This document shows, piece by piece, positions 1 to 64,000 of a stretch of DNA of 64,000 nucleotides (position 1 is its first letter; every line of letters begins with the position of its first letter). A program made the translations under genes and the position numbers. Origin of the DNA: a virus; IMG/VR virus record IMGVR_UViG_3300034143_000010; one strand, 5' to 3'. The notes below the pieces were generated by a model. The model did no database searches, was not told the origin of the DNA, and saw only the letters and a list, made by a program, of their open reading frames with translations.

Positions 1-705
1 GGTGGTGCCGTTGGCCTGAAGGGTGATCTCATAACCCCCGGAAGCGGATTCGTAGGCGACGACGACGGTCGGAGCGGTGTAGGAACTCGCCGCCTCGCCT
101 TGGTAGATGCTGACCTCTCCGTAAAGATCGTAGATTACATCCGAGTTCGCTTTCTCCCTGAGCAGCGTGTGAGGCCCGTTTGATGTCCACATGAGGCCGA
201 GGTTCATCTTGTAGAGAATCTCCCGCACTTCCTGCGTCTGCCCGCCTCCGCCACCTTTGCCGCCGCCGACGGGCTGGCGCGTGACGTTGACCTCTTTGCG
301 GATTCCGTCCGTCCAGTAGATAACGGGCGCAACCCAACTTCCGCCGTACCCGTCGCCCGGATCGCCGAAGTAGATTTCGTTGAGGAGGATGCCCAGCTCG
401 GCGTTGATTACCATGTCGCCGGTCGTGCGCCCCTTCTCTATGGGCTTGGGCTTCGGAGCGAAGGCGCTCTGCAAAGCATAGCTGGCTGTATATAGCGCGG
501 CGCTGATGCCGATAGAGACGAGGATGGAGATTGGGTCGGCCACTTCGCCGCGACCGAAAGCCTCGCGCAGCTCCCTGCGCTTGCGCTCGACGAAAGATTC
601 AGGGGGCCGCGTGTAGAGCGCGGAAGGCACGCCGAAGAGGGGTAGCAATTCCCCCTTCTCATACAGTATGAGAGCAGTGCATTCGTTTTTCAGCTCCTCA
701 GTCAT
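1..705 (-). CDS. Phage tail / host-specificity protein (GTA-like), N-terminal part, runs off window
   Basis: Own translation from ATG 705, overlapping the NlpC stop: MTEELKNECTALILYEKG...PKPKPIEKGRTTGD...GGGKGGGGGQTQEV. Open to base 1. Follows DUF2460-DUF2163-NlpC. Confidence 0.85.
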   Translation of the reverse strand, partial: MTEELKNECTALILYEKGELLPLFGVPSALYTRPPESFVERKRRELREAFGRGEVADPISILVSIGISAALYTASYALQSAFAPKPKPIEKGRTTGDMVINAELGILLNEIYFGDPGDGYGGSWVAPVIYWTDGIRKEVNVTRQPVGGGKGGGGGQTQEVREILYKMNLGLMWTSNGPHTLLREKANSDVIYDLYGEVSIYQGEAASSYTAPTVVVAYESASGGYEITLQANGTT

Positions 706-1174
706 CCAGCTCCCTGATCTTCCATATCGAATGCACTCTCATGCGCCACTTCAAATCCATCCTGTGTCTTTGGACACCCCTCTCGCTACAATGAATAACG
801 TGCACGACGCCGTCCGACGCCCGGCGATCCGAGAGAAAACCGAGGTGGCGCGGCCTAGTTATGTCCCGCAAATCTTCATCACAAAAAGCGATGATGTCGG
901 CGGGAAGCGCCAGAGACATATCAGCCAACTGCATGCCATCTCGCCCGGCGATCAAATCCGTAGACGCAAGCAGCAGTTCCTGCATGAGGCTTCCGTCTTC
1001 ACGGCGCTTGTAATTGCGCACTATGCCGGTAATCCGATCAATGCCGCAGTGCCTCAACACCCCTTCGAGGAACCCCTCGCAGTCGGAGCCTAAGCCCTTC
1101 AGCATGCCCTGATGCTCGAAGGGCGTGCCGATCCATGTCTTGGCTTCCTCGATGATCTGTTCTCTTGTCGGCAT
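698..1174 (-). CDS. Phage NlpC/P60 family tail peptidase
   Basis: MPTREQIIEEAKTWIGTPFEHQG...GSDCEGF (catalytic Cys), PRHLG, VIHC. Start refined to 1174. Confidence 0.9.
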   Translation of the reverse strand: MPTREQIIEEAKTWIGTPFEHQGMLKGLGSDCEGFLEGVLRHCGIDRITGIVRNYKRREDGSLMQELLLASTDLIAGRDGMQLADMSLALPADIIAFCDEDLRDITRPRHLGFLSDRRASDGVVHVIHCSERGVQRHRMDLKWRMRVHSIWKIRELDD

Positions 1175-1176
1175 AA

Positions 1177-2019
1177 TTACTCCGGGTAGTGCAGGACGAA
1201 CCCGCGCGTCGGCGTGTCCCATTCGGCCTGAGCATTCAGGACAGCCTCTTCACCTAAAGCTTTCGCGTCCTCACGCGTGCCCTTGTAGCCTCTCGTCAGC
1301 GTTACCTCGTCGTCCTCTGCGATCTCGGAATGCATCTTGAGCTGGAGCTCGATTTCGGTTTCCGCCCCATCGTCCGTCGAAGACTTGATCTCCATCTTCT
1401 GGCCCGCATTGGTCCCGCTCGTGAACTCCGCAAGCCCGTACTGGAAATAATCTGCTTCAGGCTGCAAGTAGGAGACCTTGAACTTGCGCCTGTCGGTCAC
1501 GCTCACGACACTCGTCTCATGCGTGAAGAGGCTCACGTCAACGCCCGTGTCCCCAAGCGTCCTGTTCCTGTCGGTATTGGAGGTAAGGTCTCCGACCTTC
1601 TGGCGCAGGCGATCCTTGAGCGAGCGAAACTCGACCCTGTACTTTCGCCCGACGGGCACGAACTGGCCCGCCCAGCCTTTCATCTTGCGCACTGAGCCGA
1701 GCGAAGGGGTGCGATAATCGACGAGAATCTCTTTGTGGATGACAGCATTCGTCCAACGGCCCGCTTCGATGTCCTCTTTCGTCATCACGTCATCGGGGAT
1801 GATGAGAATCTCGGAAGTATCGGCTTCGAGCCCCGTAGTGATCACCGATGTGGAGGGCTCATTCGGCGACGCCTTATAGGTCACGCCGGCGTAGACGAGA
1901 TTACGCGTGTGCGATGCGTAAGCCGCGACCGTGCCGTCCGCCGCCGTGAACTTCCACAGATCACATGGAAAAATCACGTTGCTCGCGAGTGCGTCCTTTA
2001 TTTCCTGTGTCGCGCTCAT
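1177..2019 (-). CDS. DUF2163 / BR0599-like baseplate hub protein
   Basis: 280-aa ORF: YASHTRNLVYAGVTY, IEAGRWTNA, YFQYGLAEFTSGTNAGQKMEIK. Sits between DUF2460 and NlpC. Confidence 0.85.
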   Translation of the reverse strand: MSATQEIKDALASNVIFPCDLWKFTAADGTVAAYASHTRNLVYAGVTYKASPNEPSTSVITTGLEADTSEILIIPDDVMTKEDIEAGRWTNAVIHKEILVDYRTPSLGSVRKMKGWAGQFVPVGRKYRVEFRSLKDRLRQKVGDLTSNTDRNRTLGDTGVDVSLFTHETSVVSVTDRRKFKVSYLQPEADYFQYGLAEFTSGTNAGQKMEIKSSTDDGAETEIELQLKMHSEIAEDDEVTLTRGYKGTREDAKALGEEAVLNAQAEWDTPTRGFVLHYPE

Positions 2020-2757
2020 CTACTCTATGCCTAATTCCGCCGGTAAAATCTCTCTCAACCCCAGGCTCTGGGCTTCGCCCGATACGTCGACGCGCAGGCT
2101 GAACTGGTTATCAGTGAAGGCCATCGGCACGTCGAAGTGCGTCGTGACTCTAAGGAGTTGGCCCAGCGAGGGCTGAGAGCTGAAATAGACCCAACCGGTC
2201 GTGTTGTTGACCGTGTAATTCGTGACCACAGAATTCCCGACCTTGATGACGAGCTCCTGCTCGATCACGCGATCATCATCTCCGTCCGGCTCAAGCAGAG
2301 TGACGCTTCCGCCCTCCGCCCCCAAATCTTTCAGCCTGATATTCGTGACGGGCTTGACGATGCGGCGCACGTTCTCCCGGTTGGTGACGCCGGGCCGCCT
2401 GTAGCTGATCTGCAAGGGATATGCGAGCACCCCGCTCTGGGCCGTGCCGAAGACCTCGTCCTCGACGTAGTAGTCGTGCGGGACGATGACGCGAAAGCCT
2501 ACGCCAGAGCCCCAGCCGCCGTTGATGAAATTGACGAGGTATCTGATCTGGTCGGGATTTAGGAGCTGAAGATTGACTGTCAGGTTTTCGATCTGGTCAT
2601 ACCTGAGCACGGCGGTCTTGCATATGCCCGTTTGGTCGTTTTTCAAGACCGCGTTGGCATACTCCGGCCCGCCGACAACGGGCGACATTTGGCCCTTCGG
2701 TACGAAGAAGATATCGGGGTCTAAAAGCACCTCGTCGAAAAGAATGAAATTTGACAT
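2020..2757 (-). CDS. DUF2460 (TIGR02217-like) distal tail protein
   Basis: GGPEYANAV, VNNTTGWVYFSSQP, THFDVPMAF motifs and gene order. Confidence 0.85.
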   Translation of the reverse strand: MSNFILFDEVLLDPDIFFVPKGQMSPVVGGPEYANAVLKNDQTGICKTAVLRYDQIENLTVNLQLLNPDQIRYLVNFINGGWGSGVGFRVIVPHDYYVEDEVFGTAQSGVLAYPLQISYRRPGVTNRENVRRIVKPVTNIRLKDLGAEGGSVTLLEPDGDDDRVIEQELVIKVGNSVVTNYTVNNTTGWVYFSSQPSLGQLLRVTTHFDVPMAFTDNQFSLRVDVSGEAQSLGLREILPAELGIE

Positions 2758-2787
2758 AAATAATCTTCGCCCCGTTCATATATCTGC

Positions 2788-5349
2788 TTAGAACGGATGC
2801 TCTATTCCAACACCAACATTGTAGAGTTGTGTTACTTCAAGGTCGGTAGGTACTTTCTTCCAGAAGCCCACAGCATCAACCAAGCCATTCAGATATGCGC
2901 CGGGCACGGCTGTTGCTCCGATAATAAAAGGCGCGGTTGAGTCCTTCACCCCGCCAGAGTGCGCCGTCGTGTTAGCCGTGCCGTTATTAACGCGAATACC
3001 TATCACGTTATTAACAGAGTCATGCCAAACAATGATGTGATTCCAGAGGCCCGTAGTTGGAGAGCCGAACACGTTGGCCGTCACGCCTACCGCAGCCGTG
3101 CCAGCCGCCGAGACGTAGAACTCGAAACGGTCAGAGCCCACGGTGTATTGCAAGATGTATTCATTCTCCGTTGAGCCGCCGCCCACGGAAGTCCACTTGC
3201 CTAGTATGACCATGCTCGCCGCTTTGGTTGTTAGCTGAACCCAACAGCTTAAAAAGAAATCAATATCACCCGTTGAGAGCGCGGCATTGTCGGCGCATGA
3301 TAGATACTGCGAACTGGCAGACGCGAAACCAGCAGCATTGCCGACTCTGCCAGCCACTTGCGTTACACCGTTAACGCTCGTTAGATGGTTCGTGCTTACC
3401 GAATCACTGCGCTGCGCGCCCGTCGCCTCGCCTAGTTTCCAGAATGAGACGAGCTTTGATAGTAGAGTGCGCGGACGAGCAAATACGTCTATTGCATATC
3501 CGCTATCAGGAATAACGGCAGCGGCCCCGTTTGAATTGATGAGGCGAACGGTTATCTCGTCAGCCTTTTTGCAGTAGGCCGATGGAGTAATGCCGCCGCC
3601 TAACTCCGTCATAGGCGAGACGGAAACCCCGTCACCTATGCGCGCTCCCGCAAGTGTGGACGTGACGCTGCCCGTCACGCCGAAGATAGTTCCAAAGCTT
3701 AGAACGGGGTTTGATTGCAGATGCGCGCCGCTGGTCGTTGCAAAAGTGTGTGTCAGCGTATTAGACCAAAGCACGTTTCCGAACTCGTCGTACATGCCGA
3801 CTCTTATCTCTACGCTGCCGCCAGCAGGCCAGTACGCAACCGTATCTTCGGGGGCTCTAAAGTCAATAGTCTGCCCGTCCGATGTGGGCCATGTTGACGA
3901 GCCTGCCGTTTTAACCTGTGTTACTGTTTTCGCAACTTTCAGGCGCTCAAGAGTCGTCGTGTTGTGGATGTTGATAAAACTCTCGCTCTGAATCGTCGCG
4001 TCTTTTGTGATCGTGATGGAATTACCGCCAACATCAACGCGGCTAGTATCTGTCGCATAGAGAGAATGATAGCTGAGCGTTGCGCCCCATGTGCCGACGT
4101 TGCCGACCGCATCAACAGGATAGACAATCCAATCGTAATCACTCATCAGCCCGGCCAAGAATTTCGTTGACCGCTCGAAGGTAGTATTCGGCCCCTCGTA
4201 GATCAGCGTTACTGCGCCCGTTGAGAATTTCTGCGCGTAGAGCTTGTAGCCAACTGTGCGCGCGGCATCGCCCGCGTCCGAGCAGGCGTCCCACTTCCAC
4301 CTGTAACGCGGCCCTGCCAAAGTCTCATAGGTGAAGTTCTGAGGAAATGAATTGTTCCACGCGCTTGATTGAAGCTGCGTGACGGCGGTTGACGATGAAA
4401 GCTGGCCGGAAGCCGTCGAGTTGCCGTTGTAATCTTCAACCTTCGTGCGAATCGTAAACGTGCCGACAGCCATCGCGGGGGTTTCTATAACAGCCGCCCC
4501 GCTCGCGTCCGGGTACGCGAAACCGAAGAAGGTTTCAGTCAGGCCGGGCCGGGTAATAAAGACTGCTACTCGCTGGCTTTGCGCGAACGCTCCGAAGGTC
4601 ATCGCTGCGCGGATAACGATAGAGAATGCCCCGCTTGGAGTCCACCCCTTGACCTGTGAGAGCGTAAGCGAAGAAAGCGCGGGCGGCAGAGCTTGCGTGT
4701 ATGTGATCGTCAGCGGAGTTGTAGAGGTCTTGCCCGCGAAGCTATACGAGTAAATATGGTAGGTGCGCGTCCCCGTTGTCGGTGGTACATCGTAAGCGCG
4801 CGTACCGCCAACAATAGCCCTGAAACTATCAACCCCGCCCGTGTATTCATAGAGCAGATAATGCTTAATGGGAGCAGGAGAGGCGGCGGGGGCCGTCCAA
4901 TCAAGCCTAAGTTCAGTATAGGTGGCGTTCGGCGTGGCAACGCCTCCTGTGGGCGGCGAAGGCACAGAAGGCGTATAGACCTGTTCGACTCCCGCTGAAC
5001 TCCCGGCGCTGTTAATGGCATACACCCTATACGTGGTTGCGGTGGTTGGCGCGTTATCTCTGAATTCTCGAATATCACCGCCGTCAACAAAGACCTCAGC
5101 CCCGCTTACTGCCTTATAAACCTCATAGCGCACGCGAGGCGTAGTTGAGGCTGTCCAGCGTCCGATGATAGTTGTGCCTGTTGGCTCATTGGTAACAGTA
5201 AAGCTCGTTGCGGGGTTCGGTATAACATCTTCGGCTTCCAATGATTCTGAGATGTACTTAGCAACCATGCTGCCCGGATGAGAAGGGTTCCCGTTAGGTA
5301 CTGTCTCATCAAATACCATTACCTGATTGTGCAATATCGCCTGTGTCAT
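2788..5349 (-). CDS. Fibronectin-III-repeat and LamG/concanavalin A-like domain protein (putative receptor-binding protein)
   Basis: FN3-like units (RWTAS..YEVYK..YRVYAIN; LDWTAP..YLLY..YHIYSY) and C-terminal LVSFWKLGE...SCWVQ...NGLVDAVGFW. Confidence 0.75.
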   Translation of the reverse strand: MTQAILHNQVMVFDETVPNGNPSHPGSMVAKYISESLEAEDVIPNPATSFTVTNEPTGTTIIGRWTASTTPRVRYEVYKAVSGAEVFVDGGDIREFRDNAPTTATTYRVYAINSAGSSAGVEQVYTPSVPSPPTGGVATPNATYTELRLDWTAPAASPAPIKHYLLYEYTGGVDSFRAIVGGTRAYDVPPTTGTRTYHIYSYSFAGKTSTTPLTITYTQALPPALSSLTLSQVKGWTPSGAFSIVIRAAMTFGAFAQSQRVAVFITRPGLTETFFGFAYPDASGAAVIETPAMAVGTFTIRTKVEDYNGNSTASGQLSSSTAVTQLQSSAWNNSFPQNFTYETLAGPRYRWKWDACSDAGDAARTVGYKLYAQKFSTGAVTLIYEGPNTTFERSTKFLAGLMSDYDWIVYPVDAVGNVGTWGATLSYHSLYATDTSRVDVGGNSITITKDATIQSESFINIHNTTTLERLKVAKTVTQVKTAGSSTWPTSDGQTIDFRAPEDTVAYWPAGGSVEIRVGMYDEFGNVLWSNTLTHTFATTSGAHLQSNPVLSFGTIFGVTGSVTSTLAGARIGDGVSVSPMTELGGGITPSAYCKKADEITVRLINSNGAAAVIPDSGYAIDVFARPRTLLSKLVSFWKLGEATGAQRSDSVSTNHLTSVNGVTQVAGRVGNAAGFASASSQYLSCADNAALSTGDIDFFLSCWVQLTTKAASMVILGKWTSVGGGSTENEYILQYTVGSDRFEFYVSAAGTAAVGVTANVFGSPTTGLWNHIIVWHDSVNNVIGIRVNNGTANTTAHSGGVKDSTAPFIIGATAVPGAYLNGLVDAVGFWKKVPTDLEVTQLYNVGVGIEHPF

Positions 5350-5380
5350 GCGTCCCCGTTCACCTCTCCAGCCGCAAATA

Positions 5381-5722
5381 AGGCTAAATCAAATCACTGT
5401 TTAGTTTTGGGAGGGTGTTACGCCCCGCTTCTCCCTTGAAACCTTACGCAACCTCGGCACAGAGTTTTTTCAGGGTGTCCGCCTTGACGCCCGCAAAAGC
5501 CTACAGAATTCGAGCCTTTAATTATTCGGAGGGTGTCCGCGCTCCCTCTCACACAGCCTATAGAAAATCCCTCTTTAATTTTTAGGGGGTGTGAGTACCT
5601 TGACGCACTCCGCCGAAAAGAGCTTAGATAAAATGGATAGTTAACTTTTCAGGGGGGTGTTATGGCCTTGCCCCCACAGGCAAAGGGTAGGGCTTTTAAT
5701 GGATTAGTTTGGGGAGGGTGAA
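5381..5722 (-). promoter_or_regulatory. Tandem array 1 of six tripartite promoter-like units (about 60-bp period)
   Basis: Plus-strand GGGTG(T/A) at 5413, 5473, 5531, 5587, 5655, 5716. On the minus strand each unit reads ACACCC-N8-10-YTAA-N14-TANNNT (unit 2 degenerate at YTAA, unit 6 TCACCC). Confidence 0.75.
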
Positions 5723-5977
5723 ATGTTTATAAGCAGGAAAATAATCGCTATCGGATTGCTTTTGCTGGCGCTATGTGCGGCGGGGTGGACTTACGGGCAG
5801 CGGGCAGGGCGCGTTCAATGGGAATATAAAGTCGTCACCCTGAAAGCCGATGCCGCCATTCCAAACGACCTCAACAAATTCGGCGCGGAAGGGTGGGAGT
5901 TGATAGGCTTTAATATTGTCAGTGAAGGTGACAAATACGGCCAAGTCGGCAACTACTATTTCAAGCGTCCAAAATAA
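5723..5977 (+). CDS. DUF4177 family small exported protein
   Basis: Signal peptide then QWEYKVV...LNKFGAEGWEL...YYFKRPK. The RBS GGAGG is supplied by the last array unit. Confidence 0.8.
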   Translation: MFISRKIIAIGLLLLALCAAGWTYGQRAGRVQWEYKVVTLKADAAIPNDLNKFGAEGWELIGFNIVSEGDKYGQVGNYYFKRPK

Positions 5978-6005
5978 AACAGGGGCAAAGCTTTCGCCCT
6001 ACCCC
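5971..6005 (-). terminator. Rho-independent terminator
   Basis: Minus strand agggcgaaagctttgcccct hairpin followed by gttttatttt. Inverted copy at 36918-36952. Confidence 0.75.
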
Positions 6006-6015
6006 ATTAAACCAA

Positions 6016-6034
6016 ATTCGTCAAATTTACGATT
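6016..6034. repeat. AWTCGT-CAAATTT-ACGAWT palindromic repeat, copy 1
   Basis: attcgt caaattt acgatt read directly. Confidence 0.9.
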
Positions 6035-6073
6035 ATCAACTCTCAGTGTTTAGGGTGTGATTGGTCTATCAGT

Positions 6074-7957
6074 TTACCCAGTTGCCTCTATAGGTTCTAT
6101 CGGTAATGTAGCCTCTAAAGTTACAAGTTCGTGGGTTTCTTCTTGGATGGTCATCATGAATAGTTTTTGCCCGTCAGGCGATAAGTACATATAGCCATGC
6201 CCAACTTTACCAAAAGAAGATGGATAACCTTTCTTTAAAAGTTCAAAATGAGCGCCTGAATTTCTCAATTCGCCATTTACCTTGTATTCAGTATAACCTT
6301 GTGTCCAAGTGCCTTCTATGTATTGACCGTTTTGACTAATTGTATAAATTGTTCCGCTGTCTGACTTCCATGTACCACCGAAAACTGGATTGATCTTCTT
6401 TTCAGTAAAAAAAGTATCAGCAAATAATAATACAAATCGTTGTTGCTGTCTGGCAGTAACAAGGGTTTTATCTAAAATGGTAGACTCTTTCTCTTGTAAT
6501 TCAATAATGCTTGCAAGTGCGCTGCCTACGGCCTTATTTATATCGTTTTGCTTCTGCGCTTCCATGAGAAGGTCTTTTGCCTCCTCAAAAAGACCGATAG
6601 AAATGTATTGGTACGCGAGATTGCTCGCAGCTAGAGTGTTCTTTAATTCAACAGCTTTCTTGTAGGCTCTCATTGACAAGCCTAGCATATCAAAAGAGTG
6701 ATACTCTACTCCAAGATTATTCCAAGCTGTTGAATGATCGGGATTAAATTGATGAAGTGTCTTGTAATGTAAAACCGACAAAGGATGTCCTTTGTCTCCT
6801 TCACATGAATAGGAATATCCCGCATTAAAGTGAAGCGTTGCGTCGTTAGGTCTATTCTCGAGCGCTTTCTCTAAGCAAACCGCTCGCAATCTGTAGCTAT
6901 TATCTAATTCATAAAGTGAAGCAAGACCGGAGTAAAGTTCAGATACAGCACTCGGGTCTGTAGTTTCATTAATGGAATCTATAAGAGATTGAAACGCTTC
7001 CTTTTTGCTGCCGGTCTTGTGGAGACACTTGGCCGCGTGTACTTTCGCATATGCACTCTTATAGGGTGTTGGCGCTTTTTGAGCCGCCAGCTCATAGGCT
7101 AATATGGCCTTGTTAAAGTTTTCAGAGAGTTCATAGCTTTGACCTATCCAAAAATTGGCACTTGCCACACCTTCATCCGTAGCTCCCAAGTCTTGTAGTT
7201 TACCTAGAGCTTCTGGGTCTCCAAGCGCAAAGCAAAAATGTAAATAGATAGCATGCTTTCTTATAGACTCTTCTTTATCAGTTTCTACTTCCTCAATCTT
7301 TTTATATATTTCATGTACTTTTGATAAGTCATCTGCAACCCAAGCATCTATCATTTCATTAAATAAAGTATCAGCCGAATCAGTGGTTAGACCTACATTT
7401 TCCTCCCCCTGCTCTATGTTAGCGCCTCCTGTAAGAGATGACGTAGTTTCTATTTTTTCAGTTTGCGCTGCCTCAGATCGAGAGGTGACGCTTTTTACTT
7501 GGTGCTCAAACTCGGGCCAGAACTTTTCAAATAGTGTGTCAATTTGGGCCTCGCTAGGAGCAGTATCACCAGCAGCGATTCTAATAGCAGTTAGAAGTTT
7601 TCTAGTTTCATTTTTTTCTGCTTTAGCGCCATTGAATTGTTCGAGTGGGCCTTTTATATCCTCAAAATCTACATCCAAGAGATAAGGTACAACATGCGAT
7701 TTATCGATCAGCTTAGATAACGCGCCAGCTTCAAAAAATATCCATGGAGCAGCTAAATTATCTGGTGTAAGACATAGTATTCCAAAGTTGCACTGGTTAA
7801 GCACATTTGTCAGTTCGGTTCCCCACCTAGCCCCTTTGTAAATATTGTGGGCCGACATCCATGGCTCTACGGCTTGAATAATAAGAGGAAGAAATCCGCT
7901 CAAAGCTTCAGCGATAATCTTACTTTTATCACCTGACCAACTTATGAATACTTTCAT
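6074..7957 (-). CDS. TIR domain plus TPR-repeat protein (putative anti-phage sensor/effector)
   Basis: N-terminal KVFISWSG...ILCLTPDN..PWIFFEAGALSK (TIR catalytic Glu) and TPR-like helices (AWNNLGVEY...YKKAVEL). AT-rich gene. Confidence 0.8.
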   Translation of the reverse strand: MKVFISWSGDKSKIIAEALSGFLPLIIQAVEPWMSAHNIYKGARWGTELTNVLNQCNFGILCLTPDNLAAPWIFFEAGALSKLIDKSHVVPYLLDVDFEDIKGPLEQFNGAKAEKNETRKLLTAIRIAAGDTAPSEAQIDTLFEKFWPEFEHQVKSVTSRSEAAQTEKIETTSSLTGGANIEQGEENVGLTTDSADTLFNEMIDAWVADDLSKVHEIYKKIEEVETDKEESIRKHAIYLHFCFALGDPEALGKLQDLGATDEGVASANFWIGQSYELSENFNKAILAYELAAQKAPTPYKSAYAKVHAAKCLHKTGSKKEAFQSLIDSINETTDPSAVSELYSGLASLYELDNSYRLRAVCLEKALENRPNDATLHFNAGYSYSCEGDKGHPLSVLHYKTLHQFNPDHSTAWNNLGVEYHSFDMLGLSMRAYKKAVELKNTLAASNLAYQYISIGLFEEAKDLLMEAQKQNDINKAVGSALASIIELQEKESTILDKTLVTARQQQRFVLLFADTFFTEKKINPVFGGTWKSDSGTIYTISQNGQYIEGTWTQGYTEYKVNGELRNSGAHFELLKKGYPSSFGKVGHGYMYLSPDGQKLFMMTIQEETHELVTLEATLPIEPIEATG

Positions 7958-8088
7958 ATTAATACCTTGTCTATAGTGGCATTTGAAGAGAATAGATTTT
8001 GCATGTTATGCTCAACTCTTATTATCTTCCCTTCTTATACACCTTTGAATCAGCTTTAACCTTTGGCTGTCTGCTACTGCTTACCGTT

Positions 8089-8140
8089 TTACTTCTCTTC
8101 AGCTTTCAAATCACGAATCAATCTATCAAATGCTTTCTGA
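8089..8140 (-). pseudogene. 3' remnant of a pentapeptide-TIR gene
   Basis: Encodes KAFDRLIRDLKAEEK*, nearly identical to the end of 33481-34554 (KAFDRLLRDLKAEEK*). Confidence 0.8.
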
Positions 8141-8160
8141 TATGAACCCTGCATCCGTTC

Positions 8161-8811
8161 TTACTTCTTTAAGAGTTCATCTTGAGGAATCAGAGTATCT
8201 AAAGGGTAGCAACTGACGCTAAAGGAATCGGTGTATTCTTTCGCTTTCCAACTTGGTTCTACTAACATTGCTAAATCAGGAGGCGCTGCCCCTAAATAAG
8301 GATATACTTCTACCCCCTTTCTGTGATTGTGAACTACAAGCCAGAACTTTTCACCTAAATAGGGAGTCTTATGAATTGGTGATCTACTGTTTCTTGCTTT
8401 AATTATCCTCTCTGCTTTTGAAGTTAAAGAGTAACAAGTTCTATGAGTACCATCTGTAAAGACGCGGGCGTCGCCTTTCAATAAGCCAAGTTTTTCTAGA
8501 GTTTTAATAGTATTTGCTTCGATGTTGTCTATTTCTGATTTATCATTAATTCTAAACCATCTAATTGTACCTTGATACCATTCTAAAACATTTGCTGTAT
8601 AGTCTAATTCAAGTAGAAGTTGAAGCATTTCACTAATGCTTATTAAAATTTGCTCTTTGGCGGGAGGCTGGAGCGTCTTATCTGCTGCTTGCGCGTGCGT
8701 GATTAACGTTTCAGCTTGAGAGAAATCAATAGCAAGTTTTGCGCCATCTTGTAAGCAGTACTGTAAAGCATCATCCGTATAAGTACTCTGGCATTGGGGA
8801 CATCGTTTCAT
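8161..8811 (-). CDS. Zinc-ribbon N-terminal hypothetical protein
   Basis: MKRCPQCQSTYTDDALQYCLQDG. Start refined to the ATG 1 nt after the HTH stop. Confidence 0.7.
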   Translation of the reverse strand: MKRCPQCQSTYTDDALQYCLQDGAKLAIDFSQAETLITHAQAADKTLQPPAKEQILISISEMLQLLLELDYTANVLEWYQGTIRWFRINDKSEIDNIEANTIKTLEKLGLLKGDARVFTDGTHRTCYSLTSKAERIIKARNSRSPIHKTPYLGEKFWLVVHNHRKGVEVYPYLGAAPPDLAMLVEPSWKAKEYTDSFSVSCYPLDTLIPQDELLKK

Positions 8812-8812
8812 C

Positions 8813-9034
8813 TTACTTCTTACCACCCTTCTTACTCGCCTTTGAACTCTCAGCTTTAACCTTTGGCGGTCTGCCCGGCTTACGATCTTCAACCAGTTTC
8901 AAGTCACCTTCTTGGATGAAGTAATCCCGGCCCATCTTCTCCGCAGGCAAACGCCCTTCTTCAATAAATTGATGTACGCGACGGACGGTAACGTCTAAGC
9001 GGGAGGCAGCTTCTTTTGTCGTCAGAAGGTTCAT
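8813..9034 (-). CDS. Small excisionase-like (HTH_17) DNA-binding protein
   Basis: MNLLTTKEAASRLDVTVRRVHQFIEEGRLPAEKMGRDYFI plus basic tail. TTGACG-17-TATAAG ends 7 nt before the ATG. Confidence 0.85.
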   Translation of the reverse strand: MNLLTTKEAASRLDVTVRRVHQFIEEGRLPAEKMGRDYFIQEGDLKLVEDRKPGRPPKVKAESSKASKKGGKK

Positions 9035-9084
9035 AGTCAGCCTTATACCCCTAAATAAACTCTTCGTCAAGGTGAAGATTTCCA

Positions 9085-9113
9085 TTGACAAACCCTTCAT
9101 CTTGATGTAGAGT
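9085..9113 (+). promoter_or_regulatory. sigma70 promoter for the rightward module operon
   Basis: TTGACA-17 bp-TAGAGT upstream of the 48-aa ORF. Confidence 0.7.
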
Positions 9114-9150
9114 TTTTGTTAGTCGGACATACCACAAAGGAGCATCAAAC

Positions 9151-9297
9151 ATGAACCGCACAGCCAGCACAACCAACATCACGGTCAGCACCACAACGGC
9201 CAAGCCAGCCAGCAAATACGAGATTAAACAGAGAATCGAAGTTGATGCTTTCGGGCGCAAGCGCACGGCTGAATATGTGAAGGGCATACGTATCTGA
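9151..9297 (+). CDS. 48-aa protein ending in GIRI
   Basis: RBS aaggag, then MNRTASTTNITVSTTTAKPASKYEIKQRIEVDAFGRKRTAEYVKGIRI. Paralog at 32961-33107. Confidence 0.75.
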   Translation: MNRTASTTNITVSTTTAKPASKYEIKQRIEVDAFGRKRTAEYVKGIRI

Positions 9298-9388
9298 AAG
9301 TCAATAAGGGGCGGCTCACTGGTCAGAGTGCGCCGCCCCTTGCACATCCACCCGAATCACCGCACAGCCATATGAGGGGAAACAGGAG

Positions 9389-9790
9389 ATGCAAAATAAT
9401 CCTATCACACAACGGGGCAGCGTCGTAGACCTTGCCCTCTGGCGCAGACAATCGGAGCAGACCGACAAGGCGCTCGCCTTCGTCACCGACTCCGCCGAAT
9501 CAATCATCGTTGAATTCCAACTGACAGACGACGAGCAGGGATTCTTTCAGCGCGGTGATCGTATCTACTGCACCCGCACACAGAATCTTCTACACGGCGA
9601 AACAGGGCTCATCCTCACACCCTACGGCTACATGGTCAGGCGCTACTACATGATGCCGGAAGGCTTCGTCATGCTCAGAAGTTTATTGAACAGTCCAGAC
9701 CTGTGCCTTCATCCGAGAGAGGTCGAGATAGTTGGCCGCGCCTATCAACTTGTGCGCTCTCTGAACGGGCCTGAAAGTGAGGCCGCGTGA
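9389..9790 (+). CDS. Stand-alone degenerate S24/LexA-like C-terminal domain protein
   Basis: GDRIYC...GYMVRRY...MLRSLLNSPD...EVEIVGRAYQLVR follows the S24 pattern but lacks catalytic Ser/Lys and any HTH. Confidence 0.6.
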   Translation: MQNNPITQRGSVVDLALWRRQSEQTDKALAFVTDSAESIIVEFQLTDDEQGFFQRGDRIYCTRTQNLLHGETGLILTPYGYMVRRYYMMPEGFVMLRSLLNSPDLCLHPREVEIVGRAYQLVRSLNGPESEAA

Positions 9791-10146
9791 TGAAAAGACG
9801 AACGCGTAAGCGAGAGCGCCGGAAGATGACGGCGAAACAGGCCAAGGGATTCAGATTGCATAGCGTGAGTTGCGCCGTCGAGCTTTACGGAGCAGAGAGC
9901 GCCACGGCGAAAGGCATGGAATTGGTCAACACCGTACTGATGAGCGGGAGAAGGGACAGGAGGGCTCATGCTCTGATGGAGTTGATCTATTTGCTCTCGA
10001 CAAGGAAGGCGAGGGGCGAGCGGGCACAGATGGTCTTCTATTGCCTGTTTCAAGCGGGCCTTTTCCTTGACAGATGGCGGACGTTCTCCAGCAGGGTTGC
10101 GGCCTACATGAAAACAAGAGACAAACGGGTTCTTCACGTCAAATAA
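9787..10146 (+). CDS. Hypothetical basic protein (module gene)
   Basis: 119-aa ORF with a near-identical paralog at 32109-32462. Confidence 0.7.
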   Translation: MMKRRTRKRERRKMTAKQAKGFRLHSVSCAVELYGAESATAKGMELVNTVLMSGRRDRRAHALMELIYLLSTRKARGERAQMVFYCLFQAGLFLDRWRTFSSRVAAYMKTRDKRVLHVK

Positions 10147-10237
10147 AAGGGGCGTGAAGAGGAAGGGGCGCGGGCTCTCCCGCCAAAAGAATCGGGAGCT
10201 TGAAGCGAGCAGAGCCCGCGCCTCTCAGATAAAAGCG

Positions 10238-10738
10238 ATGGATACTTACAGAGAATTACCATTAGTCAATTCAGAGCAGATGGCGAGAGTTGATCTTGAA
10301 GATTACCTTCGCCTCAATCGCTATCGCTGGCATCTCACGCGGGTAGGTAAATACTCATACGTCTATCGGCTCAGGTGTATGGCCGGACGCTCCACGCAAA
10401 TAATGCTTCATCATGCCATCTTAGACTTACCGCAAGGCGTGCGCGTGAGGCGCATCAATAAAGAGACTCTTGATTATCGCCGCGCTAATCTGAGAATCAC
10501 TGACGGCTCTATCTATCGCAATCCACATTCAAAGCGTTGCCCCTATGCTGTGTGCATCACGATTGACGGGAAGCACTTCTACGTGGGGAGTTGGCCGACA
10601 AAGGAATGGGCGAAGAGGGCGAGAGATGCGGCGGCGGAAGCGGCAAAGACGTTGCGCGGTCGGGGGCTCTCGGAGAGGGCTATTCAGCGCGAGCTTGATC
10701 TGGCGGCGGGCCGGGATGTGAGGAAGAAAGCGGCATAG
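10238..10738 (+). CDS. Degenerate HNH-AP2 domain DNA-binding protein
   Basis: LHHAILDLPQGVRVRRINKETLDYRRANLR (HNH_3 pattern with DH replaced by RR) and ITIDGKHFYVGSWPTKEWAKRARDAAA (AP2-like). Confidence 0.7.
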   Translation: MDTYRELPLVNSEQMARVDLEDYLRLNRYRWHLTRVGKYSYVYRLRCMAGRSTQIMLHHAILDLPQGVRVRRINKETLDYRRANLRITDGSIYRNPHSKRCPYAVCITIDGKHFYVGSWPTKEWAKRARDAAAEAAKTLRGRGLSERAIQRELDLAAGRDVRKKAA

Positions 10739-10747
10739 TTTAACTAT

Positions 10748-11590
10748 ATGAGTAGAAGGCTCACACATAAAACTTGCACCGACTGCGGCGAGACAAAACC
10801 GCGCTCGGATTTTAGCTACGGCACAAAGGGCGAGACGCGACCATTCTGCGCGGATTGTCGGGACTTGCGAAACGTGCGGCGATATAAGGCTTGCACAGAA
10901 GGTCGGATGCGATACCTTGCCTCTATCAAAAACACTTCTGAGGTTAAAACCCTAGAGTGCCGCGAATGTAAATCAGTAAAACCTGTTTATGAATTTGCCA
11001 CGTATCTTAACTCAGAGGGTGAGCGGAAGCATTATAGAAGATGTAAGAGTTGCTACAACGAAGCCCAAAGACTTCTTCGCTTAAATTCAGGCTATACAAC
11101 AAAGCCTAGAATAAAAACAAAACCTTTCTTCTGTGCAAAACTTGGGCTGCTCACCAAGCTATGCTCTAAATGCGGCGAGGTCAAACCGTTAGACGAATTC
11201 CCGAAACTGTCTATTAAACGTGGATACCATACCGCCTGCGCCGTTTGCATGCGACGGGCGCACAAAGAATGGCTGAAAAAGAATCCCGACAAGTATATCG
11301 CGAATCGAATAAAGAGAATTCAAAGATTGCTTAGTGCGCCTTTAACAGAGGAAATTAACAGGGATGAAATTATCGAAAGGGATGCGCGCACTTGCTATCT
11401 CTGCGGGCGTAAACTAGAGGATGAAGTAATCACTTTAGATCATGTTATACCCCTTGCGCGGGGCGGCTCGCATACCGCTTCAAATCTTCGCGTAGCCTGT
11501 TTGAAGTGTAACAGCCGAAAAGGCGCAAAGCTTTTGCATGAATTAGATTGGATTAACGCTGAAACTTATGCAACCGCTCAAGCCCTGTAA
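10748..11590 (+). CDS. HNH endonuclease with N-terminal CxxC zinc-finger repeats
   Basis: CYLCG...TLDHVIPLARGGSHTASNLRVACLKCNSRKG and repeated CxxCGExKP units. Confidence 0.88.
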   Translation: MSRRLTHKTCTDCGETKPRSDFSYGTKGETRPFCADCRDLRNVRRYKACTEGRMRYLASIKNTSEVKTLECRECKSVKPVYEFATYLNSEGERKHYRRCKSCYNEAQRLLRLNSGYTTKPRIKTKPFFCAKLGLLTKLCSKCGEVKPLDEFPKLSIKRGYHTACAVCMRRAHKEWLKKNPDKYIANRIKRIQRLLSAPLTEEINRDEIIERDARTCYLCGRKLEDEVITLDHVIPLARGGSHTASNLRVACLKCNSRKGAKLLHELDWINAETYATAQAL

Positions 11591-12305
11591 AAAATGCGGC
11601 GAGATGAAGCCGTTGGATGCTTTTCATAAAGACCCCGGCACACGTGACAGACGGAAAAACACGTGTCGCAAGTGCCGCCAATACAGAGAATGGATGCCTC
11701 TTACTTCAAGGCCGTGCTTGAAGTGTGGAGAGGTTAAGCCTCTAACTGAATTTCTGCCTAAATCAAGACAGCCCAAAAAGCCCGGACTTGCGCAGGTAGA
11801 GCCCAACTGCCGACCATGCTACAACGCCCTTCAAAGGGCTCGCTACAGAGAGAAGCACCCGGCGCGTCCAGAGCAGCCGCCTCCCACAACTAAAAAGTGC
11901 AAAGGATGTGGTCTAGTTAAGCCGCATTCTGAATTCTATTTCTATAAAAAGAATGGTCGTATCCGATGGCATTCACCATGTAAGACCTGCTACGTAGTTG
12001 TAAACCGCAATCGTCAAGGTGTTAGACGTGCCCGGTTAAATTCCGCGCCAAAAATTGAAAAGATTGATCGTAACGAAATAATCAGGAGGGATAACGGCGT
12101 CTGCTACCTGTGCGGGCAAGATATACCTGTGAATGAAATATCTTTAGATCACGTCATCCCGCTAGCGCGTGGTGGCTCGCATACAAAGGACAATCTTCGC
12201 GCAGTCCATAAAAGATGTAACTCTCGAAAAAAGGCTAAGCTTCCGAGCGAGCTTAATTGGCTTCCGCGCCCCTCTCTTCTTGGCCTTAACCTCACAGGGG
12301 AATAA
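11568..12305 (+). CDS. HNH endonuclease with N-terminal CxxC zinc-finger repeats (paralog)
   Basis: CYLCG...SLDHVIPLARGGSHTKDNLRAVHKRCNSRKK. Confidence 0.88.
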   Translation: MQPLKPCKKCGEMKPLDAFHKDPGTRDRRKNTCRKCRQYREWMPLTSRPCLKCGEVKPLTEFLPKSRQPKKPGLAQVEPNCRPCYNALQRARYREKHPARPEQPPPTTKKCKGCGLVKPHSEFYFYKKNGRIRWHSPCKTCYVVVNRNRQGVRRARLNSAPKIEKIDRNEIIRRDNGVCYLCGQDIPVNEISLDHVIPLARGGSHTKDNLRAVHKRCNSRKKAKLPSELNWLPRPSLLGLNLTGE

Positions 12306-12309
12306 CACA

Positions 12310-15300
12310 TTACCTTGAAAGCACCCCCGCGATTGATTCCGCTAAGTCCCTATGACCTCTCTTCTGATTGAAGCTTGAGCCGCGTGGTTTGGGGACGGTG
12401 ACGTTAATATGGTTGATTGTGGTGTTACCGCCCTGTTGAGCTTGCGGCGAACCCAGTGGAATGATCTGGCCGTCAACGTCGGGCTTGAAATACTCCGTGC
12501 CGTTCTCGTTGACCTCGTAGAGAGTCCCGGCTTCTACCGGGCCGCCGAGAGCGCGCGGGCCACCGAAATTCTTTAGAGTTGGCGGCGAGGTTGGCCTGCC
12601 GGTATTCGGGCCTTCATCTGCGCTACCTCCGCCGCCATCGCCCATGCTACCGATAGCGCCACTAATTGCACCGCTGATGACAGCATTCAGGAGCCCGCCC
12701 AAGAAGCTTTGCTCATGCGGCGTCAACAGCCTCTCCATCGTAGATTCAAGTTGATGGATGCTGTTGTTCGTAGCGTTCCCCTGATTGGCAATCGTCGCCT
12801 CTATGTCCTTCCCTGTACGCTCTATCGTTTCATTGATCGAATCGGTGAGGCTTGGCGCTATCTTGCTCAGGTCTGCGGCCTCAGTTGATACAGGGCCGTC
12901 CTTATTGAGAAACTTGGATTGAAGGCCGGATATTTTCTTATGTAGTGAATCGCTGCTAAGCAAGTCGGTGAGCGAACCGAGCCCCGCATGGCTTCTTAGA
13001 GCAAGCGTGTTTTCGATTGTGGCGCGTGTGTTGTCCGCGATAACCGCGTCCGGCGAGCTATCATTTTTGACGCCTAGAATGTTGCCGAATAGCTTCTCGA
13101 ATACGCCGCCTATTAAGCCCTTGTTCTTATCACCGTCTCCAAACAGTGCATCATTGATTTTCTGAGCAAAGCTGTTGGCGATGCCGCGCTGGACGGACTC
13201 AAGGAAACCGAGGGCGAAGTTCTTTCCGGCTGTGACACCTTTCCCTCGCATGAGGTCTAGCAGTGAGTCACTGATAATGCCTTCCGTATCTTTGCTAAGA
13301 TTTTCAACCGCGTCTTTTGTTCGTGCCTCAGCCATTTCTGCGGCGTCCTGCGCTTTTTTAATCAATGGCGGTAAATTCTCAAAAGCGCTCGCCGTTTCAA
13401 GGGCCGGAAGCTGTAGGGCTCGTAATGCACGCGGGACATAGTTGATTGATAACTCGTTAGCACTTCTCTCTGTATCAATGATTTCGCTGTGCGCTCGCTT
13501 GAGTGCGTCAAATGACGGGTTAATCTTTGAAAAATCAATATCAGGAATGTAATCAACAGTCGGTATTGATGCGACGATGCGCTGTGATGCTGCAATTGCT
13601 TCACGGACTCTCAACTCTTCTTTAAGGTAGGCAAGATACTCTTCGGCGAGTTCGGTTTTCTTCTCTACCGTAAGGTTATATGCCTCTTCTGCACCGATGC
13701 GTCGCTGAAAAAAATCTTCCATCAAACGGATGTCGTCAGCGGTCAACACAAGTGCGTCTTTAGTGCTTTTCTGCTTGTTGATTCGATTGGCGCGACCTTG
13801 CAGTTCGCCTGATTGCACCCCTTCAAAGAGTGAGAATAGGTCATCTGTAATACCACTTGTGCCGACCGCTTCTTCGGGCACTATCTGCCAGGCAGGGGGG
13901 AATTTTGATGGTGGCGCGTGTCGCTCCGTATCAGACGACGGCATCACTGAGACGGGCACAAGGTTGTCGGATTGCGTCCGACTAAGACTTGCCATAATGC
14001 TCTGAATATATTTTTGTGTCTCTTTGTAGGGTGGAATGCCGTGGTATTTCTCAACCGCGCCCTCGCCCGCGTTATATGCAGCAAGGGCTAAGCGAACATC
14101 GCCAGCAAATTTATCTAGCAAGTCAGCTAGGTAGCGCGTGCCGCCTTCAATGTTCTGTGCGGGGTCAAACGGGTCATTGACGCTATACCTTCTGGCCGTG
14201 CCGTCCATCAACTGCATGAGCCCCTTCGCGCCTTTAGGCGAAACAGCATCAACCCTTCCGCGGGATTCCTGCATAATGACGGCACGGATTAGGTCAGCAG
14301 AAAGCCCCGTGCGCTTGGCATTTTCGAGGATGAGCTTTTCAATCTCAGGCGGGAACGGTTTTCTCATCCCTTCTTGCAGGCCCAGATAGAAACCCTCGGC
14401 AGCGAATAAGCCAAGTTTGATGAACTCTTTCGCTGGCGAGCGCGCGCCGATAGCGTCAGCGGTAGCCGTGATGGCGTCGTGCCCCATATTCGCGGCAGCG
14501 CCCATCACGCCCTTAGTGCCTTCGTTTATACCTTGAGCCAAGCCAGCCGCGACATTTAATCCGAGAGCGTTAATATCTCCGCTCATCACCGCCTTGACGG
14601 TGTTCTCCATCGAATCAAAGAGCCTGCTTGTGCCCGTGCTTACCCCTCCAACAAGACGATCTGCCGCCTCGCTGTTTACCCCTTGCAACATTAAGCCAAG
14701 AACTTGCTTGTAACGCTCGAATGCCGGGCCGCTCGCCGTTCCTAGCTGGCGACTAAGCGCCGTGCCAAGATTCGTTTCAATGCCGCTCGCTGTCTTCTCG
14801 CTGATCTCTTTACCAAGTCCCCCAAAGTCCTTATCAATTCCGCGAAGGATGACAGCGACGGCAGTACGGGCATTAAGCAAGCCATGCTCCGCCATTTCCT
14901 GAACTTTGGAGATTCGTTTTTCTTCTGTAAGATTGCCGAGCTTTGAATCTGTGCGCGCGATTTCGTCAGCAAGATATCTCCACGCCGGGATGCCCGCCTC
15001 TACGAGCTGGCGACTCATCTCTTCCGCAGAGACTTTTCCTTTATTCCACATCTGACCGAGCGCGAGAGTAATTGAGTCAATCTTTTGTGCCGCCTCTGCA
15101 CCAGTCTTGCCTGCCCCTGCGGCGGCATCGCCGGCGGCGCGCAGGATAGGAATAACCTGTTTGGCGTTGAAGCCCATCGCCAAAAGGCGTTGCGCCCCTG
15201 TATAGACGCCGGGCAAGTCCATCGGTGACTCTCGCTCAAAAGCGGCGAGTTGGCCCATGAAGTCTTTCGCGGCTTTTCCATCTTTGAGTATCTGAGTAAA

Positions 15301-15732
15301 ACCGAGCGCGACTTCTTCCTGCATTCTGCGGTAGTCAAATCCCAGCTTGATGCCGGAAGTCATCGCAGAAGTGACGCCGCCGATGATCGTAGTGATCGCG
15401 CTTGCCGCGAGGTTCCCCCCTGTTACCGCAAGGACGCCGCCCGAAAGGCCGCTTCCGAGTATGTTACTGAGGTTTAATTTGTCTGTGTTTTTGAGCCCTA
15501 AAATCTTGCGGGTGAGTTCGCCAATATAGCCTGTAGTGCGCTCAGCTTGACGGCCTGCGTCCCGCAGTTCGCGGTTAAAGCCTTTCATGGAGCGCTCTGA
15601 TAAACCTATGGCTTTTCCGTGTTCTCTTCCACGCGACTCAGCGCGGGCCATCCCTCTTTCATATTCAGACAGGCCACGATTAAAATCGCTCAAGTCTGCT
15701 TTGAAGAATTGTGTGAGTGTGCCAAGTTCCAA
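12310..15732 (-). CDS. Tail tape measure protein with lytic transglycosylase (SLT) domain
   Basis: Tape-measure motifs (LALGQMWNKGKVSAEE...LVEAGIP) and AVIMQESRG...GAKGLMQLM...ALAAYNAGEG. TTG start after GGAG is inferred (ORF open to 15765). Confidence 0.93.
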   Translation of the reverse strand: MELGTLTQFFKADLSDFNRGLSEYERGMARAESRGREHGKAIGLSERSMKGFNRELRDAGRQAERTTGYIGELTRKILGLKNTDKLNLSNILGSGLSGGVLAVTGGNLAASAITTIIGGVTSAMTSGIKLGFDYRRMQEEVALGFTQILKDGKAAKDFMGQLAAFERESPMDLPGVYTGAQRLLAMGFNAKQVIPILRAAGDAAAGAGKTGAEAAQKIDSITLALGQMWNKGKVSAEEMSRQLVEAGIPAWRYLADEIARTDSKLGNLTEEKRISKVQEMAEHGLLNARTAVAVILRGIDKDFGGLGKEISEKTASGIETNLGTALSRQLGTASGPAFERYKQVLGLMLQGVNSEAADRLVGGVSTGTSRLFDSMENTVKAVMSGDINALGLNVAAGLAQGINEGTKGVMGAAANMGHDAITATADAIGARSPAKEFIKLGLFAAEGFYLGLQEGMRKPFPPEIEKLILENAKRTGLSADLIRAVIMQESRGRVDAVSPKGAKGLMQLMDGTARRYSVNDPFDPAQNIEGGTRYLADLLDKFAGDVRLALAAYNAGEGAVEKYHGIPPYKETQKYIQSIMASLSRTQSDNLVPVSVMPSSDTERHAPPSKFPPAWQIVPEEAVGTSGITDDLFSLFEGVQSGELQGRANRINKQKSTKDALVLTADDIRLMEDFFQRRIGAEEAYNLTVEKKTELAEEYLAYLKEELRVREAIAASQRIVASIPTVDYIPDIDFSKINPSFDALKRAHSEIIDTERSANELSINYVPRALRALQLPALETASAFENLPPLIKKAQDAAEMAEARTKDAVENLSKDTEGIISDSLLDLMRGKGVTAGKNFALGFLESVQRGIANSFAQKINDALFGDGDKNKGLIGGVFEKLFGNILGVKNDSSPDAVIADNTRATIENTLALRSHAGLGSLTDLLSSDSLHKKISGLQSKFLNKDGPVSTEAADLSKIAPSLTDSINETIERTGKDIEATIANQGNATNNSIHQLESTMERLLTPHEQSFLGGLLNAVISGAISGAIGSMGDGGGGSADEGPNTGRPTSPPTLKNFGGPRALGGPVEAGTLYEVNENGTEYFKPDVDGQIIPLGSPQAQQGGNTTINHINVTVPKPRGSSFNQKRGHRDLAESIAGVLSR

Positions 15733-15837
15733 AATAATCACTCCGAAATAAATATCGGCGCACACACCACCCGCGCCTCTGTGATTCTCTGACCCTGCTT
15801 TTAATCGTCGTTTGAATCACATCTCACCGCCCACGTC

Positions 15838-16158
15838 TCAGGGGAATAGCACCTCATGCCGCTTGATCTTCCCCTTCCATTTCGCTTCAATCTCAATTCT
15901 CGCCTCATATTCGGCGGCAAGAATCACTTGAGCCTCTTCGATGCGGTGACAAGGTACGCGGTCTAGCTCCCAAACCCTTACGCCTAAAAAGCTGGCGATT
16001 TTATGAGAGGCAACGTAAGACGGTCTGCGCGCGCTGAAAAACTGCCCGCCGTAGAGATTGACTAAATATCTTCTATAGTCTCGTCTGTCGTCGCCGTTTC
16101 TGTCTCCGCCTCCACTCTTTTTTTTACTGTAGAACTTTTCTCCCGGCAGAATTCCCAC
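15838..16158 (-). CDS. Tail assembly chaperone C-terminal extension (gpT-like, reached by -1 frameshift)
   Basis: Overlaps the upstream TAC in the -1 frame at an A8 run (plus-strand T-run 16118-16125). Confidence 0.7.
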   Translation of the reverse strand: MGILPGEKFYSKKKSGGGDRNGDDRRDYRRYLVNLYGGQFFSARRPSYVASHKIASFLGVRVWELDRVPCHRIEEAQVILAAEYEARIEIEAKWKGKIKRHEVLFP

Positions 16159-16547
16159 AGGTCAAAAACAGCACGCGGCGGTAGTCTTAATAGAGACTCT
16201 TTCGTCGCCGGCACGGGCTCACCTTTGTGTGTGACATTCCAGCCAGCCAACACAGGCGCTTGCTCGTCGCTGCCGCGTCTCGTCAGAAGTTCCGCGAACA
16301 CCTCACGCTCAACATCGCCAGTGAGAGCAAGATTCTCGTAAGCGTCAAGCTTCACCTGATCGGACTTCGCACGCCTGCGGCCTTTTGTTTTACCCTTGTA
16401 CTGGCGCGCAAGCTCCGTAAAGCGAGTCTTGAAATAGGCAGAAGTGGCTCTCCAAAACTCAGGCGTGAAGGCATCGCGGTTGATCTGAATTTCAGCGCCG
16501 CGCCAGTTCTCAGTGACTATGTTTCCGCAAAGTAATTCGAGTTCCAT
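16062..16547 (-). CDS. Tail assembly chaperone (gpG-like)
   Basis: Position between tail tube and tape measure. LAGWNVTHKGEPVP motif. Confidence 0.75.
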   Translation of the reverse strand: MELELLCGNIVTENWRGAEIQINRDAFTPEFWRATSAYFKTRFTELARQYKGKTKGRRRAKSDQVKLDAYENLALTGDVEREVFAELLTRRGSDEQAPVLAGWNVTHKGEPVPATKESLLRLPPRAVFDLWEFCREKSSTVKKRVEAETETATTDETIEDI

Positions 16548-16554
16548 TTCAGCC

Positions 16555-16665
16555 TCAGATAGAATGGTTGATCGTCAAATCCACGCTTCCGCCCGCGACC
16601 TCGAACGGTGTCGTCACCAGGTCGTTAAGGAAGTCGGAAGCGTTCGCGAATAGAGTCAGTTCCAT
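16555..16665 (-). CDS. 36-aa ORF between tail tube and TAC
   Basis: MELTLFANASDFLNDLVTTPFEVAGGSVDLTINHSI*, starting 2 nt after the tail tube stop. Confidence 0.45.
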   Translation of the reverse strand: MELTLFANASDFLNDLVTTPFEVAGGSVDLTINHSI

Positions 16666-16667
16666 GA

Positions 16668-17990
16668 TTAATTAAGGCTCGCCAGGTTGTTCACGAAGTA
16701 GGTCTCAAACCACGATCCCATGTCGTCGTCTTCGACTAGTTCAAATGTAAAAACATAAGAATCTATGCCGTCAGTGTCGCCGTTGGGCACGGCGCCCTTG
16801 AGCTTGAGCGGCATATCGAAGACCCACTCGAAATGGTCGGTGGCACCCGGAATCTCCGCGCCAATCGCATCAACCCTCACGTACTGCGTGGGGACGCCGT
16901 CTACGCCGTTCTCTTTCGCCGTCGCATAGAGAGCATCGCTATAGGTGTTGGCTTCCATCGTGATCACGCACGTCGGCTCCATCGCCTGCTCTCCGGGCTC
17001 TTTCCACGAGGCGTGCGAGCGGCCCATGACCCTCTTCGGGATATATTTAGGCGGAAGTGTGATCTGCGCGGTGAAGTTGTCTTCGATCTCGGTTGTGCCG
17101 ATGTCATTGTAGGCTTCGTCCAGATAGATGTTGATCTGGGAGCCTGAGACGGGAGCCGAGTCCAATTCCGTCGCGCCGGCGCTGCCCTGAGTTGTGGTCG
17201 AGACAGCGAAAGTGCCACCGGTCACGCTCGTCGAGTCAAACGTCATCTGGGTGAGGTTCTGCGCGGCGAGCGCGCCCCTGAACTTGACTACGATGGCGGT
17301 GTTGGGGAGCGGCCCCCCTGTCACCGTCACGTCGCCGACGGCGATATTCGAGAGTGCTTCGAGCGCGGCCTTGATCGTCGCGGCGGATGCGTTATAAGCG
17401 ATGGCCGTCGTGGTCTGCCCTGAGTAGGTGATGGTGAAGGTGCCAGCCGTCGGTGTGCCGGTCTTCGCGATCTGCTGCACCTCGTTGCGGGCCAGATTCA
17501 TCGTCACGCCGGGCGTCACACCCTTCGCAAGAATTTCCCCCGAAACCTGCGCGCCCTTGCGCGAGAGGTTTATGACAATCGAGTTGAAGAGAGCATCGTT
17601 GGTCTGATGACCTCGTTGAAGGGAGCCGCGCTGAAGAGTAAACAGCACATAGGGGTCGATGTCGCCGAGCGCAGGCATGTAGAGCCATTTCTTTCCGCCG
17701 CCCGCGAGCGTATCGGGACCGGAGCCGCCGGAGCCCACATAAGACTCGAAGAAGTAGAGACTCTCGATAAAGGAGAGCACGCCGCTGTAATCACCCTTCC
17801 CCGTGATATCGTTAACGACGATGGTCTTATTGACCTTGGAGCCCGCCGGGCGGTAGCTATTTGTCTCAAGCTCTTCCGTGAAATTCACGGTCGTGTTAGA
17901 GAACTGCCTGGTAGGCGTGACGGGTGTGTCCGTTGCCGACTGAGCGCCGATTAAGACCTTCTGATTGACTGTTGAATTAGCACCGCTCAT
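16668..17990 (-). CDS. Major tail (tube) protein with internal accessory domain
   Basis: Position after the tail terminator gene. Internal NEVQQI...GTFTITYSGQTTTAIAYNASAATIKAALEAL segment. Confidence 0.8.
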   Translation of the reverse strand: MSGANSTVNQKVLIGAQSATDTPVTPTRQFSNTTVNFTEELETNSYRPAGSKVNKTIVVNDITGKGDYSGVLSFIESLYFFESYVGSGGSGPDTLAGGGKKWLYMPALGDIDPYVLFTLQRGSLQRGHQTNDALFNSIVINLSRKGAQVSGEILAKGVTPGVTMNLARNEVQQIAKTGTPTAGTFTITYSGQTTTAIAYNASAATIKAALEALSNIAVGDVTVTGGPLPNTAIVVKFRGALAAQNLTQMTFDSTSVTGGTFAVSTTTQGSAGATELDSAPVSGSQINIYLDEAYNDIGTTEIEDNFTAQITLPPKYIPKRVMGRSHASWKEPGEQAMEPTCVITMEANTYSDALYATAKENGVDGVPTQYVRVDAIGAEIPGATDHFEWVFDMPLKLKGAVPNGDTDGIDSYVFTFELVEDDDMGSWFETYFVNNLASLN

Positions 17991-18007
17991 CTCTTCACCT
18001 ACTCCTC

Positions 18008-18454
18008 TTATATGGGAATCACTTCGGCGCGGTAAGCACCGCCTCGATACTTGAATTTGCCGATGGCCGTATCAATGCTCGACCTGCTGCTCACCCGCTC
18101 GCGGTATGAATGAAACACGTAACCCGGAATGTCATCGTGCTCGTAGTTCGTGCATCGCTGTAAAAGATCATCCAGTTCCTTGAGCGCCGCGCGGATCGCG
18201 CTCGTCAGCGCTTCCCCCTTCGTCACCAACTCGACCAGGTAAAGCGGCTTTCCCATCACGCGCCGGGCGTTCATGGTCTGCGTATCGGCTCCACCCTGAT
18301 AGCTGATCAGGATGCAGGGGTAGGGGTTAAACGTCGGGGTAACATCCGGGATGTCCTGGTCATAGAAGCGATCACCGACGAGAGCGACAACACTCGCGCC
18401 CTCGCTCAACCTCTTTGAAAAGAACAACGGGGCTGCAATAACGTCTGCGTCCAT
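18008..18454 (-). CDS. Tail terminator-like (DUF3168-like) protein
   Basis: LVGDRFYDQDIPDV..PYPCILIS motif and gene order. Confidence 0.7.
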   Translation of the reverse strand: MDADVIAAPLFFSKRLSEGASVVALVGDRFYDQDIPDVTPTFNPYPCILISYQGGADTQTMNARRVMGKPLYLVELVTKGEALTSAIRAALKELDDLLQRCTNYEHDDIPGYVFHSYRERVSSRSSIDTAIGKFKYRGGAYRAEVIPI

Positions 18455-18798
18455 CAGCCCCTCTCTGCCGCGTCATGTGCGTGCTTCGGCGCGCGCTCGA
18501 CCGCGGACGTAAAGAAAGGGTTGGCGGGGACAAAGCTACCGCTACTCGTGTGATGGCCGAAGTTAACCGGCTCCGAGTATGTCGCACCCGATTCGAGCGT
18601 CGCCTCCGGTTTATCCGGCGTCGCTTCTTCCGTCACCTCGATATGCTCTTTCAAATAGCCGGTGTCTTCAGGTGCACCCTCGACCGCGTCGTCCTTCAAG
18701 GCGTGCGCAATCGTGTTGATGAGCCGGGCAGCCATCGTATGAACGGCGCTTCGGACATTGCCGACGTTGCTCTTAAGTTCGACCGTCTCATTCATCAA
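18454..18798 (-). CDS. HK97-gp10-like neck protein
   Basis: APEDTGYLKEHI...YSEPVNFGH...PANPFFTSA. Confidence 0.8.
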   Translation of the reverse strand: MMNETVELKSNVGNVRSAVHTMAARLINTIAHALKDDAVEGAPEDTGYLKEHIEVTEEATPDKPEATLESGATYSEPVNFGHHTSSGSFVPANPFFTSAVERAPKHAHDAAERG

Positions 18799-19175
18799 CT
18801 TGCTCCCTGCAATGTGCCGAGGACGAACCGCCAGAGGTCGCTCGGTTTAGTGACATCGCCGTAAACCCTAAGCGCCTGACCGGTAGAAGCCAGGATGAGC
18901 AGGTCTCCCGCCTTAGGCGTCTTCGTCGCCGGCAATTTGACCTTGTGCGTGGCCGAAGAGTTGATGCTCTGCGCGGCCACTAACTGAAAGGCGTTCATCG
19001 GAACGGCCTCGCAGGGTACACCCTCTTCAATCGTCTCCGGGTCGTCCGCTTCGTCGCCGCCTATGGGCTGTGGCGCAGCCGGGCGCATGTGCGTGCAGGT
19101 GTCAAGCAGGATGTCCCCAGCCTCTGCCGCGAGCGCGGCGCGGGCCTCCTCAATGCCTTCCGAGTAATCGCTCAT
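18795..19175 (-). CDS. Head-closure / head-tail adaptor protein
   Basis: LLDTCTHMRP...VPCEAVP...VKLPA motif and gene order. Confidence 0.65.
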   Translation of the reverse strand: MSDYSEGIEEARAALAAEAGDILLDTCTHMRPAAPQPIGGDEADDPETIEEGVPCEAVPMNAFQLVAAQSINSSATHKVKLPATKTPKAGDLLILASTGQALRVYGDVTKPSDLWRFVLGTLQGAS

Positions 19176-19453
19176 CCTCGAAGCAACCTGATGCCGATGC
19201 CGCCGCTACCCTCTTCATCGAAGAAGAGCATCCGGCTCACCCGCTCCGTGATCGCCGCCCGCCTTCTGTCAAATCCAAGATCAACACCTTCCGGCTTGAG
19301 GTGCTTGTTGCGGATGGAGTTCCATTCCTCGATGTCGGCCCGCAGAGAGGCATACTGAGCGGCGGTTCGAGACCGCTGGTTGAATTCGACCTCTTCGTAC
19401 TGCTTGCCGCAGATTTCCGCGACAGTGACGATCTCTTCGTCATTAAGCGCCAT
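19172..19453 (-). CDS. Putative head-tail connector
   Basis: 93-aa ORF translationally coupled in the neck position. Confidence 0.5.
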   Translation of the reverse strand: MALNDEEIVTVAEICGKQYEEVEFNQRSRTAAQYASLRADIEEWNSIRNKHLKPEGVDLGFDRRRAAITERVSRMLFFDEEGSGGIGIRLLRG

Positions 19454-19746
19454 TACTGACCCTCGCCTGCGCCTTCAGGCTGCGAGCTTGCGTATCCGGC
19501 GGAAGCCTTTATGGCTGCGATCACCTGGACGTTGGACATGCCCGGGGTGATCTTCACGTCGTAGCGCGCGGCTACCTCGGCAAGCTGAGGCCGCTTCATC
19601 TGCTCAAGAGTATCAGGAGCCGTGCCCGCCGTCTCGCTCTTCTCTTCAAAGAGCGTGTGCAAATCCGGGTTGAAATCCGACTTGTTGATGATCGTAAAAT
19701 CATCTGGCTCGGTCGGATGTTTGACTTTCACTGTCTCGATAAACAT
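19453..19746 (-). CDS. Small capsid-adjacent protein
   Basis: ETVKVKHPTEPDDFTIINKSDFNPDLHTLF plus a Rho-N-like helical tail. Confidence 0.6.
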   Translation of the reverse strand: MFIETVKVKHPTEPDDFTIINKSDFNPDLHTLFEEKSETAGTAPDTLEQMKRPQLAEVAARYDVKITPGMSNVQVIAAIKASAGYASSQPEGAGEGQ

Positions 19747-19841
19747 GCCTTACCTCGTATGAACTGCGTATCGGGCGAGGGCGAGAGGAGCTATCAAACT
19801 CACCCTCGCCCGACTTCGGCACGGCCCTCGTCCTGTTACGA

Positions 19842-20975
19842 TTAGCCGAGCAGGATGGCGGTGTGTTCCGGCTTGATGTTCGACGCACCCCAGGCGAGAG
19901 AAATCTCGTAGCGGATGCGGCGATACTGCTTGTACATCGCGACCTCGAACGTGAGGCCCGAGCGCGGGTCGGTGACGAGCATGCGGTCATCCGCCATGTC
20001 GCCCTCTTCCGGCAATGCGGGCGGACGTGCGACAAGCACCATGGCGCTTCTGTGGAAGGCCATGTTCGCCTCGTAGTTATTGCCAACTGTCAGAGCGGCG
20101 TTATCGGCCAGAGCGGCGCGCAGGCCCGGCTTATTGAGCGAGAGAATGTTCGCCGCGAGTGCGGTGCCAACGATGTACTTGTTGGTGTCTCCCGCGCCCG
20201 TCACGACATCGCCAGCGACGATGGTGCCCGTGCCCGTATCGACCGTGATGTCGGTGTCGCCGATGGCGTAGGCAGCGTGGTTCACCTGATAGTTTGCGCC
20301 CGTGCCTTTGGTGTGCGTCTTGACCTGTGCTGACTCTCTGATCATCAAGCCGAACAGGTTCAGCAGCACGCCCTGGCGAAGCAACGTATCGCCGCCTGCC
20401 TCGTTCGCCTTGTTGAGTTGCGAGAGGCTGCGCATGTTCGCGCCAGCGGTCGTGCCGATGATCAGGTGCAGGTCGCCTTCCGGCGCGCCGTTGTCCTTCA
20501 AAATCTTCAACACTTGCGCGGCTTCCGCGAGATTGGTCGCAAACGGGGTCGTGCCGGCAGTGCCGTAGGCGCGCGAAGAACGCTTATAGAGCAGGGCCAC
20601 ATCCGACTCGACCTCGTTGACGAGCGTCCTGATGGCCTGGGCGATCTGCTGCACGCGGATGGCTCTGTAGCCGGGACCGGTGTTGATGCCCTTCTGCTCT
20701 TCGCCCGTCCAGCGGAACGGGACAGTGCGCGCCTTCGTGATCGAAAGCTGGGCGTTGCCGATCACCTGATCACCGGTGTCGGGCGGGGTCGTGCCGGGCG
20801 TGACATCTTCGGCGGAAGCCGCCGGTGTGATGGGCACGCGAATCGTCTGGCCGACGGCAGCGCGCTCGGCAGCTGCGTCGAGCGTCACGGCGGGAATGAA
20901 CCCGACCAGCTCACGCGACACAACGTCGAGAGCCTCAAACAGGTCGGGCGTCAGTGCAGTCAATGTATTTGACAT
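19842..20975 (-). CDS. Major capsid protein, P22 coat-like
   Basis: LDVVSRELVGFIPAV...VGQTIRVP...LTFEVAMYKQYRR.RYEISLAWG. Confidence 0.88.
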   Translation of the reverse strand: MSNTLTALTPDLFEALDVVSRELVGFIPAVTLDAAAERAAVGQTIRVPITPAASAEDVTPGTTPPDTGDQVIGNAQLSITKARTVPFRWTGEEQKGINTGPGYRAIRVQQIAQAIRTLVNEVESDVALLYKRSSRAYGTAGTTPFATNLAEAAQVLKILKDNGAPEGDLHLIIGTTAGANMRSLSQLNKANEAGGDTLLRQGVLLNLFGLMIRESAQVKTHTKGTGANYQVNHAAYAIGDTDITVDTGTGTIVAGDVVTGAGDTNKYIVGTALAANILSLNKPGLRAALADNAALTVGNNYEANMAFHRSAMVLVARPPALPEEGDMADDRMLVTDPRSGLTFEVAMYKQYRRIRYEISLAWGASNIKPEHTAILLG

Positions 20976-21026
20976 TACGAATCTTCCTTATAAATTAAAT
21001 GCGGCACCCTCTTTTAAGGGCGCGGC

Positions 21027-21809
21027 TCAGTCAACGACGGTGCCGCCCGATTTGACGTGCGCCATCTGATCCGATGGGGCCATCTGCTCGAACGCGTCGC
21101 GTTTGACGGTTTTGGCTCCGCCCGAACCGCCGCCACTGCCGCCCGCCGGAGCACCGCTCCCGCCTGCGCCCGAAGCCCCGTAGAACTTCGGCTTTTGCGA
21201 TTTGAATTCTTCACCCCAGAACCTATCGAGAGTCATGCTGCTCTCGTCGCCCTCTTTGTCGAGCACCACGGGCTGGCGCTTGTCGTTGAGCCTGAATCGA
21301 TGAGACGTGATCTTCAGTACATCCTCGATGTCGTCCGCGAGCACTCCGGCCTTCAGCGCCGCGTCTCTCACCGGGCTGATCAGTTCGTACCCATCGAGCC
21401 GGGAATCGCGCTCGGCGAGCTGCTTCTTTAATTCAGCCGCCTCTGCGTCGAATTCTTCCGAGCGCTTCTTCATCAAGCGGTCGAACTCATCTTCCCGTTT
21501 CTTCAGCAGCCGTTCGAACTCGCCCTTGTCTATCAGGGCCTTTTCGTCCAGCTCGTTGAGCTTTTTGAGAGCCTCGCGGGCCTTCTCCGGATCAATGTCC
21601 CTGTACTTTTCAAGCTCGGCCCTGGCAGCCTTACGCTCTTCGCGCTCGTGCTTTAACGCTCCCGCCTGCTCCTCTTTATCGTCCCACTCGAATTCTTCGA
21701 GCTTCTCCGGGTCAACGGAAAAACTGCCATCTTTCTCGACATACAGCCCGCGGTATGCCTCCGGCACCTCGTCGAGCTTCGTAACCTTCTTAAATTTGAA
21801 CTTTGCCAT
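21027..21809 (-). CDS. Capsid scaffolding protein
   Basis: Charged coiled coil, ALKHEREERK...YRDIDPEKAREAL, Gly-rich C-terminus. Immediately upstream of the capsid gene. Confidence 0.8.
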   Translation of the reverse strand: MAKFKFKKVTKLDEVPEAYRGLYVEKDGSFSVDPEKLEEFEWDDKEEQAGALKHEREERKAARAELEKYRDIDPEKAREALKKLNELDEKALIDKGEFERLLKKREDEFDRLMKKRSEEFDAEAAELKKQLAERDSRLDGYELISPVRDAALKAGVLADDIEDVLKITSHRFRLNDKRQPVVLDKEGDESSMTLDRFWGEEFKSQKPKFYGASGAGGSGAPAGGSGGGSGGAKTVKRDAFEQMAPSDQMAHVKSGGTVVD

Positions 21810-21895
21810 TCGAGCACCGCTCCAAATGTTTTTGAGTCGCGCGAGCACCGCCCGCGGGACAAGATTCGCCGCCCCTGAGGCGGCCAGAGGATGTC

Positions 21896-21938
21896 AGACT
21901 AAGGGATATGGGAATTTAATTATTCGGAGGGTGTCCGC
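21896..21938 (-). promoter_or_regulatory. Single copy of tripartite late-promoter-like motif
   Basis: Minus strand GCGGACACCC-tccgaataa-TTAA-N14-TAGTCT, upstream of scaffold/capsid. Confidence 0.75.
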
Positions 21939-22006
21939 TTTTTTGGCGGGAAGGATGAACGCGGAAGGATGAATGTAAAGATGACGTTTACCCCTTTACA
22001 TTCCAT

Positions 22007-22025
22007 AATCGTCAAATTTACGATT
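22007..22025. repeat. Palindromic repeat, copy 2
   Basis: aatcgt caaattt acgatt. Confidence 0.9.
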
Positions 22026-22307
22026 TTGATTGCTCTTCAATCTCTCTCAAGCTCTTCGTATAGCGACTCCGGCCCCAGCGCCTTGAGCGCCTCTTGCCGA
22101 CGAAATCTTCAAGTTTTACATCGCCCTGCTTAAAAACCCCTTTGGCGCTCGGCAATCTTGCCAGTACGGCCCTGATGAAAGCCTTCATGCCTGGCGAGCG
22201 CAAAATCCTTGCAAGCTTTCTCAACCCACCCCCGGAGGACGCCCCCTGCGTCCGCGCCGTTCGCCGTGCAGGCAACGGCTCTAAACTTCCGTGAAAGGAG
22301 TCTCCGC

Positions 22308-22652
22308 ATGGTTCAGGCATTAATTGAGAATAACAATTTAGAGCTTCTCGCCACTCAACTGGTGCAGGCCCAGGAGCTATTCGGTGCCCAACGCAGCTGA
22401 ATGGCAGACTTGCAATGGGAACTCGACTCAACTACCACCGCTAGAGACAAAGCCTCTACTACCTTCTGCGCTTCTGCGAGGCCGCTGAGCGATAACATAA
22501 AGCAACTCATGGAGCCTGCTCTTAACCTGCTCTTCGAGCACAATATCTACACCAATCTTCCTGAGCCCGACCACGCAATACTTCGCCTGATGGAGATAGT
22601 CGCCCCTGATCTTGAACAGGCTTATGAATCGTTCACGGAAGAAAGACGTTAA
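22308..22652 (+). pseudogene. Small gene split by in-frame TGA (22398-22400)
   Basis: RBS aaggag-ATG MVQALIENN...QRS*MADLQWEL... continues in the same frame to 22652. Confidence 0.5.
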
Positions 22653-22667
22653 ATATCATTTTTGTAT

Positions 22668-23054
22668 TCACCGTCGGCTACCGCGAATCAAAAGACCGAT
22701 GACGAGCCCGGCTGCCGCCGAGATCAATATCGCCTGGCCCGGATTCTGGCGCGCGTAGTCTTTGGCCTGATTGGCGACCTCTTTGTAGTCCGTGTTCTGC
22801 AAGTCCTTGAACTTGTCAACCACCGGGGTCATCTTGTCAGACACGTAGTCCTTGGCTGTCGAAGCAGCATCGGCAACCTTCTTGCCGTATTCCTGTGCTG
22901 ACACGGCAAGCCCTGTTGCTGTCCCTGTCCCTATCGCTCCTGGATCATTGTATTGTCTCTCCCACTCCTCTCGCTCCCTTTTAAGTCTATCTATTTCATC
23001 AATCTCGCCAGGCTTTTCTTTCTCTTGTGCCTTGATGGTTTCCTGCTCAGACAT
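22668..23054 (-). CDS. DUF883 / ElaB-YqjD-like tail-anchored membrane protein
   Basis: AKDYARQNPGQAILISAAAGLVIGLLIRGSRR C-terminus. Confidence 0.8.
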   Translation of the reverse strand: MSEQETIKAQEKEKPGEIDEIDRLKREREEWERQYNDPGAIGTGTATGLAVSAQEYGKKVADAASTAKDYVSDKMTPVVDKFKDLQNTDYKEVANQAKDYARQNPGQAILISAAAGLVIGLLIRGSRR

Positions 23055-23778
23055 CGCTATCCTCCTTAGTAGTGAGGTCGCCCTCGGTCTTATTCATGCT
23101 CGGTGCACTCGGGCTGACGATTGTTGTGGCGGTCCATTTTGTGCCTCTCGCAAATATTATAAATTCAACCTTGTAGGCGGTTTTATCATTCGTTAATAGC
23201 TCAACTAGCTGCTGATCTCGAATTGTTTCTCCTGGTTCTATCCACGCGTGCCTTTCCAATACGTTAAAGGGCGCTAAATATTTCCAGGGGACACTCCGTA
23301 CTCTGCGTTGTTGAGCCTCTATCTCTGGCACCTGAAGCCTAAACCTTTCATGGAAAATATTTAGGCTAACGCCCCTTTGTGTGAGTTCAACTTTTGAAGA
23401 GCCGACATTTTTAAGACTAACAGAAATTCTCAGGTGGCTAACGTTACCGATTTTGATGATCTCCCCAGAGACACTTGTTTCTAAACGGGATATAAACACC
23501 CGCTCCTTAATAAATTTAAAATATGTCCAAATTCCACCCAAGATTAAGGCTGTAACTGTAGCGAGATGCTCAAAGGTGGAAGTCAAACTTTCCAAATCGC
23601 TAATTGTCATGCTCCAACTAATTTTTACTGAAGGTGACAGCGTCATCGCAATGAAGCTATCGCATACTAATACAACGTACATGACAAGGGCAGGTTTGAA
23701 ATCTTTCAATAGCTCTCTAATGCTTTGAAAGTCTATTGGCATGGAAGAAATATCCTTAAAGAGTGGTGAGATCAACAA
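23047..23778 (-). CDS. Hypothetical membrane protein
   Basis: 243-aa AT-rich ORF with hydrophobic N-terminal segments. Start uncertain. Confidence 0.6.
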   Translation of the reverse strand: MLISPLFKDISSMPIDFQSIRELLKDFKPALVMYVVLVCDSFIAMTLSPSVKISWSMTISDLESLTSTFEHLATVTALILGGIWTYFKFIKERVFISRLETSVSGEIIKIGNVSHLRISVSLKNVGSSKVELTQRGVSLNIFHERFRLQVPEIEAQQRRVRSVPWKYLAPFNVLERHAWIEPGETIRDQQLVELLTNDKTAYKVEFIIFARGTKWTATTIVSPSAPSMNKTEGDLTTKEDSDV

Positions 23779-24080
23779 ACAAAGGTAAGACCACTGTCAG
23801 TAAGGAGAAACGCAGCAGAGAATATTACTGTGGGATATTGCTGTCAATATTTAGCTGCAGGTTATTAGGTGAGGTCTATTTACCGTGTTTGCCTTTACTA
23901 GGAAATAACAGTATATGATAAGCAAACATTAATCTCGCCTAAAGAGAAAATTTATCATACACTCCAACTCTTGCCAGTTGACCGCCTTGAGAGCGAGCTT
24001 TATGACAGCAAACTTCCACCACTTTACCTATTGTTGTCGAAAGAAGTTAACCACATCAAATGTTTATCGGGAGGGGAAAC

Positions 24081-24296
24081 ATGGGGTTCTCCACGTACAC
24101 TATAGAAGTGCAGAACAAAGCAATAGTTTTGCATCCCGACTCTACTCCTGATCAGCCAATCCAAATTGAAATTACCGACCGAAGTTCAGCGTACTCGGTT
24201 GTTAAGTGGGCTGGCGGGAAACAGTGGCTAGCTGTAGCAGCTAAACAACTAGCCCCGCCTAACTGGAATGGAAGATATTATGAAACATTCATATAA
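24081..24296 (+). CDS. Small hypothetical protein
   Basis: RBS ggagggg before ATG 24081, MGFSTYTIEV... Confidence 0.55.
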   Translation: MGFSTYTIEVQNKAIVLHPDSTPDQPIQIEITDRSSAYSVVKWAGGKQWLAVAAKQLAPPNWNGRYYETFI

Positions 24297-24335
24297 GTTA
24301 TTGTGTATCCCCCACAATCAGACAATTGCTGAATC

Positions 24336-25832
24336 TCATTGACCAGCACCCGCGCCAGCCCCGCCGCCGCCATCAAAATCCTTCAGCAAGGAAGCGCCCG
24401 GATTCTTCGCCTGATCCTTCAATCTCTGCTCTTCCACTTTTGGATCGAACGTATCCGGCAAAGCATCAGAGTTCTGCATTATCTCCCACATGGTTAGAAG
24501 CGAGAGCTGGCCCTGCGCGGCCATACTGCTGTAGGTGGCGATCTGCGCCTGTGTGAGCCGCATGCTCTTCAGGTGAGAGCCCAAGGTGACGGAGCCGCCC
24601 TTATCTTCGCCAAGGTCCAAGTACTGCGCGTGAAAGCCCATGCACTGCTCAAGCATATCGCTGAAGGAGCGCGCCATCGTTTCCAGTTCCGACGACTCCT
24701 GAGTGAAATCTATGACCGTCTCAGTGGCCGTGGCTTCAGCCTGCCGCTGCCCGGCGATCACTGAGAGGCCGAGGGTGGCCATCTCGCCGCGGAGGTCTTG
24801 CAGGTCGAGGCGCGACTCTTCAAGCGAGTTACCAGTCGGCTCCATATAGTAAGCATCACCATCTGCCGGAACTCTGATTCCAAGACCGGAGCCCACTTCT
24901 ATCTTTTTGATTCCCTCATCCACGCCTTTGAAAATAGGAATTGGAAAGTTGCATTTATGAAGGTTGCGGTCTCGATCAGACTTCTTTTGAAAGTAGCTGA
25001 TATTCAAGAGCGCCAGGTCTAGCAGGGGCGGCTGGCTCTGAAGGAAGCCTTTCTTCTTACCGTAGGCGACGCTGACGGGGATGCGCGAGAGCTTAGGGAT
25101 TACGCCCCCGTCTATGACCGGGAAAGCGTCCTCTCCGTTTAGTCCCTTTTGCTTCTCTTTCAACTCCCATCTGACTTCCATCTTCACTTCGGAGCTGATC
25201 AGATCTGTATAAGGAACAAGGGTGAATGTGCGATAGCGCATGACTGTCTTCTCGCCATATTCGCCATCCTCCACGCACGTCTCCTCCTCGAAGGTAATCT
25301 GGCCAATCTCGGTCTGCCCGTTAATGGTCGCCTTGCGGAAATTAATAGCTTGGTCGGCGGTGTATTTCACCCAGTAGGGGCGCAGGCCCGCTCTCAGCTC
25401 GTCTTCAAGCGTAGCGCCGGGACCGAGCGCCTTCTGCATGTCCACGAGCACGAGCACATGCCCGTCGAAGAGGTCTTCAAATGCCTCTTTAGCAAACACG
25501 TCGAGATGCGTTCCGGCGAGGTCAATATTCTCCGCATGATCTTTGATTTGTTGCGGCACGTCTTCGTTGAGCACCGGATTCTTCTTAAAGACCATGCCAA
25601 CGAGGCCCTGCACGGTGCGCACGTACGCGTTGAAGAGCGTAGCCGTGCCCAGCCGATCTTTATAATCGTCAGCATGCTCTGCCGGAAACTGCGGTAGATA
25701 GGCTTTCCCCAGGTCGCGCAGGTGAAGCGCAGTCTTTGACACGTCCCTGACTATCTTCCAAGCGCGCGCCATCGCCAGATAAGTTTTATTCCGATAGCTT
25801 GGTTTATTACTTTCGTTATTAGTCATGATCAA
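24336..25832 (-). CDS. Portal protein (DUF4055-like)
   Basis: YLPQFPAEHADDYKDRL..ATLFNAY.RTV.GLVGMVF..., PPLLDLALLNI.YFQK.SD. Follows the terminase. Confidence 0.88.
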   Translation of the reverse strand: MIMTNNESNKPSYRNKTYLAMARAWKIVRDVSKTALHLRDLGKAYLPQFPAEHADDYKDRLGTATLFNAYVRTVQGLVGMVFKKNPVLNEDVPQQIKDHAENIDLAGTHLDVFAKEAFEDLFDGHVLVLVDMQKALGPGATLEDELRAGLRPYWVKYTADQAINFRKATINGQTEIGQITFEEETCVEDGEYGEKTVMRYRTFTLVPYTDLISSEVKMEVRWELKEKQKGLNGEDAFPVIDGGVIPKLSRIPVSVAYGKKKGFLQSQPPLLDLALLNISYFQKKSDRDRNLHKCNFPIPIFKGVDEGIKKIEVGSGLGIRVPADGDAYYMEPTGNSLEESRLDLQDLRGEMATLGLSVIAGQRQAEATATETVIDFTQESSELETMARSFSDMLEQCMGFHAQYLDLGEDKGGSVTLGSHLKSMRLTQAQIATYSSMAAQGQLSLLTMWEIMQNSDALPDTFDPKVEEQRLKDQAKNPGASLLKDFDGGGGAGAGAGQ

Positions 25833-27595
25833 ATCCTGAACTCAACTGATCCCACTTCTTTGGTTTTGAATAGGAAGTCGGGAGCGACTGACAACACGAA
25901 GCCGTCACCGTCGTCGGGCGAGCGACCCAATCGTTTGGGTTTGCGAAACTCTATCTTCGACTCCAGCCTCTTAACGTCCACGCCCTTGAGGTTGACCCAC
26001 TCGTAAAGGCGCTCACACAGATCGGCTTCGAGCGTCTCCGGGGGCTTTTCGATGCGTATCCCCTTCAGCGTCTCCGCCGCTTCGGCCATCGCTTGAGTGA
26101 TCAGATCGTGATAGGACTTCTCGTCGGTGGCACTGGCATTGAAATGCACTTCGTAGACACGGAAGTCTATGAACGCGGCGCGCAGCTCCATATCGGTTTT
26201 GAGCTTGTCCACGACGCCGCCACCGAAGCCGCCGCCGCCATCGACGCGGATGTGCAGGCTTTTAACGCCCTTCCCGGCGAGCTTGAGAGCCTCTGCCTTG
26301 ATGACGCGCGCATAATCGTTCGTGTCCTGTTTCCAGAACTGCGCGGCGCGCCAGGCGCGGCCCATGTAGCGAATAAAGAGTGTTCCGTAGTCACGCCCGT
26401 AGCGAGATACGTCCACGCCCATGCGCGCGCGCGTCGGGTCTTCTGCTGGAGCCTCCCGCTTGCAGGCAGCCTCGTAGCGCCCGACGGTAATCAGGCTCTT
26501 GTCGGAGATATTTGCCGGAGCAATGCCGAGCACGCGGAACATGAATTCCGGGTCGGGCTTAAAGATCGTGCCCTCCGGATGCGTGCCGTCTTTAGTGACG
26601 ACCGGGAAAGGTAGCTCGAAGGTCAAGTCATCTTCAGAGTGCTCAGTGACAACCTCGCAGTGCTTCTCCACCATTTCCTCGACGTACTGCCGCTTGACCG
26701 CGCCCGGCACGACCTCACGGCCTGCGACGACGTTCGGGTGATGAATGCAGGAGATGCGAAAGCTCTTGACGTTGGAATTGTTTTTCGCCTTATGAAACTT
26801 CGACGAGCGGGTCTTAGGGTTCGCCAGCATGAGCACGATGGAGATTCCGCCCGAGGTCATCGAATCAACCGCATTCCAGACGAAGTCGGCTACGCCCTCG
26901 GCCTCATCCAGCACATAGAGGTTATATTTGCCGTGCTGGCCCTGCGCGCGCTCTGTTCCTGTGCCGCTGGCGTTGTTTGTCGCCTTGCCCTTGATGAAGT
27001 GCTCGTCGCCTACCCTGATCTCCAAATCCATGACCCGGCCCGGAAGGCCCTTGTCGCGCCTGTCAGTCTTTATCTCCTTGAATAGCAGGTCATGAATCTG
27101 CTCGCCTGAAGGCGCAAAGCAGTACCCGACGCATGGCGTGAAGTGATCGAAGAAGTGGTTGACCAAGCCGGAGGTCAGCTTGGTCTTACCGACGGTGTGA
27201 CCGGCTTCGACACGAATACGGTTTTTAATGACTTGTCCGGGCTTCCAATACTGTAGATCGTCAACTGTAATAGGCCCCGGCTTCAGCCACGGGCAATACG
27301 GCGCATCTTCTTCGGAAAGGAAGCCAGCTTCGTATGCCTTGCGCTCGTGCTGCTGTCGTAGCGCGAGCACGTAAGCGTCTATAACCTGCTGCTGACCGGG
27401 ATGATCTTCGTCTCCGCTCCATGGCTCCCAGCCCAGATGATTCTTGATATAGGTGGCCGGTTCGTAGTGCGTAGCATTGAAGCGGCTCGTCTGAGGAGCT
27501 GGGCCATAGACCTTTAAGGCAAGCTGCGCGGCCTCCGCCTGTTGGTCAGGCGGCAACTGCATTATGCGTGCATAGACTTCCTCACGACTGAGCAT
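25829..27595 (-). CDS. terL: Terminase large subunit
   Basis: Walker A-like AGHTVGKT, Walker B VLDEAEG, nuclease GVDVSRYGRD and SPDDGDG. Start refined to MLSREEVY. Confidence 0.9.
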   Translation of the reverse strand: MLSREEVYARIMQLPPDQQAEAAQLALKVYGPAPQTSRFNATHYEPATYIKNHLGWEPWSGDEDHPGQQQVIDAYVLALRQQHERKAYEAGFLSEEDAPYCPWLKPGPITVDDLQYWKPGQVIKNRIRVEAGHTVGKTKLTSGLVNHFFDHFTPCVGYCFAPSGEQIHDLLFKEIKTDRRDKGLPGRVMDLEIRVGDEHFIKGKATNNASGTGTERAQGQHGKYNLYVLDEAEGVADFVWNAVDSMTSGGISIVLMLANPKTRSSKFHKAKNNSNVKSFRISCIHHPNVVAGREVVPGAVKRQYVEEMVEKHCEVVTEHSEDDLTFELPFPVVTKDGTHPEGTIFKPDPEFMFRVLGIAPANISDKSLITVGRYEAACKREAPAEDPTRARMGVDVSRYGRDYGTLFIRYMGRAWRAAQFWKQDTNDYARVIKAEALKLAGKGVKSLHIRVDGGGGFGGGVVDKLKTDMELRAAFIDFRVYEVHFNASATDEKSYHDLITQAMAEAAETLKGIRIEKPPETLEADLCERLYEWVNLKGVDVKRLESKIEFRKPKRLGRSPDDGDGFVLSVAPDFLFKTKEVGSVEFRI

Positions 27596-28100
27596 TGTCA
27601 GCAGGCAGCTCGTCAGGAGAAGCGCCAAGAAGTTCTGCCAGAGCCTCACGCGCATTAACCTTCACGTCTACTTTCTGGCGGCGGTCGCCCATCTCTTTAG
27701 CGATGTCATCAAGCAGGCCACGGAATTGCGTAACCTCCGCTGAATTGAAAGTATCGACATCAACGATTTCCTGAAAATCGCCACTGCCGACGGCCTTCCT
27801 ATCGGGCAGCCACAACCGGCCATTTTCGAGTAGGTCTTTCTCCAGTTCTTCGGCGAGCTTATTCAGCGACTCAACGCGCCGCTCCTTGCGGGCAAAACCT
27901 ACTTTCAGCGCGCTCGTCTCCGCTTCATCCTTAATCTGCGAGACCTTCACTTTGCGCGTTTTGCGATAGTGGTCTACCTGCTGGCGTGAGACTGAGTAAG
28001 GCTCGTCGAACTTACTTGCCTGCTCGTTAATCTCGTTGCTTTCGAGGCCCTCTGAGATCAATGCGAGCAGGTGCTTTTTTTGGTCGCTGTTCAGCTTCAT
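27582..28100 (-). CDS. Putative terminase small subunit
   Basis: Helical ORF overlapping the terL start. VSRQQVDHY, LDDIAKEMG. Confidence 0.65.
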   Translation of the reverse strand: MKLNSDQKKHLLALISEGLESNEINEQASKFDEPYSVSRQQVDHYRKTRKVKVSQIKDEAETSALKVGFARKERRVESLNKLAEELEKDLLENGRLWLPDRKAVGSGDFQEIVDVDTFNSAEVTQFRGLLDDIAKEMGDRRQKVDVKVNAREALAELLGASPDELPADNAQS

Positions 28101-28308
28101 CGTTTTCTTGCCCAGGCTCGGCATCAACGAACCTGACTGTTACTTCAAGGAGACGCGCGCGCCCGTGATGCGCGAGCAGAAGCGCCGCGTCGGCTTCGGA
28201 GGCTGGCAGGTCGAGCTTGATGCGCGCACCGTCGCCTCGCCCACCGGAGAAAGTCACAGCGCTTTGAATCGGCGGCAGTGAGGCGAGGAATTTGATCTCA
28301 TCTACCAA
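28027..28308 (-). CDS. Hypothetical protein
   Basis: DEIKFLASLPPIQSAVTFSG.GDGARIKLDLP. TTG start inferred. Confidence 0.5.
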   Translation of the reverse strand: MVDEIKFLASLPPIQSAVTFSGGRGDGARIKLDLPASEADAALLLAHHGRARLLEVTVRFVDAEPGQENDEAEQRPKKAPARIDLRGPRKQRD

Positions 28309-28495
28309 GCTGTCCCGCCTTGAATTGGAGGAATCTGTAAGGCTCTGTGTTCCTGTATTGCAGCGCGGCGCACCTGTCGCACCGCCGCACTTCCCTGTCC
28401 CTGCGAACGGTGCCGCCGTGCCAGACGCACCAGGCATGGAGAGGAAGGAGGTTGCAGAGTAAGAATTTAAGAATTTTGTTCATCGCACTTGTCAC
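28298..28495 (-). CDS. Small Cys-containing hypothetical protein
   Basis: LCNLLPLHAW...RCDRC. Coupled to neighbouring ORFs. Confidence 0.45.
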   Translation of the reverse strand: MTSAMNKILKFLLCNLLPLHAWCVWHGGTVRRDREVRRCDRCAALQYRNTEPYRFLQFKAGQLGR

Positions 28496-28505
28496 CCGTT
28501 ACTTG

Positions 28506-28901
28506 TCAGGCCTGCACAGTAAGTTGGCGGGCCATCTGCCGCGCACGCTTCGCCTCGCGCCGGTTCACCTTCGGCTCCTTGCGCACGGCGGTGATGCCGC
28601 GTATGAAATTGCCATCTTCTGGGTTCACACGGTCTGATCGGTGCGCATAGACGCCGTAGCGACCGCACACAGCTGATGGCTTATCAGCCTCTTCCTGCCG
28701 CTTCTGAAGCTCGTAGCGGCGTACATTACACTCAGCTTGAGAGCGCGCCGTATCCGGGTGCTTACAAGCCCTGTGATAGCCCGCCTCAACCGTTCCTGCT
28801 TCGATCAGGTCTGCGAGCAGCCTGATCTTGACCTCCTGCGGGTCGGTCTGCCGCTCCATCTCAGCGGCGACCTTCAGTTCTATTTCTTCGAGATCGATCA
28901 T
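28506..28901 (-). CDS. Hypothetical protein
   Basis: RBS ggag before MIDLEEIELK. Confidence 0.55.
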   Translation of the reverse strand: MIDLEEIELKVAAEMERQTDPQEVKIRLLADLIEAGTVEAGYHRACKHPDTARSQAECNVRRYELQKRQEEADKPSAVCGRYGVYAHRSDRVNPEDGNFIRGITAVRKEPKVNRREAKRARQMARQLTVQA

Positions 28902-29007
28902 TTTGTCTCCTGTTTGACTGCTCCGACGAAGCCTTGATAACAGAGGATTTGAATCACCAGAGTTATGGCCCGGTTTATGATCTTCACTGCGATACCTCAT
29001 GCTTCAA

Positions 29008-29026
29008 AATCGTCAAATTTACGAAT
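29008..29026. repeat. Palindromic repeat, copy 3
   Basis: aatcgt caaattt acgaat. Confidence 0.9.
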
Positions 29027-29027
29027 A

Positions 29028-29216
29028 TCAACTCTGTAGATTCTCGGCCCACTCGACCTGTCCCCGCACCACGAAGAACTGCGCGCCGCAGTCGTGCGGA
29101 CAAATGATCGAAGGCTCAGCCGACCATGTGCCGCCTTCGTGCTGTGTGATCTCGTGTTCGTCGAGAGTCATCCAGCCGCCGCAGCGCGGGCACTTGATTT
29201 TCTTCCTGATACTCAA
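29028..29216 (-). CDS. Small zinc-binding protein (DUF6527-like)
   Basis: CPRCG...TWSAEPSIICPHDCGAQFFVVRGQVEW. Confidence 0.55.
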   Translation of the reverse strand: MSIRKKIKCPRCGGWMTLDEHEITQHEGGTWSAEPSIICPHDCGAQFFVVRGQVEWAENLQS

Positions 29217-29341
29217 GACTCTTGCTCCCTCTTCGCCCGCTCCTTGTAGTAGTTGTCAAGCAACTTCTGAATGACGATGCTCAGAATGCCGATAAAAGCG
29301 ACGATCACGCTTGCAACGCCGCTATCTAATTTCCTGCGCAT
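29213..29341 (-). CDS. 42-aa single-TM protein
   Basis: MRRKLDSGVASVIVAFIGILSIVIQKLLDNYYKERAKREQES*, overlapping both neighbours. Confidence 0.5.
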   Translation of the reverse strand: MRRKLDSGVASVIVAFIGILSIVIQKLLDNYYKERAKREQES

Positions 29342-29937
29342 GGAAGCTTCTCCTCTGGAATTCTGAAGAATGCCTGAACGACCCTTGGGTCGAACTGGCT
29401 GCCGCTACAACGTGTCAGCGCCGCGGCTGCCGCCTGATAGCCTTTCCCTGCGCGATAACACCGGTTATTCGTGATGGCGTCATAAGCATCGGCCACGGCC
29501 ACGATGCGCGCCCCGAGCGTGATCCCAGCGCCTGCAAGGCCGCACGGGTAGCCATGTCCGTCAAATCGCTCGTGATGCTGGCCGACGATATCAACGATAT
29601 GGACGGGCATCTCCAGTTCGGCGAGGGCCGCCGTGCCCTCGATAACATGCGCTCGCATGTGCATGCGCTCGATAGCCGTTAATTCGCCTTCCTTCTTGAG
29701 CACAGAGTCTTTCGTGCAAATCTTGCCGATGTCGTGAAGCTGTGCGCCGTAATAGAGCGCGAGCAACTCGGCGCGCTCGAGCTTCAGCTCTCTGCCGATA
29801 AGCACGGAAACACGCGCGACCCGTAAAACATGGTCATGCGTTCCCCTATCCTTTAACTTGAGCGCAACTAACAATGCACTGCTAGCGATTCTTAGTGCAT
29901 CGCCCGTAAGTGCAGAAGATTTTAATGTTATCGGCAT
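29326..29937 (-). CDS. Stand-alone HD-GYP phosphodiesterase
   Basis: HVLRV, LHDIGKI, HVIEG, QHHERFDGHGYPCGL, ARIVAVADAYDAIT, GSQFDP. Confidence 0.92.
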   Translation of the reverse strand: MPITLKSSALTGDALRIASSALLVALKLKDRGTHDHVLRVARVSVLIGRELKLERAELLALYYGAQLHDIGKICTKDSVLKKEGELTAIERMHMRAHVIEGTAALAELEMPVHIVDIVGQHHERFDGHGYPCGLAGAGITLGARIVAVADAYDAITNNRCYRAGKGYQAAAAALTRCSGSQFDPRVVQAFFRIPEEKLPCAGN

Positions 29938-30263
29938 TTAATTATTCGGACGGTGTTATGCCCTGAAACCCTTCCACCGATGTAGCTTAGGTAAATCCGG
30001 TCTTACGTTTTGGGAGGGTGTCCGCGCCCCTCACGAACAGGTTATCTAAGACCTCTCTTTAGTTTATTTAGGGTGTCCGCCCGCCCGCCATTGAGAGCCT
30101 AATAAAGCCCGACGTTTAATTACTCAGAGGGTGTCCGCCTTGACGCACTCCGCCGAAAAGAGCTTAGATAAAATGGATATTTAACTTTTCAGGGGGGTGT
30201 TACGGCTTTTGCCCCTACAGGCAAAGGGTAGGACTTTTAATTGATTAGTTTGGGGAGGGTGAA
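29919..30263 (-). promoter_or_regulatory. Tandem array 2 of six tripartite promoter-like units
   Basis: (G/C)GGTG(T/A) at 29951, 30016, 30071, 30129, 30195, 30257. Each has YTAA (GTAA in unit 2) and a TANNNT hexamer at 13-14 nt on the minus strand. Confidence 0.75.
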
Positions 30264-30266
30264 ACG

Positions 30267-30299
30267 GTGAATAGGAAGAGAATAATTGCTATCGGTTTA
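30267..30299 (+). pseudogene. 5' remnant of a DUF4177-like gene
   Basis: GTG-NRKRIIAIGL resembles MFISRKIIAIGL of 5723 at the same position relative to the array, then similarity stops. Confidence 0.6.
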
Positions 30300-30346
30300 C
30301 CTTCGCCTCTAGTTTGCCGTCACTTTGATAGTTTCTCTTAGCTTAT

Positions 30347-30500
30347 CAAAGTGATCGCGCGTGCCCGTGACTACTCCGCATTACGCGGCTTCTCAAGCAA
30401 CGCCCTCCCTAATGGGACACGTTTGCGCTTGAAGGTTAAGCCCTAACCTCAATATCTCTAATGCGGCAGAGTGGTCACGACTAACACTCAAGCCGCATGT
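30347..30500 (-). ncRNA. Predicted TnpB omega-RNA (scaffold ending at TCAC 30367, guide beyond)
   Basis: Minus strand gagaagccgcgtaatgcggagtagTCAC is a typical IS200/605 right end just after tnpB. The 5' extent is a guess. Confidence 0.55.
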
Positions 30501-31514
30501 TTGGCATTCATGCCAGCGTTGCGAGAGTGTTTTAGGTACGCCAGCGCCGCATGTGCATCTCTGTGATGTTCCGCGAGGGTCAACTTTAACCAGCTTGCGT
30601 CCAGTCTCTTCCACTTTGTACGCAACCTTATTTAAAAAGCTTGACCATCCAGCATCATTAACAGACTTGGCTAGCATTCCGCTCGCCAAGCCTTTAATGT
30701 TCAAATCTTCTATGGCGATCAATCCGTAATTGTTGACGAGAGCGCGAGAGGCTTTATGGTGAAAGTCTGCGCGTTGATTCTTAATGTGGGCATGAATGCG
30801 CTGTAGAAGTTGCACGGCTTTCCGGCGACGATGAGAGCCTTTCTTCCGTCGTGCTACTTTGCGCTGTGCCCTGCGAAGCTTGGCTTGTGCTGTCTTGAAA
30901 TAGCGCGGGTTCTCTATTTCTGTACCATCAGAGAGGGTAGCGAAAGTGGTAAGGCCAACATCTATTCCAATAGACTCAGAGCAAGGCGGCAATGGCTTCT
31001 CTTCACATTCAAGACTAAAACACACGTACCAACGTCCAGCCTCGCGCTTAACAGAAACTGTCTTGATCTTGCCTTCGATAACGCGGTGAAGTTTTACTTT
31101 AACGAGCCCAATCCCTTGCAGTCTTAACTTGCCATTATCAAGTAAGCGGCAACCATTACCATAAGCAGGATAGGTAAAGCTGTCGAAGCGGCGTGCAGAT
31201 TTAAATCGCGGAAATCCCGCTTTCTCTTTACGCTTCACGCGAGCAAAGAAAGCCTTGAACGTCTTATCAAGACGGCGCAATACATCATGCGCTACGTTGC
31301 AATTGAAGATACCAGTGTCGCCCTCCGCTCGAATCTCTTTAAGCTGGCGTGTTTGATCGTATAGTTGGATGGACTTGCGCTCTAACTTCCAAGCGTCGCG
31401 GCGCTCCTGAAGCCCAGCGTTATAAAGTCTGCACGCCTCCGCTAGTTGACCATTCAGCAAGTCAACCTGTGCGCGTGTCGGATACAACCTATACTTGAAA
31501 GTCTTACGAATCAT
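30393..31514 (-). CDS. tnpB: RNA-guided endonuclease TnpB (IS605/IS1341-type)
   Basis: KTFKYRLYPT N-terminus, RuvC IGIDVGL / IAIEDLN / SRDHSAA, zinc finger CTCG...CQTCG. No tnpA in the window. Confidence 0.95.
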   Translation of the reverse strand: MIRKTFKYRLYPTRAQVDLLNGQLAEACRLYNAGLQERRDAWKLERKSIQLYDQTRQLKEIRAEGDTGIFNCNVAHDVLRRLDKTFKAFFARVKRKEKAGFPRFKSARRFDSFTYPAYGNGCRLLDNGKLRLQGIGLVKVKLHRVIEGKIKTVSVKREAGRWYVCFSLECEEKPLPPCSESIGIDVGLTTFATLSDGTEIENPRYFKTAQAKLRRAQRKVARRKKGSHRRRKAVQLLQRIHAHIKNQRADFHHKASRALVNNYGLIAIEDLNIKGLASGMLAKSVNDAGWSSFLNKVAYKVEETGRKLVKVDPRGTSQRCTCGAGVPKTLSQRWHECQTCGLSVSRDHSAALEILRLGLNLQAQTCPIREGVA

Positions 31515-31521
31515 CTGCTAT

Positions 31522-32022
31522 TTACGCAGCCTTCTTTCTCACATCCCGGCCCGCCGCCAGATCAAGCTCGCGCTGAATAGCCCTCTCCGAGAGCCCCCGA
31601 CCGCGCAACGTCTTTGCCGCTTCCGCCGCCGCATCTCTCGCCCTCTTCGCCCATTCCTTTGTCGGCCAACTCCCCACGTAGAAGTGCTTCCCGTCAATCG
31701 TGATGCACACGGCAAACGGGCAACGCTTTGAATGAGGATTGCGATAGATAGAGCCGTCAGTGATTTTCAGATTAGCGCGGCGATAATCAAGAGTCTCTTT
31801 ATTGATGCGCCGCACGCGCACGCCTCGCGGCAAATCCAACACGGCATGATGAAGCATTATTTGTGTGGAGCGTCCGGCCATACACCTGAGCCGATAGACG
31901 TATGAGTATTTACCTACGCGCATGAGATGCCAGCGATAGCGATTGAGGCGCAGGTAATCTTCAAGATCAACTATCGCCGTCTGCTCTGAATTGACTAATG
32001 GTAATTCTCTATAAGGTTTCAT
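31522..32022 (-). CDS. Degenerate HNH-AP2 domain protein (paralog of 10238-10738)
   Basis: Near-identical sequence, same loss of HNH catalytic residues. Confidence 0.7.
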   Translation of the reverse strand: MKPYRELPLVNSEQTAIVDLEDYLRLNRYRWHLMRVGKYSYVYRLRCMAGRSTQIMLHHAVLDLPRGVRVRRINKETLDYRRANLKITDGSIYRNPHSKRCPFAVCITIDGKHFYVGSWPTKEWAKRARDAAAEAAKTLRGRGLSERAIQRELDLAAGRDVRKKAA

Positions 32023-32108
32023 CGCTTTTGATTCGAGGCGCGGCCCACTCGCTTCAAGCTCCCGACCTTTGGCGAGAGAGCCCGCGCCCCGTCCTCTTCA
32101 CGCCCCTT

Positions 32109-32462
32109 TTATTTGACGTGAAGAACCCGCTTGTCCCTGGTTTTCATGTAGCCCGCAACCCTGCTGGAGAACGTCCGCCACCTGTCAAGGAAAAGGCCCG
32201 CCTGAAACAGGCAATAGAAAACCATCTGTGCCCGCTCGCCCCGCTCCTTCCTTGTAGAGAGCAGATAGATCAACTCCATCAGAGCATGAGCCCTCCTATC
32301 CCTTCTCCCGCTCATCAGTACGGTGTTGACCAAAGCCATACCCTTCGCCGTGGCGCTCTCTTCTCCGTAAAGCTCGACGGCGCAACTCACGCTATTCAAC
32401 CTGAATCCCTTGACCTGTCGTGCCGTCATCTTCCGGCGCTCGCGCTTTCGTCTACTCATCAC
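32109..32462 (-). CDS. Hypothetical basic protein (paralog of 9787-10146)
   Basis: Near-identical translation. Confidence 0.7.
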   Translation of the reverse strand: MMSRRKRERRKMTARQVKGFRLNSVSCAVELYGEESATAKGMALVNTVLMSGRRDRRAHALMELIYLLSTRKERGERAQMVFYCLFQAGLFLDRWRTFSSRVAGYMKTRDKRVLHVK

Positions 32463-32860
32463 GCGGCCTCACTTTCAGGCCCGTTCAGAGAGCGCACAAG
32501 CTGGTAGGCGCGGCCAACTATCTCGACCTCGCTCGGATGAAGGCACAGGTCTGGACTATTCAATAAACTTCTGAGCATGACGAAGCCTTCCGGCATCATG
32601 TAGTAGCGCCTGACCATGTAGCCGTAAGGTGTGAGGACGAGCCCTGTTTCGCCGTGTAGAAGATTGTTCGTGCGGGTGCAGTAGATACGGTCGCCGCGCT
32701 GAAAGAATCCCTGCTCGTCGTCTGTCAGTTGGAATTCAACGATGATTGATTCGTCGGAGTCGGTGACGAAGGCGAGCGCCTTGTCGGTCTGCTCCGATTG
32801 CTTTCGCCAGAGGGCAAGGTCTGACACGTTGCCCCGTTGTATGTTAGGATTGTTTTGCAT
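32459..32860 (-). CDS. Degenerate S24/LexA-like C-terminal domain protein (paralog of 9389-9790)
   Basis: Near-identical translation. Confidence 0.6.
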   Translation of the reverse strand: MQNNPNIQRGNVSDLALWRKQSEQTDKALAFVTDSDESIIVEFQLTDDEQGFFQRGDRIYCTRTNNLLHGETGLVLTPYGYMVRRYYMMPEGFVMLRSLLNSPDLCLHPSEVEIVGRAYQLVRSLNGPESEAA

Positions 32861-32960
32861 CTCCTGTTCTTCCCCTCAATTTTTGGCTGTGCGGGTGGAT
32901 AGGTTGGTGTTCAGGCAGCGGCGCACTCTGACCAGTGCGCCGCTGCTATTTAGTTTCACC

Positions 32961-33107
32961 TCAGATACGGATGCCCCTCACATATTCAGCCGTGCGCTTG
33001 TGCCCGAAGGCATCAACTTCGATTCTCTGTTTAATCTCGTATTTGCTGGCAGGCTTGGCCGTCGTGGTGCTGACCGTGATATTGGTTGTGCTGGCTGTGC
33101 GGTTCAT
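32961..33107 (-). CDS. 48-aa protein ending in GIRI (paralog of 9151-9297)
   Basis: MNRTASTTN...AEYVRGIRI*. TTGACA-18-TAACAT promoter upstream. Confidence 0.75.
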   Translation of the reverse strand: MNRTASTTNITVSTTTAKPASKYEIKQRIEVDAFGHKRTAEYVRGIRI

Positions 33108-33225
33108 CTCTTTAGCTCCTGTCGTGATGTGTAACTGACGGAAGAGATGTTAACGCACGAGTAAGCGTCTTGTCAAGCAAATAATTACTCTTGCGTAAAT
33201 ATCTTTTTGGATTTAGAATGCGCGC

Positions 33226-33447
33226 ATGGTCAAAGGAATGTTTACTACTGAAGAGGCAGCAGCAGAATTAGGCGTGACCTCTGCGCGCGTGCGGCAGATG
33301 ATTATTGATGGCACTATTGAAGCTGAGAAGTTTGGGCGCGACCTTTTGATAACAGCAGAGGCGCTTCAAGTGGCGAGGCAGAGAAAAACGAAGCCCGGCC
33401 CGACTCCAACAGCTAAGAAATCAGCAAAGAAAAGCAGTAAGAAGTAA
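33226..33447 (+). CDS. Small excisionase-like (HTH_17) DNA-binding protein
   Basis: FTTEEAAAELGVTSARVRQMIIDGTIEAEKFGRDLLI. TTGCGT-17-TAGAAT ends 6 nt before the ATG (probably leaderless). Confidence 0.85.
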   Translation: MVKGMFTTEEAAAELGVTSARVRQMIIDGTIEAEKFGRDLLITAEALQVARQRKTKPGPTPTAKKSAKKSSKK

Positions 33448-33480
33448 CAAGCCTCTTACCCCTCACCGGAGCTAATCATT

Positions 33481-34554
33481 ATGGCTGACCCTGAACATTT
33501 AAAGCTTCTCCTAGAGTATGATGTATTCACTTGGAATAATTGGAGAGAGAGTAACCCTGAAGTAACTCCTGATCTTAGCGAAGCTATTCTTGATAAAGTA
33601 AATCTAATTAGGTTCAACCTCAGTTGGGCGAATTTGAATGACGCGAGACTTTCTGATGTAGACCTTTCAAAAGCTATTCTTGATCGAGCAGACCTAAGAG
33701 ACGCATATCTCTTTGATACAAACCTTGAAGGCGCTGATCTAATACAGTCAAACCTTGAAGGCGCAACTCTATTCAGAGTAACGTTGCGCGAGGCTAGACT
33801 TGTAGAGACGATCTTACGATTTACAACACTCTTCAGCACAAACCTAGACTCAGCAGACCTAACGAGAGCGGACTTTGCTGATGCTAGAATTGCTGATGTC
33901 AATTTTATCCGCAATGACCTTAGCGTAGTTAATAATCTACATTCAGTACGTCACTCTGGGCCTTCAAATATAAGCATTGATACGCTGTATATATCCTCTG
34001 GGGGAATTCCGGAAGTCTTTCTGCATGGCTGTGGCGTACCCGAGTCATTTATTTTTCAAGTCCCTGCACTTGTCGCATCAATTGAACCAATCCAGTTCCA
34101 CTCTTGCTTTATTAGCTACAGTACAAAAGATGAGGGATTTGCTAGACGGCTTTATTCACGAATGCGAGATGAGAAATTGCGCGTATGGTTTGCCCCTGAA
34201 GATATAAAGGGTGGGCAGAAATTGCATGAACAGATAGAGCGAGCTATTCAACTGCATGACAGACTTTTATTAGTGTTATCTGAGAACAGTATGCAAAGCG
34301 AATGGGTAATAACTGAGATTCAGGGGGCACGGAAAACAGAGATTGAAGAGAACAGACGTAAACTGTTCCCGATTACTATTGTAAATTTCGATAAAGTCAA
34401 AACTTGGAAATGCTTCGATGCTGACAGCGGCAAAGATTTAGCTAAAGAGGTGCGCGAGTATTACATACCTGATTTCTCAAACTGGAAAGATCAGGATTCA
34501 TTCGAGAAAGCATTCGATAGATTGCTTCGTGATTTGAAAGCTGAAGAGAAGTAA
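33481..34554 (+). CDS. Pentapeptide-repeat plus TIR domain protein
   Basis: A(D/N)LxxA pentapeptide repeats, SCFISYSTKD...VRVWFAPED, SEWVITEI (catalytic Glu). Confidence 0.9.
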   Translation: MADPEHLKLLLEYDVFTWNNWRESNPEVTPDLSEAILDKVNLIRFNLSWANLNDARLSDVDLSKAILDRADLRDAYLFDTNLEGADLIQSNLEGATLFRVTLREARLVETILRFTTLFSTNLDSADLTRADFADARIADVNFIRNDLSVVNNLHSVRHSGPSNISIDTLYISSGGIPEVFLHGCGVPESFIFQVPALVASIEPIQFHSCFISYSTKDEGFARRLYSRMRDEKLRVWFAPEDIKGGQKLHEQIERAIQLHDRLLLVLSENSMQSEWVITEIQGARKTEIEENRRKLFPITIVNFDKVKTWKCFDADSGKDLAKEVREYYIPDFSNWKDQDSFEKAFDRLLRDLKAEEK

Positions 34555-34625
34555 AATGGTAAGCAGGAGTAGACCGCTAAAGGCTAAAGACGATTCAAAG
34601 GTGAGTAAGAAGGGTAGAAAGGCCA

Positions 34626-35696
34626 GTGGACAAGCGTTATCAAGTCTTTGTTAGCTCAACTTATGTTGATCTTCAAGAAGAAAGGCAAGAAGTAATCCAA
34701 GCTCTACTAGAACTGGATTGCATTCCTGCCGGGATGGAGCTTTTTCCTGCCGCAGATGATGACCAATGGACATTGATAAAGAAAGTTATTGACGACTGTG
34801 ATTATTACATTGTGATTATTGGTGGCCGGTACGGTTCTTTGTCCCCCTCTGGCGTGAGTTACACACAGATGGAATATGAGTATGCTGTGTCTCAAGGGAA
34901 GCCTATTATCGGATTTATTCATAGAGACCCCGGCTCTATCCCTGCGTCCAAAACAGAGCAATCAGAAGAAGGGAGAGCAAAACTTGAATCATTTCTTGAA
35001 TTGGTTAAACGGAAGGTTTGTAAATATTGGACTACGCCATCAGAATTGGGGTCAGTTGTGAGTAGAAGTTTGGTTCAATTAATCAAAAAGAAACCTGCGA
35101 TAGGATGGATTCGAGCGGATTTGATTTCAGATGAGGCAGCGCAGGAAATTTTAAAATTAAGGAAGCAACTTGAAGATTATGAACTTCTATTAGAAGCATC
35201 CCGCTTTAAATCACCAGAAGGAACGGACGAACTATCACAGGGGGACGATGAGGTTATTATTAATTATACATGTGATAAGTGCGCTTTCTTGACAGAGGGA
35301 GAAACCGAACGTATTAAGATATGCTATGAGGTTTGGCACACAACTTGGAATGCTATGTTTGCGGCCATTTCCCCCTTAATGCTTGATGAAGCCTCTAGTG
35401 ATTCATTAAAAATAGCTTTGGATAAGCTATTAGAGGATGAGCAATACCTCTCTTTAATGTTAGACGTAGAAGATAAGAGTATTGGTTTTATAAATTTTAT
35501 GATTGGAGAGGCGGATTTTCAAACCATCATAATCCAGTTTCGCGCCCTCGGGCTAATAACTAAAAGTAATAGGGAGAAAGTCTCTACAGATAAATCAACA
35601 TATTGGTCTTTGACTCCGTATGGTGATTATCTAATGACTAAATTGAGGGCATACAAAAGACCGCAGAAACCATCTGAAACTCAAGAGTCAATATAG
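34626..35696 (+). CDS. DUF4062 domain protein
   Basis: KRYQVFVSSTYVDLQEERQ...PAGMELFPAA...DCDYYIVIIGGRYGS...SYTQMEYEYA. GTG start. Confidence 0.9.
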   Translation: MDKRYQVFVSSTYVDLQEERQEVIQALLELDCIPAGMELFPAADDDQWTLIKKVIDDCDYYIVIIGGRYGSLSPSGVSYTQMEYEYAVSQGKPIIGFIHRDPGSIPASKTEQSEEGRAKLESFLELVKRKVCKYWTTPSELGSVVSRSLVQLIKKKPAIGWIRADLISDEAAQEILKLRKQLEDYELLLEASRFKSPEGTDELSQGDDEVIINYTCDKCAFLTEGETERIKICYEVWHTTWNAMFAAISPLMLDEASSDSLKIALDKLLEDEQYLSLMLDVEDKSIGFINFMIGEADFQTIIIQFRALGLITKSNREKVSTDKSTYWSLTPYGDYLMTKLRAYKRPQKPSETQESI

Positions 35697-35856
35697 CTAC
35701 TAACTTGTGATCCACCAATTGACACCCCACACTCCACACTCATATCTTACCCTCGCTATTCAATGAGAGATTGTTAGACTGACTGTCTGTTGATTGTCTG
35801 GGCTAATTTGTGCGCCAAGGCTGCTATACCTTATAGAGAATTCTAGGAGAAAAGCT

Positions 35857-36762
35857 ATGGGAGAAACAAATTCCAATAACATGAGTTTGGATGATTCTCT
35901 TAAACGTGCTCAACTTAAGAAAATACGTTTGGAGATAAAACAACTAAAAAAAGGAAATGGGTGGGGAGAAGCAATCACTCAATTTATTCCTTTAATTTCT
36001 GTTTTAATTGCTGTCGGTGGTTTTTTATTCGGTATTTACGAGTTCCAGAAAAAAAGTAAAGTAGAACAAGATAAGATGTTGTTCGAGCAACAAAAAGATC
36101 GAGAAACGAGAGAAGCAGATCAAACTATTAGAATCCAAGGCCAAATACGGTCTGACCTTGAGCAGTTGTTCAATTTCACACAAGATAAACAACAGACTAT
36201 CTCCAAAGTACTTTTCACCCTTGGGGACTTGAAAGCTTATCTTGAAATTGAAAAAACCTTAAAACAATCTGGCTCTAATTCTTATAAGACAAGAGATATA
36301 ACTACCAATTTAATTAAAAGTGTTATTGATGATTGCGATTTCGACGTACATAGAGATGTCAAATATGACCGCGCCTTGATGAATCATTGGGAAGATAGCC
36401 GACCATATCTCAGAGAAAATACTGGGATGAATGAATATATTTTATATAAGTATAGTGAGGCTTTACGGAAAATTTATAACATCGATCCCTCTGTAGTTAG
36501 CAGTTTAAAATATACGGGTCAGCGGTTTGATTACCCCGATGGGTATCGGAAACTTAGTTCGCCACAAATACGTCATTTAGAGGAGATTATTACGAGCTTT
36601 AACGAACACATGCAGCTATTCGAGGCAGACGACGTTAAGAAGCATTACCAAAAAAAATTTCAGGTGGCAACATGTAATTCTACGCTGACAGAGCAAATAT
36701 TCGGGGTTAAGTTCGACCCCAGTGGTGATCGTGAGCTAGAGCGTTGCCCCAATACTAAATAA
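35857..36762 (+). CDS. Hypothetical single-TM protein within an integron-type cassette
   Basis: RBS aggaga. Flanked by GTTAGAC (35773) and GCCTAAC-aactca (36811). Confidence 0.7.
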   Translation: MGETNSNNMSLDDSLKRAQLKKIRLEIKQLKKGNGWGEAITQFIPLISVLIAVGGFLFGIYEFQKKSKVEQDKMLFEQQKDRETREADQTIRIQGQIRSDLEQLFNFTQDKQQTISKVLFTLGDLKAYLEIEKTLKQSGSNSYKTRDITTNLIKSVIDDCDFDVHRDVKYDRALMNHWEDSRPYLRENTGMNEYILYKYSEALRKIYNIDPSVVSSLKYTGQRFDYPDGYRKLSSPQIRHLEEIITSFNEHMQLFEADDVKKHYQKKFQVATCNSTLTEQIFGVKFDPSGDRELERCPNTK

Positions 36763-36887
36763 GTAGTGAGTTGTTAAAAGCATTATCTTGTTTATACACA
36801 ACAGGTGGCTGCCTAACAACTCACTCACTCAAAATACATAGACTCCACCTCTCCCCTATCATCCCATTCAATATCCATGAAGTAGAT

Positions 36888-36906
36888 AATCGTAAATTTG
36901 ACGAAT
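36888..36906. repeat. Palindromic repeat, copy 4 (inverted)
   Basis: aatcgt aaatttg acgaat. Confidence 0.9.
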
Positions 36907-36917
36907 TTGGATATTAC

Positions 36918-36952
36918 GGGGTAGGGCGAAAGCTTTGCCCCTGTTTTGTTTT
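36918..36952 (+). terminator. Rho-independent terminator
   Basis: agggcgaaagctttgcccct plus gttttgtttt. Reverse complement of 5971-6005. Confidence 0.75.
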
Positions 36953-36968
36953 CTGCTAAATTTGCGGC

Positions 36969-37412
36969 ATGGCTCACACTTCACTGCATAAGCTTATACC
37001 TTGCATCATATTGGCGTTTTCCGCCCTGATAACTCCTAGCATCCGCGCCCAAGTTGACGCTGTTGCAACTGCGCGCTATGACGAGCAAGGCCAGATGGTT
37101 ACGTTGTTCGGTATATACGGAACTGACAATGCCAAAGAATCAAAGTGTAGCCTGTTCACGCTCACAGGAAATATTGTTTCCGTAGAGCATGACAGTAAAG
37201 GGCAGATCACGAATTTCTACATCAAGCCGCGCAGGGGCAAATCTCAGAACGTCTATCTAACAGGAATTACAGTTGACAAGCGATTACCAGCAGACGAAAT
37301 CAAGAGGCTGCCGTCTTTGATAGCCAGAGGTAAAAGGGTACGGCTGCGCTATTACGGCTGCGGCACAACGGGCGCGCACAATGAAGCAGATGGAATTGAC
37401 GCTTTGAACTAA
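36969..37412 (+). CDS. Secreted hypothetical protein
   Basis: Signal-peptide-like N-terminus (LIPCIILAFSALITPSIRA). Confidence 0.65.
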   Translation: MAHTSLHKLIPCIILAFSALITPSIRAQVDAVATARYDEQGQMVTLFGIYGTDNAKESKCSLFTLTGNIVSVEHDSKGQITNFYIKPRRGKSQNVYLTGITVDKRLPADEIKRLPSLIARGKRVRLRYYGCGTTGAHNEADGIDALN

Positions 37413-37419
37413 AAAGCCC

Positions 37420-37944
37420 TCAATCCGTGTAAGGAAAGACTTGCAGCAAATGCAGCCCGAAAGGCAGCTTGAAGGATTCGGGCAGTACCCACAGATGCCT
37501 CAAGTTAGCTTCATTTATCAACCTTGACTCGCTCGGAAAGACTTCGATAGCTGTTCGCTCATAGCCCCGCAACCCGTTCTTTATCCTCTGCAAATCATCC
37601 CAGCTTTGAATGGGCCGTTTATCTTCTCGCCAGATCATCATTAGATCAACGTCGCCCCATTCGCAGGGAATGCGCCCGATGAATACTATAAAGAATCTAT
37701 TCCTGAAACATTCATAAACACAATTCAGCATCGGGTCAACGCCTTCATGTGCGGGAACGGGAAAGCGTTGCCATTCTCCCCACGCGGGAAGAGAGCCGCC
37801 TATTTTCCTCTGCCTGAAATCATTCATCAGAGGTTTGACCCCTTCATTTTCGCGTCCGTCAGATATGCTCATGCCACAACAAGCGGCCAGCCGTCGCCTT
37901 TGCCTCTTGATTGTTTTATTCTTTTGTCTGGCTACTTTGCTCAT
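37420..37944 (-). CDS. Conserved phage protein (DUF7694-like)
   Basis: SWDDLQRIKN...ERTAIEVFPSESRLINEANLRHLWVLP. Confidence 0.65.
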   Translation of the reverse strand: MSKVARQKNKTIKRQRRRLAACCGMSISDGRENEGVKPLMNDFRQRKIGGSLPAWGEWQRFPVPAHEGVDPMLNCVYECFRNRFFIVFIGRIPCEWGDVDLMMIWREDKRPIQSWDDLQRIKNGLRGYERTAIEVFPSESRLINEANLRHLWVLPESFKLPFGLHLLQVFPYTD

Positions 37945-38009
37945 CGCGCGTGCCCCTGTCTTTCAGCTTGAGAGCGACGAGCAGGGCAGCCGTTGCCGCT
38001 CTCAGCTCG

Positions 38010-38291
38010 TTACCGCTCACGTCGCCCCTTTTCAGAAAGCGCGTCCCTGATCTTCTCGACGTTCTTATCAATCCGCTCGACCGTCTTCCAGCGCTCGTCT
38101 AAAAGCTCGCGCGTGACCATCTTCTCCTGCGCCTTCTCGACCGCGTCAATCCTGTCGGTCGTGCGCGCCTGCGTAACCCAGACAGAGAGGGTTGCGCCGC
38201 CGATGCTGACGGCGAGCGCAATAACGATTTGAATTATGGAGAGTTTTTCGAGCAGGGACTTTCTCGTCTCGCTCTCTACGACGGGTGACAT
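38010..38291 (-). CDS. Single-TM coiled-coil protein of the lysis cassette
   Basis: IIQIVIALAVSIGGATLSVWV followed by a coiled coil. Adjacent to the holin-like gene. Confidence 0.55.
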   Translation of the reverse strand: MSPVVESETRKSLLEKLSIIQIVIALAVSIGGATLSVWVTQARTTDRIDAVEKAQEKMVTRELLDERWKTVERIDKNVEKIRDALSEKGRRER

Positions 38292-38300
38292 GCGCGCTCC

Positions 38301-38708
38301 TTACTGCTGCGGAAAGGCCTGATTCAGAGCGTCGCGCAGCGGAACCAGGAAGCGGGCGAACTTCGGACGCCTGATCTTGTCTGTGACCAGCGCCGTGACG
38401 GTGGAGATGGCCTGATTGATGAGAAGGTCTTGCCAGCCGCTGAACACACTCGAAGAGGCAGCTGCACTCAGGGCCTGCACATTCGACCCACGGGGAAGCG
38501 CCAGCGCCCAGTTCAGCAGATTGCTCGTCTTGACTTTGTCTCTCTGTCCCCAGAACAGAGAGTAAAACGCCATCACCGAGCCGATGAACTGGAGGGCGTA
38601 AGTGACAAAGCCTTCCTGTTGCTCAGGAGTGATCTTGCCCTTAGTGGCGAGATACGTTCCCAGAATGCCGAGCGCCCAGCGAAGAGCGGATGCGATTTTT
38701 GGATTCAT
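38301..38708 (-). CDS. Putative holin
   Basis: Two N-terminal TM helices (SALRWALGILGTYLATKG; ALQFIGSVMAFYSLFW). Late position. Confidence 0.6.
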   Translation of the reverse strand: MNPKIASALRWALGILGTYLATKGKITPEQQEGFVTYALQFIGSVMAFYSLFWGQRDKVKTSNLLNWALALPRGSNVQALSAAASSSVFSGWQDLLINQAISTVTALVTDKIRRPKFARFLVPLRDALNQAFPQQ

Positions 38709-38838
38709 ATAGTCTCCGATCGAAAGATTTGGCAGGCGCTTCGTAAATGAGGCACTCAGGGCGACCGGAGCACAGTCAGATTATTCGCCTCGCTATGCGG
38801 TGCGCTCCATTTCTGTAGAAGCGCCTGCCTGAGGCCAG

Positions 38839-38881
38839 AGACTAGACCAGGGAGGGATTTAATTATTCGGAGGGTGTCCGC
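38839..38881 (-). promoter_or_regulatory. Single copy of tripartite late-promoter-like motif
   Basis: GCGGACACCC-tccgaataa-TTAA-N14-TAGTCT upstream of the holin-like genes. Confidence 0.75.
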
Positions 38882-38885
38882 TTTG

Positions 38886-39332
38886 CTACGGGACGATATC
38901 GCCGAAGGGGCGGCCTGTGAGATAGATATCCATGCGCTTCGGGCCAGGCCGGAGACTTTGGCGCGGACGCCATTCCGCTGCCTTGGCTTCGATCAACTCA
39001 TTAACAATCTTAACGACCGTCGCCTTCACAATTGAAGTCTCCTCGCAGATATCCGTGATGGAATTGCATCCCTTGTACTTGATGGCTCGCAAGATATCTT
39101 TGACACTCTCATCCTTACTTTGCCCGCCGTGCTTGCGCATCTTATGTACGAGCCGGTAAAGATCTCTCAGAAGTTCTTTATTCTCCGGCTGATGCCAGTA
39201 CTCTGATCCATCTACCTGCCAGAGCAGTTCCTGAGCGCGCTCATTTGCTTCGGCCCGGCGATCATCCATCTGCTTTCGCCTGCGCACCGTTCTCGAGCTG
39301 GGGGAAGGAATAAGTGTTTCAGGTAATGCCAT
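38886..39332 (-). CDS. Winged-helix DNA-binding protein (candidate late activator)
   Basis: ILRAIKYKGCNSITDICEETSIVKATVVKIVNELIEAKAAEW. Located in the usual late-regulator slot. Confidence 0.6.
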   Translation of the reverse strand: MALPETLIPSPSSRTVRRRKQMDDRRAEANERAQELLWQVDGSEYWHQPENKELLRDLYRLVHKMRKHGGQSKDESVKDILRAIKYKGCNSITDICEETSIVKATVVKIVNELIEAKAAEWRPRQSLRPGPKRMDIYLTGRPFGDIVP

Positions 39333-39338
39333 AAAAAT

Positions 39339-39863
39339 TTATCTCTGATTAATTCTACGCCTGAGTTTCGATGCCTCGGCCTTGGCCTTTCGCGCCGCAT
39401 GATGCTCCCTGTAGAGGCGCTTCAGCAGTTCAATGGTGCCGAAGTAAGAGAGAAGCGCCGGCGTTTCGTACTGCGCGAGGTGATCATTGAGGATTTGCCG
39501 GATAATCAGGCAATCTCGTGCGACTGTCCTGAGCCCGCCCGAGGCTTCGATAAGGGCGAGCATGTCTTCCTGTGCCTCGCGCAGCTTGCCCTTCTCAGTT
39601 TTGACCTCAATGGCCCAGAGGCGGCCTGTGATGGGGAGAATCGCTGTGATATCTGGCCAGCCCGCAGGCTTGACCAGTTGCCGTTTGCCTTCATCTGTTT
39701 CGACCGTCCGAGCATTTGTGACGGCATAGACGACGTTTCGCGCGTCAAGGTAACTCGTGATTGATTTCTGTACTCCGGCCTCGTCAGGGCCTAAGACCCG
39801 CAGGGCACGAGCCCTCTCGCCTTGCTCAAATGGTAATCCGCCGCTGTATGCACGCCTTTTCAC
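39339..39863 (-). CDS. VRR-NUC / PD-(D/E)XK nuclease
   Basis: EAGVQKSITSYL...GWPDIT...WAIEVKTEKGKLREAQ. Confidence 0.85.
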   Translation of the reverse strand: MKRRAYSGGLPFEQGERARALRVLGPDEAGVQKSITSYLDARNVVYAVTNARTVETDEGKRQLVKPAGWPDITAILPITGRLWAIEVKTEKGKLREAQEDMLALIEASGGLRTVARDCLIIRQILNDHLAQYETPALLSYFGTIELLKRLYREHHAARKAKAEASKLRRRINQR

Positions 39864-39870
39864 CAGAGCG

Positions 39871-39912
39871 CTTATACAGAGATGCGGGATTTAATTGTCT
39901 TGAGGGTGTCCG
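39871..39912 (-). promoter_or_regulatory. Single copy of tripartite motif (TATAAG -10)
   Basis: CCGGACACCC-tcaagacaa-TTAA-N14-TATAAG upstream of VRR-NUC and the wHTH gene. Confidence 0.65.
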
Positions 39913-39938
39913 GCTGCCCCGAAGAGTGAGCAGCCGGA

Positions 39939-40259
39939 CTAAGCCCCATGGAGAGGACAGTCGCTGACCAGCTCCTTAAAGAGTTCCGTCAGATACTGGT
40001 CTTCGAGCGGGATGAGCACGTCCGCGCCGGTCTCGTCGCGGCCCCGGATGCCGTTATTCCTGATGCCGAGCACCGTGACTTCCTTGCCCTGGAAGTCGAT
40101 GGTGGGATTCTTATGGTTGATGATCTTGCGGTTGACCCAGTCTTTAAGATAAAGGCCGGCGTCCGCCTCTGCGACCGGTTGCTGAGCCATAGCAGTGCCG
40201 GTGGCCGCGCCCGTTCCCGCGGTCTTGGTTGCCACTGAAGAGTTCAATTTGTCATCCAT
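39939..40259 (-). CDS. Hypothetical protein
   Basis: RBS aaggag before MDDKLNSS. Confidence 0.65.
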   Translation of the reverse strand: MDDKLNSSVATKTAGTGAATGTAMAQQPVAEADAGLYLKDWVNRKIINHKNPTIDFQGKEVTVLGIRNNGIRGRDETGADVLIPLEDQYLTELFKELVSDCPLHGA

Positions 40260-40731
40260 TATGTGCTCCTTAAGTGATGGATTAAGTTGACCGATACGCC
40301 GGGATTGGCATATCTTCACTTTGAACAACGGAGCACAGGGAGATGCCAAGCGCCTCCTCTTGCATACTGTAGGGGAAGCGCCAGCAGAATTCATCACGGA
40401 GTTCTCAGGCAGAAGGCGAAGAATTCTCGCCGCTTCCCAAAAACAACCTTGAGCGCCCTGCATTAGCCGATTGGTATGCAGGGCGTTCGTGTCAATCCCA
40501 CAAGACCACCGGGATATTGGAGAGCGGTAATCTACGAGTCTGAGCGTGATTAGGTCGCTAGTAGCGGTATTTGACTCCTATTTAATGTGTTAGACCGGTA
40601 GCGGTAGTTGGTGGGAGTTCCTATATAATTACCGCCTGCGGCCTATTTATAGTTAGAAACCGCCTGATCGCATCGACATGAGAGCAAGCAGAAAGAGATC
40701 TGCTGCTGCCTCATGTCGCTGCTCAGTGGCG

Positions 40732-40842
40732 GTCTAACAACTCATTGAACCTCGACGCCTCGATAGCGTGCCTTTCATGCTCATCTTGTTCCTCGTAGCT
40801 TGAATGCTATATGCTCGGCGCGGGTTAATTCGAGCGTTCGGT
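40732..40842 (+). other. attC site 1
   Basis: GTCTAAC-aa-ctcattgaacc ... ggttaattcgag-c-GTTCGGT imperfect palindrome. Confidence 0.85.
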
Positions 40843-40893
40843 TGCTACGTGTATAGACAGCGTGTCATCTCAATCGAGATGGGGAGAAGTTAA

Positions 40894-41640
40894 ATGAAAG
40901 AGGTGGATTACGCGAAACTATCTGAACAGTACGCCAGCTTCCTTGTAGCAGCCGGCGGTGTCAGTATTACTGTGCTTACCCTTGTTTTAGGTTTGAGTTC
41001 TCCTCCAACCACAGTAACTGAAAAAAATGCACGATTGTTTTTGGTCGCAGCTCTAATCGCAGCAACAGTCTCATGTTTCGTAGGTGCTCACATGATGGCG
41101 GAAACAGCAGCGTTCTTTACTCATAAACCATCAGAAAAAACACCGCCAGCTAAAATACCGTTAGGGCGGCGACTATTCGTATTAGCTAGCAGCAACATTT
41201 TCGTCGCAATAGCTTTGGTGCTATTCTCAATAGTATTGCTTCCAACTGCTACTGGGAAGATCGAATTGGCCGCTAGTCTTAAACCTATTACTCATGTGGT
41301 CTTTCTGGGGGTTGTGATTGGCGCACTCTGCTGGATGGCTCTCGCGGCCATTGATCGTACAAGTGTGGGCGGAGAAGGCTGGTATGCTATTGCAGGCGGG
41401 ATCATTGTGGGGGTCTTGGGCGGAGCTATTTTTCATTATTTCTCTAAGGACAACTGGCCACAGGTAATATTCATAATTATCGTCTCTTTTACCGCTGCAT
41501 CTCTGCTTTACTTTGCTGTAATTTTTAAGATCGGGAAAGCCTGCACCCGAAAAGCTTGCATCATAGAAATAGGAGTCTTCAGTTCAGCCATTACCATTTC
41601 GTATGTATCTCTTATAATCTCTTACTTTAAAATACTGTAA
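40894..41640 (+). CDS. Multi-pass membrane protein (cassette ORF)
   Basis: About seven hydrophobic helices. Single ORF between attC1 and attC2. Confidence 0.8.
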   Translation: MKEVDYAKLSEQYASFLVAAGGVSITVLTLVLGLSSPPTTVTEKNARLFLVAALIAATVSCFVGAHMMAETAAFFTHKPSEKTPPAKIPLGRRLFVLASSNIFVAIALVLFSIVLLPTATGKIELAASLKPITHVVFLGVVIGALCWMALAAIDRTSVGGEGWYAIAGGIIVGVLGGAIFHYFSKDNWPQVIFIIIVSFTAASLLYFAVIFKIGKACTRKACIIEIGVFSSAITISYVSLIISYFKIL

Positions 41641-41684
41641 AGTTTATGAACCACTAAAGTTGAATGCTAAAGAAAATGGCCGCA

Positions 41685-41792
41685 ACCGAACAACTCATTC
41701 AACCCGACGCCTCGATAGCATGCTTCTCAAGTTGCCTCCTTCGATGTAGATTGAATATCTGCGCTCGGCGCGGGTTAATTCGGGCGTTAGGC
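41685..41792 (+). other. attC site 2
   Basis: ACCGAAC-aa-ctcattcaaccc ... gggttaattcgg-gc-GTTAGGC. Confidence 0.85.
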
Positions 41793-41845
41793 GCTCTACC
41801 TTAAGGCGTCATGGATTTGTCCAAATCTAGATAAGGAGCGGTCAA

Positions 41846-42616
41846 ATGACAACAGGGGAGGCTAAACCCTCAACCACACGCTCGCTAACACCCTTGTGGG
41901 TCGTTTCTTTATTTGTCTCACTAACCGAAACAGTGTTAGGTATTGGAGTTATTCAAACTACCGGTGGCATACAGATAGCTCTTACAGTATTTGTTATGAT
42001 ATTCCCACTCTTAATCGCTGGAGCCTTCTTCGGGATTCTTTGGCACAAACCTTATGTTTTTTATTCTCCTAGCGAGTATGCTCAACAAGACGTTCGTCAA
42101 TACGTTGAAGCTATGCAATCTCGGTCACGCATTGATAGTAAGCTATTTCCTGAACTTGAACATATCGTTCGTTCACAGTTGTCCTCAAGCGAAGTCGTTG
42201 CCGAACTTACCGAAACCATTTCCCGCAGGGCCGGTGACCGTGTTGAGGGGCAAATAGCCAAAATCTTAACATCTGTTGCAGACAGAACTGTTGAATCAAT
42301 CAAAGATGAAAACTTCCTAACAGTAGATTCACGGAAACTAGTAGGCGTAGATGGTGATATTTGGCGCATACCATATAGCAGATACGTGACTGTTTCTGAA
42401 CTGCTCGATAATGTTTGGTTCCTACTTGAACCATACGGCACACCCTCAATGCAGTATGGTGTTATCTGGGCGTTGCGCGACAAAAGAACCGGCACTGTCC
42501 TAAAAGATATGGGGAGAACGTGGGCTAGAAAACAAGGTAAGATTCAAGATGGGCGCACCTTATCACAGGTCGGAATCACGCCGGGTATGTACTTGGAAGC
42601 AGTACCACTAAAATGA
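41846..42616 (+). CDS. Membrane protein with C-terminal ubiquitin-like segment (cassette ORF)
   Basis: Two N-terminal TM helices. C-terminus QDGRTLSQVGITPGMYLEAVPL. Confidence 0.7.
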   Translation: MTTGEAKPSTTRSLTPLWVVSLFVSLTETVLGIGVIQTTGGIQIALTVFVMIFPLLIAGAFFGILWHKPYVFYSPSEYAQQDVRQYVEAMQSRSRIDSKLFPELEHIVRSQLSSSEVVAELTETISRRAGDRVEGQIAKILTSVADRTVESIKDENFLTVDSRKLVGVDGDIWRIPYSRYVTVSELLDNVWFLLEPYGTPSMQYGVIWALRDKRTGTVLKDMGRTWARKQGKIQDGRTLSQVGITPGMYLEAVPLK

Positions 42617-42635
42617 ATCTTAGCCGTGGCGACGT

Positions 42636-42660
42636 GCCTAACAAAGGCATGCACCCGATT
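42636..42660 (+). other. Truncated attC (left half only)
   Basis: GCCTAAC-aaaggcatgcacccga, with no matching right half before the next RBS. Confidence 0.6.
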
Positions 42661-42679
42661 GAAAACTCGGAGGACTATC

Positions 42680-43702
42680 ATGTCACCTCACCGAGACATA
42701 GATCATCTTGAAGACTGGGCCGCAGAAACGCATGAATCAATCTCTGCGCGTCTCGAAGGCGCGAAGGCTGCACAGACACAGACTCGCTTGACGCTTGGCA
42801 CGATGGCCGTCATCTCAATGATGATGCTGATTGCGTCATACAACGCCTATTTATCCTATGACTACAATTGGATCACCGCAGCGAGATGTCAACAATCTAA
42901 AGCTGCTGAGGAGTCGAACATTTCCAAAGAGCAAACATCTGACCCCAACACACTCAAAGAGCAGGCCCCCACAGCCGCGGATGATTCCAAGATACTCAAA
43001 GAACAAGCATATAAAGATTGGGCGGCATCAAGAACCATCCTGATCTCAATTCTCGGCATTCGCGTCTCCGTTGATGACGCAGCAGTGTTGGGCACAGCGG
43101 TGCTCTTCGTCCTTTCGCTATGGCTCTTGCTCGTGGCGCGGAGGGAGAACCACACCATTGGCTTCTTGCTTCGCGACACGGACACGCCCCGCCGCGCTGA
43201 TAAGAGAGAGCGATCAGATACGTCTTCAACGGAGAGGCGGCTGCAGACGGATGCCGACGGGGAACGTTGGCGCATCTATCATACGATCATTTCAAATAGC
43301 CTCTTCATCACATTCGACCGCCTGCCGCACGTGCACACACTCATCGGCCCTAATTCATTGCAGGTCACTACCAGACGCAGAGGCAGCGGCTGGCGCGACA
43401 AAGTAGGTCTCAAACCTATCCGAGGCTTCTTCTTCTGGTTCCCTGTCGTCACTTCCATCGCCGTGTTTAGTCTTGATTGGTGGTCATACTTCAGCGACGA
43501 TCCATTTAACCTCGGATGTGAACCCGACCGCTACACGCCTTTTTTCTGGAGAACCAGGGTTGTGTTTCTCATGTGTTGGGTCCCGATGACAATCTGCTGT
43601 ATGAGGTCGAACCGATATTCGAGGGCTACGGAAAGGGTATTACGCAAGTATGGCAGAAGGCTTTTCGCCAACTTAAAACGGAAGCAGGCCGTGAAAAGTT
43701 GA
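42680..43702 (+). CDS. Multi-pass membrane hypothetical protein (cassette ORF)
   Basis: RBS ggagg before MSPHRDID. Several TM segments. Confidence 0.75.
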   Translation: MSPHRDIDHLEDWAAETHESISARLEGAKAAQTQTRLTLGTMAVISMMMLIASYNAYLSYDYNWITAARCQQSKAAEESNISKEQTSDPNTLKEQAPTAADDSKILKEQAYKDWAASRTILISILGIRVSVDDAAVLGTAVLFVLSLWLLLVARRENHTIGFLLRDTDTPRRADKRERSDTSSTERRLQTDADGERWRIYHTIISNSLFITFDRLPHVHTLIGPNSLQVTTRRRGSGWRDKVGLKPIRGFFFWFPVVTSIAVFSLDWWSYFSDDPFNLGCEPDRYTPFFWRTRVVFLMCWVPMTICCMRSNRYSRATERVLRKYGRRLFANLKRKQAVKS

Positions 43703-43765
43703 AAATGGAAGACCGCCTCTCCAATAATCGAGTGTGACAGATTTGAAGGTTTGAATCGGAAAGCG

Positions 43766-43795
43766 GTCTAACACCTCATTCAACCCGACTCTCAT
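43766..43795 (+). other. Truncated attC (left half only)
   Basis: GTCTAAC-ac-ctcattcaacccgac, cut off by the convergent phage gene. Confidence 0.65.
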
Positions 43796-44184
43796 CAAGC
43801 AACATCTTTCTTTTGCTCAGCACGCAGTTCATCGAGACGCTTCAAATGCTGCTCTGCTTCTACAACCAGCGCCCTTGTTCGCGGAGCCCAGAGCCAGTCG
43901 GGGTGTCGGTGATATTCCCTAACGAACTCCCGCATCTCGGCTTCGATAGCTCGCAACTCTTCGATCTCGCCTTTTACTTCTTCCTTTGCATTTTCCATGG
44001 GCTCACAGACCTCATATGAAGGATTTCTGGCCTGTAAATTAGAATAGTTTATTTTTGCGCGGCAGTTGTCACAACTGGCAAACCCGGAAGTTTGCCATTC
44101 TTTGCGGTCGAAGAAGTTTCGGTAGCTGCACGGGCAGCGTACAGCGATTGTGAGGGGAGTTGAGCCGAGGAAGGTGGCTTTCAT
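43795..44184 (-). CDS. Zinc-finger hypothetical phage protein
   Basis: RCPC...CDNC plus helical C-terminus. Confidence 0.55.
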   Translation of the reverse strand: MKATFLGSTPLTIAVRCPCSYRNFFDRKEWQTSGFASCDNCRAKINYSNLQARNPSYEVCEPMENAKEEVKGEIEELRAIEAEMREFVREYHRHPDWLWAPRTRALVVEAEQHLKRLDELRAEQKKDVA

Positions 44185-44249
44185 TCTTGGCTAAGGCCTT
44201 GCACAAAAAGTCTGTGACTTGGACAAAAAGTCTGTAGAATCCCTTTCTC

Positions 44250-44747
44250 ATGGAAAAGAAGATTCGAGTACTCGCCACAAACGGGGAATGGGTTAAAGAG
44301 TTCCTTTACTTCGTTCAGAACCCAAAGGGCGATATTTACTATGGGCTTTCCGGCCCAGAAGGCACAAAAACTTCCATTCATGCCAGTGGTGTCACACATA
44401 TGCGGACGGGTCAACATAGAATACCTTTAGGAAGAGGAACTAAATTAAGCGAGTTCAAAGGTATTCGGCAGCTTTTTGCGACAAGCATTGGACGGCTTGT
44501 TTTCCCTAACCCATACTTCGGCAAGGAATATTCTGGAAAAGCAAGCAACGCCCTTGTCACAATAGACATTAGAAAATTTAAGACCGAAATTGGCCTTATG
44601 GCGTTCCTACTAGAGCCTGAACACGCTGGCGAATTGAACATGCTTCTGCGAATAATCGAGCAGCCGCAATTCACTGTCATTACTGAAATGAATCCTTGGC
44701 TTGTCTTAGCAGTTTATCCTTCAGGGCCACCTAGTCCGATTTCGTGA
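44250..44747 (+). CDS. Hypothetical protein (inserted against operon direction)
   Basis: 165-aa AT-richer ORF on the plus strand. Confidence 0.6.
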   Translation: MEKKIRVLATNGEWVKEFLYFVQNPKGDIYYGLSGPEGTKTSIHASGVTHMRTGQHRIPLGRGTKLSEFKGIRQLFATSIGRLVFPNPYFGKEYSGKASNALVTIDIRKFKTEIGLMAFLLEPEHAGELNMLLRIIEQPQFTVITEMNPWLVLAVYPSGPPSPIS

Positions 44748-44893
44748 ACCTCTAAAAACTCCGCTTCGTCGCCGGCGTCGTCCGCGACAGGTGCGCCGGG
44801 TCGTGCGTCCAACAGCAAATGTTGGCAGCATGGAAGGTCATGGCCGCATTGCTCTCTTACCTGCTGCAAAGTGATTCGTTAGATGATTTCCAT
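44714..44893 (-). pseudogene. Small phage gene with TAA at codon 5
   Basis: RBS ggaggg-ATG, MEII*RITLQQVREQCGHDLPCCQHLL... in frame to 44714. Confidence 0.4.
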
Positions 44894-44926
44894 AACCCTC
44901 CCTAGCGTCAAAGAGCGTCAAAGTTT

Positions 44927-45700
44927 TCAGCTTTGCTTGCTGTGCTCGCGTAGCACTGTGATTGCGCGTTCAAGTTGCGCGAAGTCTTGTGCATCACCGC
45001 CGGCGTCAGGGTGGAATTTCTTCGCTGCCTGCCTGTAGCAGGTCTCGGCAAAGGATAGGCTTGCTAAAATCGGCTCTGATTGAACAGCATCAAGACCGAC
45101 CGTTTTCGCGAAGTATTCAGCGATCACGAAGGCTGCCATCTCAGGCGTTAGGCTTTGCTGCGCGGGCGCGGGCGGGAGCGCGCGAAAGCCTATGTACTGC
45201 GCACCTTGGTTTAGCCCGTAGCGATCCATCTTGCGCTGCGCCTCAAGGCCGAGGGCGATAGCGCGGACGTTCTCTTTCCATTGAGTGAAGTTGTCGCAGA
45301 CGTAGCGCATTTTGATCGGCACAGGGTTCGGATCGGCGCACGGGGCATAAACGCCGCTCTCTTTGGTCGGATGCTGCCACTTGCTATCTTTTAAGAGGCG
45401 ACTTGAACCGATGCGGCAATGCTCGCAGTTCGCTTGATCTGGTGGACAGGGAATAGAAAAGGTCAGGATTACGCCGGGATGCGACGGCGCGCGTGAGTCG
45501 GAGCGAAGGAGGCCATCAAGGCGTACATCTTCAGCGCTGTGCATCGTATGGATGATGACGTTGCTCGCTCGGATGTGTGATAACTCCTTCTCAAGCAGGT
45601 CTTGGGTCTGCGTCCACGTAGAGCTGAAGGGCGAATCCTTGCGGGGCGAGGTCGCCTTGCCCGGCCACTTATCAAGCGGTTGTATTGAAAGCTTCATCAC
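44927..45700 (-). CDS. Phage protein with C-terminal DnaJ (J) domain
   Basis: CDNFTQWKENVRAIALGLEAQR..RYG and YRQAAKKFHPDAGG. Confidence 0.85.
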   Translation of the reverse strand: MMKLSIQPLDKWPGKATSPRKDSPFSSTWTQTQDLLEKELSHIRASNVIIHTMHSAEDVRLDGLLRSDSRAPSHPGVILTFSIPCPPDQANCEHCRIGSSRLLKDSKWQHPTKESGVYAPCADPNPVPIKMRYVCDNFTQWKENVRAIALGLEAQRKMDRYGLNQGAQYIGFRALPPAPAQQSLTPEMAAFVIAEYFAKTVGLDAVQSEPILASLSFAETCYRQAAKKFHPDAGGDAQDFAQLERAITVLREHSKQS

Positions 45701-45723
45701 GCTCCCTTTCTCCGAACATTGAA

Positions 45724-45742
45724 ATTCGTCAAATTTACGATT
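45724..45742. repeat. Palindromic repeat, copy 5
   Basis: attcgt caaattt acgatt. Confidence 0.9.
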
Positions 45743-45757
45743 TTGGATTTAAGAATT

Positions 45758-46015
45758 TCAGGGTGAAATAATTCCTTCACCTAACTGCCAGACCAGCAAG
45801 CCCAGTTCCGCCAGCCCTCCCATCAGCATCCAGAACATTACGATGGTGGCGACCGCCGCAATCTCGCTCCTCGTCGAAGGCATACGCGGGCAGAACGCCC
45901 ACGCTGAACCGGCGGCGCTTGCGCCGGTCAAGATCACGATCAGTATGTAGAGGTAGAAGAAGGTCATCAAAACCTCGTTGGAGACGATGCCTATTAATAG
46001 CGCTGAGGAATCCAA
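45758..46015 (-). CDS. Small two-TM membrane protein
   Basis: Two hydrophobic stretches. Start uncertain. Confidence 0.5.
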   Translation of the reverse strand: MDSSALLIGIVSNEVLMTFFYLYILIVILTGASAAGSAWAFCPRMPSTRSEIAAVATIVMFWMLMGGLAELGLLVWQLGEGIISP

Positions 46016-46266
46016 TTGCGGATTTGCAGATACTGATTATCTGAGAGGAATTCCCTCATCTGCACATAATCCTTAAACAATTCGTAGTAGCGTTCTGTAT
46101 ATAGCGACCACTGGCAATAGCCATCCACGCCGGGCGGAATCAGCCAGTAGCCGTCGTCTCGCTCTCTCCCGACCGGGACAGTTCCGTGCTCTAATCCCGT
46201 CAACTCATAGATTTCCCCAAGTCGTAGCCCTATGAAAATGCGTTCCTCGCTCATAAGCCCTCTCAA
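45994..46266 (-). CDS. Hypothetical protein
   Basis: 90-aa ORF in operon context. Confidence 0.5.
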   Translation of the reverse strand: MRGLMSEERIFIGLRLGEIYELTGLEHGTVPVGRERDDGYWLIPPGVDGYCQWSLYTERYYELFKDYVQMREFLSDNQYLQIRNWIPQRY

Positions 46267-46298
46267 CTTTCTCTAACTTCTAAAGAATTTCCGCTGCT

Positions 46299-46517
46299 TT
46301 ACGGCCTCCCCTTCTCTTCCCAGATGTCGAAAAGAAGCTTGAGCGTCCCCTCGTCCGTATGCACGGAGCCGCCCGCGTTATGCACGTACCTTCGGAAGCG
46401 ATGCGCCTCATGGCCCAGACGACTCCTTGCAACGAATGCCTGAAACGGCGTATTGCAATCGTGCGAGGTCATCACCGGTGACGGCTTGGTTGAAACTGCC
46501 GATCTGACGAATCTCAT
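46299..46517 (-). CDS. Hypothetical protein
   Basis: RBS ggagg before MRFVRSAV. Confidence 0.5.
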   Translation of the reverse strand: MRFVRSAVSTKPSPVMTSHDCNTPFQAFVARSRLGHEAHRFRRYVHNAGGSVHTDEGTLKLLFDIWEEKGRP

Positions 46518-46855
46518 GAATCCTCCTTCGATGGCGACACCCATTCGTGACGTGTGCTCATGCGCCGGCGGAACTCGACACGTCCTCGCAACATTTTGGT
46601 TTTGAGTGGACAGTCGCAGCTCGTCAGAATCTTGCTGATCTGATTGGTCGGCTGATCGTAGACGAAAACCGTGGCCGTCCACTCTTCGCGGGCGCAAAAC
46701 GAGCCGTGTTCCCACTGCACGCTGCCGGCGGCGTCCAAGTCGAGCACGAACACGATGCCGCTCTCGTCATTGGCCTCAATGCAGTTTTCGAGCAGCTTGC
46801 CGTCGAGATAAACCTCGTGCCTGTAAAACTCAGCTATACCTGTGTGCAACCGCAT
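46514..46855 (-). CDS. Hypothetical phage protein
   Basis: VYLDGKLLENCIEANDESGIV...RGRVEFR. Confidence 0.55.
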   Translation of the reverse strand: MRLHTGIAEFYRHEVYLDGKLLENCIEANDESGIVFVLDLDAAGSVQWEHGSFCAREEWTATVFVYDQPTNQISKILTSCDCPLKTKMLRGRVEFRRRMSTRHEWVSPSKEDS

Positions 46856-46873
46856 CTCGCTCGCCCTCTCGCC

Positions 46874-47809
46874 TCACGTCTGCCCCGCGTGAACCATCCG
46901 CTCGCCCTTAGGCCCGGCCCGCGCCGAGTTCAGCCCCGGATGCTCGCACTTGCGCATGCCACGCCCTGGATTTGACGGGTCAACGTAGACTCTCCCACTC
47001 GCTCCCCTGCCGGTTGTCCCGTCACAGTCCGAGCAACTCAAGCACGGCGCACGACTGCCGTTCGCCACTGGTATCACCTCCTGCTCCCGCTCCCAGTCTT
47101 CGACCTGCACGATGATGGCCGTCAGTTTCAAGCCCTCGGCAGTCAGCGCCGTATCAAGCCAGCCACGACCGAGCGGAGGACTCTGGTTGCGAGCAAACCG
47201 CTTCAGCCGCTCGAAAGACGGTCTCTCAGCCACACTCACACACGCCGCCGCAGGCGGCTCGTCCGACGGCGCGCCAGCGCCGAGTCTGGTGTGTGTGAGT
47301 TGGTTTTCGGTCTGGTCTACGGACTGATTTACGGTTTGGTCAACCGCGCGCGCGTCTATATATGCACCGTCACTCACCAGTGACGGTGCGTCATTCGGGA
47401 GTGACGGTGCGTCACTGTGCAGTGACGGGGTGTCACTCACCAGTGACGGTGTGTCATTCGGGAGTGACGGCTTCGAAGCCTTCTTCCTCTGCTCTCGCAG
47501 CTCCCTGAGGAAGGTGCCGACGCGCAAATAAATGAGGCCGCCGCGCTCTTCGATCCAGCCTTTATGGCGCAGGGTCGTCATGGCGTTCTTGACCGTGCCG
47601 AGCTTGAGGACAGTGAATTTCGCCAGCCGGGCGTTGGCGGCAAAGCGAGCCTCGACGATTCCCGTTTCAGGATCGCCGAAAGCGCATAGCTGCGCGTATA
47701 CGTCCCACGTAGAACGGCTTACTTCGCCCCTGCGGCTGATGGCGTCGTCCGGTGTATAGGCCATTCCCCTCCGCTTGTACCCGCCCGGGTAGTAATTAGT
47801 GGCGGCCAA
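46874..47809 (-). CDS. Replication initiator (N-terminal winged helix, internal repeats)
   Basis: HTH-like VYAQLCAF...TVKNAMTTLRHKGWIE, 7-aa repeats, C-terminal CxxC. Confidence 0.7.
   Translation of the reverse strand: MAATNYYPGGYKRRGMAYTPDDAISRRGEVSRSTWDVYAQLCAFGDPETGIVEARFAANARLAKFTVLKLGTVKNAMTTLRHKGWIEERGGLIYLRVGTFLRELREQRKKASKPSLPNDTPSLVSDTPSLHSDAPSLPNDAPSLVSDGAYIDARAVDQTVNQSVDQTENQLTHTRLGAGAPSDEPPAAACVSVAERPSFERLKRFARNQSPPLGRGWLDTALTAEGLKLTAIIVQVEDWEREQEVIPVANGSRAPCLSCSDCDGTTGRGASGRVYVDPSNPGRGMRKCEHPGLNSARAGPKGERMVHAGQT
47365..47470. repeat. Five 21-bp iteron-like repeats (putative phage origin)
   Basis: agtgacgg at 47379, 47400, 47421, 47442, 47463, each within a gtca(c/t)t-N4-agtgac inverted repeat. 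Confidence 0.8.
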
Positions 47810-47848
47810 CCCCTCAGAGAGGCCCCGCCGGGAATTTATGAATGCTCG

Positions 47849-48223
47849 CTACCCGCGCCGGTCGTCGGGCCGGAAGCAGCCGTTACAATAAAGTGGCCTG
47901 TTGTTCTTCGGCCTGAACGGCACGGTCGTAGGCTTGCCGCACTTCGCACAGGTGATTTCGTAAGAGACGCGATGATCGGGCAGAGAGACTTTCTCTCGCG
48001 GCGCGCCCTCCCCGCGTGCGGAGCGCGCGCCCTTCCGGCACTCCTGACATCGCCTCGGCTCATGCTTGAAGCCCTTCTCCTTGAAGAACTCCTGCTCGCT
48101 CGCCGTCCAAACGAAATCCTGATCGCAATCTACGCAGTGAAGCCGCTTGTCGGTGAACTGGTGCGCGCTCTGCTGACGCGCCTCTCGTCCGTGGCGTACA
48201 TGTGCGCTCACGTCTTTGCTCAT
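47849..48223 (-). CDS. Zinc-ribbon / CxxC-x17-CxxC domain protein
   Basis: CVDCDQDFVWTASEQEFFKEKGF..EPRRCQECR and CAKCGKPTTVPFRP....LYCNGC. Confidence 0.88.
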   Translation of the reverse strand: MSKDVSAHVRHGREARQQSAHQFTDKRLHCVDCDQDFVWTASEQEFFKEKGFKHEPRRCQECRKGARSARGEGAPREKVSLPDHRVSYEITCAKCGKPTTVPFRPKNNRPLYCNGCFRPDDRRG

Positions 48224-48236
48224 TCGGAAACCTCTT

Positions 48237-48809
48237 TCACTTTAAATTGCGATAATTCAAGTAGGGTTCAATTCTCGTCCCTTGAATCTGAAGCCGGACT
48301 GCGGCGGCTACTTCCGGTCCCTCGCGCTGTTCAACATCCCAGACGCTCTGATGGCCGCTACAAGGCACTGGCTTTTGTAGTGGAACTATGTCATCGAACA
48401 TCCACATGAAGCGCCCGCTCGCGTAATTGCCGAACGCGTACTCGTTGCTGTCAGGTTTCGGAAGACAGATTGCGCTTCCGATGGTTGGCTCACAACGCAC
48501 GAGTCGAACAACAGCGACGATTGCGCCGCGCGGCATGAATGGATGGTCAACCATCTTTTTTAAGAAGCCCTCGCCACGCCAGTATTCATTAGTGTGCTGT
48601 TCGAGTGCTTTGGTAAGTACGGTACAGAACGGTTCAACACCGCACTGCTCTCTCAGGCCACGCTCGCCGCCGACCGGCCCAAGCCCCTTTGCCGCGTGAA
48701 TAGCGAGAGCCATAACGCCGCCGGGCGCGCGCCAAGAGCGTGTCTCAATCTTCTTCGCGCCGATGGCTATAAGAGTGGCCCAAGGTTGGGTTAGTGATAA
48801 TGCTTTCAT
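48237..48809 (-). CDS. ASCH domain protein
   Basis: MKALSLTQPWATLIAIGAKKIETRSW...LAIHAAK. Confidence 0.9.
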   Translation of the reverse strand: MKALSLTQPWATLIAIGAKKIETRSWRAPGGVMALAIHAAKGLGPVGGERGLREQCGVEPFCTVLTKALEQHTNEYWRGEGFLKKMVDHPFMPRGAIVAVVRLVRCEPTIGSAICLPKPDSNEYAFGNYASGRFMWMFDDIVPLQKPVPCSGHQSVWDVEQREGPEVAAAVRLQIQGTRIEPYLNYRNLK

Positions 48810-48883
48810 CAGAACATCTTCCCCTGAGCGGCTTCGTAGTCGCTCAACTTGAAAGCCTGCGCGACCGGCTCCATGTCAGGCCG

Positions 48884-49534
48884 TCACACGCCGTACTCCT
48901 CGACCTCTCTGGCGTAGCCTTCCCAGTCGGGCTTACGAAGCGCAGGCCCGCCCTTCTCGGTTCGCGTCGCATGTTTCAGGTAATGAAAAACGCACGCCTC
49001 CATCTGAAGATGAGTGAAGCGCGCGCGGCAATTGTCGGCGGCGATCCAGAGGATGAAGTTCGTCTCGGTCTCCGTGCGCAGGAGCCCCGAAGGCACGATC
49101 AGCTTGCCGTAGGTGCGCTTGCCGCCCGTGCTTCCGCCGCTCTTTTTCCAGTAGTAGTTGACGGTGAATTTGAGGAGGAATCTGAACTCCTCGAAGCGGC
49201 TGATCAGGTTATGGGCAATCGTCTGGATTTCAGGAGCCGGAAGAAACTCCTCTCCCTTATTCTCAAACGTCGCTTCTTCAGGTACAGGGAAAGCAGTATC
49301 AACCGGCTGCGCGTCTACTGTCTTTTGCTCTTCATCCTGAGTCTCGCCTCCCATTGCGTAGACACCCGGAGGGAGCTGCCTGCGCCTATCCGAGCCGTTT
49401 GAAGCTTCTTCTTCGACAACCCCCTCGATAATGGCGAGACCCTCTTCAGGCTCGTGTGATGGAAGGCCGCTTTCAATGATAGCGAGCGCAGTTGACGCCC
49501 CGCCGCTGGTATTGTCTGAACTTACCCTCTTCAT
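48884..49534 (-). CDS. Phage metallopeptidase-like domain protein (degenerate HExxH)
   Basis: NFILWIAAD...EACVFHYLKH...LRKPDWEGY.REVEEYG. Confidence 0.6.
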   Translation of the reverse strand: MKRVSSDNTSGGASTALAIIESGLPSHEPEEGLAIIEGVVEEEASNGSDRRRQLPPGVYAMGGETQDEEQKTVDAQPVDTAFPVPEEATFENKGEEFLPAPEIQTIAHNLISRFEEFRFLLKFTVNYYWKKSGGSTGGKRTYGKLIVPSGLLRTETETNFILWIAADNCRARFTHLQMEACVFHYLKHATRTEKGGPALRKPDWEGYAREVEEYGV

Positions 49535-49537
49535 GAA

Positions 49538-49771
49538 TTAGCTCCCTTCAAAGTTGGTTGTTGGCCCGAGCGCCTGCCGGGCCTTGGTTTCGACCGCCTC
49601 GTTCGGCCACTTGCCTTCGCGCGACAATATTTTGATTCGCTCAAGATCGTAGGGGCGGCGCAATCGCTTCACGCGCCATCCTTGATCAACGATGTGGATG
49701 AGCACCTGACGGCCCTGCGAGACCGCCAGAAACTTCTGCGCTCCCAACTGCAAGAGTTGAATGTCGGCCAT
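49538..49771 (-). CDS. Hypothetical protein
   Basis: 77-aa ORF coupled to the ThiF gene. Confidence 0.5.
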   Translation of the reverse strand: MADIQLLQLGAQKFLAVSQGRQVLIHIVDQGWRVKRLRRPYDLERIKILSREGKWPNEAVETKARQALGPTTNFEGS

Positions 49772-49780
49772 TGTCTATCC

Positions 49781-50764
49781 TCACGAAGCCATCGCCATAC
49801 ACTCTTCGGCCTGCACGTAAGAGACTGGTTTATCAATCGAGTCGGCCACCTCTTCCGGCGTCAGGTAGTAGGGCTTTGAAGAATGCGCCGCCAGGTTGAC
49901 TTCCCAGCCGTAGCACTTCAGGTCTCTCGTTAGCAGAAGGCTGGTTGCGAACTCCGCCGCCTCCGCAGCGATCCGCGCGTTGATGTTGAAGGACTGAAGG
50001 CCGCGCGCGGTCAGTTCCGCGCAGCTCAGGTCGTTGCCTTCAATCTCTTCCGGCTCGGGGATAAGAAGGCTCGGATATAGAAGTGTCGGGCTCGGAATAC
50101 TGATGCATCTCTTCCGGCCAAGAAAAGCGCCGCGCATCTGCTCCACCGCGGGGGCCGTGCCGAGCAGCACTCTCCCGCTCCTGCGGTGATTGCCTAGATC
50201 AAGCCAGAAGATAGAAGGCAGCGCGTCCGGGGCTTCCGGCTGCACGGGGTTGTGCTGGAGAGTATCTGCGAGCGTGCGGCGGGCGGCGGCGTTGTCCGCG
50301 CAGCCGACGAGAAGCGTGAGATCTGCGCCGATCAGAAGATTCTCACTGTACTCACCGACGTAGGCGAGGGCATTTAAGCCCCATGCCTGACCGTAGCGGC
50401 GCGCCACCGCCTCCGCCTTCGGCACGCCGAGTTCTGCGTAGCAGAAGAGTTGGCGACCGATGTTTTTCTCTTCGACCATTTGCGGGTCACAGACTGTCAG
50501 GTTGACAACCTTGCCCGCGCGGTCGAGCGCGTATGCGAGACGCCCCATGTGCATCGTCATGTAAGAACCGTTACCGCCCGCGCCGGCGATGATGACCTGA
50601 ACGGAATCGAAGGGGCGCGTTGCGACCACAGAAGCGTTATAGAAGCCAAGGTTGACGGAGGGCGGCGGTTCGGGCTCTACTGTCGGCTGCGCCGGTTGTA
50701 CTGGGCGGGGTGAAATATGTTGTGGCTGTCGCGGGAACTTTTTCTTGACTTTTCTTTTGCTCAT
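49781..50764 (-). CDS. E1-like ThiF family protein (PRTRC ThiF-like)
   Basis: IAGAGGNGS, VEEKNIGRQ, VGCADN..AR, WLDLGN, DLSCAE. Confidence 0.9.
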   Translation of the reverse strand: MSKRKVKKKFPRQPQHISPRPVQPAQPTVEPEPPPSVNLGFYNASVVATRPFDSVQVIIAGAGGNGSYMTMHMGRLAYALDRAGKVVNLTVCDPQMVEEKNIGRQLFCYAELGVPKAEAVARRYGQAWGLNALAYVGEYSENLLIGADLTLLVGCADNAAARRTLADTLQHNPVQPEAPDALPSIFWLDLGNHRRSGRVLLGTAPAVEQMRGAFLGRKRCISIPSPTLLYPSLLIPEPEEIEGNDLSCAELTARGLQSFNINARIAAEAAEFATSLLLTRDLKCYGWEVNLAAHSSKPYYLTPEEVADSIDKPVSYVQAEECMAMAS

Positions 50765-51492
50765 GATTGCTCCTGAAGTAGGCAGTCGGTTAAGCCTTCC
50801 GGCAGCTCGAAAAACTCACTCGCCGGATATTCCATAAAATGCCCGAACAGTCCGACGCGTGCGCGAATCGTCGGCCTCTTGAAGATCGTGCCGATGACAG
50901 CGTAGATTCTGAACGTGGGTCCACCCTCGTCCGCGTCGTCCTTTTCGGAGAAGCGGGCCTCACCCGCGTGATGGCTATGCACCTCGATAATGGCTCGCGC
51001 CTCGGAGCTTCCCTGCCCTTGGTGAAGAGGCTTGACCTCGTCATCGGTCGCGCGCTGATCCGGGCATTCCAGATGCCAGCCGCGTGAGAGTAAGGGCGGC
51101 CCGAACGCAGGCTCGATGCACTGCCTGAAGTGGGTGTCTCCGAATGAAAGATGGAAAAGTGCCTCTTTCAATTCCGTGCGGCTGCGCACGAGCGAGACCT
51201 GAAGCATCAGCTCGACGAGCTGCTCCGGGACTTTCGGATAGCCCCACTGGACGTAAGGCTCGACGGTCTTGAGGCCATGCATCTCGTAGAGAGCAACAGG
51301 CACACACGCTTCGAGCCCGGCTTTGCGGCTACGCACGAATGTGCCGGTCGAGCCGACGACCCGCTCATAGAGAAGCGACTCGTCAACGGGCGGAAGCTGC
51401 TTGCCGCGAAGAGCGAAATAATTTTCTGTAAGACGGAAGCTCATTGGTTCGGTCTTCACTGTTTGAGTTGGCGGGGCGGTTCTCATTGCCAT
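50761..51492 (-). CDS. JAB/JAMM metallopeptidase (PRTRC protein A-like)
   Basis: IIEVHSHHAGEARFSEKDDADE. Confidence 0.9.
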   Translation of the reverse strand: MAMRTAPPTQTVKTEPMSFRLTENYFALRGKQLPPVDESLLYERVVGSTGTFVRSRKAGLEACVPVALYEMHGLKTVEPYVQWGYPKVPEQLVELMLQVSLVRSRTELKEALFHLSFGDTHFRQCIEPAFGPPLLSRGWHLECPDQRATDDEVKPLHQGQGSSEARAIIEVHSHHAGEARFSEKDDADEGGPTFRIYAVIGTIFKRPTIRARVGLFGHFMEYPASEFFELPEGLTDCLLQEQS

Positions 51493-51575
51493 TGAGCGGC
51501 TGCTCCGTTTTAGCTGCGCGCAATCCGCCGTGGAGCATCTCCCGGCTGAGACGTGCCGAATCCCGCCCGCGAAAC

Positions 51576-52295
51576 TTACGACGGTATCTCTCCCGTCTCG
51601 AAGAACACCCTGATCGCTTTATCAAGCGTTACGCCCACGTCGCGTACCTGCCGCATAAGATCATCGACCGGGTAGCGATCACAGCCTGCGCTTGACAGCT
51701 CTCGCAGCATCACGCGCACGTCTTGGCCTTCACGCTTCGATCTGCCCTTCGCCAGGTGGTTATTGAAGGTCGTCCCCATGAAGAGGTTAAACGCCTGAAG
51801 GAGAGCGAGAGGAGAGGAACGCGGCGGCTGCAAATCACCCCAGCAGACACGACCATCCTGGTAGAGATTGGAGAGCGGGGCGCGGTAGATTTCATGATAG
51901 GGTTCGAGATGGTCAGTCTTGACCGCCCAAACGAAGTAATCAACCTTGATGCCGAAACAGACGAGCCCCGGCAGAGGGATAGTGAGACGATCAACTTGGC
52001 TTTGCTGGCCGTCCGCGCCCTCGCGCGAGACTTCGAGCGTGTAGCGGCGCGGCGGCATAAACGCGAGCGCCCACTCTAACCCTCGATGACGGCCCGTGCG
52101 GCGAATTTCGGGCGGCAGCCATCCGGTGTCAATGGGGACGTTTGCGAACGCCTCCACAATCGCTTCGGGCGCGACGAATTTCTCCTGCACGCATCCTTGC
52201 TGATTCGTAAACCTGACGAGATATTGCCCGTCGGCGATCTCGATCATCGGGTTGGTCAGCCCGTCCTGCACAAGCTTCGTCATCGCTTCTGTCAT
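51576..52295 (-). CDS. Prokaryotic E2-like protein (PRTRC protein B-like)
   Basis: PLPGLV...FVWAVK...YRAPLSNLYQDGRVCWG with conserved Cys. Start refined to MTEAMTK. Confidence 0.85.
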   Translation of the reverse strand: MTEAMTKLVQDGLTNPMIEIADGQYLVRFTNQQGCVQEKFVAPEAIVEAFANVPIDTGWLPPEIRRTGRHRGLEWALAFMPPRRYTLEVSREGADGQQSQVDRLTIPLPGLVCFGIKVDYFVWAVKTDHLEPYHEIYRAPLSNLYQDGRVCWGDLQPPRSSPLALLQAFNLFMGTTFNNHLAKGRSKREGQDVRVMLRELSSAGCDRYPVDDLMRQVRDVGVTLDKAIRVFFETGEIPS

Positions 52296-53236
52296 TGCTC
52301 TCCCTCCGCGCGCCCCATAAGCGCCGTGAATATTTCCGTGTCCAGCATCCCCTCGAATCCTGATTCCCTCTCCAAAGCCGCCGCCTCGTTCCACAACTCC
52401 ACGGCGCGCGCAATGCGAGGCCCTGCGTCCTCGTCGAGCCACCGGTCGAGCTCCCCTACCCTGTAGTTCATCGCTTCGGCTTCCGCCCTCTTGTAGAGAA
52501 GCCAGGCCACGTTCTCGTGAGTCCACTCGAAACCGGCGCGGCCCGCTTGTGTTGGCAGATCGAGCCACGGATTTCCCGTTTTGTAGCAGACCATGTGGAA
52601 GGCCAGCGGCAGATGCCGAAGCGGCGTCTCTTCGACCGCGCAGGAATAGAGAAAGTGAGTCCAGCCGTAGGCTGCGAGCGGCGGCGAGGCCTCCTGCGTG
52701 AGCCCGTAATGCCTTGCGAGAGCAGTCCAGCCGTCAGGGGAATGCCCCGAGAGGACGAGCACGACCTTGAAGACGGTCTGAAGCTTCTGGAATGGGCAGC
52801 AGCCTCCCAGCCAGTTGTGCTGCTGCGTGCCCCTCACCGGGATATATTCGAGAAAGAAGTAGGGGTCACTCGCGATATTGCTTTCGAGCTCGTCTTCCAG
52901 GTCAGCGCTTAAGCAGAGCGGAAAGAGGCGCTTGTTGACGAGGCGGTAGAACTCGTGCTCGCGCTCGGTGGAATAGAGCGGGGCCTGCGAGCGCGCGTAC
53001 TCTTCCGGAAAGCTCTCGCGGAAGATGCTCATGACGCGGAGCGCGATATGAACGCGCTTGTCATAGGTCAATTGCCCGTGCGTCGCAGCCACGCCGATAA
53101 ATTCGGCAGCGCCGAGCGGCGTGCGCACGCGCGCGCGCCCCGCCAGATAAGTGCTGGCCCGGTCTAGGCTGAGCAGCTCGCGGCGCGCGAGAATGAATTC
53201 AGCGGCAGGCTGTGTTGTTTGAAGGCCGTCGAACAT
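52292..53236 (-). CDS. Hypothetical protein in the PRTRC protein F position
   Basis: Between the Ub-like and E2 genes, TGNPWLD motif. Confidence 0.55.
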   Translation of the reverse strand: MFDGLQTTQPAAEFILARRELLSLDRASTYLAGRARVRTPLGAAEFIGVAATHGQLTYDKRVHIALRVMSIFRESFPEEYARSQAPLYSTEREHEFYRLVNKRLFPLCLSADLEDELESNIASDPYFFLEYIPVRGTQQHNWLGGCCPFQKLQTVFKVVLVLSGHSPDGWTALARHYGLTQEASPPLAAYGWTHFLYSCAVEETPLRHLPLAFHMVCYKTGNPWLDLPTQAGRAGFEWTHENVAWLLYKRAEAEAMNYRVGELDRWLDEDAGPRIARAVELWNEAAALERESGFEGMLDTEIFTALMGRAEGEQ

Positions 53237-53241
53237 CGTTC

Positions 53242-53583
53242 TTATCCCCAGTTCGGCGTGCCCATCAGACGCGCAAGATTCTTTCGATTGAGCCCGGCCC
53301 TGATGGAGCGCACCATCACGCGATTAGCTTGCATGGCTTTGGGGTCTTCTTTCGTCTCACGCCACGTCTCCGCCGTGCAATGCAGTTGAAGCTCCTCGCC
53401 AGCATCGCCGACTCCGATACAAAAGACTTTGCCGGGCTCGACCGTCGGGTTGAACATGACGGGAATGCCTTCGAGTTCTTCCCCGCTCGGCTGTCCGGCT
53501 TTCTCGTCCGTCGCGCCATAAGCCTTCGCTATTTCTTCACGCGGAGCGGTCGTGAGCGTCCAGTCTTTGTTTTATTCTTTCAT
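53242..53583 (-). pseudogene. Gene with TAA at codon 4 (distal part open as 53242-53457)
   Basis: MKE*NKDWTLTTAPREEIAKAYG...GIPVMFNPTVEPG in one frame. Confidence 0.55.
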
Positions 53584-53594
53584 CGTCTGCACCT

Positions 53595-54062
53595 TCAGAA
53601 TCCGACCGGCACTTTGTTTGACGGAGACGGCGCAGCATGGATGAGCGCGACAAGCGTCTTACTCACCGCGCGCCCCTCGCGCTCCCCTTCGATCAGCGCG
53701 CGCTCGACCTCGCCTCGCCTAAGCGCGCCGTCCATGAAGCCTGTGTCGCCCATCGCCTCGGCTCGCATCGCTTCGGCTGCCAGTCGAATGGCCGGGTTGA
53801 CGTGTTTGGGCGCGCGCTCAAGCACTGCGACAAGCTCTTCCTGCTCCTGCGAGAGAGCGCCCTTGCCCTGCCCTCGCTTGACGACAGAGACCGAAGGCGC
53901 TGCGCCCGGCGTTATGCCGCGCTCGATAGTGATCTCCGCGTTCTCAATCGTGGGGATTTCTGCGGCGAGCGCCGCCCTGATTGCGGGTACACCCGCCTCG
54001 ACGATCTGGCTGGGGAGCGAGATGGGTTTCCCGTCCACATTCACAGTTGACATTTTGGACAT
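53595..54062 (-). CDS. Prokaryotic ubiquitin-like protein with C-terminal extension (PRTRC protein C-like)
   Basis: RBS ggag. VNVDGKPISLP...IRAALA..IPTIENAEI...VVKRGQGKG followed by about 85 further residues. Confidence 0.7.
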   Translation of the reverse strand: MSKMSTVNVDGKPISLPSQIVEAGVPAIRAALAAEIPTIENAEITIERGITPGAAPSVSVVKRGQGKGALSQEQEELVAVLERAPKHVNPAIRLAAEAMRAEAMGDTGFMDGALRRGEVERALIEGEREGRAVSKTLVALIHAAPSPSNKVPVGF

Positions 54063-54078
54063 GGTTATACTCCTCGGG

Positions 54079-55758
54079 TTATTTGGTAGCCCGCGTGCGG
54101 CTCTTCTTCGATGACCTGGCAGAAGACTTCGCGGCGCTCTTCTTGGTAATGGCCTTCTTCGATGAGCGTGCAGAGCTCTTCTGAGCGGGCTTACGCTTCT
54201 GCGACGCGATTTTCGGCTGGGCATCACCCTTCTTCGTCGGGGCGGAAGCGGGCTTGTTTTTCACGCCAAGCTTTTCCTGAATCTGCTTCATAACAGGCTC
54301 TGGGAAACGCACCTCGCTGACGGCAAGCAGCTCGCGGCTCGCTTCTGAGACCTTGCCGTCGGCCATGACGGAGACCTGCGCCAAGCCCTTCACGCCAGGC
54401 ATGTTGAAAGTAAAGGTGACGGCGACCGGGCGGCCACGGAGAAGTGTCTCGATTGAAGGGCGCGCCGCCGCCTCTGCGTGAGCGCGCTCTTGAGTTGCAG
54501 GCCGGGCCGAGGCGGTAGTTGTCGTGGTAGCTGCCGGCGGGCGGGTGCTAGGCGATGGCGTCTCTGAAGCGGGAGGCGCTTCTTCCGTGGCCTTTTCTTC
54601 GACGTGCGCGACCGCACCGGTCGCGCTTGCGCTTGGAACGTTATCTGCCACCTCAGCCTCTTCGATGATCATCAGCGGCTGGGAAGTCAGCTCATATGAG
54701 CCGCTCTCGCCTCGCCTGATGAGGCCGTCCTGCTCGGCGATGATGATTGGATAACGCTCGCAGCCCAAATCTTCGAGCGCCATCAGCGTGAGAGGGCCGC
54801 GCTCTCGGATAGCCGCGACCACGTCGTCGGAAGTCCAAGGCCGCGCCAAGGGCTGATCCTGTGTAGACGTTACCGGCTTATGGCTGTCGACGATCTCTTT
54901 CGCCGTCGAGTGCGTGATCTGCTCGCCTGCCGCAGCGCGCTCAGCTGCTTCCTCTCGCGCACCTTCAGGAGTTGACGGGGCCGACAGAACATATATGGCT
55001 GACTGACCGAGCTGATCTTCGAGTCCCCGAAAGCGCGGGTTCTCAACAAAGAACCGGGCCGCGCGCATCCACTTCTCGGCGCTCGAAATTGACCCCTGAA
55101 ACTCCGCCTTCAGCCATTCGCCGAACTTCCCGTGCCCGAGATTTTCTTTAATGGTTTGGAGGCGCTCGCCGACTTCGACGATGCTGTTTCTGATTGTGCC
55201 CAAACGCTCTTTGATCTCGCGCGTACAGGTCTGCACCACGTCGCGCGTGTCTTCGTCAAGCGCGGAGTAATCGAAGGAGAAAGTGAGCTGCTCCGGGTCG
55301 GGAGCGACGAGTGCAGCGTCGGGCTCGACTACGAAGTCGTTCCTCTCCGCGTATAGCCGCCGGCTGCACTCGTCAAGGGCCTGCTTGAGCGCCTTCTGGC
55401 CGGTCGGAGTGAAGCGCTCGTCGCGCGCTTCATCTATATAGGGCACGTTATGCAGGTTGTGCTCATCAAGAAAATGCTGAAAGTCTGACGGCGTTTTAAT
55501 CAGTGCGAGCCTGGCGATGAAGGGCATGACGGGAAGTGCGTTCGGTGCGTTCTTTTCCTCATGCTCCACGTCCATCTCGCACGCAGCGGCGACCGCGTGC
55601 AGCTCCCGCTCGCAGAGGGCGGTCTTCATGCCGAAGCGTTCGTTCTCGGCGTAGAATTTGCCGCTCTCTTTGTCGCGGCGAAGTTTCCATCCCTTGACTC
55701 TTAGCTCGGGCGGGATGACGCCCGCGTTAGGTGACGGCGTTGTGACTGCTGAGCTCAT
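54079..55758 (-). CDS. DUF3102 domain protein with PRTRC protein E-like C-terminus
   Basis: IVEVGERLQTIKENLGHGKFGEWLKAEF..SISSAEKWM. First gene of the operon. Confidence 0.75.
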   Translation of the reverse strand: MSSAVTTPSPNAGVIPPELRVKGWKLRRDKESGKFYAENERFGMKTALCERELHAVAAACEMDVEHEEKNAPNALPVMPFIARLALIKTPSDFQHFLDEHNLHNVPYIDEARDERFTPTGQKALKQALDECSRRLYAERNDFVVEPDAALVAPDPEQLTFSFDYSALDEDTRDVVQTCTREIKERLGTIRNSIVEVGERLQTIKENLGHGKFGEWLKAEFQGSISSAEKWMRAARFFVENPRFRGLEDQLGQSAIYVLSAPSTPEGAREEAAERAAAGEQITHSTAKEIVDSHKPVTSTQDQPLARPWTSDDVVAAIRERGPLTLMALEDLGCERYPIIIAEQDGLIRRGESGSYELTSQPLMIIEEAEVADNVPSASATGAVAHVEEKATEEAPPASETPSPSTRPPAATTTTTASARPATQERAHAEAAARPSIETLLRGRPVAVTFTFNMPGVKGLAQVSVMADGKVSEASRELLAVSEVRFPEPVMKQIQEKLGVKNKPASAPTKKGDAQPKIASQKRKPAQKSSARSSKKAITKKSAAKSSARSSKKSRTRATK

Positions 55759-56023
55759 AAAGTGACTCCTCTGAGGCTGGCTCCTCCGCCAGCGTTGAAT
55801 TGCTCATCAGGGTTTGATCGCTGCGCGCTTCACAAAGGGCGCGAGCGAGATTGCGCCTGTAAACAGCCGCGTGATGCTCGCGCCCTTCCTCTACGGCCCG
55901 CTGAATGCCTTCGACATATAGCTCGATGGTCTTGTCGATAAACGATCCCGGCACGTCTATCCTCAGAAGTGAATGCCGACTAAAAAGGAATGTCGTTGTC
56001 GTCTTGGCCGCCCGTGCTATCAC
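55727..56023 (-). CDS. Hypothetical protein
   Basis: 98-aa ORF coupled to neighbours. Start uncertain. Confidence 0.4.
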   Translation of the reverse strand: MIARAAKTTTTFLFSRHSLLRIDVPGSFIDKTIELYVEGIQRAVEEGREHHAAVYRRNLARALCEARSDQTLMSNSTLAEEPASEESLYELSSHNAVT

Positions 56024-56801
56024 CCACCCCCTGTTGCCCGGCTTCGTTAGCGGCGATTAAAGCATCAAGCTTCTGAGAGAGGTGGCCCTTCAATTCGCGC
56101 AAACGGTCAATGTCAAGACCATCAAAGCCCCCCGTCGTCATTAACGTCTCATTGACGTAGGCATTAAGAAGGGCCTTCGACCAGCGCGGCGTGTGCCCGG
56201 CATGATTCATCGCCGCGCATATCTGCTCGACCTCTTCGACGAGTTGCCCGCGCTCTGGACTTGGCTCTGCTGCCGCAGGAGGAGCGGCACTAAGAGAGCG
56301 CTCGTTGACCAGGCGCGCGCCGGGGATGGTCTCAGTCTCGGATTCGTCGAGAAAGCCGAGCCCGCAGATGCTCAAAGTCACGCGCCGCCGCGCCTTTGTT
56401 TCCGCCTTCATCATGGCGTTGCAGAGCGCATCGCCGCTCAGGCCCTTGATGGAGACGGCCCCGATGGATTCGTCCGTGCGGCCATCGTGCGTCGTAGCCC
56501 TGGCCGTCACGATGTATACGTCTTCCGACTTCTCGCGCCCGACGATCTGGACGCTCACGTTATTGATCTTGCGTAACTGGTCGGTGCAGTCCTTGCGCGC
56601 GTAGAGCGTCAGCTTGTTGTTGAGCGTGATGTACTCGAAGGGCCGGGTGAACGGGTTGAGCCCGACCGACTGGCAGACGGCGTTGTAATAGCGCGTTCTG
56701 TCTGCCGGGGTGAGTTTGGAGAGATCGCCGGCGACAATAACTCTTTCCATTATCTCACCGGCTTCACCTGATTTCTGTAACGCCTGACTTGCCTGAACCA
56801 T
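55980..56801 (-). CDS. Single-strand annealing (RecT/Redbeta-like) recombinase
   Basis: GLNPFTRPFEYI.LNNKLTLYA...AMMKAETKARRRVTLSICGLGFLDESE. C-terminus DDNDIPF. Confidence 0.8.
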   Translation of the reverse strand: MVQASQALQKSGEAGEIMERVIVAGDLSKLTPADRTRYYNAVCQSVGLNPFTRPFEYITLNNKLTLYARKDCTDQLRKINNVSVQIVGREKSEDVYIVTARATTHDGRTDESIGAVSIKGLSGDALCNAMMKAETKARRRVTLSICGLGFLDESETETIPGARLVNERSLSAAPPAAAEPSPERGQLVEEVEQICAAMNHAGHTPRWSKALLNAYVNETLMTTGGFDGLDIDRLRELKGHLSQKLDALIAANEAGQQGVGDSTGGQDDNDIPF

Positions 56802-57002
56802 GATGCATCCTCTCTTTCCTTCGATCGGTTATTGGCCGGTTCCTTGAAACTGAAACCATAGCCGGTTAGCTCTTTTGTTTACCCCGCTCACAGTAGAGCC
56901 TCCTGCGAATCTCGCCGGGTTCGGGAGTGATGACGGGCGGAGACCAGAGGCGCATGACGCGCCGGATGACCTTGCCGATTAAGCTTCTGAAGAAGGCGAT
57001 CA

Positions 57003-57254
57003 TCAATCGGCCTCCTCGATTCCGAAAAATCTGACCTCTCTCAAAGGGGCTTTGAGTTCCCTGCGCCTCTGCTTTCGTCGAAGCGCCTTGACGCCGCTTT
57101 CGATCTCGCGAATCCGCTCGTTGACAGCGAGGGTCTCAAGGGCGAGCAGCGCGCGCCTGGCCGCTAATTCGCCGAGCGCCTCTTCCGCAAGCTCAAGCTC
57201 ACGGTCGGATTCATCTGCGTGGACGGGATGGATGTATCGCGCCTCAGCGGCCAC
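57003..57254 (-). CDS. Coiled-coil hypothetical protein
   Basis: RBS ggagg, 83 aa. Confidence 0.55.
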   Translation of the reverse strand: MAAEARYIHPVHADESDRELELAEEALGELAARRALLALETLAVNERIREIESGVKALRRKQRRRELKAPLREVRFFGIEEAD

Positions 57255-57257
57255 TCT

Positions 57258-57560
57258 TCACCTCCCGGAAGCGGCGCTCACGCCGGCTGGCTGTTCAAGT
57301 TTTCTCATCCGCGCAGCTTCTGCACGGGCGGCGCAGGAGTCTTCGAGGCGCGCCCTTTCTCTAAGAAGCAGAGCACGCGAAGCCTTGATAACCTGGCGCT
57401 CTCCGACCTCGTCCTCATGGACGCCCACGGGTTTCTGGCCCGAGCTGCGCGCGAAGCCGCACGTCCGCTGATAAGTTTCCGCGACGAGTGCGATCCGGCG
57501 ACCGCAGCCCCCTTTTTCCAGGCGACAGATGTAATCGGTGTCTCGGATTTGATTGTTCAT
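57258..57560 (-). CDS. Hypothetical protein
   Basis: 100-aa ORF in the early operon. Confidence 0.55.
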   Translation of the reverse strand: MNNQIRDTDYICRLEKGGCGRRIALVAETYQRTCGFARSSGQKPVGVHEDEVGERQVIKASRALLLRERARLEDSCAARAEAARMRKLEQPAGVSAASGR

Positions 57561-57787
57561 GAGACCCTTGCCCCTCTCGCCTTTGTCTGCTTAGCCGCGC
57601 TGCTGCTAATCACGTCGTCCCAGCACTCATCACACATCGCTCGACGGCTCCGCGTGCAGAGAGAGCTATTGGTGTGTTGCCAGGTATGCTTGCGAACCGC
57701 GCAGTAATGAGTGTGCGCGGACGGCGCGCCTGTGCGATTTTTAGTTGAAGATGAAGGCGGGTGTGCTGTAGAATTTAGATCAGTCAC
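57557..57787 (-). CDS. Small Cys/His-rich protein
   Basis: HTHYCAVRKH...CDECW. Confidence 0.45.
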   Translation of the reverse strand: MTDLNSTAHPPSSSTKNRTGAPSAHTHYCAVRKHTWQHTNSSLCTRSRRAMCDECWDDVISSSAAKQTKARGARVS

Positions 57788-57849
57788 GATCGGTTTCCTT
57801 TCTAATTCGGGCCATCCGTTGTTTGCAGCGCCGGATGGCCTTTCGATTT

Positions 57850-58122
57850 TTAAGTCCCGTAAACAAGCTCTAAGGGGCGGCCCTGCTGCTCCTTTGCGTC
57901 CGTGATGAGCAAGCGGATGTGCAACTCAAGCTCGGAGCGCAGAAGGAAGACGCGACGGCGCTTGCCTGCCCCCTGCCGGACTCTTGTCAGATTGGCCGTG
58001 CCCGCTCTGCCCTTGCGGATGGTGCTCTCGTCAAGGCATAGCATCTCAGCCGCCTCTTTGAGGGGGATGAGTTCGTCGAGCGGGGCGAGGCTCTGTTTGT
58101 TTCGTCGTACGAGGCCGCTCAT
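57850..58122 (-). CDS. Excisionase-like HTH protein
   Basis: LIPLKEAAEMLCLDESTIRKG. Confidence 0.75.
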   Translation of the reverse strand: MSGLVRRNKQSLAPLDELIPLKEAAEMLCLDESTIRKGRAGTANLTRVRQGAGKRRRVFLLRSELELHIRLLITDAKEQQGRPLELVYGT

Positions 58123-58829
58123 CTGACGCTCCCTTCTTCGACCATGACGGATGAGCGGGCCAGGCTACGGGAGGAAGCCGAACCCAGCCCGCTCGTTGTG
58201 GCCGCGCCGTGTGCGGCCAAGTCAGATTGTTCAAGCCGCGCAAGCTCTGCGCGCAGGCAGCCTTCAAGAGCATCGAGCGCCGCGCGCGCCTCCGCGATCT
58301 CGGTCAGCGCCGCCCGGATTTCTTCCGCGTCATAGCCGTCGACGGCGCAGGCGACGAGCAGCTCTACCACCTCGGAGCTTTCCTTGACCTGGCGTCGGAG
58401 CGTGGAGCAGATGCCTTCGCCGTCTCGCGCCTCACGCAGGCCGGCTTCGGCGTCCAGCTCATCCACGACCTCGACGAAATGGGAGGCTGCGAGGCGCGCG
58501 TTGCCGGGATTGCCGGGGTTGCTTTGATCTCCCCTGTGGATTTTGCGGATGTATTTTTCCGCGCCGTCGAGGGGGTTGTGTTTTGCGCCTCTGCGCCAGT
58601 CGCGCACGGTCGAATCGAGGACTCCCCAGGCAAGCGCGAACTGCTTGATCAGCCCTTTAGTGATTCCGGCGCGCACGATCTGTGAGGTTGTGAAGGATGG
58701 CATGGTGCGTATTCCCTGAAAGCGCGCCGCCCTCTTCGCCCTTCGTCGCCCCGTGCGCCTGAAGGAAAAGTGAGCGTCGTCTTTCGCTGGCGATGTAGCT
58801 TTCGTATGCTGCCCGGCATGAAGCCTCAT
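58119..58829 (-). CDS. CII-like regulatory protein
   Basis: HTH-like FALAWGVLDSTVRDWRRG and helical RQVKESSEVV...LTEIAEA. The start may be 58703. Confidence 0.5.
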   Translation of the reverse strand: MRLHAGQHTKATSPAKDDAHFSFRRTGRRRAKRAARFQGIRTMPSFTTSQIVRAGITKGLIKQFALAWGVLDSTVRDWRRGAKHNPLDGAEKYIRKIHRGDQSNPGNPGNARLAASHFVEVVDELDAEAGLREARDGEGICSTLRRQVKESSEVVELLVACAVDGYDAEEIRAALTEIAEARAALDALEGCLRAELARLEQSDLAAHGAATTSGLGSASSRSLARSSVMVEEGSVR

Positions 58830-58907
58830 CGTGTTATCCCCTCGCCCTCAAAATTAAGAGGAGCCGACGCGAGCGACTCTCGCCGCCCGTATCGGCTCCC
58901 ACCATCT

Positions 58908-59420
58908 TTAAATCCTGATGCCTCTGACCGTTTCAACCACTTGGCCGCCGACAAAGGCGCGCTTCACTCGCCAGTCCGGGAACTGCTCCACGCTGGCAAC
59001 CCTGCCCCCCAGGGCCGCCAGTGGAGCGTCTGGCGCGGCTTCCCCTCGGGCGCGCGCCGGATTCTGAGGGAGCGGGCCGTCGAGCAGCAGCGCCGTCTCG
59101 ACCTGGCCGTCCAGATCGGCCTCGGCTTCAAGCTGCTCAAGTGCCTCGAAGTAGCGGCGCACGAGTTGTGCGGCTGCTCTATGTTTGCAGGGCATGTGGA
59201 ATTCGTATGCAGCGCACTGGCAGGAGCCATTGGCCGTATAGACGTTGCAGGAGGTGTCGCTCATGATTATGAGCTCATTGTCCCTGTATTCGGTGTAAGG
59301 GTTGCCGTCGAGCATCACGACCGCTTTGTCAATCGCTGCGATCCATCTGGCGTCGCCATTCGTGTTGTGTTTGGCTGTTTCCACGACCATCGCGAAGATT
59401 TCAGGGTTGATGTTCAGCAT
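58908..59420 (-). CDS. SWIM zinc-finger protein ending in GIRI
   Basis: SCQCAAYEFHMPCKHRAA. RBS ggaggg before MLNINPE. Confidence 0.75.
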   Translation of the reverse strand: MLNINPEIFAMVVETAKHNTNGDARWIAAIDKAVVMLDGNPYTEYRDNELIIMSDTSCNVYTANGSCQCAAYEFHMPCKHRAAAQLVRRYFEALEQLEAEADLDGQVETALLLDGPLPQNPARARGEAAPDAPLAALGGRVASVEQFPDWRVKRAFVGGQVVETVRGIRI

Positions 59421-59447
59421 GTGCGTTCCCTCCACTGGAACGCATAT

Positions 59448-59485
59448 TAACATCGAATGTTATGCGTTGTCAACATATCATGTTA
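59448..59485. promoter_or_regulatory. Two AACAT-N3-ATGTT operators over a minus-strand TTGACA-18-TAATAT promoter
   Basis: taacatcgaatgtta and caacatatcatgtta read directly. Confidence 0.75.
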
Positions 59486-59725
59486 AGTTCGGGCAGGAAT
59501 ATTTTGAGTCGCCGCTAATGGTTGATCGTAAAGGAGATCGGTTAGGTTGTGCCCGAGTCGTTGTGCGATACGAGCTAACAAGAGGGGGGAGACGGCGACA
59601 CCTGTTTCAACCCTTGAGATTGTAACTGATGTAACTCCAAGCTCTTCAGCGAGTTGCTGTTGGGTGAGCCCGGCGTCTTTGCGTAGTTTAGCGACCCTCG
59701 CATGGTCGTAGTATTTCGCATCCAT
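59483..59725 (-). CDS. Cro-like XRE HTH protein
   Basis: LRKDAGLTQQQLAEELGVTSVTISRVETG. TTGACA-17-TAGCAT ends 6 nt before the ATG. Confidence 0.88.
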   Translation of the reverse strand: MDAKYYDHARVAKLRKDAGLTQQQLAEELGVTSVTISRVETGVAVSPLLLARIAQRLGHNLTDLLYDQPLAATQNIPART

Positions 59726-59757
59726 GCGCGCATGCTATACGAAGCCCATCGCTGTGT

Positions 59758-59815
59758 CAACATGAAATGTTAAGAATATAGCATTGTAATGTTAATAACA
59801 TCAGATTTAACATCC
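59758..59815. promoter_or_regulatory. CI/Cro divergent control region with AACAT-N3-ATGTT operator
   Basis: caacatgaaatgtta plus two degenerate half-matches. Confidence 0.7.
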
Positions 59816-59821
59816 TGTGTT

Positions 59822-60253
59822 ATGAACGGACGGGGCAATAAATCGCCAACGAAGGTGCTCTGGAAGGAATTTGGAGCATGGATACAGCGCGAGCGCGAAC
59901 TTGCCGGGTTGAAGCAAGATCAGGTTGCCGCGAAGGTTGGTATTCACCCCGTTCAATTATCGCGTATTGAAAATGGAGAGAGCGGCACGAAGCGCGATAC
60001 AGTGATCGCCCTAGCATGTGCAATTGATATCAACGAAGCCGAGGCGTTGCAAAGAGCGGGCTTTGCTTCTCCCACCGAAGCCGCAAAGCCTAACGGCTAT
60101 GATGAATCCGAGTTCGCCCTACTTCACTCAAGGGTCAAAAAATTGACACCCCAACAGAAACGTGACTTCTATATCTTTTGGAATGCCGCTGAAAGATATG
60201 TGGCAGAGAAAGAGCGGGAGAACCAGCAGAATAACGGAAACGACGAGGGATAA
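59822..60253 (+). CDS. CI-like XRE repressor
   Basis: RERELAGLKQDQVAAKVGIHPVQLSRIENGES. No S24 autocleavage domain. Confidence 0.85.
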   Translation: MNGRGNKSPTKVLWKEFGAWIQRERELAGLKQDQVAAKVGIHPVQLSRIENGESGTKRDTVIALACAIDINEAEALQRAGFASPTEAAKPNGYDESEFALLHSRVKKLTPQQKRDFYIFWNAAERYVAEKERENQQNNGNDEG

Positions 60254-60256
60254 GGT

Positions 60257-61054
60257 ATGCGCCTCATCCACTTCATTATATTCACGATATTGCTGGCCGT
60301 GCTCACTTGGCCCATCTCGGCCCAAGAGCGCCGTCGGGCAAGGCTAATCCTGAAAGATCGAACTGTAATCACGGGCACGATCACCCGGATGACATCAAGC
60401 GAAATAGAACTGGTCGAAGATTCGACTGCCAGCACCGCCAAGCTTGTAACGGTTAAGCTGAGCGGTGTCTCTAACATCGAATTTATTGAGGACAAGCCGG
60501 CAGATGATTCGGCCTCCACTCAGCCTTCGAATGCAGCGCCCGCTTTAACAGCGTGCGGCTCTACAGCAGTTCCCACGCCAGAACTGCGAAGCCTGCGTCT
60601 TGGAATGAGTTGGGAAGATTATCGGAAGATTCCTTTTGGAAGAGTGCAATTTGTAAATGAGCCGGACGAACTTGGGGTACGTCAGGAACATATAAGCCGC
60701 GGCATTTCTTTATCATCACAAGAGAATGAAAAACTAAAAGGGCTTGAACTAATCCGACTCACATTTATAGATGATCGCTTGGCGAAGATAGAGCTTAGCT
60801 ATGACGATTCAGTCAAATGGGGCAATGATCTGGAATTCACATCCGCTATTGCTGACTCTTTAAAACTGCCCAGAACAGGATGGCGGGGGCACTTTCCTAC
60901 CGTGCTCAACTGTGAAGCGTTCAAAGTAGAAACGTATAGCTTGGGTAACGGGATCGGCAACAGATTAATAATCACGAAGAACGGCCTAGAACAAGAGATA
61001 GCGCGTCGCCGTCAGCAGTATGAAGAGAAGCAAAAACAGACCTTCAAACCATAG
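60257..61054 (+). CDS. Secreted hypothetical protein
   Basis: Signal peptide MRLIHFIIFTILLAVLTWPISAQ. Confidence 0.7.
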   Translation: MRLIHFIIFTILLAVLTWPISAQERRRARLILKDRTVITGTITRMTSSEIELVEDSTASTAKLVTVKLSGVSNIEFIEDKPADDSASTQPSNAAPALTACGSTAVPTPELRSLRLGMSWEDYRKIPFGRVQFVNEPDELGVRQEHISRGISLSSQENEKLKGLELIRLTFIDDRLAKIELSYDDSVKWGNDLEFTSAIADSLKLPRTGWRGHFPTVLNCEAFKVETYSLGNGIGNRLIITKNGLEQEIARRRQQYEEKQKQTFKP

Positions 61055-61113
61055 GAGCAAGCGCGCAGCGAGAAGTAAAGAGGACGCACAGTTTTAAGCA
61101 AGGAAGCTACCTC

Positions 61114-61539
61114 GTGAATTACATTCCTAAAATATTACTCGCGCTCGGCTGGAATAAGCGTCTGCTCAACTTCTCCGACTTCGAGGCGCTCTGCGAGCAT
61201 CTGGGCATCGCCATCCTGCGAGAGAACACAAAGACGCCGGGGATGTATTTCGTTCGAGACGATAAGCCCTACATAGGCTTGAGCACGAAACTCTCAGGCG
61301 TGCAGCTCTGGTTCACTGCATGGCACGAGATGGCTCACCATCTTCTGCACGCGCCCGGCCTACGCTGCTTCAGTCCAGGCTCGGTCAGTAAGGCGGAGGC
61401 CGAAGCAGAGGCGATAGCCATCTGTGCATTGATAGACGAGAACACTCTTTATCGAATAATCAGATACGGCGAACTGCATGACTTTCCGAGAAAGCTTTTG
61501 ATGAAGAGATTACGGATTCTAGAAAGATACGGATTTTAA
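61114..61539 (+). CDS. ImmA/IrrE family metallopeptidase
   Basis: WFTAWHEMAHHLLH...EAEAEAIA. Confidence 0.85.
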   Translation: MNYIPKILLALGWNKRLLNFSDFEALCEHLGIAILRENTKTPGMYFVRDDKPYIGLSTKLSGVQLWFTAWHEMAHHLLHAPGLRCFSPGSVSKAEAEAEAIAICALIDENTLYRIIRYGELHDFPRKLLMKRLRILERYGF

Positions 61540-61580
61540 TTCCACCGCACAGCCCTCCCGACCGTGCGCTCAATAGTCAA

Positions 61581-61599
61581 AATCGTCAAATTTACGATT
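61581..61599. repeat. Palindromic repeat, copy 6
   Basis: caaaatcgt caaattt acgattttg (perfect 9-bp arms). Confidence 0.9.
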
Positions 61600-61639
61600 T
61601 TGGAATTAACCCAACCTCCCGAGAGAAAGGCCAACTCAT

Positions 61640-61744
61640 ATGGCTACGCTTCCGCGAAAAGTAGAAGAGCGATTAATAGCAGCTCTTAAGCGCTTCCAGC
61701 CGGTTCTCACCTCATTACAGAAAAGGAGCCCTTCAAATGAATAA
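61640..61744 (+). pseudogene. N-terminal fragment resembling HsdR-N domain proteins
   Basis: MATLPRKVEERLIAALKRFQPVL, then ends after 34 codons. Family resemblance is from memory only. Confidence 0.4.
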
Positions 61745-62684
61745 GCGAGTTTCCCTCATCATCCTCCTCGTCACTTCATTCCTGATTCCACAATCAGCAC
61801 AGGCATGGGACGCTGTCGGCCATCAGGTGGTGGCTCGTATCGCCTGGGAAAATATGACTCCCACCGCCAGGCGAAACGTCGTTAACCTTCTCCGCGAGGC
61901 TCCCAGAGACGCCTGCCTCCGAAACCTGTTTCCCAACAACTCACAGCCACTTTCTGTGCGCCAGCGCCAGTTCTTCATGCTGGCATCCACATGGCCTGAC
62001 ATCGTGCGACCCGGGAGAAATGACACACGCCCCTGCACCCGCTTCCACCAAAGGGACTGGCACTTCATCAACTTTTTCTGGAGCGGGGTTTCAGGCGATG
62101 CCCCGCAGGACGTGACCAGCATTCCGACCCCGCTGATCAACGCCGTCGAGCGGCTAGGTGTCTTCCGTTCCTCGGTTAACGGTGGCGGACAGGCTAGTGA
62201 TCGGGCAACTCAACTGGCGTGGATTTTGCACCTCGTCGGAGACATCCATCAACCCCTGCACACCAGCGCACGAGTCACAACGGAAGCCGGCGAAAGCCGG
62301 GGTGATCAGGGCGGCAACCTATTCAAGTTAGGCCCGGGTGAGAATGCATTATCTCTGCATAGCTACTGGGATGGCATCATAGGCCGCTCCATACGCAGGC
62401 GGAGGAATGAGGGGGATTTTGCGTATCTTGACCGCGTCGCCGGAAGGATCATGGCAGATCATCCCCGTGCATCGTTGATCGGGCGACTGCGGCCACTCCA
62501 ATTCGACGCCTGGGCGAGAGAAGGATTCGACACGACGAAGAGGGCGGTTTACCCCTCATCGCTAGAGCGAGGACAAATGCCAAGTGAGAACTATCGAAGG
62601 AACGCTTTTACCATCGCCGACGAAGCGATCGCTATTGGTGGGTATCGGCTCGCGGATATGATGAATCAGCTCTTCGGTTCATGA
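61737..62684 (+). CDS. S1/P1 nuclease
   Basis: Signal peptide, AWDAVGHQVVA, STWPDIVR, WHFIN, HLVGDIHQPLH, LHSYWD. Confidence 0.95.
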   Translation: MNKRVSLIILLVTSFLIPQSAQAWDAVGHQVVARIAWENMTPTARRNVVNLLREAPRDACLRNLFPNNSQPLSVRQRQFFMLASTWPDIVRPGRNDTRPCTRFHQRDWHFINFFWSGVSGDAPQDVTSIPTPLINAVERLGVFRSSVNGGGQASDRATQLAWILHLVGDIHQPLHTSARVTTEAGESRGDQGGNLFKLGPGENALSLHSYWDGIIGRSIRRRRNEGDFAYLDRVAGRIMADHPRASLIGRLRPLQFDAWAREGFDTTKRAVYPSSLERGQMPSENYRRNAFTIADEAIAIGGYRLADMMNQLFGS

Positions 62685-62818
62685 ACAAGATTGTTACACT
62701 AAGCACTTAAAGCTTGAAGTTGTCGAACAGTTGATACTGATGGCGCTGTGTTTGTAGGCACTAGCTATGATCACAGCATCATCGGTTTCGGCCAAGGTAG
62801 AATTTAAAGGAGATCTTA

Positions 62819-63160
62819 GTGAAACATCTCACCAGATTGCTGTTGCTCTTCATCATATCTCTTTCGATCATACAACCTCTGCCCTCGGCAAAGGCTGTGA
62901 TACCCAGCGCAGCAACCACGATCAATACGCTTGCGCCGGCGTCACCGCTTCAAAGACGCCGAGGGCGCTCCCCTCGCAGAATCCCCAGGCGTTCTGGCCG
63001 CTCCTACATCAACATTGACGGCGAGCGTATCCCGTCACCCGTTCATAGCAGAAGAGCGCCGGTGGGCGCCACGGCTCAATGCGGAGACGGCACATATAGC
63101 TTCAGCCGCCACGCAAGGGGAACATGTTCGCATCACGGCGGAGTATCAAGGTGGCTTTAG
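62819..63160 (+). CDS. DUF3761 domain secreted protein
   Basis: GATAQCGDGTYSFSRHARGTCSHHGGVSRWL. Confidence 0.9.
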   Translation: MKHLTRLLLLFIISLSIIQPLPSAKAVIPSAATTINTLAPASPLQRRRGRSPRRIPRRSGRSYINIDGERIPSPVHSRRAPVGATAQCGDGTYSFSRHARGTCSHHGGVSRWL

Positions 63161-63165
63161 TTCTT

Positions 63166-64000
63166 ATGAAAAGAGTTCTCGTTCTACTTATCGTCTCGTT
63201 CTTATTTGCCTTCACCGGCACAGGCCCTTCCTGGACATTCAGCCATCCGGCTATCCTTCCTGCGACTGCTAACAGCCTCCAGGTCTATGCGCTGGATATA
63301 GGTCAGGGCGACAGCCTTTTAATCATCTCCCCGACGGGGAAGACCATCCTTGTCGATACGGGTGATACCGGCAACGACAAGCGCGTGCTGGGGGCGCTCA
63401 TGAGCCACTCGGGTGCTCAGAAACTTGACCTCTTCATCGCCTCCCACCCGCACCAAGATCACATCGGCGTTGCAGACCTAGTCATCAATGCCGCTGCTAC
63501 TAACGCCACCAGCGTGCTCGATAGCGGCTTCCCTTACACGACTCAGACTTACAAGAGATACCTCGAAGCGATCCAGAAGAGCGGCGCGAAGTTCATCGAC
63601 GCAGAGCCGGGGCAGACCTTTGACATCGGGGGCGGTGCTGTCATCACCGTACTCGCCCCCATCAAGCCCTTCTTCAAGAAATCGGAGCTGCGTTCGGGCG
63701 CAACGGAGCCTAACGCCAACTCGGTCGTCGTCAGGCTTGATTACAAAAGCTTCTCCATGATCTTTACGGGCGATGCCGAGGCGGAGACAGAAGGAAGAAT
63801 GATCACGAACAAGGCGAATCTCAGGGCCAAAGTCCTCAAGGTCGGACATCACGGGTCGAGGTACGCGACGAGCGAAGCTTTCCTTCAAGCGGTCAAGCCG
63901 GAGGCGGGGATAATTTCCGTGGGTGCTGCCAATAACTACGGCCACCCGACACAGGAGGCTCTGGATAGGCTAAAGGCGGCGGGCGTGAAAGTGTACCGGA
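63166..64000 (+). CDS. ComEC/Rec2-like metallo-beta-lactamase fold hydrolase (runs off window)
   Basis: Own translation: LDIGQGDSLLI, SHPHQDHIG, NANSVV, FTGDAE, LKVGHHGS, NNYGHP. Confidence 0.92.
   Translation, partial: MKRVLVLLIVSFLFAFTGTGPSWTFSHPAILPATANSLQVYALDIGQGDSLLIISPTGKTILVDTGDTGNDKRVLGALMSHSGAQKLDLFIASHPHQDHIGVADLVINAAATNATSVLDSGFPYTTQTYKRYLEAIQKSGAKFIDAEPGQTFDIGGGAVITVLAPIKPFFKKSELRSGATEPNANSVVVRLDYKSFSMIFTGDAEAETEGRMITNKANLRAKVLKVGHHGSRYATSEAFLQAVKPEAGIISVGAANNYGHPTQEALDRLKAAGVKVYR

What the first reader, a model, noticed from the sequence alone, without database searches (positions are those of the whole stretch)
49781..55758. Complete PRTRC-like ubiquitination operon in the phage early/replication region
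Coupled genes for a DUF3102/protein-E-like protein, a Ub-like protein, an F-position protein, E2 (VCWG Cys), JAB (HSH-x7-S-x2-D) and E1/ThiF (GxGGxG, NIGRQ, SCAE Cys) lie between the recombinase and the replication initiator on the lytic strand. PRTRC cassettes are known mainly from plasmids and ICEs, usually with ParB, and their function is unknown. Here ParB is absent and the context implies a phage-run protein-conjugation pathway, possibly for counter-defence or replication control (inference).
Basis: partly seen in the sequence, partly recalled or inferred. Interest (0 to 1): 0.78.

Follow-up and report, generated by a model that had tools for sequence, protein, structure and literature searches.

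The report
Phage ubiquitin-like tagging operon, PRTRC-type
A prophage of a soil acidobacterium carries, in its early operon, a complete-looking kit for attaching a small ubiquitin-like protein to other proteins; this kind of cassette was predicted in 2006, is already annotated in other phages and I found no experimental test of it, but this clade shows clearly that its protease is there to trim the tag into its active form.

Summary
Window 49781-55758 (minus strand) encodes a coupled gene row. In order: a DUF3102 protein with a Lys-rich tail, a ubiquitin-like (Ubl) precursor, a non-conserved 71-aa ORF, an alpha-helical protein, an E2 (Prok-E2_D), a JAB peptidase and a ThiF-type E1.

It is a divergent branch of operon type 6d of Iyer et al. 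2006, also called PRTRC. The three enzymes hit the PRTRC models below their cut-offs. The C, E and F positions do not hit them at all.

It is not a first. Ralstonia phage Dina is annotated with the same gene order, two papers report PRTRC in prophages, and this scan has noted the kind 137 times in at least 121 genomes.

What I add:
- In 30 of 30 loci with JAB, the Ubl runs on past a conserved Lys-Gly. In 3 of 3 loci without JAB it stops exactly there, and JAB was lost at least twice. JAB is therefore the maturation peptidase.
- ParB is absent here, but 9 of 13 relatives carry a ParB/Srx-like domain where this window has DUF3102.

Target and biological role remain unknown.

The parts
54079..55758 (-). 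E-position protein (559 aa). It has an N-terminal conserved region, a DUF3102 domain (aa 176-237), a low-complexity linker, a conserved C-terminal domain (about aa 430-500) and a Lys-rich tail.
   Evidence: Pfam DUF3102, E 1e-7, and PHROG families of unknown function. The C-terminal domain and basic tail are conserved in 13 relatives. The gene is always directly upstream of the Ubl gene. There is no match to PRTRC_E.
53595..54062 (-). Ubl precursor (155 aa). It has a beta-grasp Ubl (aa 1-68) ending in Lys67-Gly68 (Gly68 codon at 53859-53861), then a linker, then a helical domain (aa 72-141) whose tail ends ...VPVGF.
   Evidence: AlphaFold model, pLDDT 85.4. Residues 1-68 align to Fubi, ISG15 and SUMO1 at Z 5.1-5.5, rmsd 2.2-2.7 A, over 58-62 residues. 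The Lys-Gly is conserved in 16 of 17 clade Ubls. It is in register with the Lys-Gly of phage Dina's PRTRC-C by hhalign, E 0.009.
53242..53457 (-). 71-aa ORF in a variable slot. Not conserved, and it may not be a real gene.
   Evidence: No tblastn match in any related locus. Relatives have nothing or unrelated genes at this place.
52292..53236 (-). F-position protein (314 aa): an alpha-helical protein of unknown fold and role.
   Evidence: Conserved in 18 loci. Confident model, pLDDT 89.8, pTM 0.82. No solved relative, best Z 3.8. Only uncharacterised AFDB clusters match. No match to PRTRC_F.
51576..52295 (-). E2-like protein (239 aa from the ATG at 52295, which overlaps the stop of F). The catalytic candidate is Cys151, with His180.
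   Evidence: Prok-E2_D, E 1.9e-18, and PRTRC_B, E 5e-12. C151 and H180 are invariant in 8 sequences.
50761..51492 (-). JAB/JAMM metallopeptidase (243 aa). Predicted to cut the Ubl precursor after Gly68.
   Evidence: Prok-JAB, E 1.9e-6, and PRTRC_A, E 1.9e-9. E110, H172, H174, S182 and D185 are invariant in 15 sequences. A GGAG lies 10 nt before the ATG.
49781..50764 (-). ThiF-type E1 (327 aa). It has a nucleotide-binding loop (G61-G66), R104/Q105, D157, and the candidate thioester Cys248.
   Evidence: PRTRC_ThiF, E 3.4e-37. Invariant residues are listed. In the complex prediction the Ubl tail (62-67) is placed against D157/R162 (weak support).
59444..59760 (-). Promoter-like sites facing the minus-strand early genes, opposite a CI-like repressor gene (59789-60253, + strand).
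   Evidence: Two 10-of-12 sigma-70-like matches. The scan found 5 such sites against 3.3 +/- 1.9 expected by chance. HTH_3 and repressor PHROGs. Consensus scan only.

Best explanation
This is a prophage-borne ubiquitin-like protein-conjugation cassette of Iyer type 6d (PRTRC kind). It is expressed as part of the phage's leftward early operon.

Proposed mechanism:
1. The tag is made as an inactive precursor: a beta-grasp Ubl (residues 1-68) capped by an 87-residue extension containing a helical domain.
2. The JAB metallopeptidase cuts after Lys67-Gly68. This frees the Ubl carboxyl end and also releases the helical protein, whose invariant ...PxGF end suggests a docking peptide.
3. The ThiF-type E1 adenylates Gly68 and takes the Ubl onto Cys248.
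4. The E2 takes it onto Cys151, assisted by His180.
5. The E2 passes it to a lysine of an unknown target, probably with the helical F protein and/or the DNA-binding E-position protein choosing the target.

Shown here: gene content and order, intact catalytic residues, the Ubl fold, and the JAB/cap co-variation.

Inferred: every chemical step, expression timing and the target.

My best guess for the role is action on proteins at the replicating or recombining phage DNA (about 35%), rather than counter-defence (about 15%).
For: Family matches and invariant catalytic residues.

Ubl fold.

The Ubl C-terminus is fixed at a conserved Lys-Gly. It is in register with phage Dina's PRTRC-C.

JAB and the cap go together:
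- All 14 clade loci with JAB have residues after Lys-Gly. The extension is the helical domain, an unrelated domain, or 17-32 residues.
- Phages Dina and BgVeeders33 are also capped.
- The three JAB-less loci with the Ubl in view end exactly at that position.
- One JAB-less host genome, 98% complete, has no JAB of this family anywhere.
- The E1 tree needs at least two JAB losses.

E1-Ubl complex prediction: score 0.41 against a best control of 0.05, verdict 'weak support'. The mark was reached by 58 of 80 solved complexes and 2 of 110 mismatched pairs. At 0.60 or under it was reached by only 7 of those 80 and by both mismatches that passed. The Ubl tail is placed at the adenylation residues.

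Phage setting:
- Tape measure and DUF4055 (portal-associated, by my own knowledge) on the same strand.
- Divergent repressor and promoter-like sites.
- 12 IMG/VR loci carry the clade.

The description of operon type 6d in PMC1779556 fits feature by feature.
Against: - There is no biochemical evidence for any member of this kind in the literature I could search.
- The enzymes score below NCBIfam's PRTRC cut-offs.
- No E3 or target was identified.
- The complex score is only a weak pass, may reflect memory of solved E1-Ubl complexes, and I cut the Ubl one residue short of Gly68.
- One JAB-less Ubl ends Lys-His rather than Lys-Gly.
- Expression could not be tested: no RNA runs hold this DNA.
- Loci are related, so the 30 and 3 are not independent counts. 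Only two or more loss events are.
- The promoter scan is a generic consensus.
Confidence: 0.7

Rival explanations
1. It is an anti-phage defence system carried by the prophage for the benefit of the lysogen, like Bil. It would tag proteins of superinfecting phages rather than serve the phage's own lytic programme.
For: The characterised bacterial Ubl systems (Bil, type II CBASS, probably Bub) are defence systems (PMC11601596). Prophages often carry defence genes. The window has other defence-like cargo (earlier notes).
Against: The cassette sits inside the minus-strand early gene row and is tightly coupled to neighbouring phage genes. It is on the strand opposite the repressor, whereas the defence-like cargo noted in the window lies on the + strand. 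Its GC content matches the flanking phage genes and not the low-GC insertions. In relatives it lies next to SSB or annealing-protein genes. No PADLOC scan was run.
Confidence: 0.12
2. It is a sulfur-carrier or thiocarboxylate pathway rather than protein conjugation. JAB would trim a ThiS-like carrier and the E1 would activate it for sulfur transfer. QbsD/QbsE and CysO/Mec+ are my own recollection and were not checked here.
For: JAB plus a capped beta-grasp protein plus a ThiF-type E1 is also the make-up of those sulfur-carrier systems. PMC1779556 discusses this reading for JAB-ThiS/MoaD associations.
Against: An E2-fold protein with invariant Cys151 and His180 is always present. The Ubl ends Lys-Gly, not Gly-Gly. 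No rhodanese, sulfurtransferase or cofactor-synthesis gene lies in or beside the cassette here or in relatives. The setting is phage replication genes.
Confidence: 0.05
3. The cassette is a separate mobile module that merely landed in this prophage and is not part of its programme, or it is decaying.
For: The genes flanking the cassette differ among relatives: only the cassette is shared with the window. The cassette therefore moves as a module. Small unrelated ORFs are inserted between its genes in several relatives.
Against: No integrase, transposase or repeats bound it. Composition matches the flanks. All catalytic residues are intact. All genes are open and coupled. Module exchange is normal for phage early regions.
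Confidence: 0.06

Closest known systems
PRTRC cassette, which is operon type 6d of Iyer, Burroughs & Aravind 2006 (PMC1779556). Example: Ralstonia phage Dina gp07-gp02 (NC_055026).
   Same: Same gene order: E-position, Ubl, helical protein, E2, JAB, E1. The E2 has a Cys plus a downstream His. The Ubl ends at a conserved Lys-Gly and is capped. The E1 is of the PRTRC_ThiF type at 128 bits. It is carried by mobile elements, including phages.
   Different: The enzymes fall below the PRTRC model cut-offs. The C, E and F positions give no model hit. The F and E proteins show no profile similarity to Dina's. There is no separate ParB gene. The E-position protein is long and carries DUF3102, or a ParB/Srx-like domain in relatives. 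The cap is a conserved helical domain ending PxGF.
Bil system (BilABCD), bacterial anti-phage ubiquitination
   Same: Ubl, E2, JAB peptidase and E1 in one operon, with cysteine-based transfer expected and no E3 (PMC11601596).
   Different: [quoted passage not shown] Here the E1 is a single 327-aa ThiF-type protein. Bil is a host defence system. This cassette is in a phage early operon.
Type I Bub (6E/DUF6527) operons
   Same: The Ubl is made as a fusion that the operon's JAB peptidase must cut to yield a working Ubl: BubCD cleaves BubAB (PMC11601596).
   Different: Bub works through oxyester intermediates, has no catalytic cysteines and has a DUF6527 serine protease. Here both E1 and E2 keep invariant cysteines, and no DUF6527 hit was seen. 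The cap is not the E2.
Type II CBASS Cap2/Cap3
   Same: E1 and E2 chemistry with a JAB peptidase on mobile defence islands.
   Different: Cap2 is an E2-E1 fusion that conjugates the cGAS-like enzyme itself, and there is no separate Ubl. Here there are separate E1, E2 and Ubl genes.
Eukaryotic ubiquitin precursors (ubiquitin-ribosomal protein fusions, polyubiquitin with a terminal extra residue) and the archaeal Caldiarchaeum operon. Own knowledge, not checked here.
   Same: The tag is translated with a C-terminal cap or fused to a second useful protein, and is released by a deubiquitinase, which in the archaeon is of the JAB type.
   Different: The end is Gly-Gly rather than Lys-Gly. The fused partner and the biological setting are unrelated.

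Membership tests
PRTRC (NCBIfam TIGR03734-03742) | ThiF family protein reaches the TIGR03736 cut-off | tested here: not met
   128.1 bits against a cut-off of 144.75, E 3.4e-37. It is by far the best family.
PRTRC (NCBIfam TIGR03734-03742) | Proteins A (JAB) and B (E2) reach the TIGR03735 and TIGR03737 cut-offs | tested here: not met
   A: 37.3 bits against 101.8. B: 45.6 bits against 131.45. Both are the top or only hits.
PRTRC (NCBIfam TIGR03734-03742) | Proteins C, E and F match their models | tested here: not met
   No hit, even at E 1-10, for the window's proteins and relatives. The C protein aligns weakly but in register with Dina's PRTRC-C (hhalign E 0.009). F and E do not align.
PRTRC (NCBIfam TIGR03734-03742) | Linked ParB family gene | tested here: not met
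   No ParB_N on the contig, and none in the window by tblastn. In 9 of 13 relatives the E-position protein has a ParB/Srx-like domain.
PRTRC (NCBIfam TIGR03734-03742) | Gene order E, C, F, B, A, ThiF | tested here: met
   Same order as annotated in phage Dina.
Iyer et al. 2006 operon type 6d | [quoted passage not shown] | tested here: met
   Model and fold matches. Lys-Gly conserved in 16 of 17 clade Ubls.
Iyer et al. 2006 operon type 6d | E2-like protein with a conserved Cys, lacking the classical His but with an absolutely conserved His downstream | tested here: met
   C151 and H180 invariant. LPN replaces HPN before the Cys. Definition from the paper.
Iyer et al. 2006 operon type 6d | Rapidly diverging, largely alpha-helical protein in the operon | tested here: met
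   The F model is almost all helix, pLDDT 89.8. It is 18-52% identical among relatives.
Iyer et al. 2006 operon type 6d | Separate JAB with an N-terminal extra domain, and an E1 without rhodanese | tested here: met
   The JAB motif starts at residue 172 of 243, and Glu110 and the region upstream are conserved. The E1 is ThiF only. The paper's conserved Arg/Trp of JAB-N was not checked column by column.
Pfam Prok-E2_D (PF14460) | Score above the gathering threshold | tested here: met
   67.2 bits against 25. It is the only copy in the genome.
Bil (BilABCD) | [quoted passage not shown] | tested here: not met
   Single 327-aa ThiF-type E1 with one adenylation domain. Definition from PMC11601596.
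Bub (6E/DUF6527) | E1 and E2 lack catalytic cysteines, and a DUF6527 serine protease is present | tested here: not met
   Invariant Cys248 (E1) and Cys151 (E2). No DUF6527 hit among the seven genes.

The most novel reading that the evidence does not exclude
The precursor is a two-in-one device. JAB cleavage at Lys67-Gly68 simultaneously arms the Ubl and releases a helical adaptor. The adaptor's invariant PxGF carboxyl end docks onto a replication or recombination protein. The E-position protein brings the machinery to phage DNA through DUF3102, which is interchangeable with a ParB/Srx-like domain, and through its Lys-rich tail. The phage would then use ubiquitin-like tagging in its early programme to control proteins on replicating DNA, or host proteins that attack it.
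Probability: 0.2. Interest if true: 0.75.

Novelty: new variant of a known kind. Interest (0 to 1): 0.45.

Why it matters
The bacterial ubiquitin-like systems characterised so far (Bil, type II CBASS) act in defence against phages, and Bub's genomic context suggests the same. This kind sits on the other side, in phages, plasmids and ICEs, and I found no experimental test of it since its prediction in 2006.

The Pyrinomonadaceae phage clade gives a clean, testable first step:
- The tag is always capped when the JAB peptidase is present.
- It is never capped when JAB is absent.
- The cut site is fixed at a Lys-Gly.

It also gives two leads to the site of action. First, a ParB/Srx-like domain is interchangeable with DUF3102 in the partner protein. 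Second, a released helical protein has an invariant PxGF end.

A practical consequence for mass spectrometry follows. Trypsin would leave only a single glycine (+57 Da) on modified lysines, which is isobaric with carbamidomethylation, so standard di-Gly workflows would miss the modification.

Tried and rejected
- blastn of the whole region against 50,697 phage records: no match.
- PHROGs: no family for the Ubl, F, E2 or JAB proteins, and only marginal hits for E1.
- NCBIfam at E up to 10 for Ubl and E-position pieces of the window and relatives: no PRTRC_C or PRTRC_E. For 18 F proteins: no PRTRC_F.
- hhalign of F against Dina gp05 and of the E C-terminal domain against Dina gp07: nothing.
- Fold search of the confident F model: no solved relative, best Z 3.8. 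Only unnamed AFDB clusters matched, plus one hit automatically named 'Knr4/Smi1-like', which I do not trust.
- Foldseek of the two-domain Ubl model against PDB: no hit at E <= 0.001. The ubiquitin-like matches came from the VIA search.
- The helical cap matched only generic helical hairpins.
- Pfam on single ParB-like segments: marginal, one of nine at E 0.09. The assignment rests on profile comparisons.
- A clamp-binding motif of the kind earlier notes reported for other PRTRC cassettes was looked for by eye at the ends of the E-position proteins. They end in Lys-rich tails instead.
- The Atlas search for the E protein gave only DUF3102 and winged-helix leads.
- No RNA runs hold this DNA, so expression could not be examined.
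Only Atlas leads support those labels.
- Slip: in the complex job I ended the Ubl at Lys67, not Gly68.

Full report
OBSERVATION. The minus strand of 49781-55758 carries a row of open, mostly tightly spaced genes.

Family scans identify four of them:
- 54079-55758: DUF3102, E 1e-7.
- 51576-52295: E2 of Pfam family Prok-E2_D, E 1.9e-18. Its best NCBIfam hit is PRTRC_B.
- 50761-51492: JAB peptidase, Prok-JAB E 1.9e-6. Its best NCBIfam hit is PRTRC_A.
- 49781-50764: ThiF-type E1. PRTRC_ThiF E 3.4e-37, 128 bits against a cut-off of 144.75.

Each is invariant in alignments with relatives:
- E2: Cys151 in VCWG, plus His180.
- JAB: Glu110, His172, His174, Ser182, Asp185.
- E1: the G61-G66 loop, Asn101, Arg104, Gln105, Asp157 and Cys248 in SCAE.

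First, an extra, non-conserved 71-aa ORF lies at 53242-53457. Second, 'E-like' and 'F-position' are statements of position, not of detected homology.

THE TAG. The gene at 53595-54062 starts at an ATG with a GAGGAG 7 nt upstream. The model built from 25 related sequences has pLDDT 85.4. It shows a beta-grasp domain (residues 1-61 structured, ending at Lys67-Gly68), a low-confidence linker, and a helical domain at 72-141. Residues 1-68 superpose on Fubi, ISG15 and SUMO1 at Z 5.1-5.5 and rmsd 2.2-2.7 A over 58-62 residues. The helical part matches only generic hairpins. Foldseek alone gave no significant hit. A profile of the clade aligns with PRTRC protein C of Ralstonia phage Dina weakly (E 0.009). 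The alignment is in register, Lys-Gly on Lys-Gly.

JAB AND THE CAP. This is the main thing I can add. I collected related loci from three sources:
- genomes of the host's order;
- IMG/VR;
- two annotated phages.

In every locus that has the JAB gene, the Ubl reading frame runs on past the conserved Lys-Gly:
- In the window and nine relatives, the extension is the helical domain.
- In L031 and L032, it is an unrelated domain.
- In L035 and L041, it is 17-32 residues.
- In 14 loci of another genus, it is only 1-6 residues that differ from locus to locus (A, TL, SSGQKP, YE, N, IR, CK, YK, YAA).
- In phages Dina and BgVeeders33, it is about 60 residues.

In the three JAB-less loci where the Ubl gene is in view (L003, L026, L037), the frame stops exactly at that position, and the helical domain is a gene of its own. 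A fourth JAB-less locus is cut by its contig end.

One JAB-less host genome, 98% complete, has no JAB of this family anywhere. On an E1 tree the JAB-less loci need at least two losses.

The counts (30 of 30, 3 of 3) are inflated by relatedness. Even so, two independent co-losses, plus caps that vary freely in sequence but never in presence, argue that JAB is required to expose Gly68. Iyer et al. anticipated this role in general terms.

THE OTHER TWO PROTEINS. F (52292-53236) is conserved across 18 loci and models confidently as an all-helical protein (pLDDT 89.8, pTM 0.82). It has no solved relative (best Z 3.8). It resembles only uncharacterised AFDB clusters. It shows no similarity to PRTRC_F by model or profile. 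[quoted passage not shown]

The E-position protein always lies directly before the Ubl gene. It always ends in a conserved domain followed by a Lys-rich tail. Its middle is modular. In 9 of 13 relatives it holds a ParB/Srx-like domain with the QPR and DGxHR signatures:
- hhalign to the host's own ParB_N gives probability 83.8%, E 7.8e-6.
- PDB profile hits are sulfiredoxin at E 1.2e-4 and ParB at E 0.007.

The window and three relatives have DUF3102 there instead. So 'ParB absent' is true of this copy, but the ParB link persists in the clade. DUF3102 looks like a functional stand-in, which points to DNA as the place of action (inference).

SETTING. Evidence that the window is a tailed prophage:
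- Tape measure, DUF4055 (a domain I recall as portal-associated; not checked here) and other late genes lie on the same strand.
- A CI-like repressor gene at 59789-60253 diverges from the minus-strand genes.
- Two 10-of-12 promoter-like sites lie at 59.45-59.76 kb. No promoter-like site was called inside the cassette, and the one minus-strand terminator-like site between those promoters and the cassette (58861-58879) is weak (consensus scan only).

GC content of the cassette matches its flanks. The upstream 273-aa protein resembles viral Rad52/RecT-type clusters. The 311-aa protein downstream resembles HTH_36 replication proteins. Both are leads only, and Pfam, PHROGs and PDB searches gave nothing for them.

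The genome copy held for searching breaks at window position 31570, beside a TnpB gene that has a 93% copy elsewhere. The window itself has no gap.

Titles of related genome records name Pyrinomonadaceae, of the Acidobacteriota. The DNA occurs in soil and biocrust metagenomes, and no RNA run holds it.

DISTRIBUTION AND PRIOR KNOWLEDGE. The E1 finds relatives in 52 of 301 sampled genomes of the order, often several per genome. All 14 sampled loci are of the window's type. The search returned twelve IMG/VR loci for the clade, 11 distinct contigs of 30-93 kb, one of them already held as L003.

In the literature:
- Operon type 6d was described in 2006 (PMC1779556).
- PRTRC is reported in a B. gladioli prophage, with the remark that its function is unstudied (PMC13366799).
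- In a P. vulgatus prophage, protein B is a mutational hotspot (bioRxiv 10.64898/2026.10.01.756045).
- Bil, CBASS and Bub have been worked out, but not this kind (PMC11601596).
- Four further searches found no functional study.

This scan has noted the kind 137 times in at least 121 genomes.

MECHANISM AND RIVALS. The most likely mechanism has five steps:
1. Early transcription.
2. JAB cuts after Gly68.
3. E1 adenylates the Ubl and takes it onto Cys248.
4. E2 takes it onto Cys151.
5. The Ubl is transferred to a lysine of an unknown target.

A complex prediction of E1 with Ubl 1-67 gave 0.41 against a best control of 0.05, verdict 'weak support'. The mark was reached by 58 of 80 solved complexes and 2 of 110 mismatches. 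At 0.60 or under it was reached by only 7 of the 80 and by both passing mismatches. The Ubl tail is placed against Asp157 and Arg162. That may be memory of solved E1 complexes, and I cut the Ubl one residue short.

Rivals:
- Lysogen-serving defence system (0.12).
- Sulfur-carrier pathway (0.05). The ever-present E2 and the Lys-Gly end argue against it.
- Passenger or decaying module (0.06).

The remaining probability, about 0.07, is for something not listed.

VERDICT. The cassette is real, and it is a divergent variant of a known but untested kind. It is not new in being phage-borne.

Noticed in passing
window 53595-53855 (-), and the separate genes L026:8851-9099, L003:819-1067, L027:119-379, L037:4322-4579 and L041:4323-4571: The helical domain that caps the Ubl, or is encoded separately, always ends in [V/I/L]-P-x-G-F at the very C-terminus. 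Gly-Phe is invariant in all copies seen. A free carboxyl-end peptide this conserved suggests a docking motif, loosely like the IPF end of SSB.
   Followed up: partly
window 55980-56801 (-); L024:12944-13432; L028:5914-6306: The likely annealing protein upstream of the cassette ends ...DDNDIPF, an SSB-like acidic tail. In two relatives a true SSB-like gene ending DDIPF follows the E1 gene directly.
   Followed up: no
E-position genes: window 54079-55758; L024:6276-8849; L025:604-3393; L026:9293-10522; L037:795-3866, among others: The middle of the E-position protein is either a ParB/Srx-like domain (9 relatives) or DUF3102 (the window and 3 relatives), between conserved N- and C-terminal parts. 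This domain swap hints that DUF3102 does a ParB-like job.
   Followed up: partly
window 47849-48223 (-); L029:10826-11170: A protein with two treble-clef zinc-finger domains (Pfam zf_Tbcl and zf_Tbcl_2) lies a few genes downstream of the E1, here and in one other lineage. By my own knowledge, treble clefs include RING-type E3s, so it could belong to the system. This was not tested.
   Followed up: partly
L037:3872-4081: One JAB-less Ubl ends Lys-His instead of Lys-Gly. This could be an inactivated tag, a sequencing error or a tolerated variant.
   Followed up: no
relatives L025:6507-6815, L034:5681-6034, L035:6828-7331 and 8261-8752, L031:7677-8090, L040:7372-7824, L027:246-1127: Small unrelated ORFs are inserted at the E2/JAB and JAB/E1 junctions and between the Ubl gene and F in several relatives. 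These junctions act as variable slots, like the 71-aa ORF of the window.
   Followed up: no
window 30393-31570; G000 contigs C20, C30 and C11: The genome copy held for searching breaks at window position 31570, next to a TnpB/IS605-type gene. A 93% identical copy starts contig C30, so this is a repeat-induced assembly break and not a gap in the window.
   Followed up: partly
G279 contig C176, about 10401-11279: The genome with the JAB-less locus L027 holds a second, fragmentary cassette copy: a partial E1 and a JAB with an internal stop.
   Followed up: no
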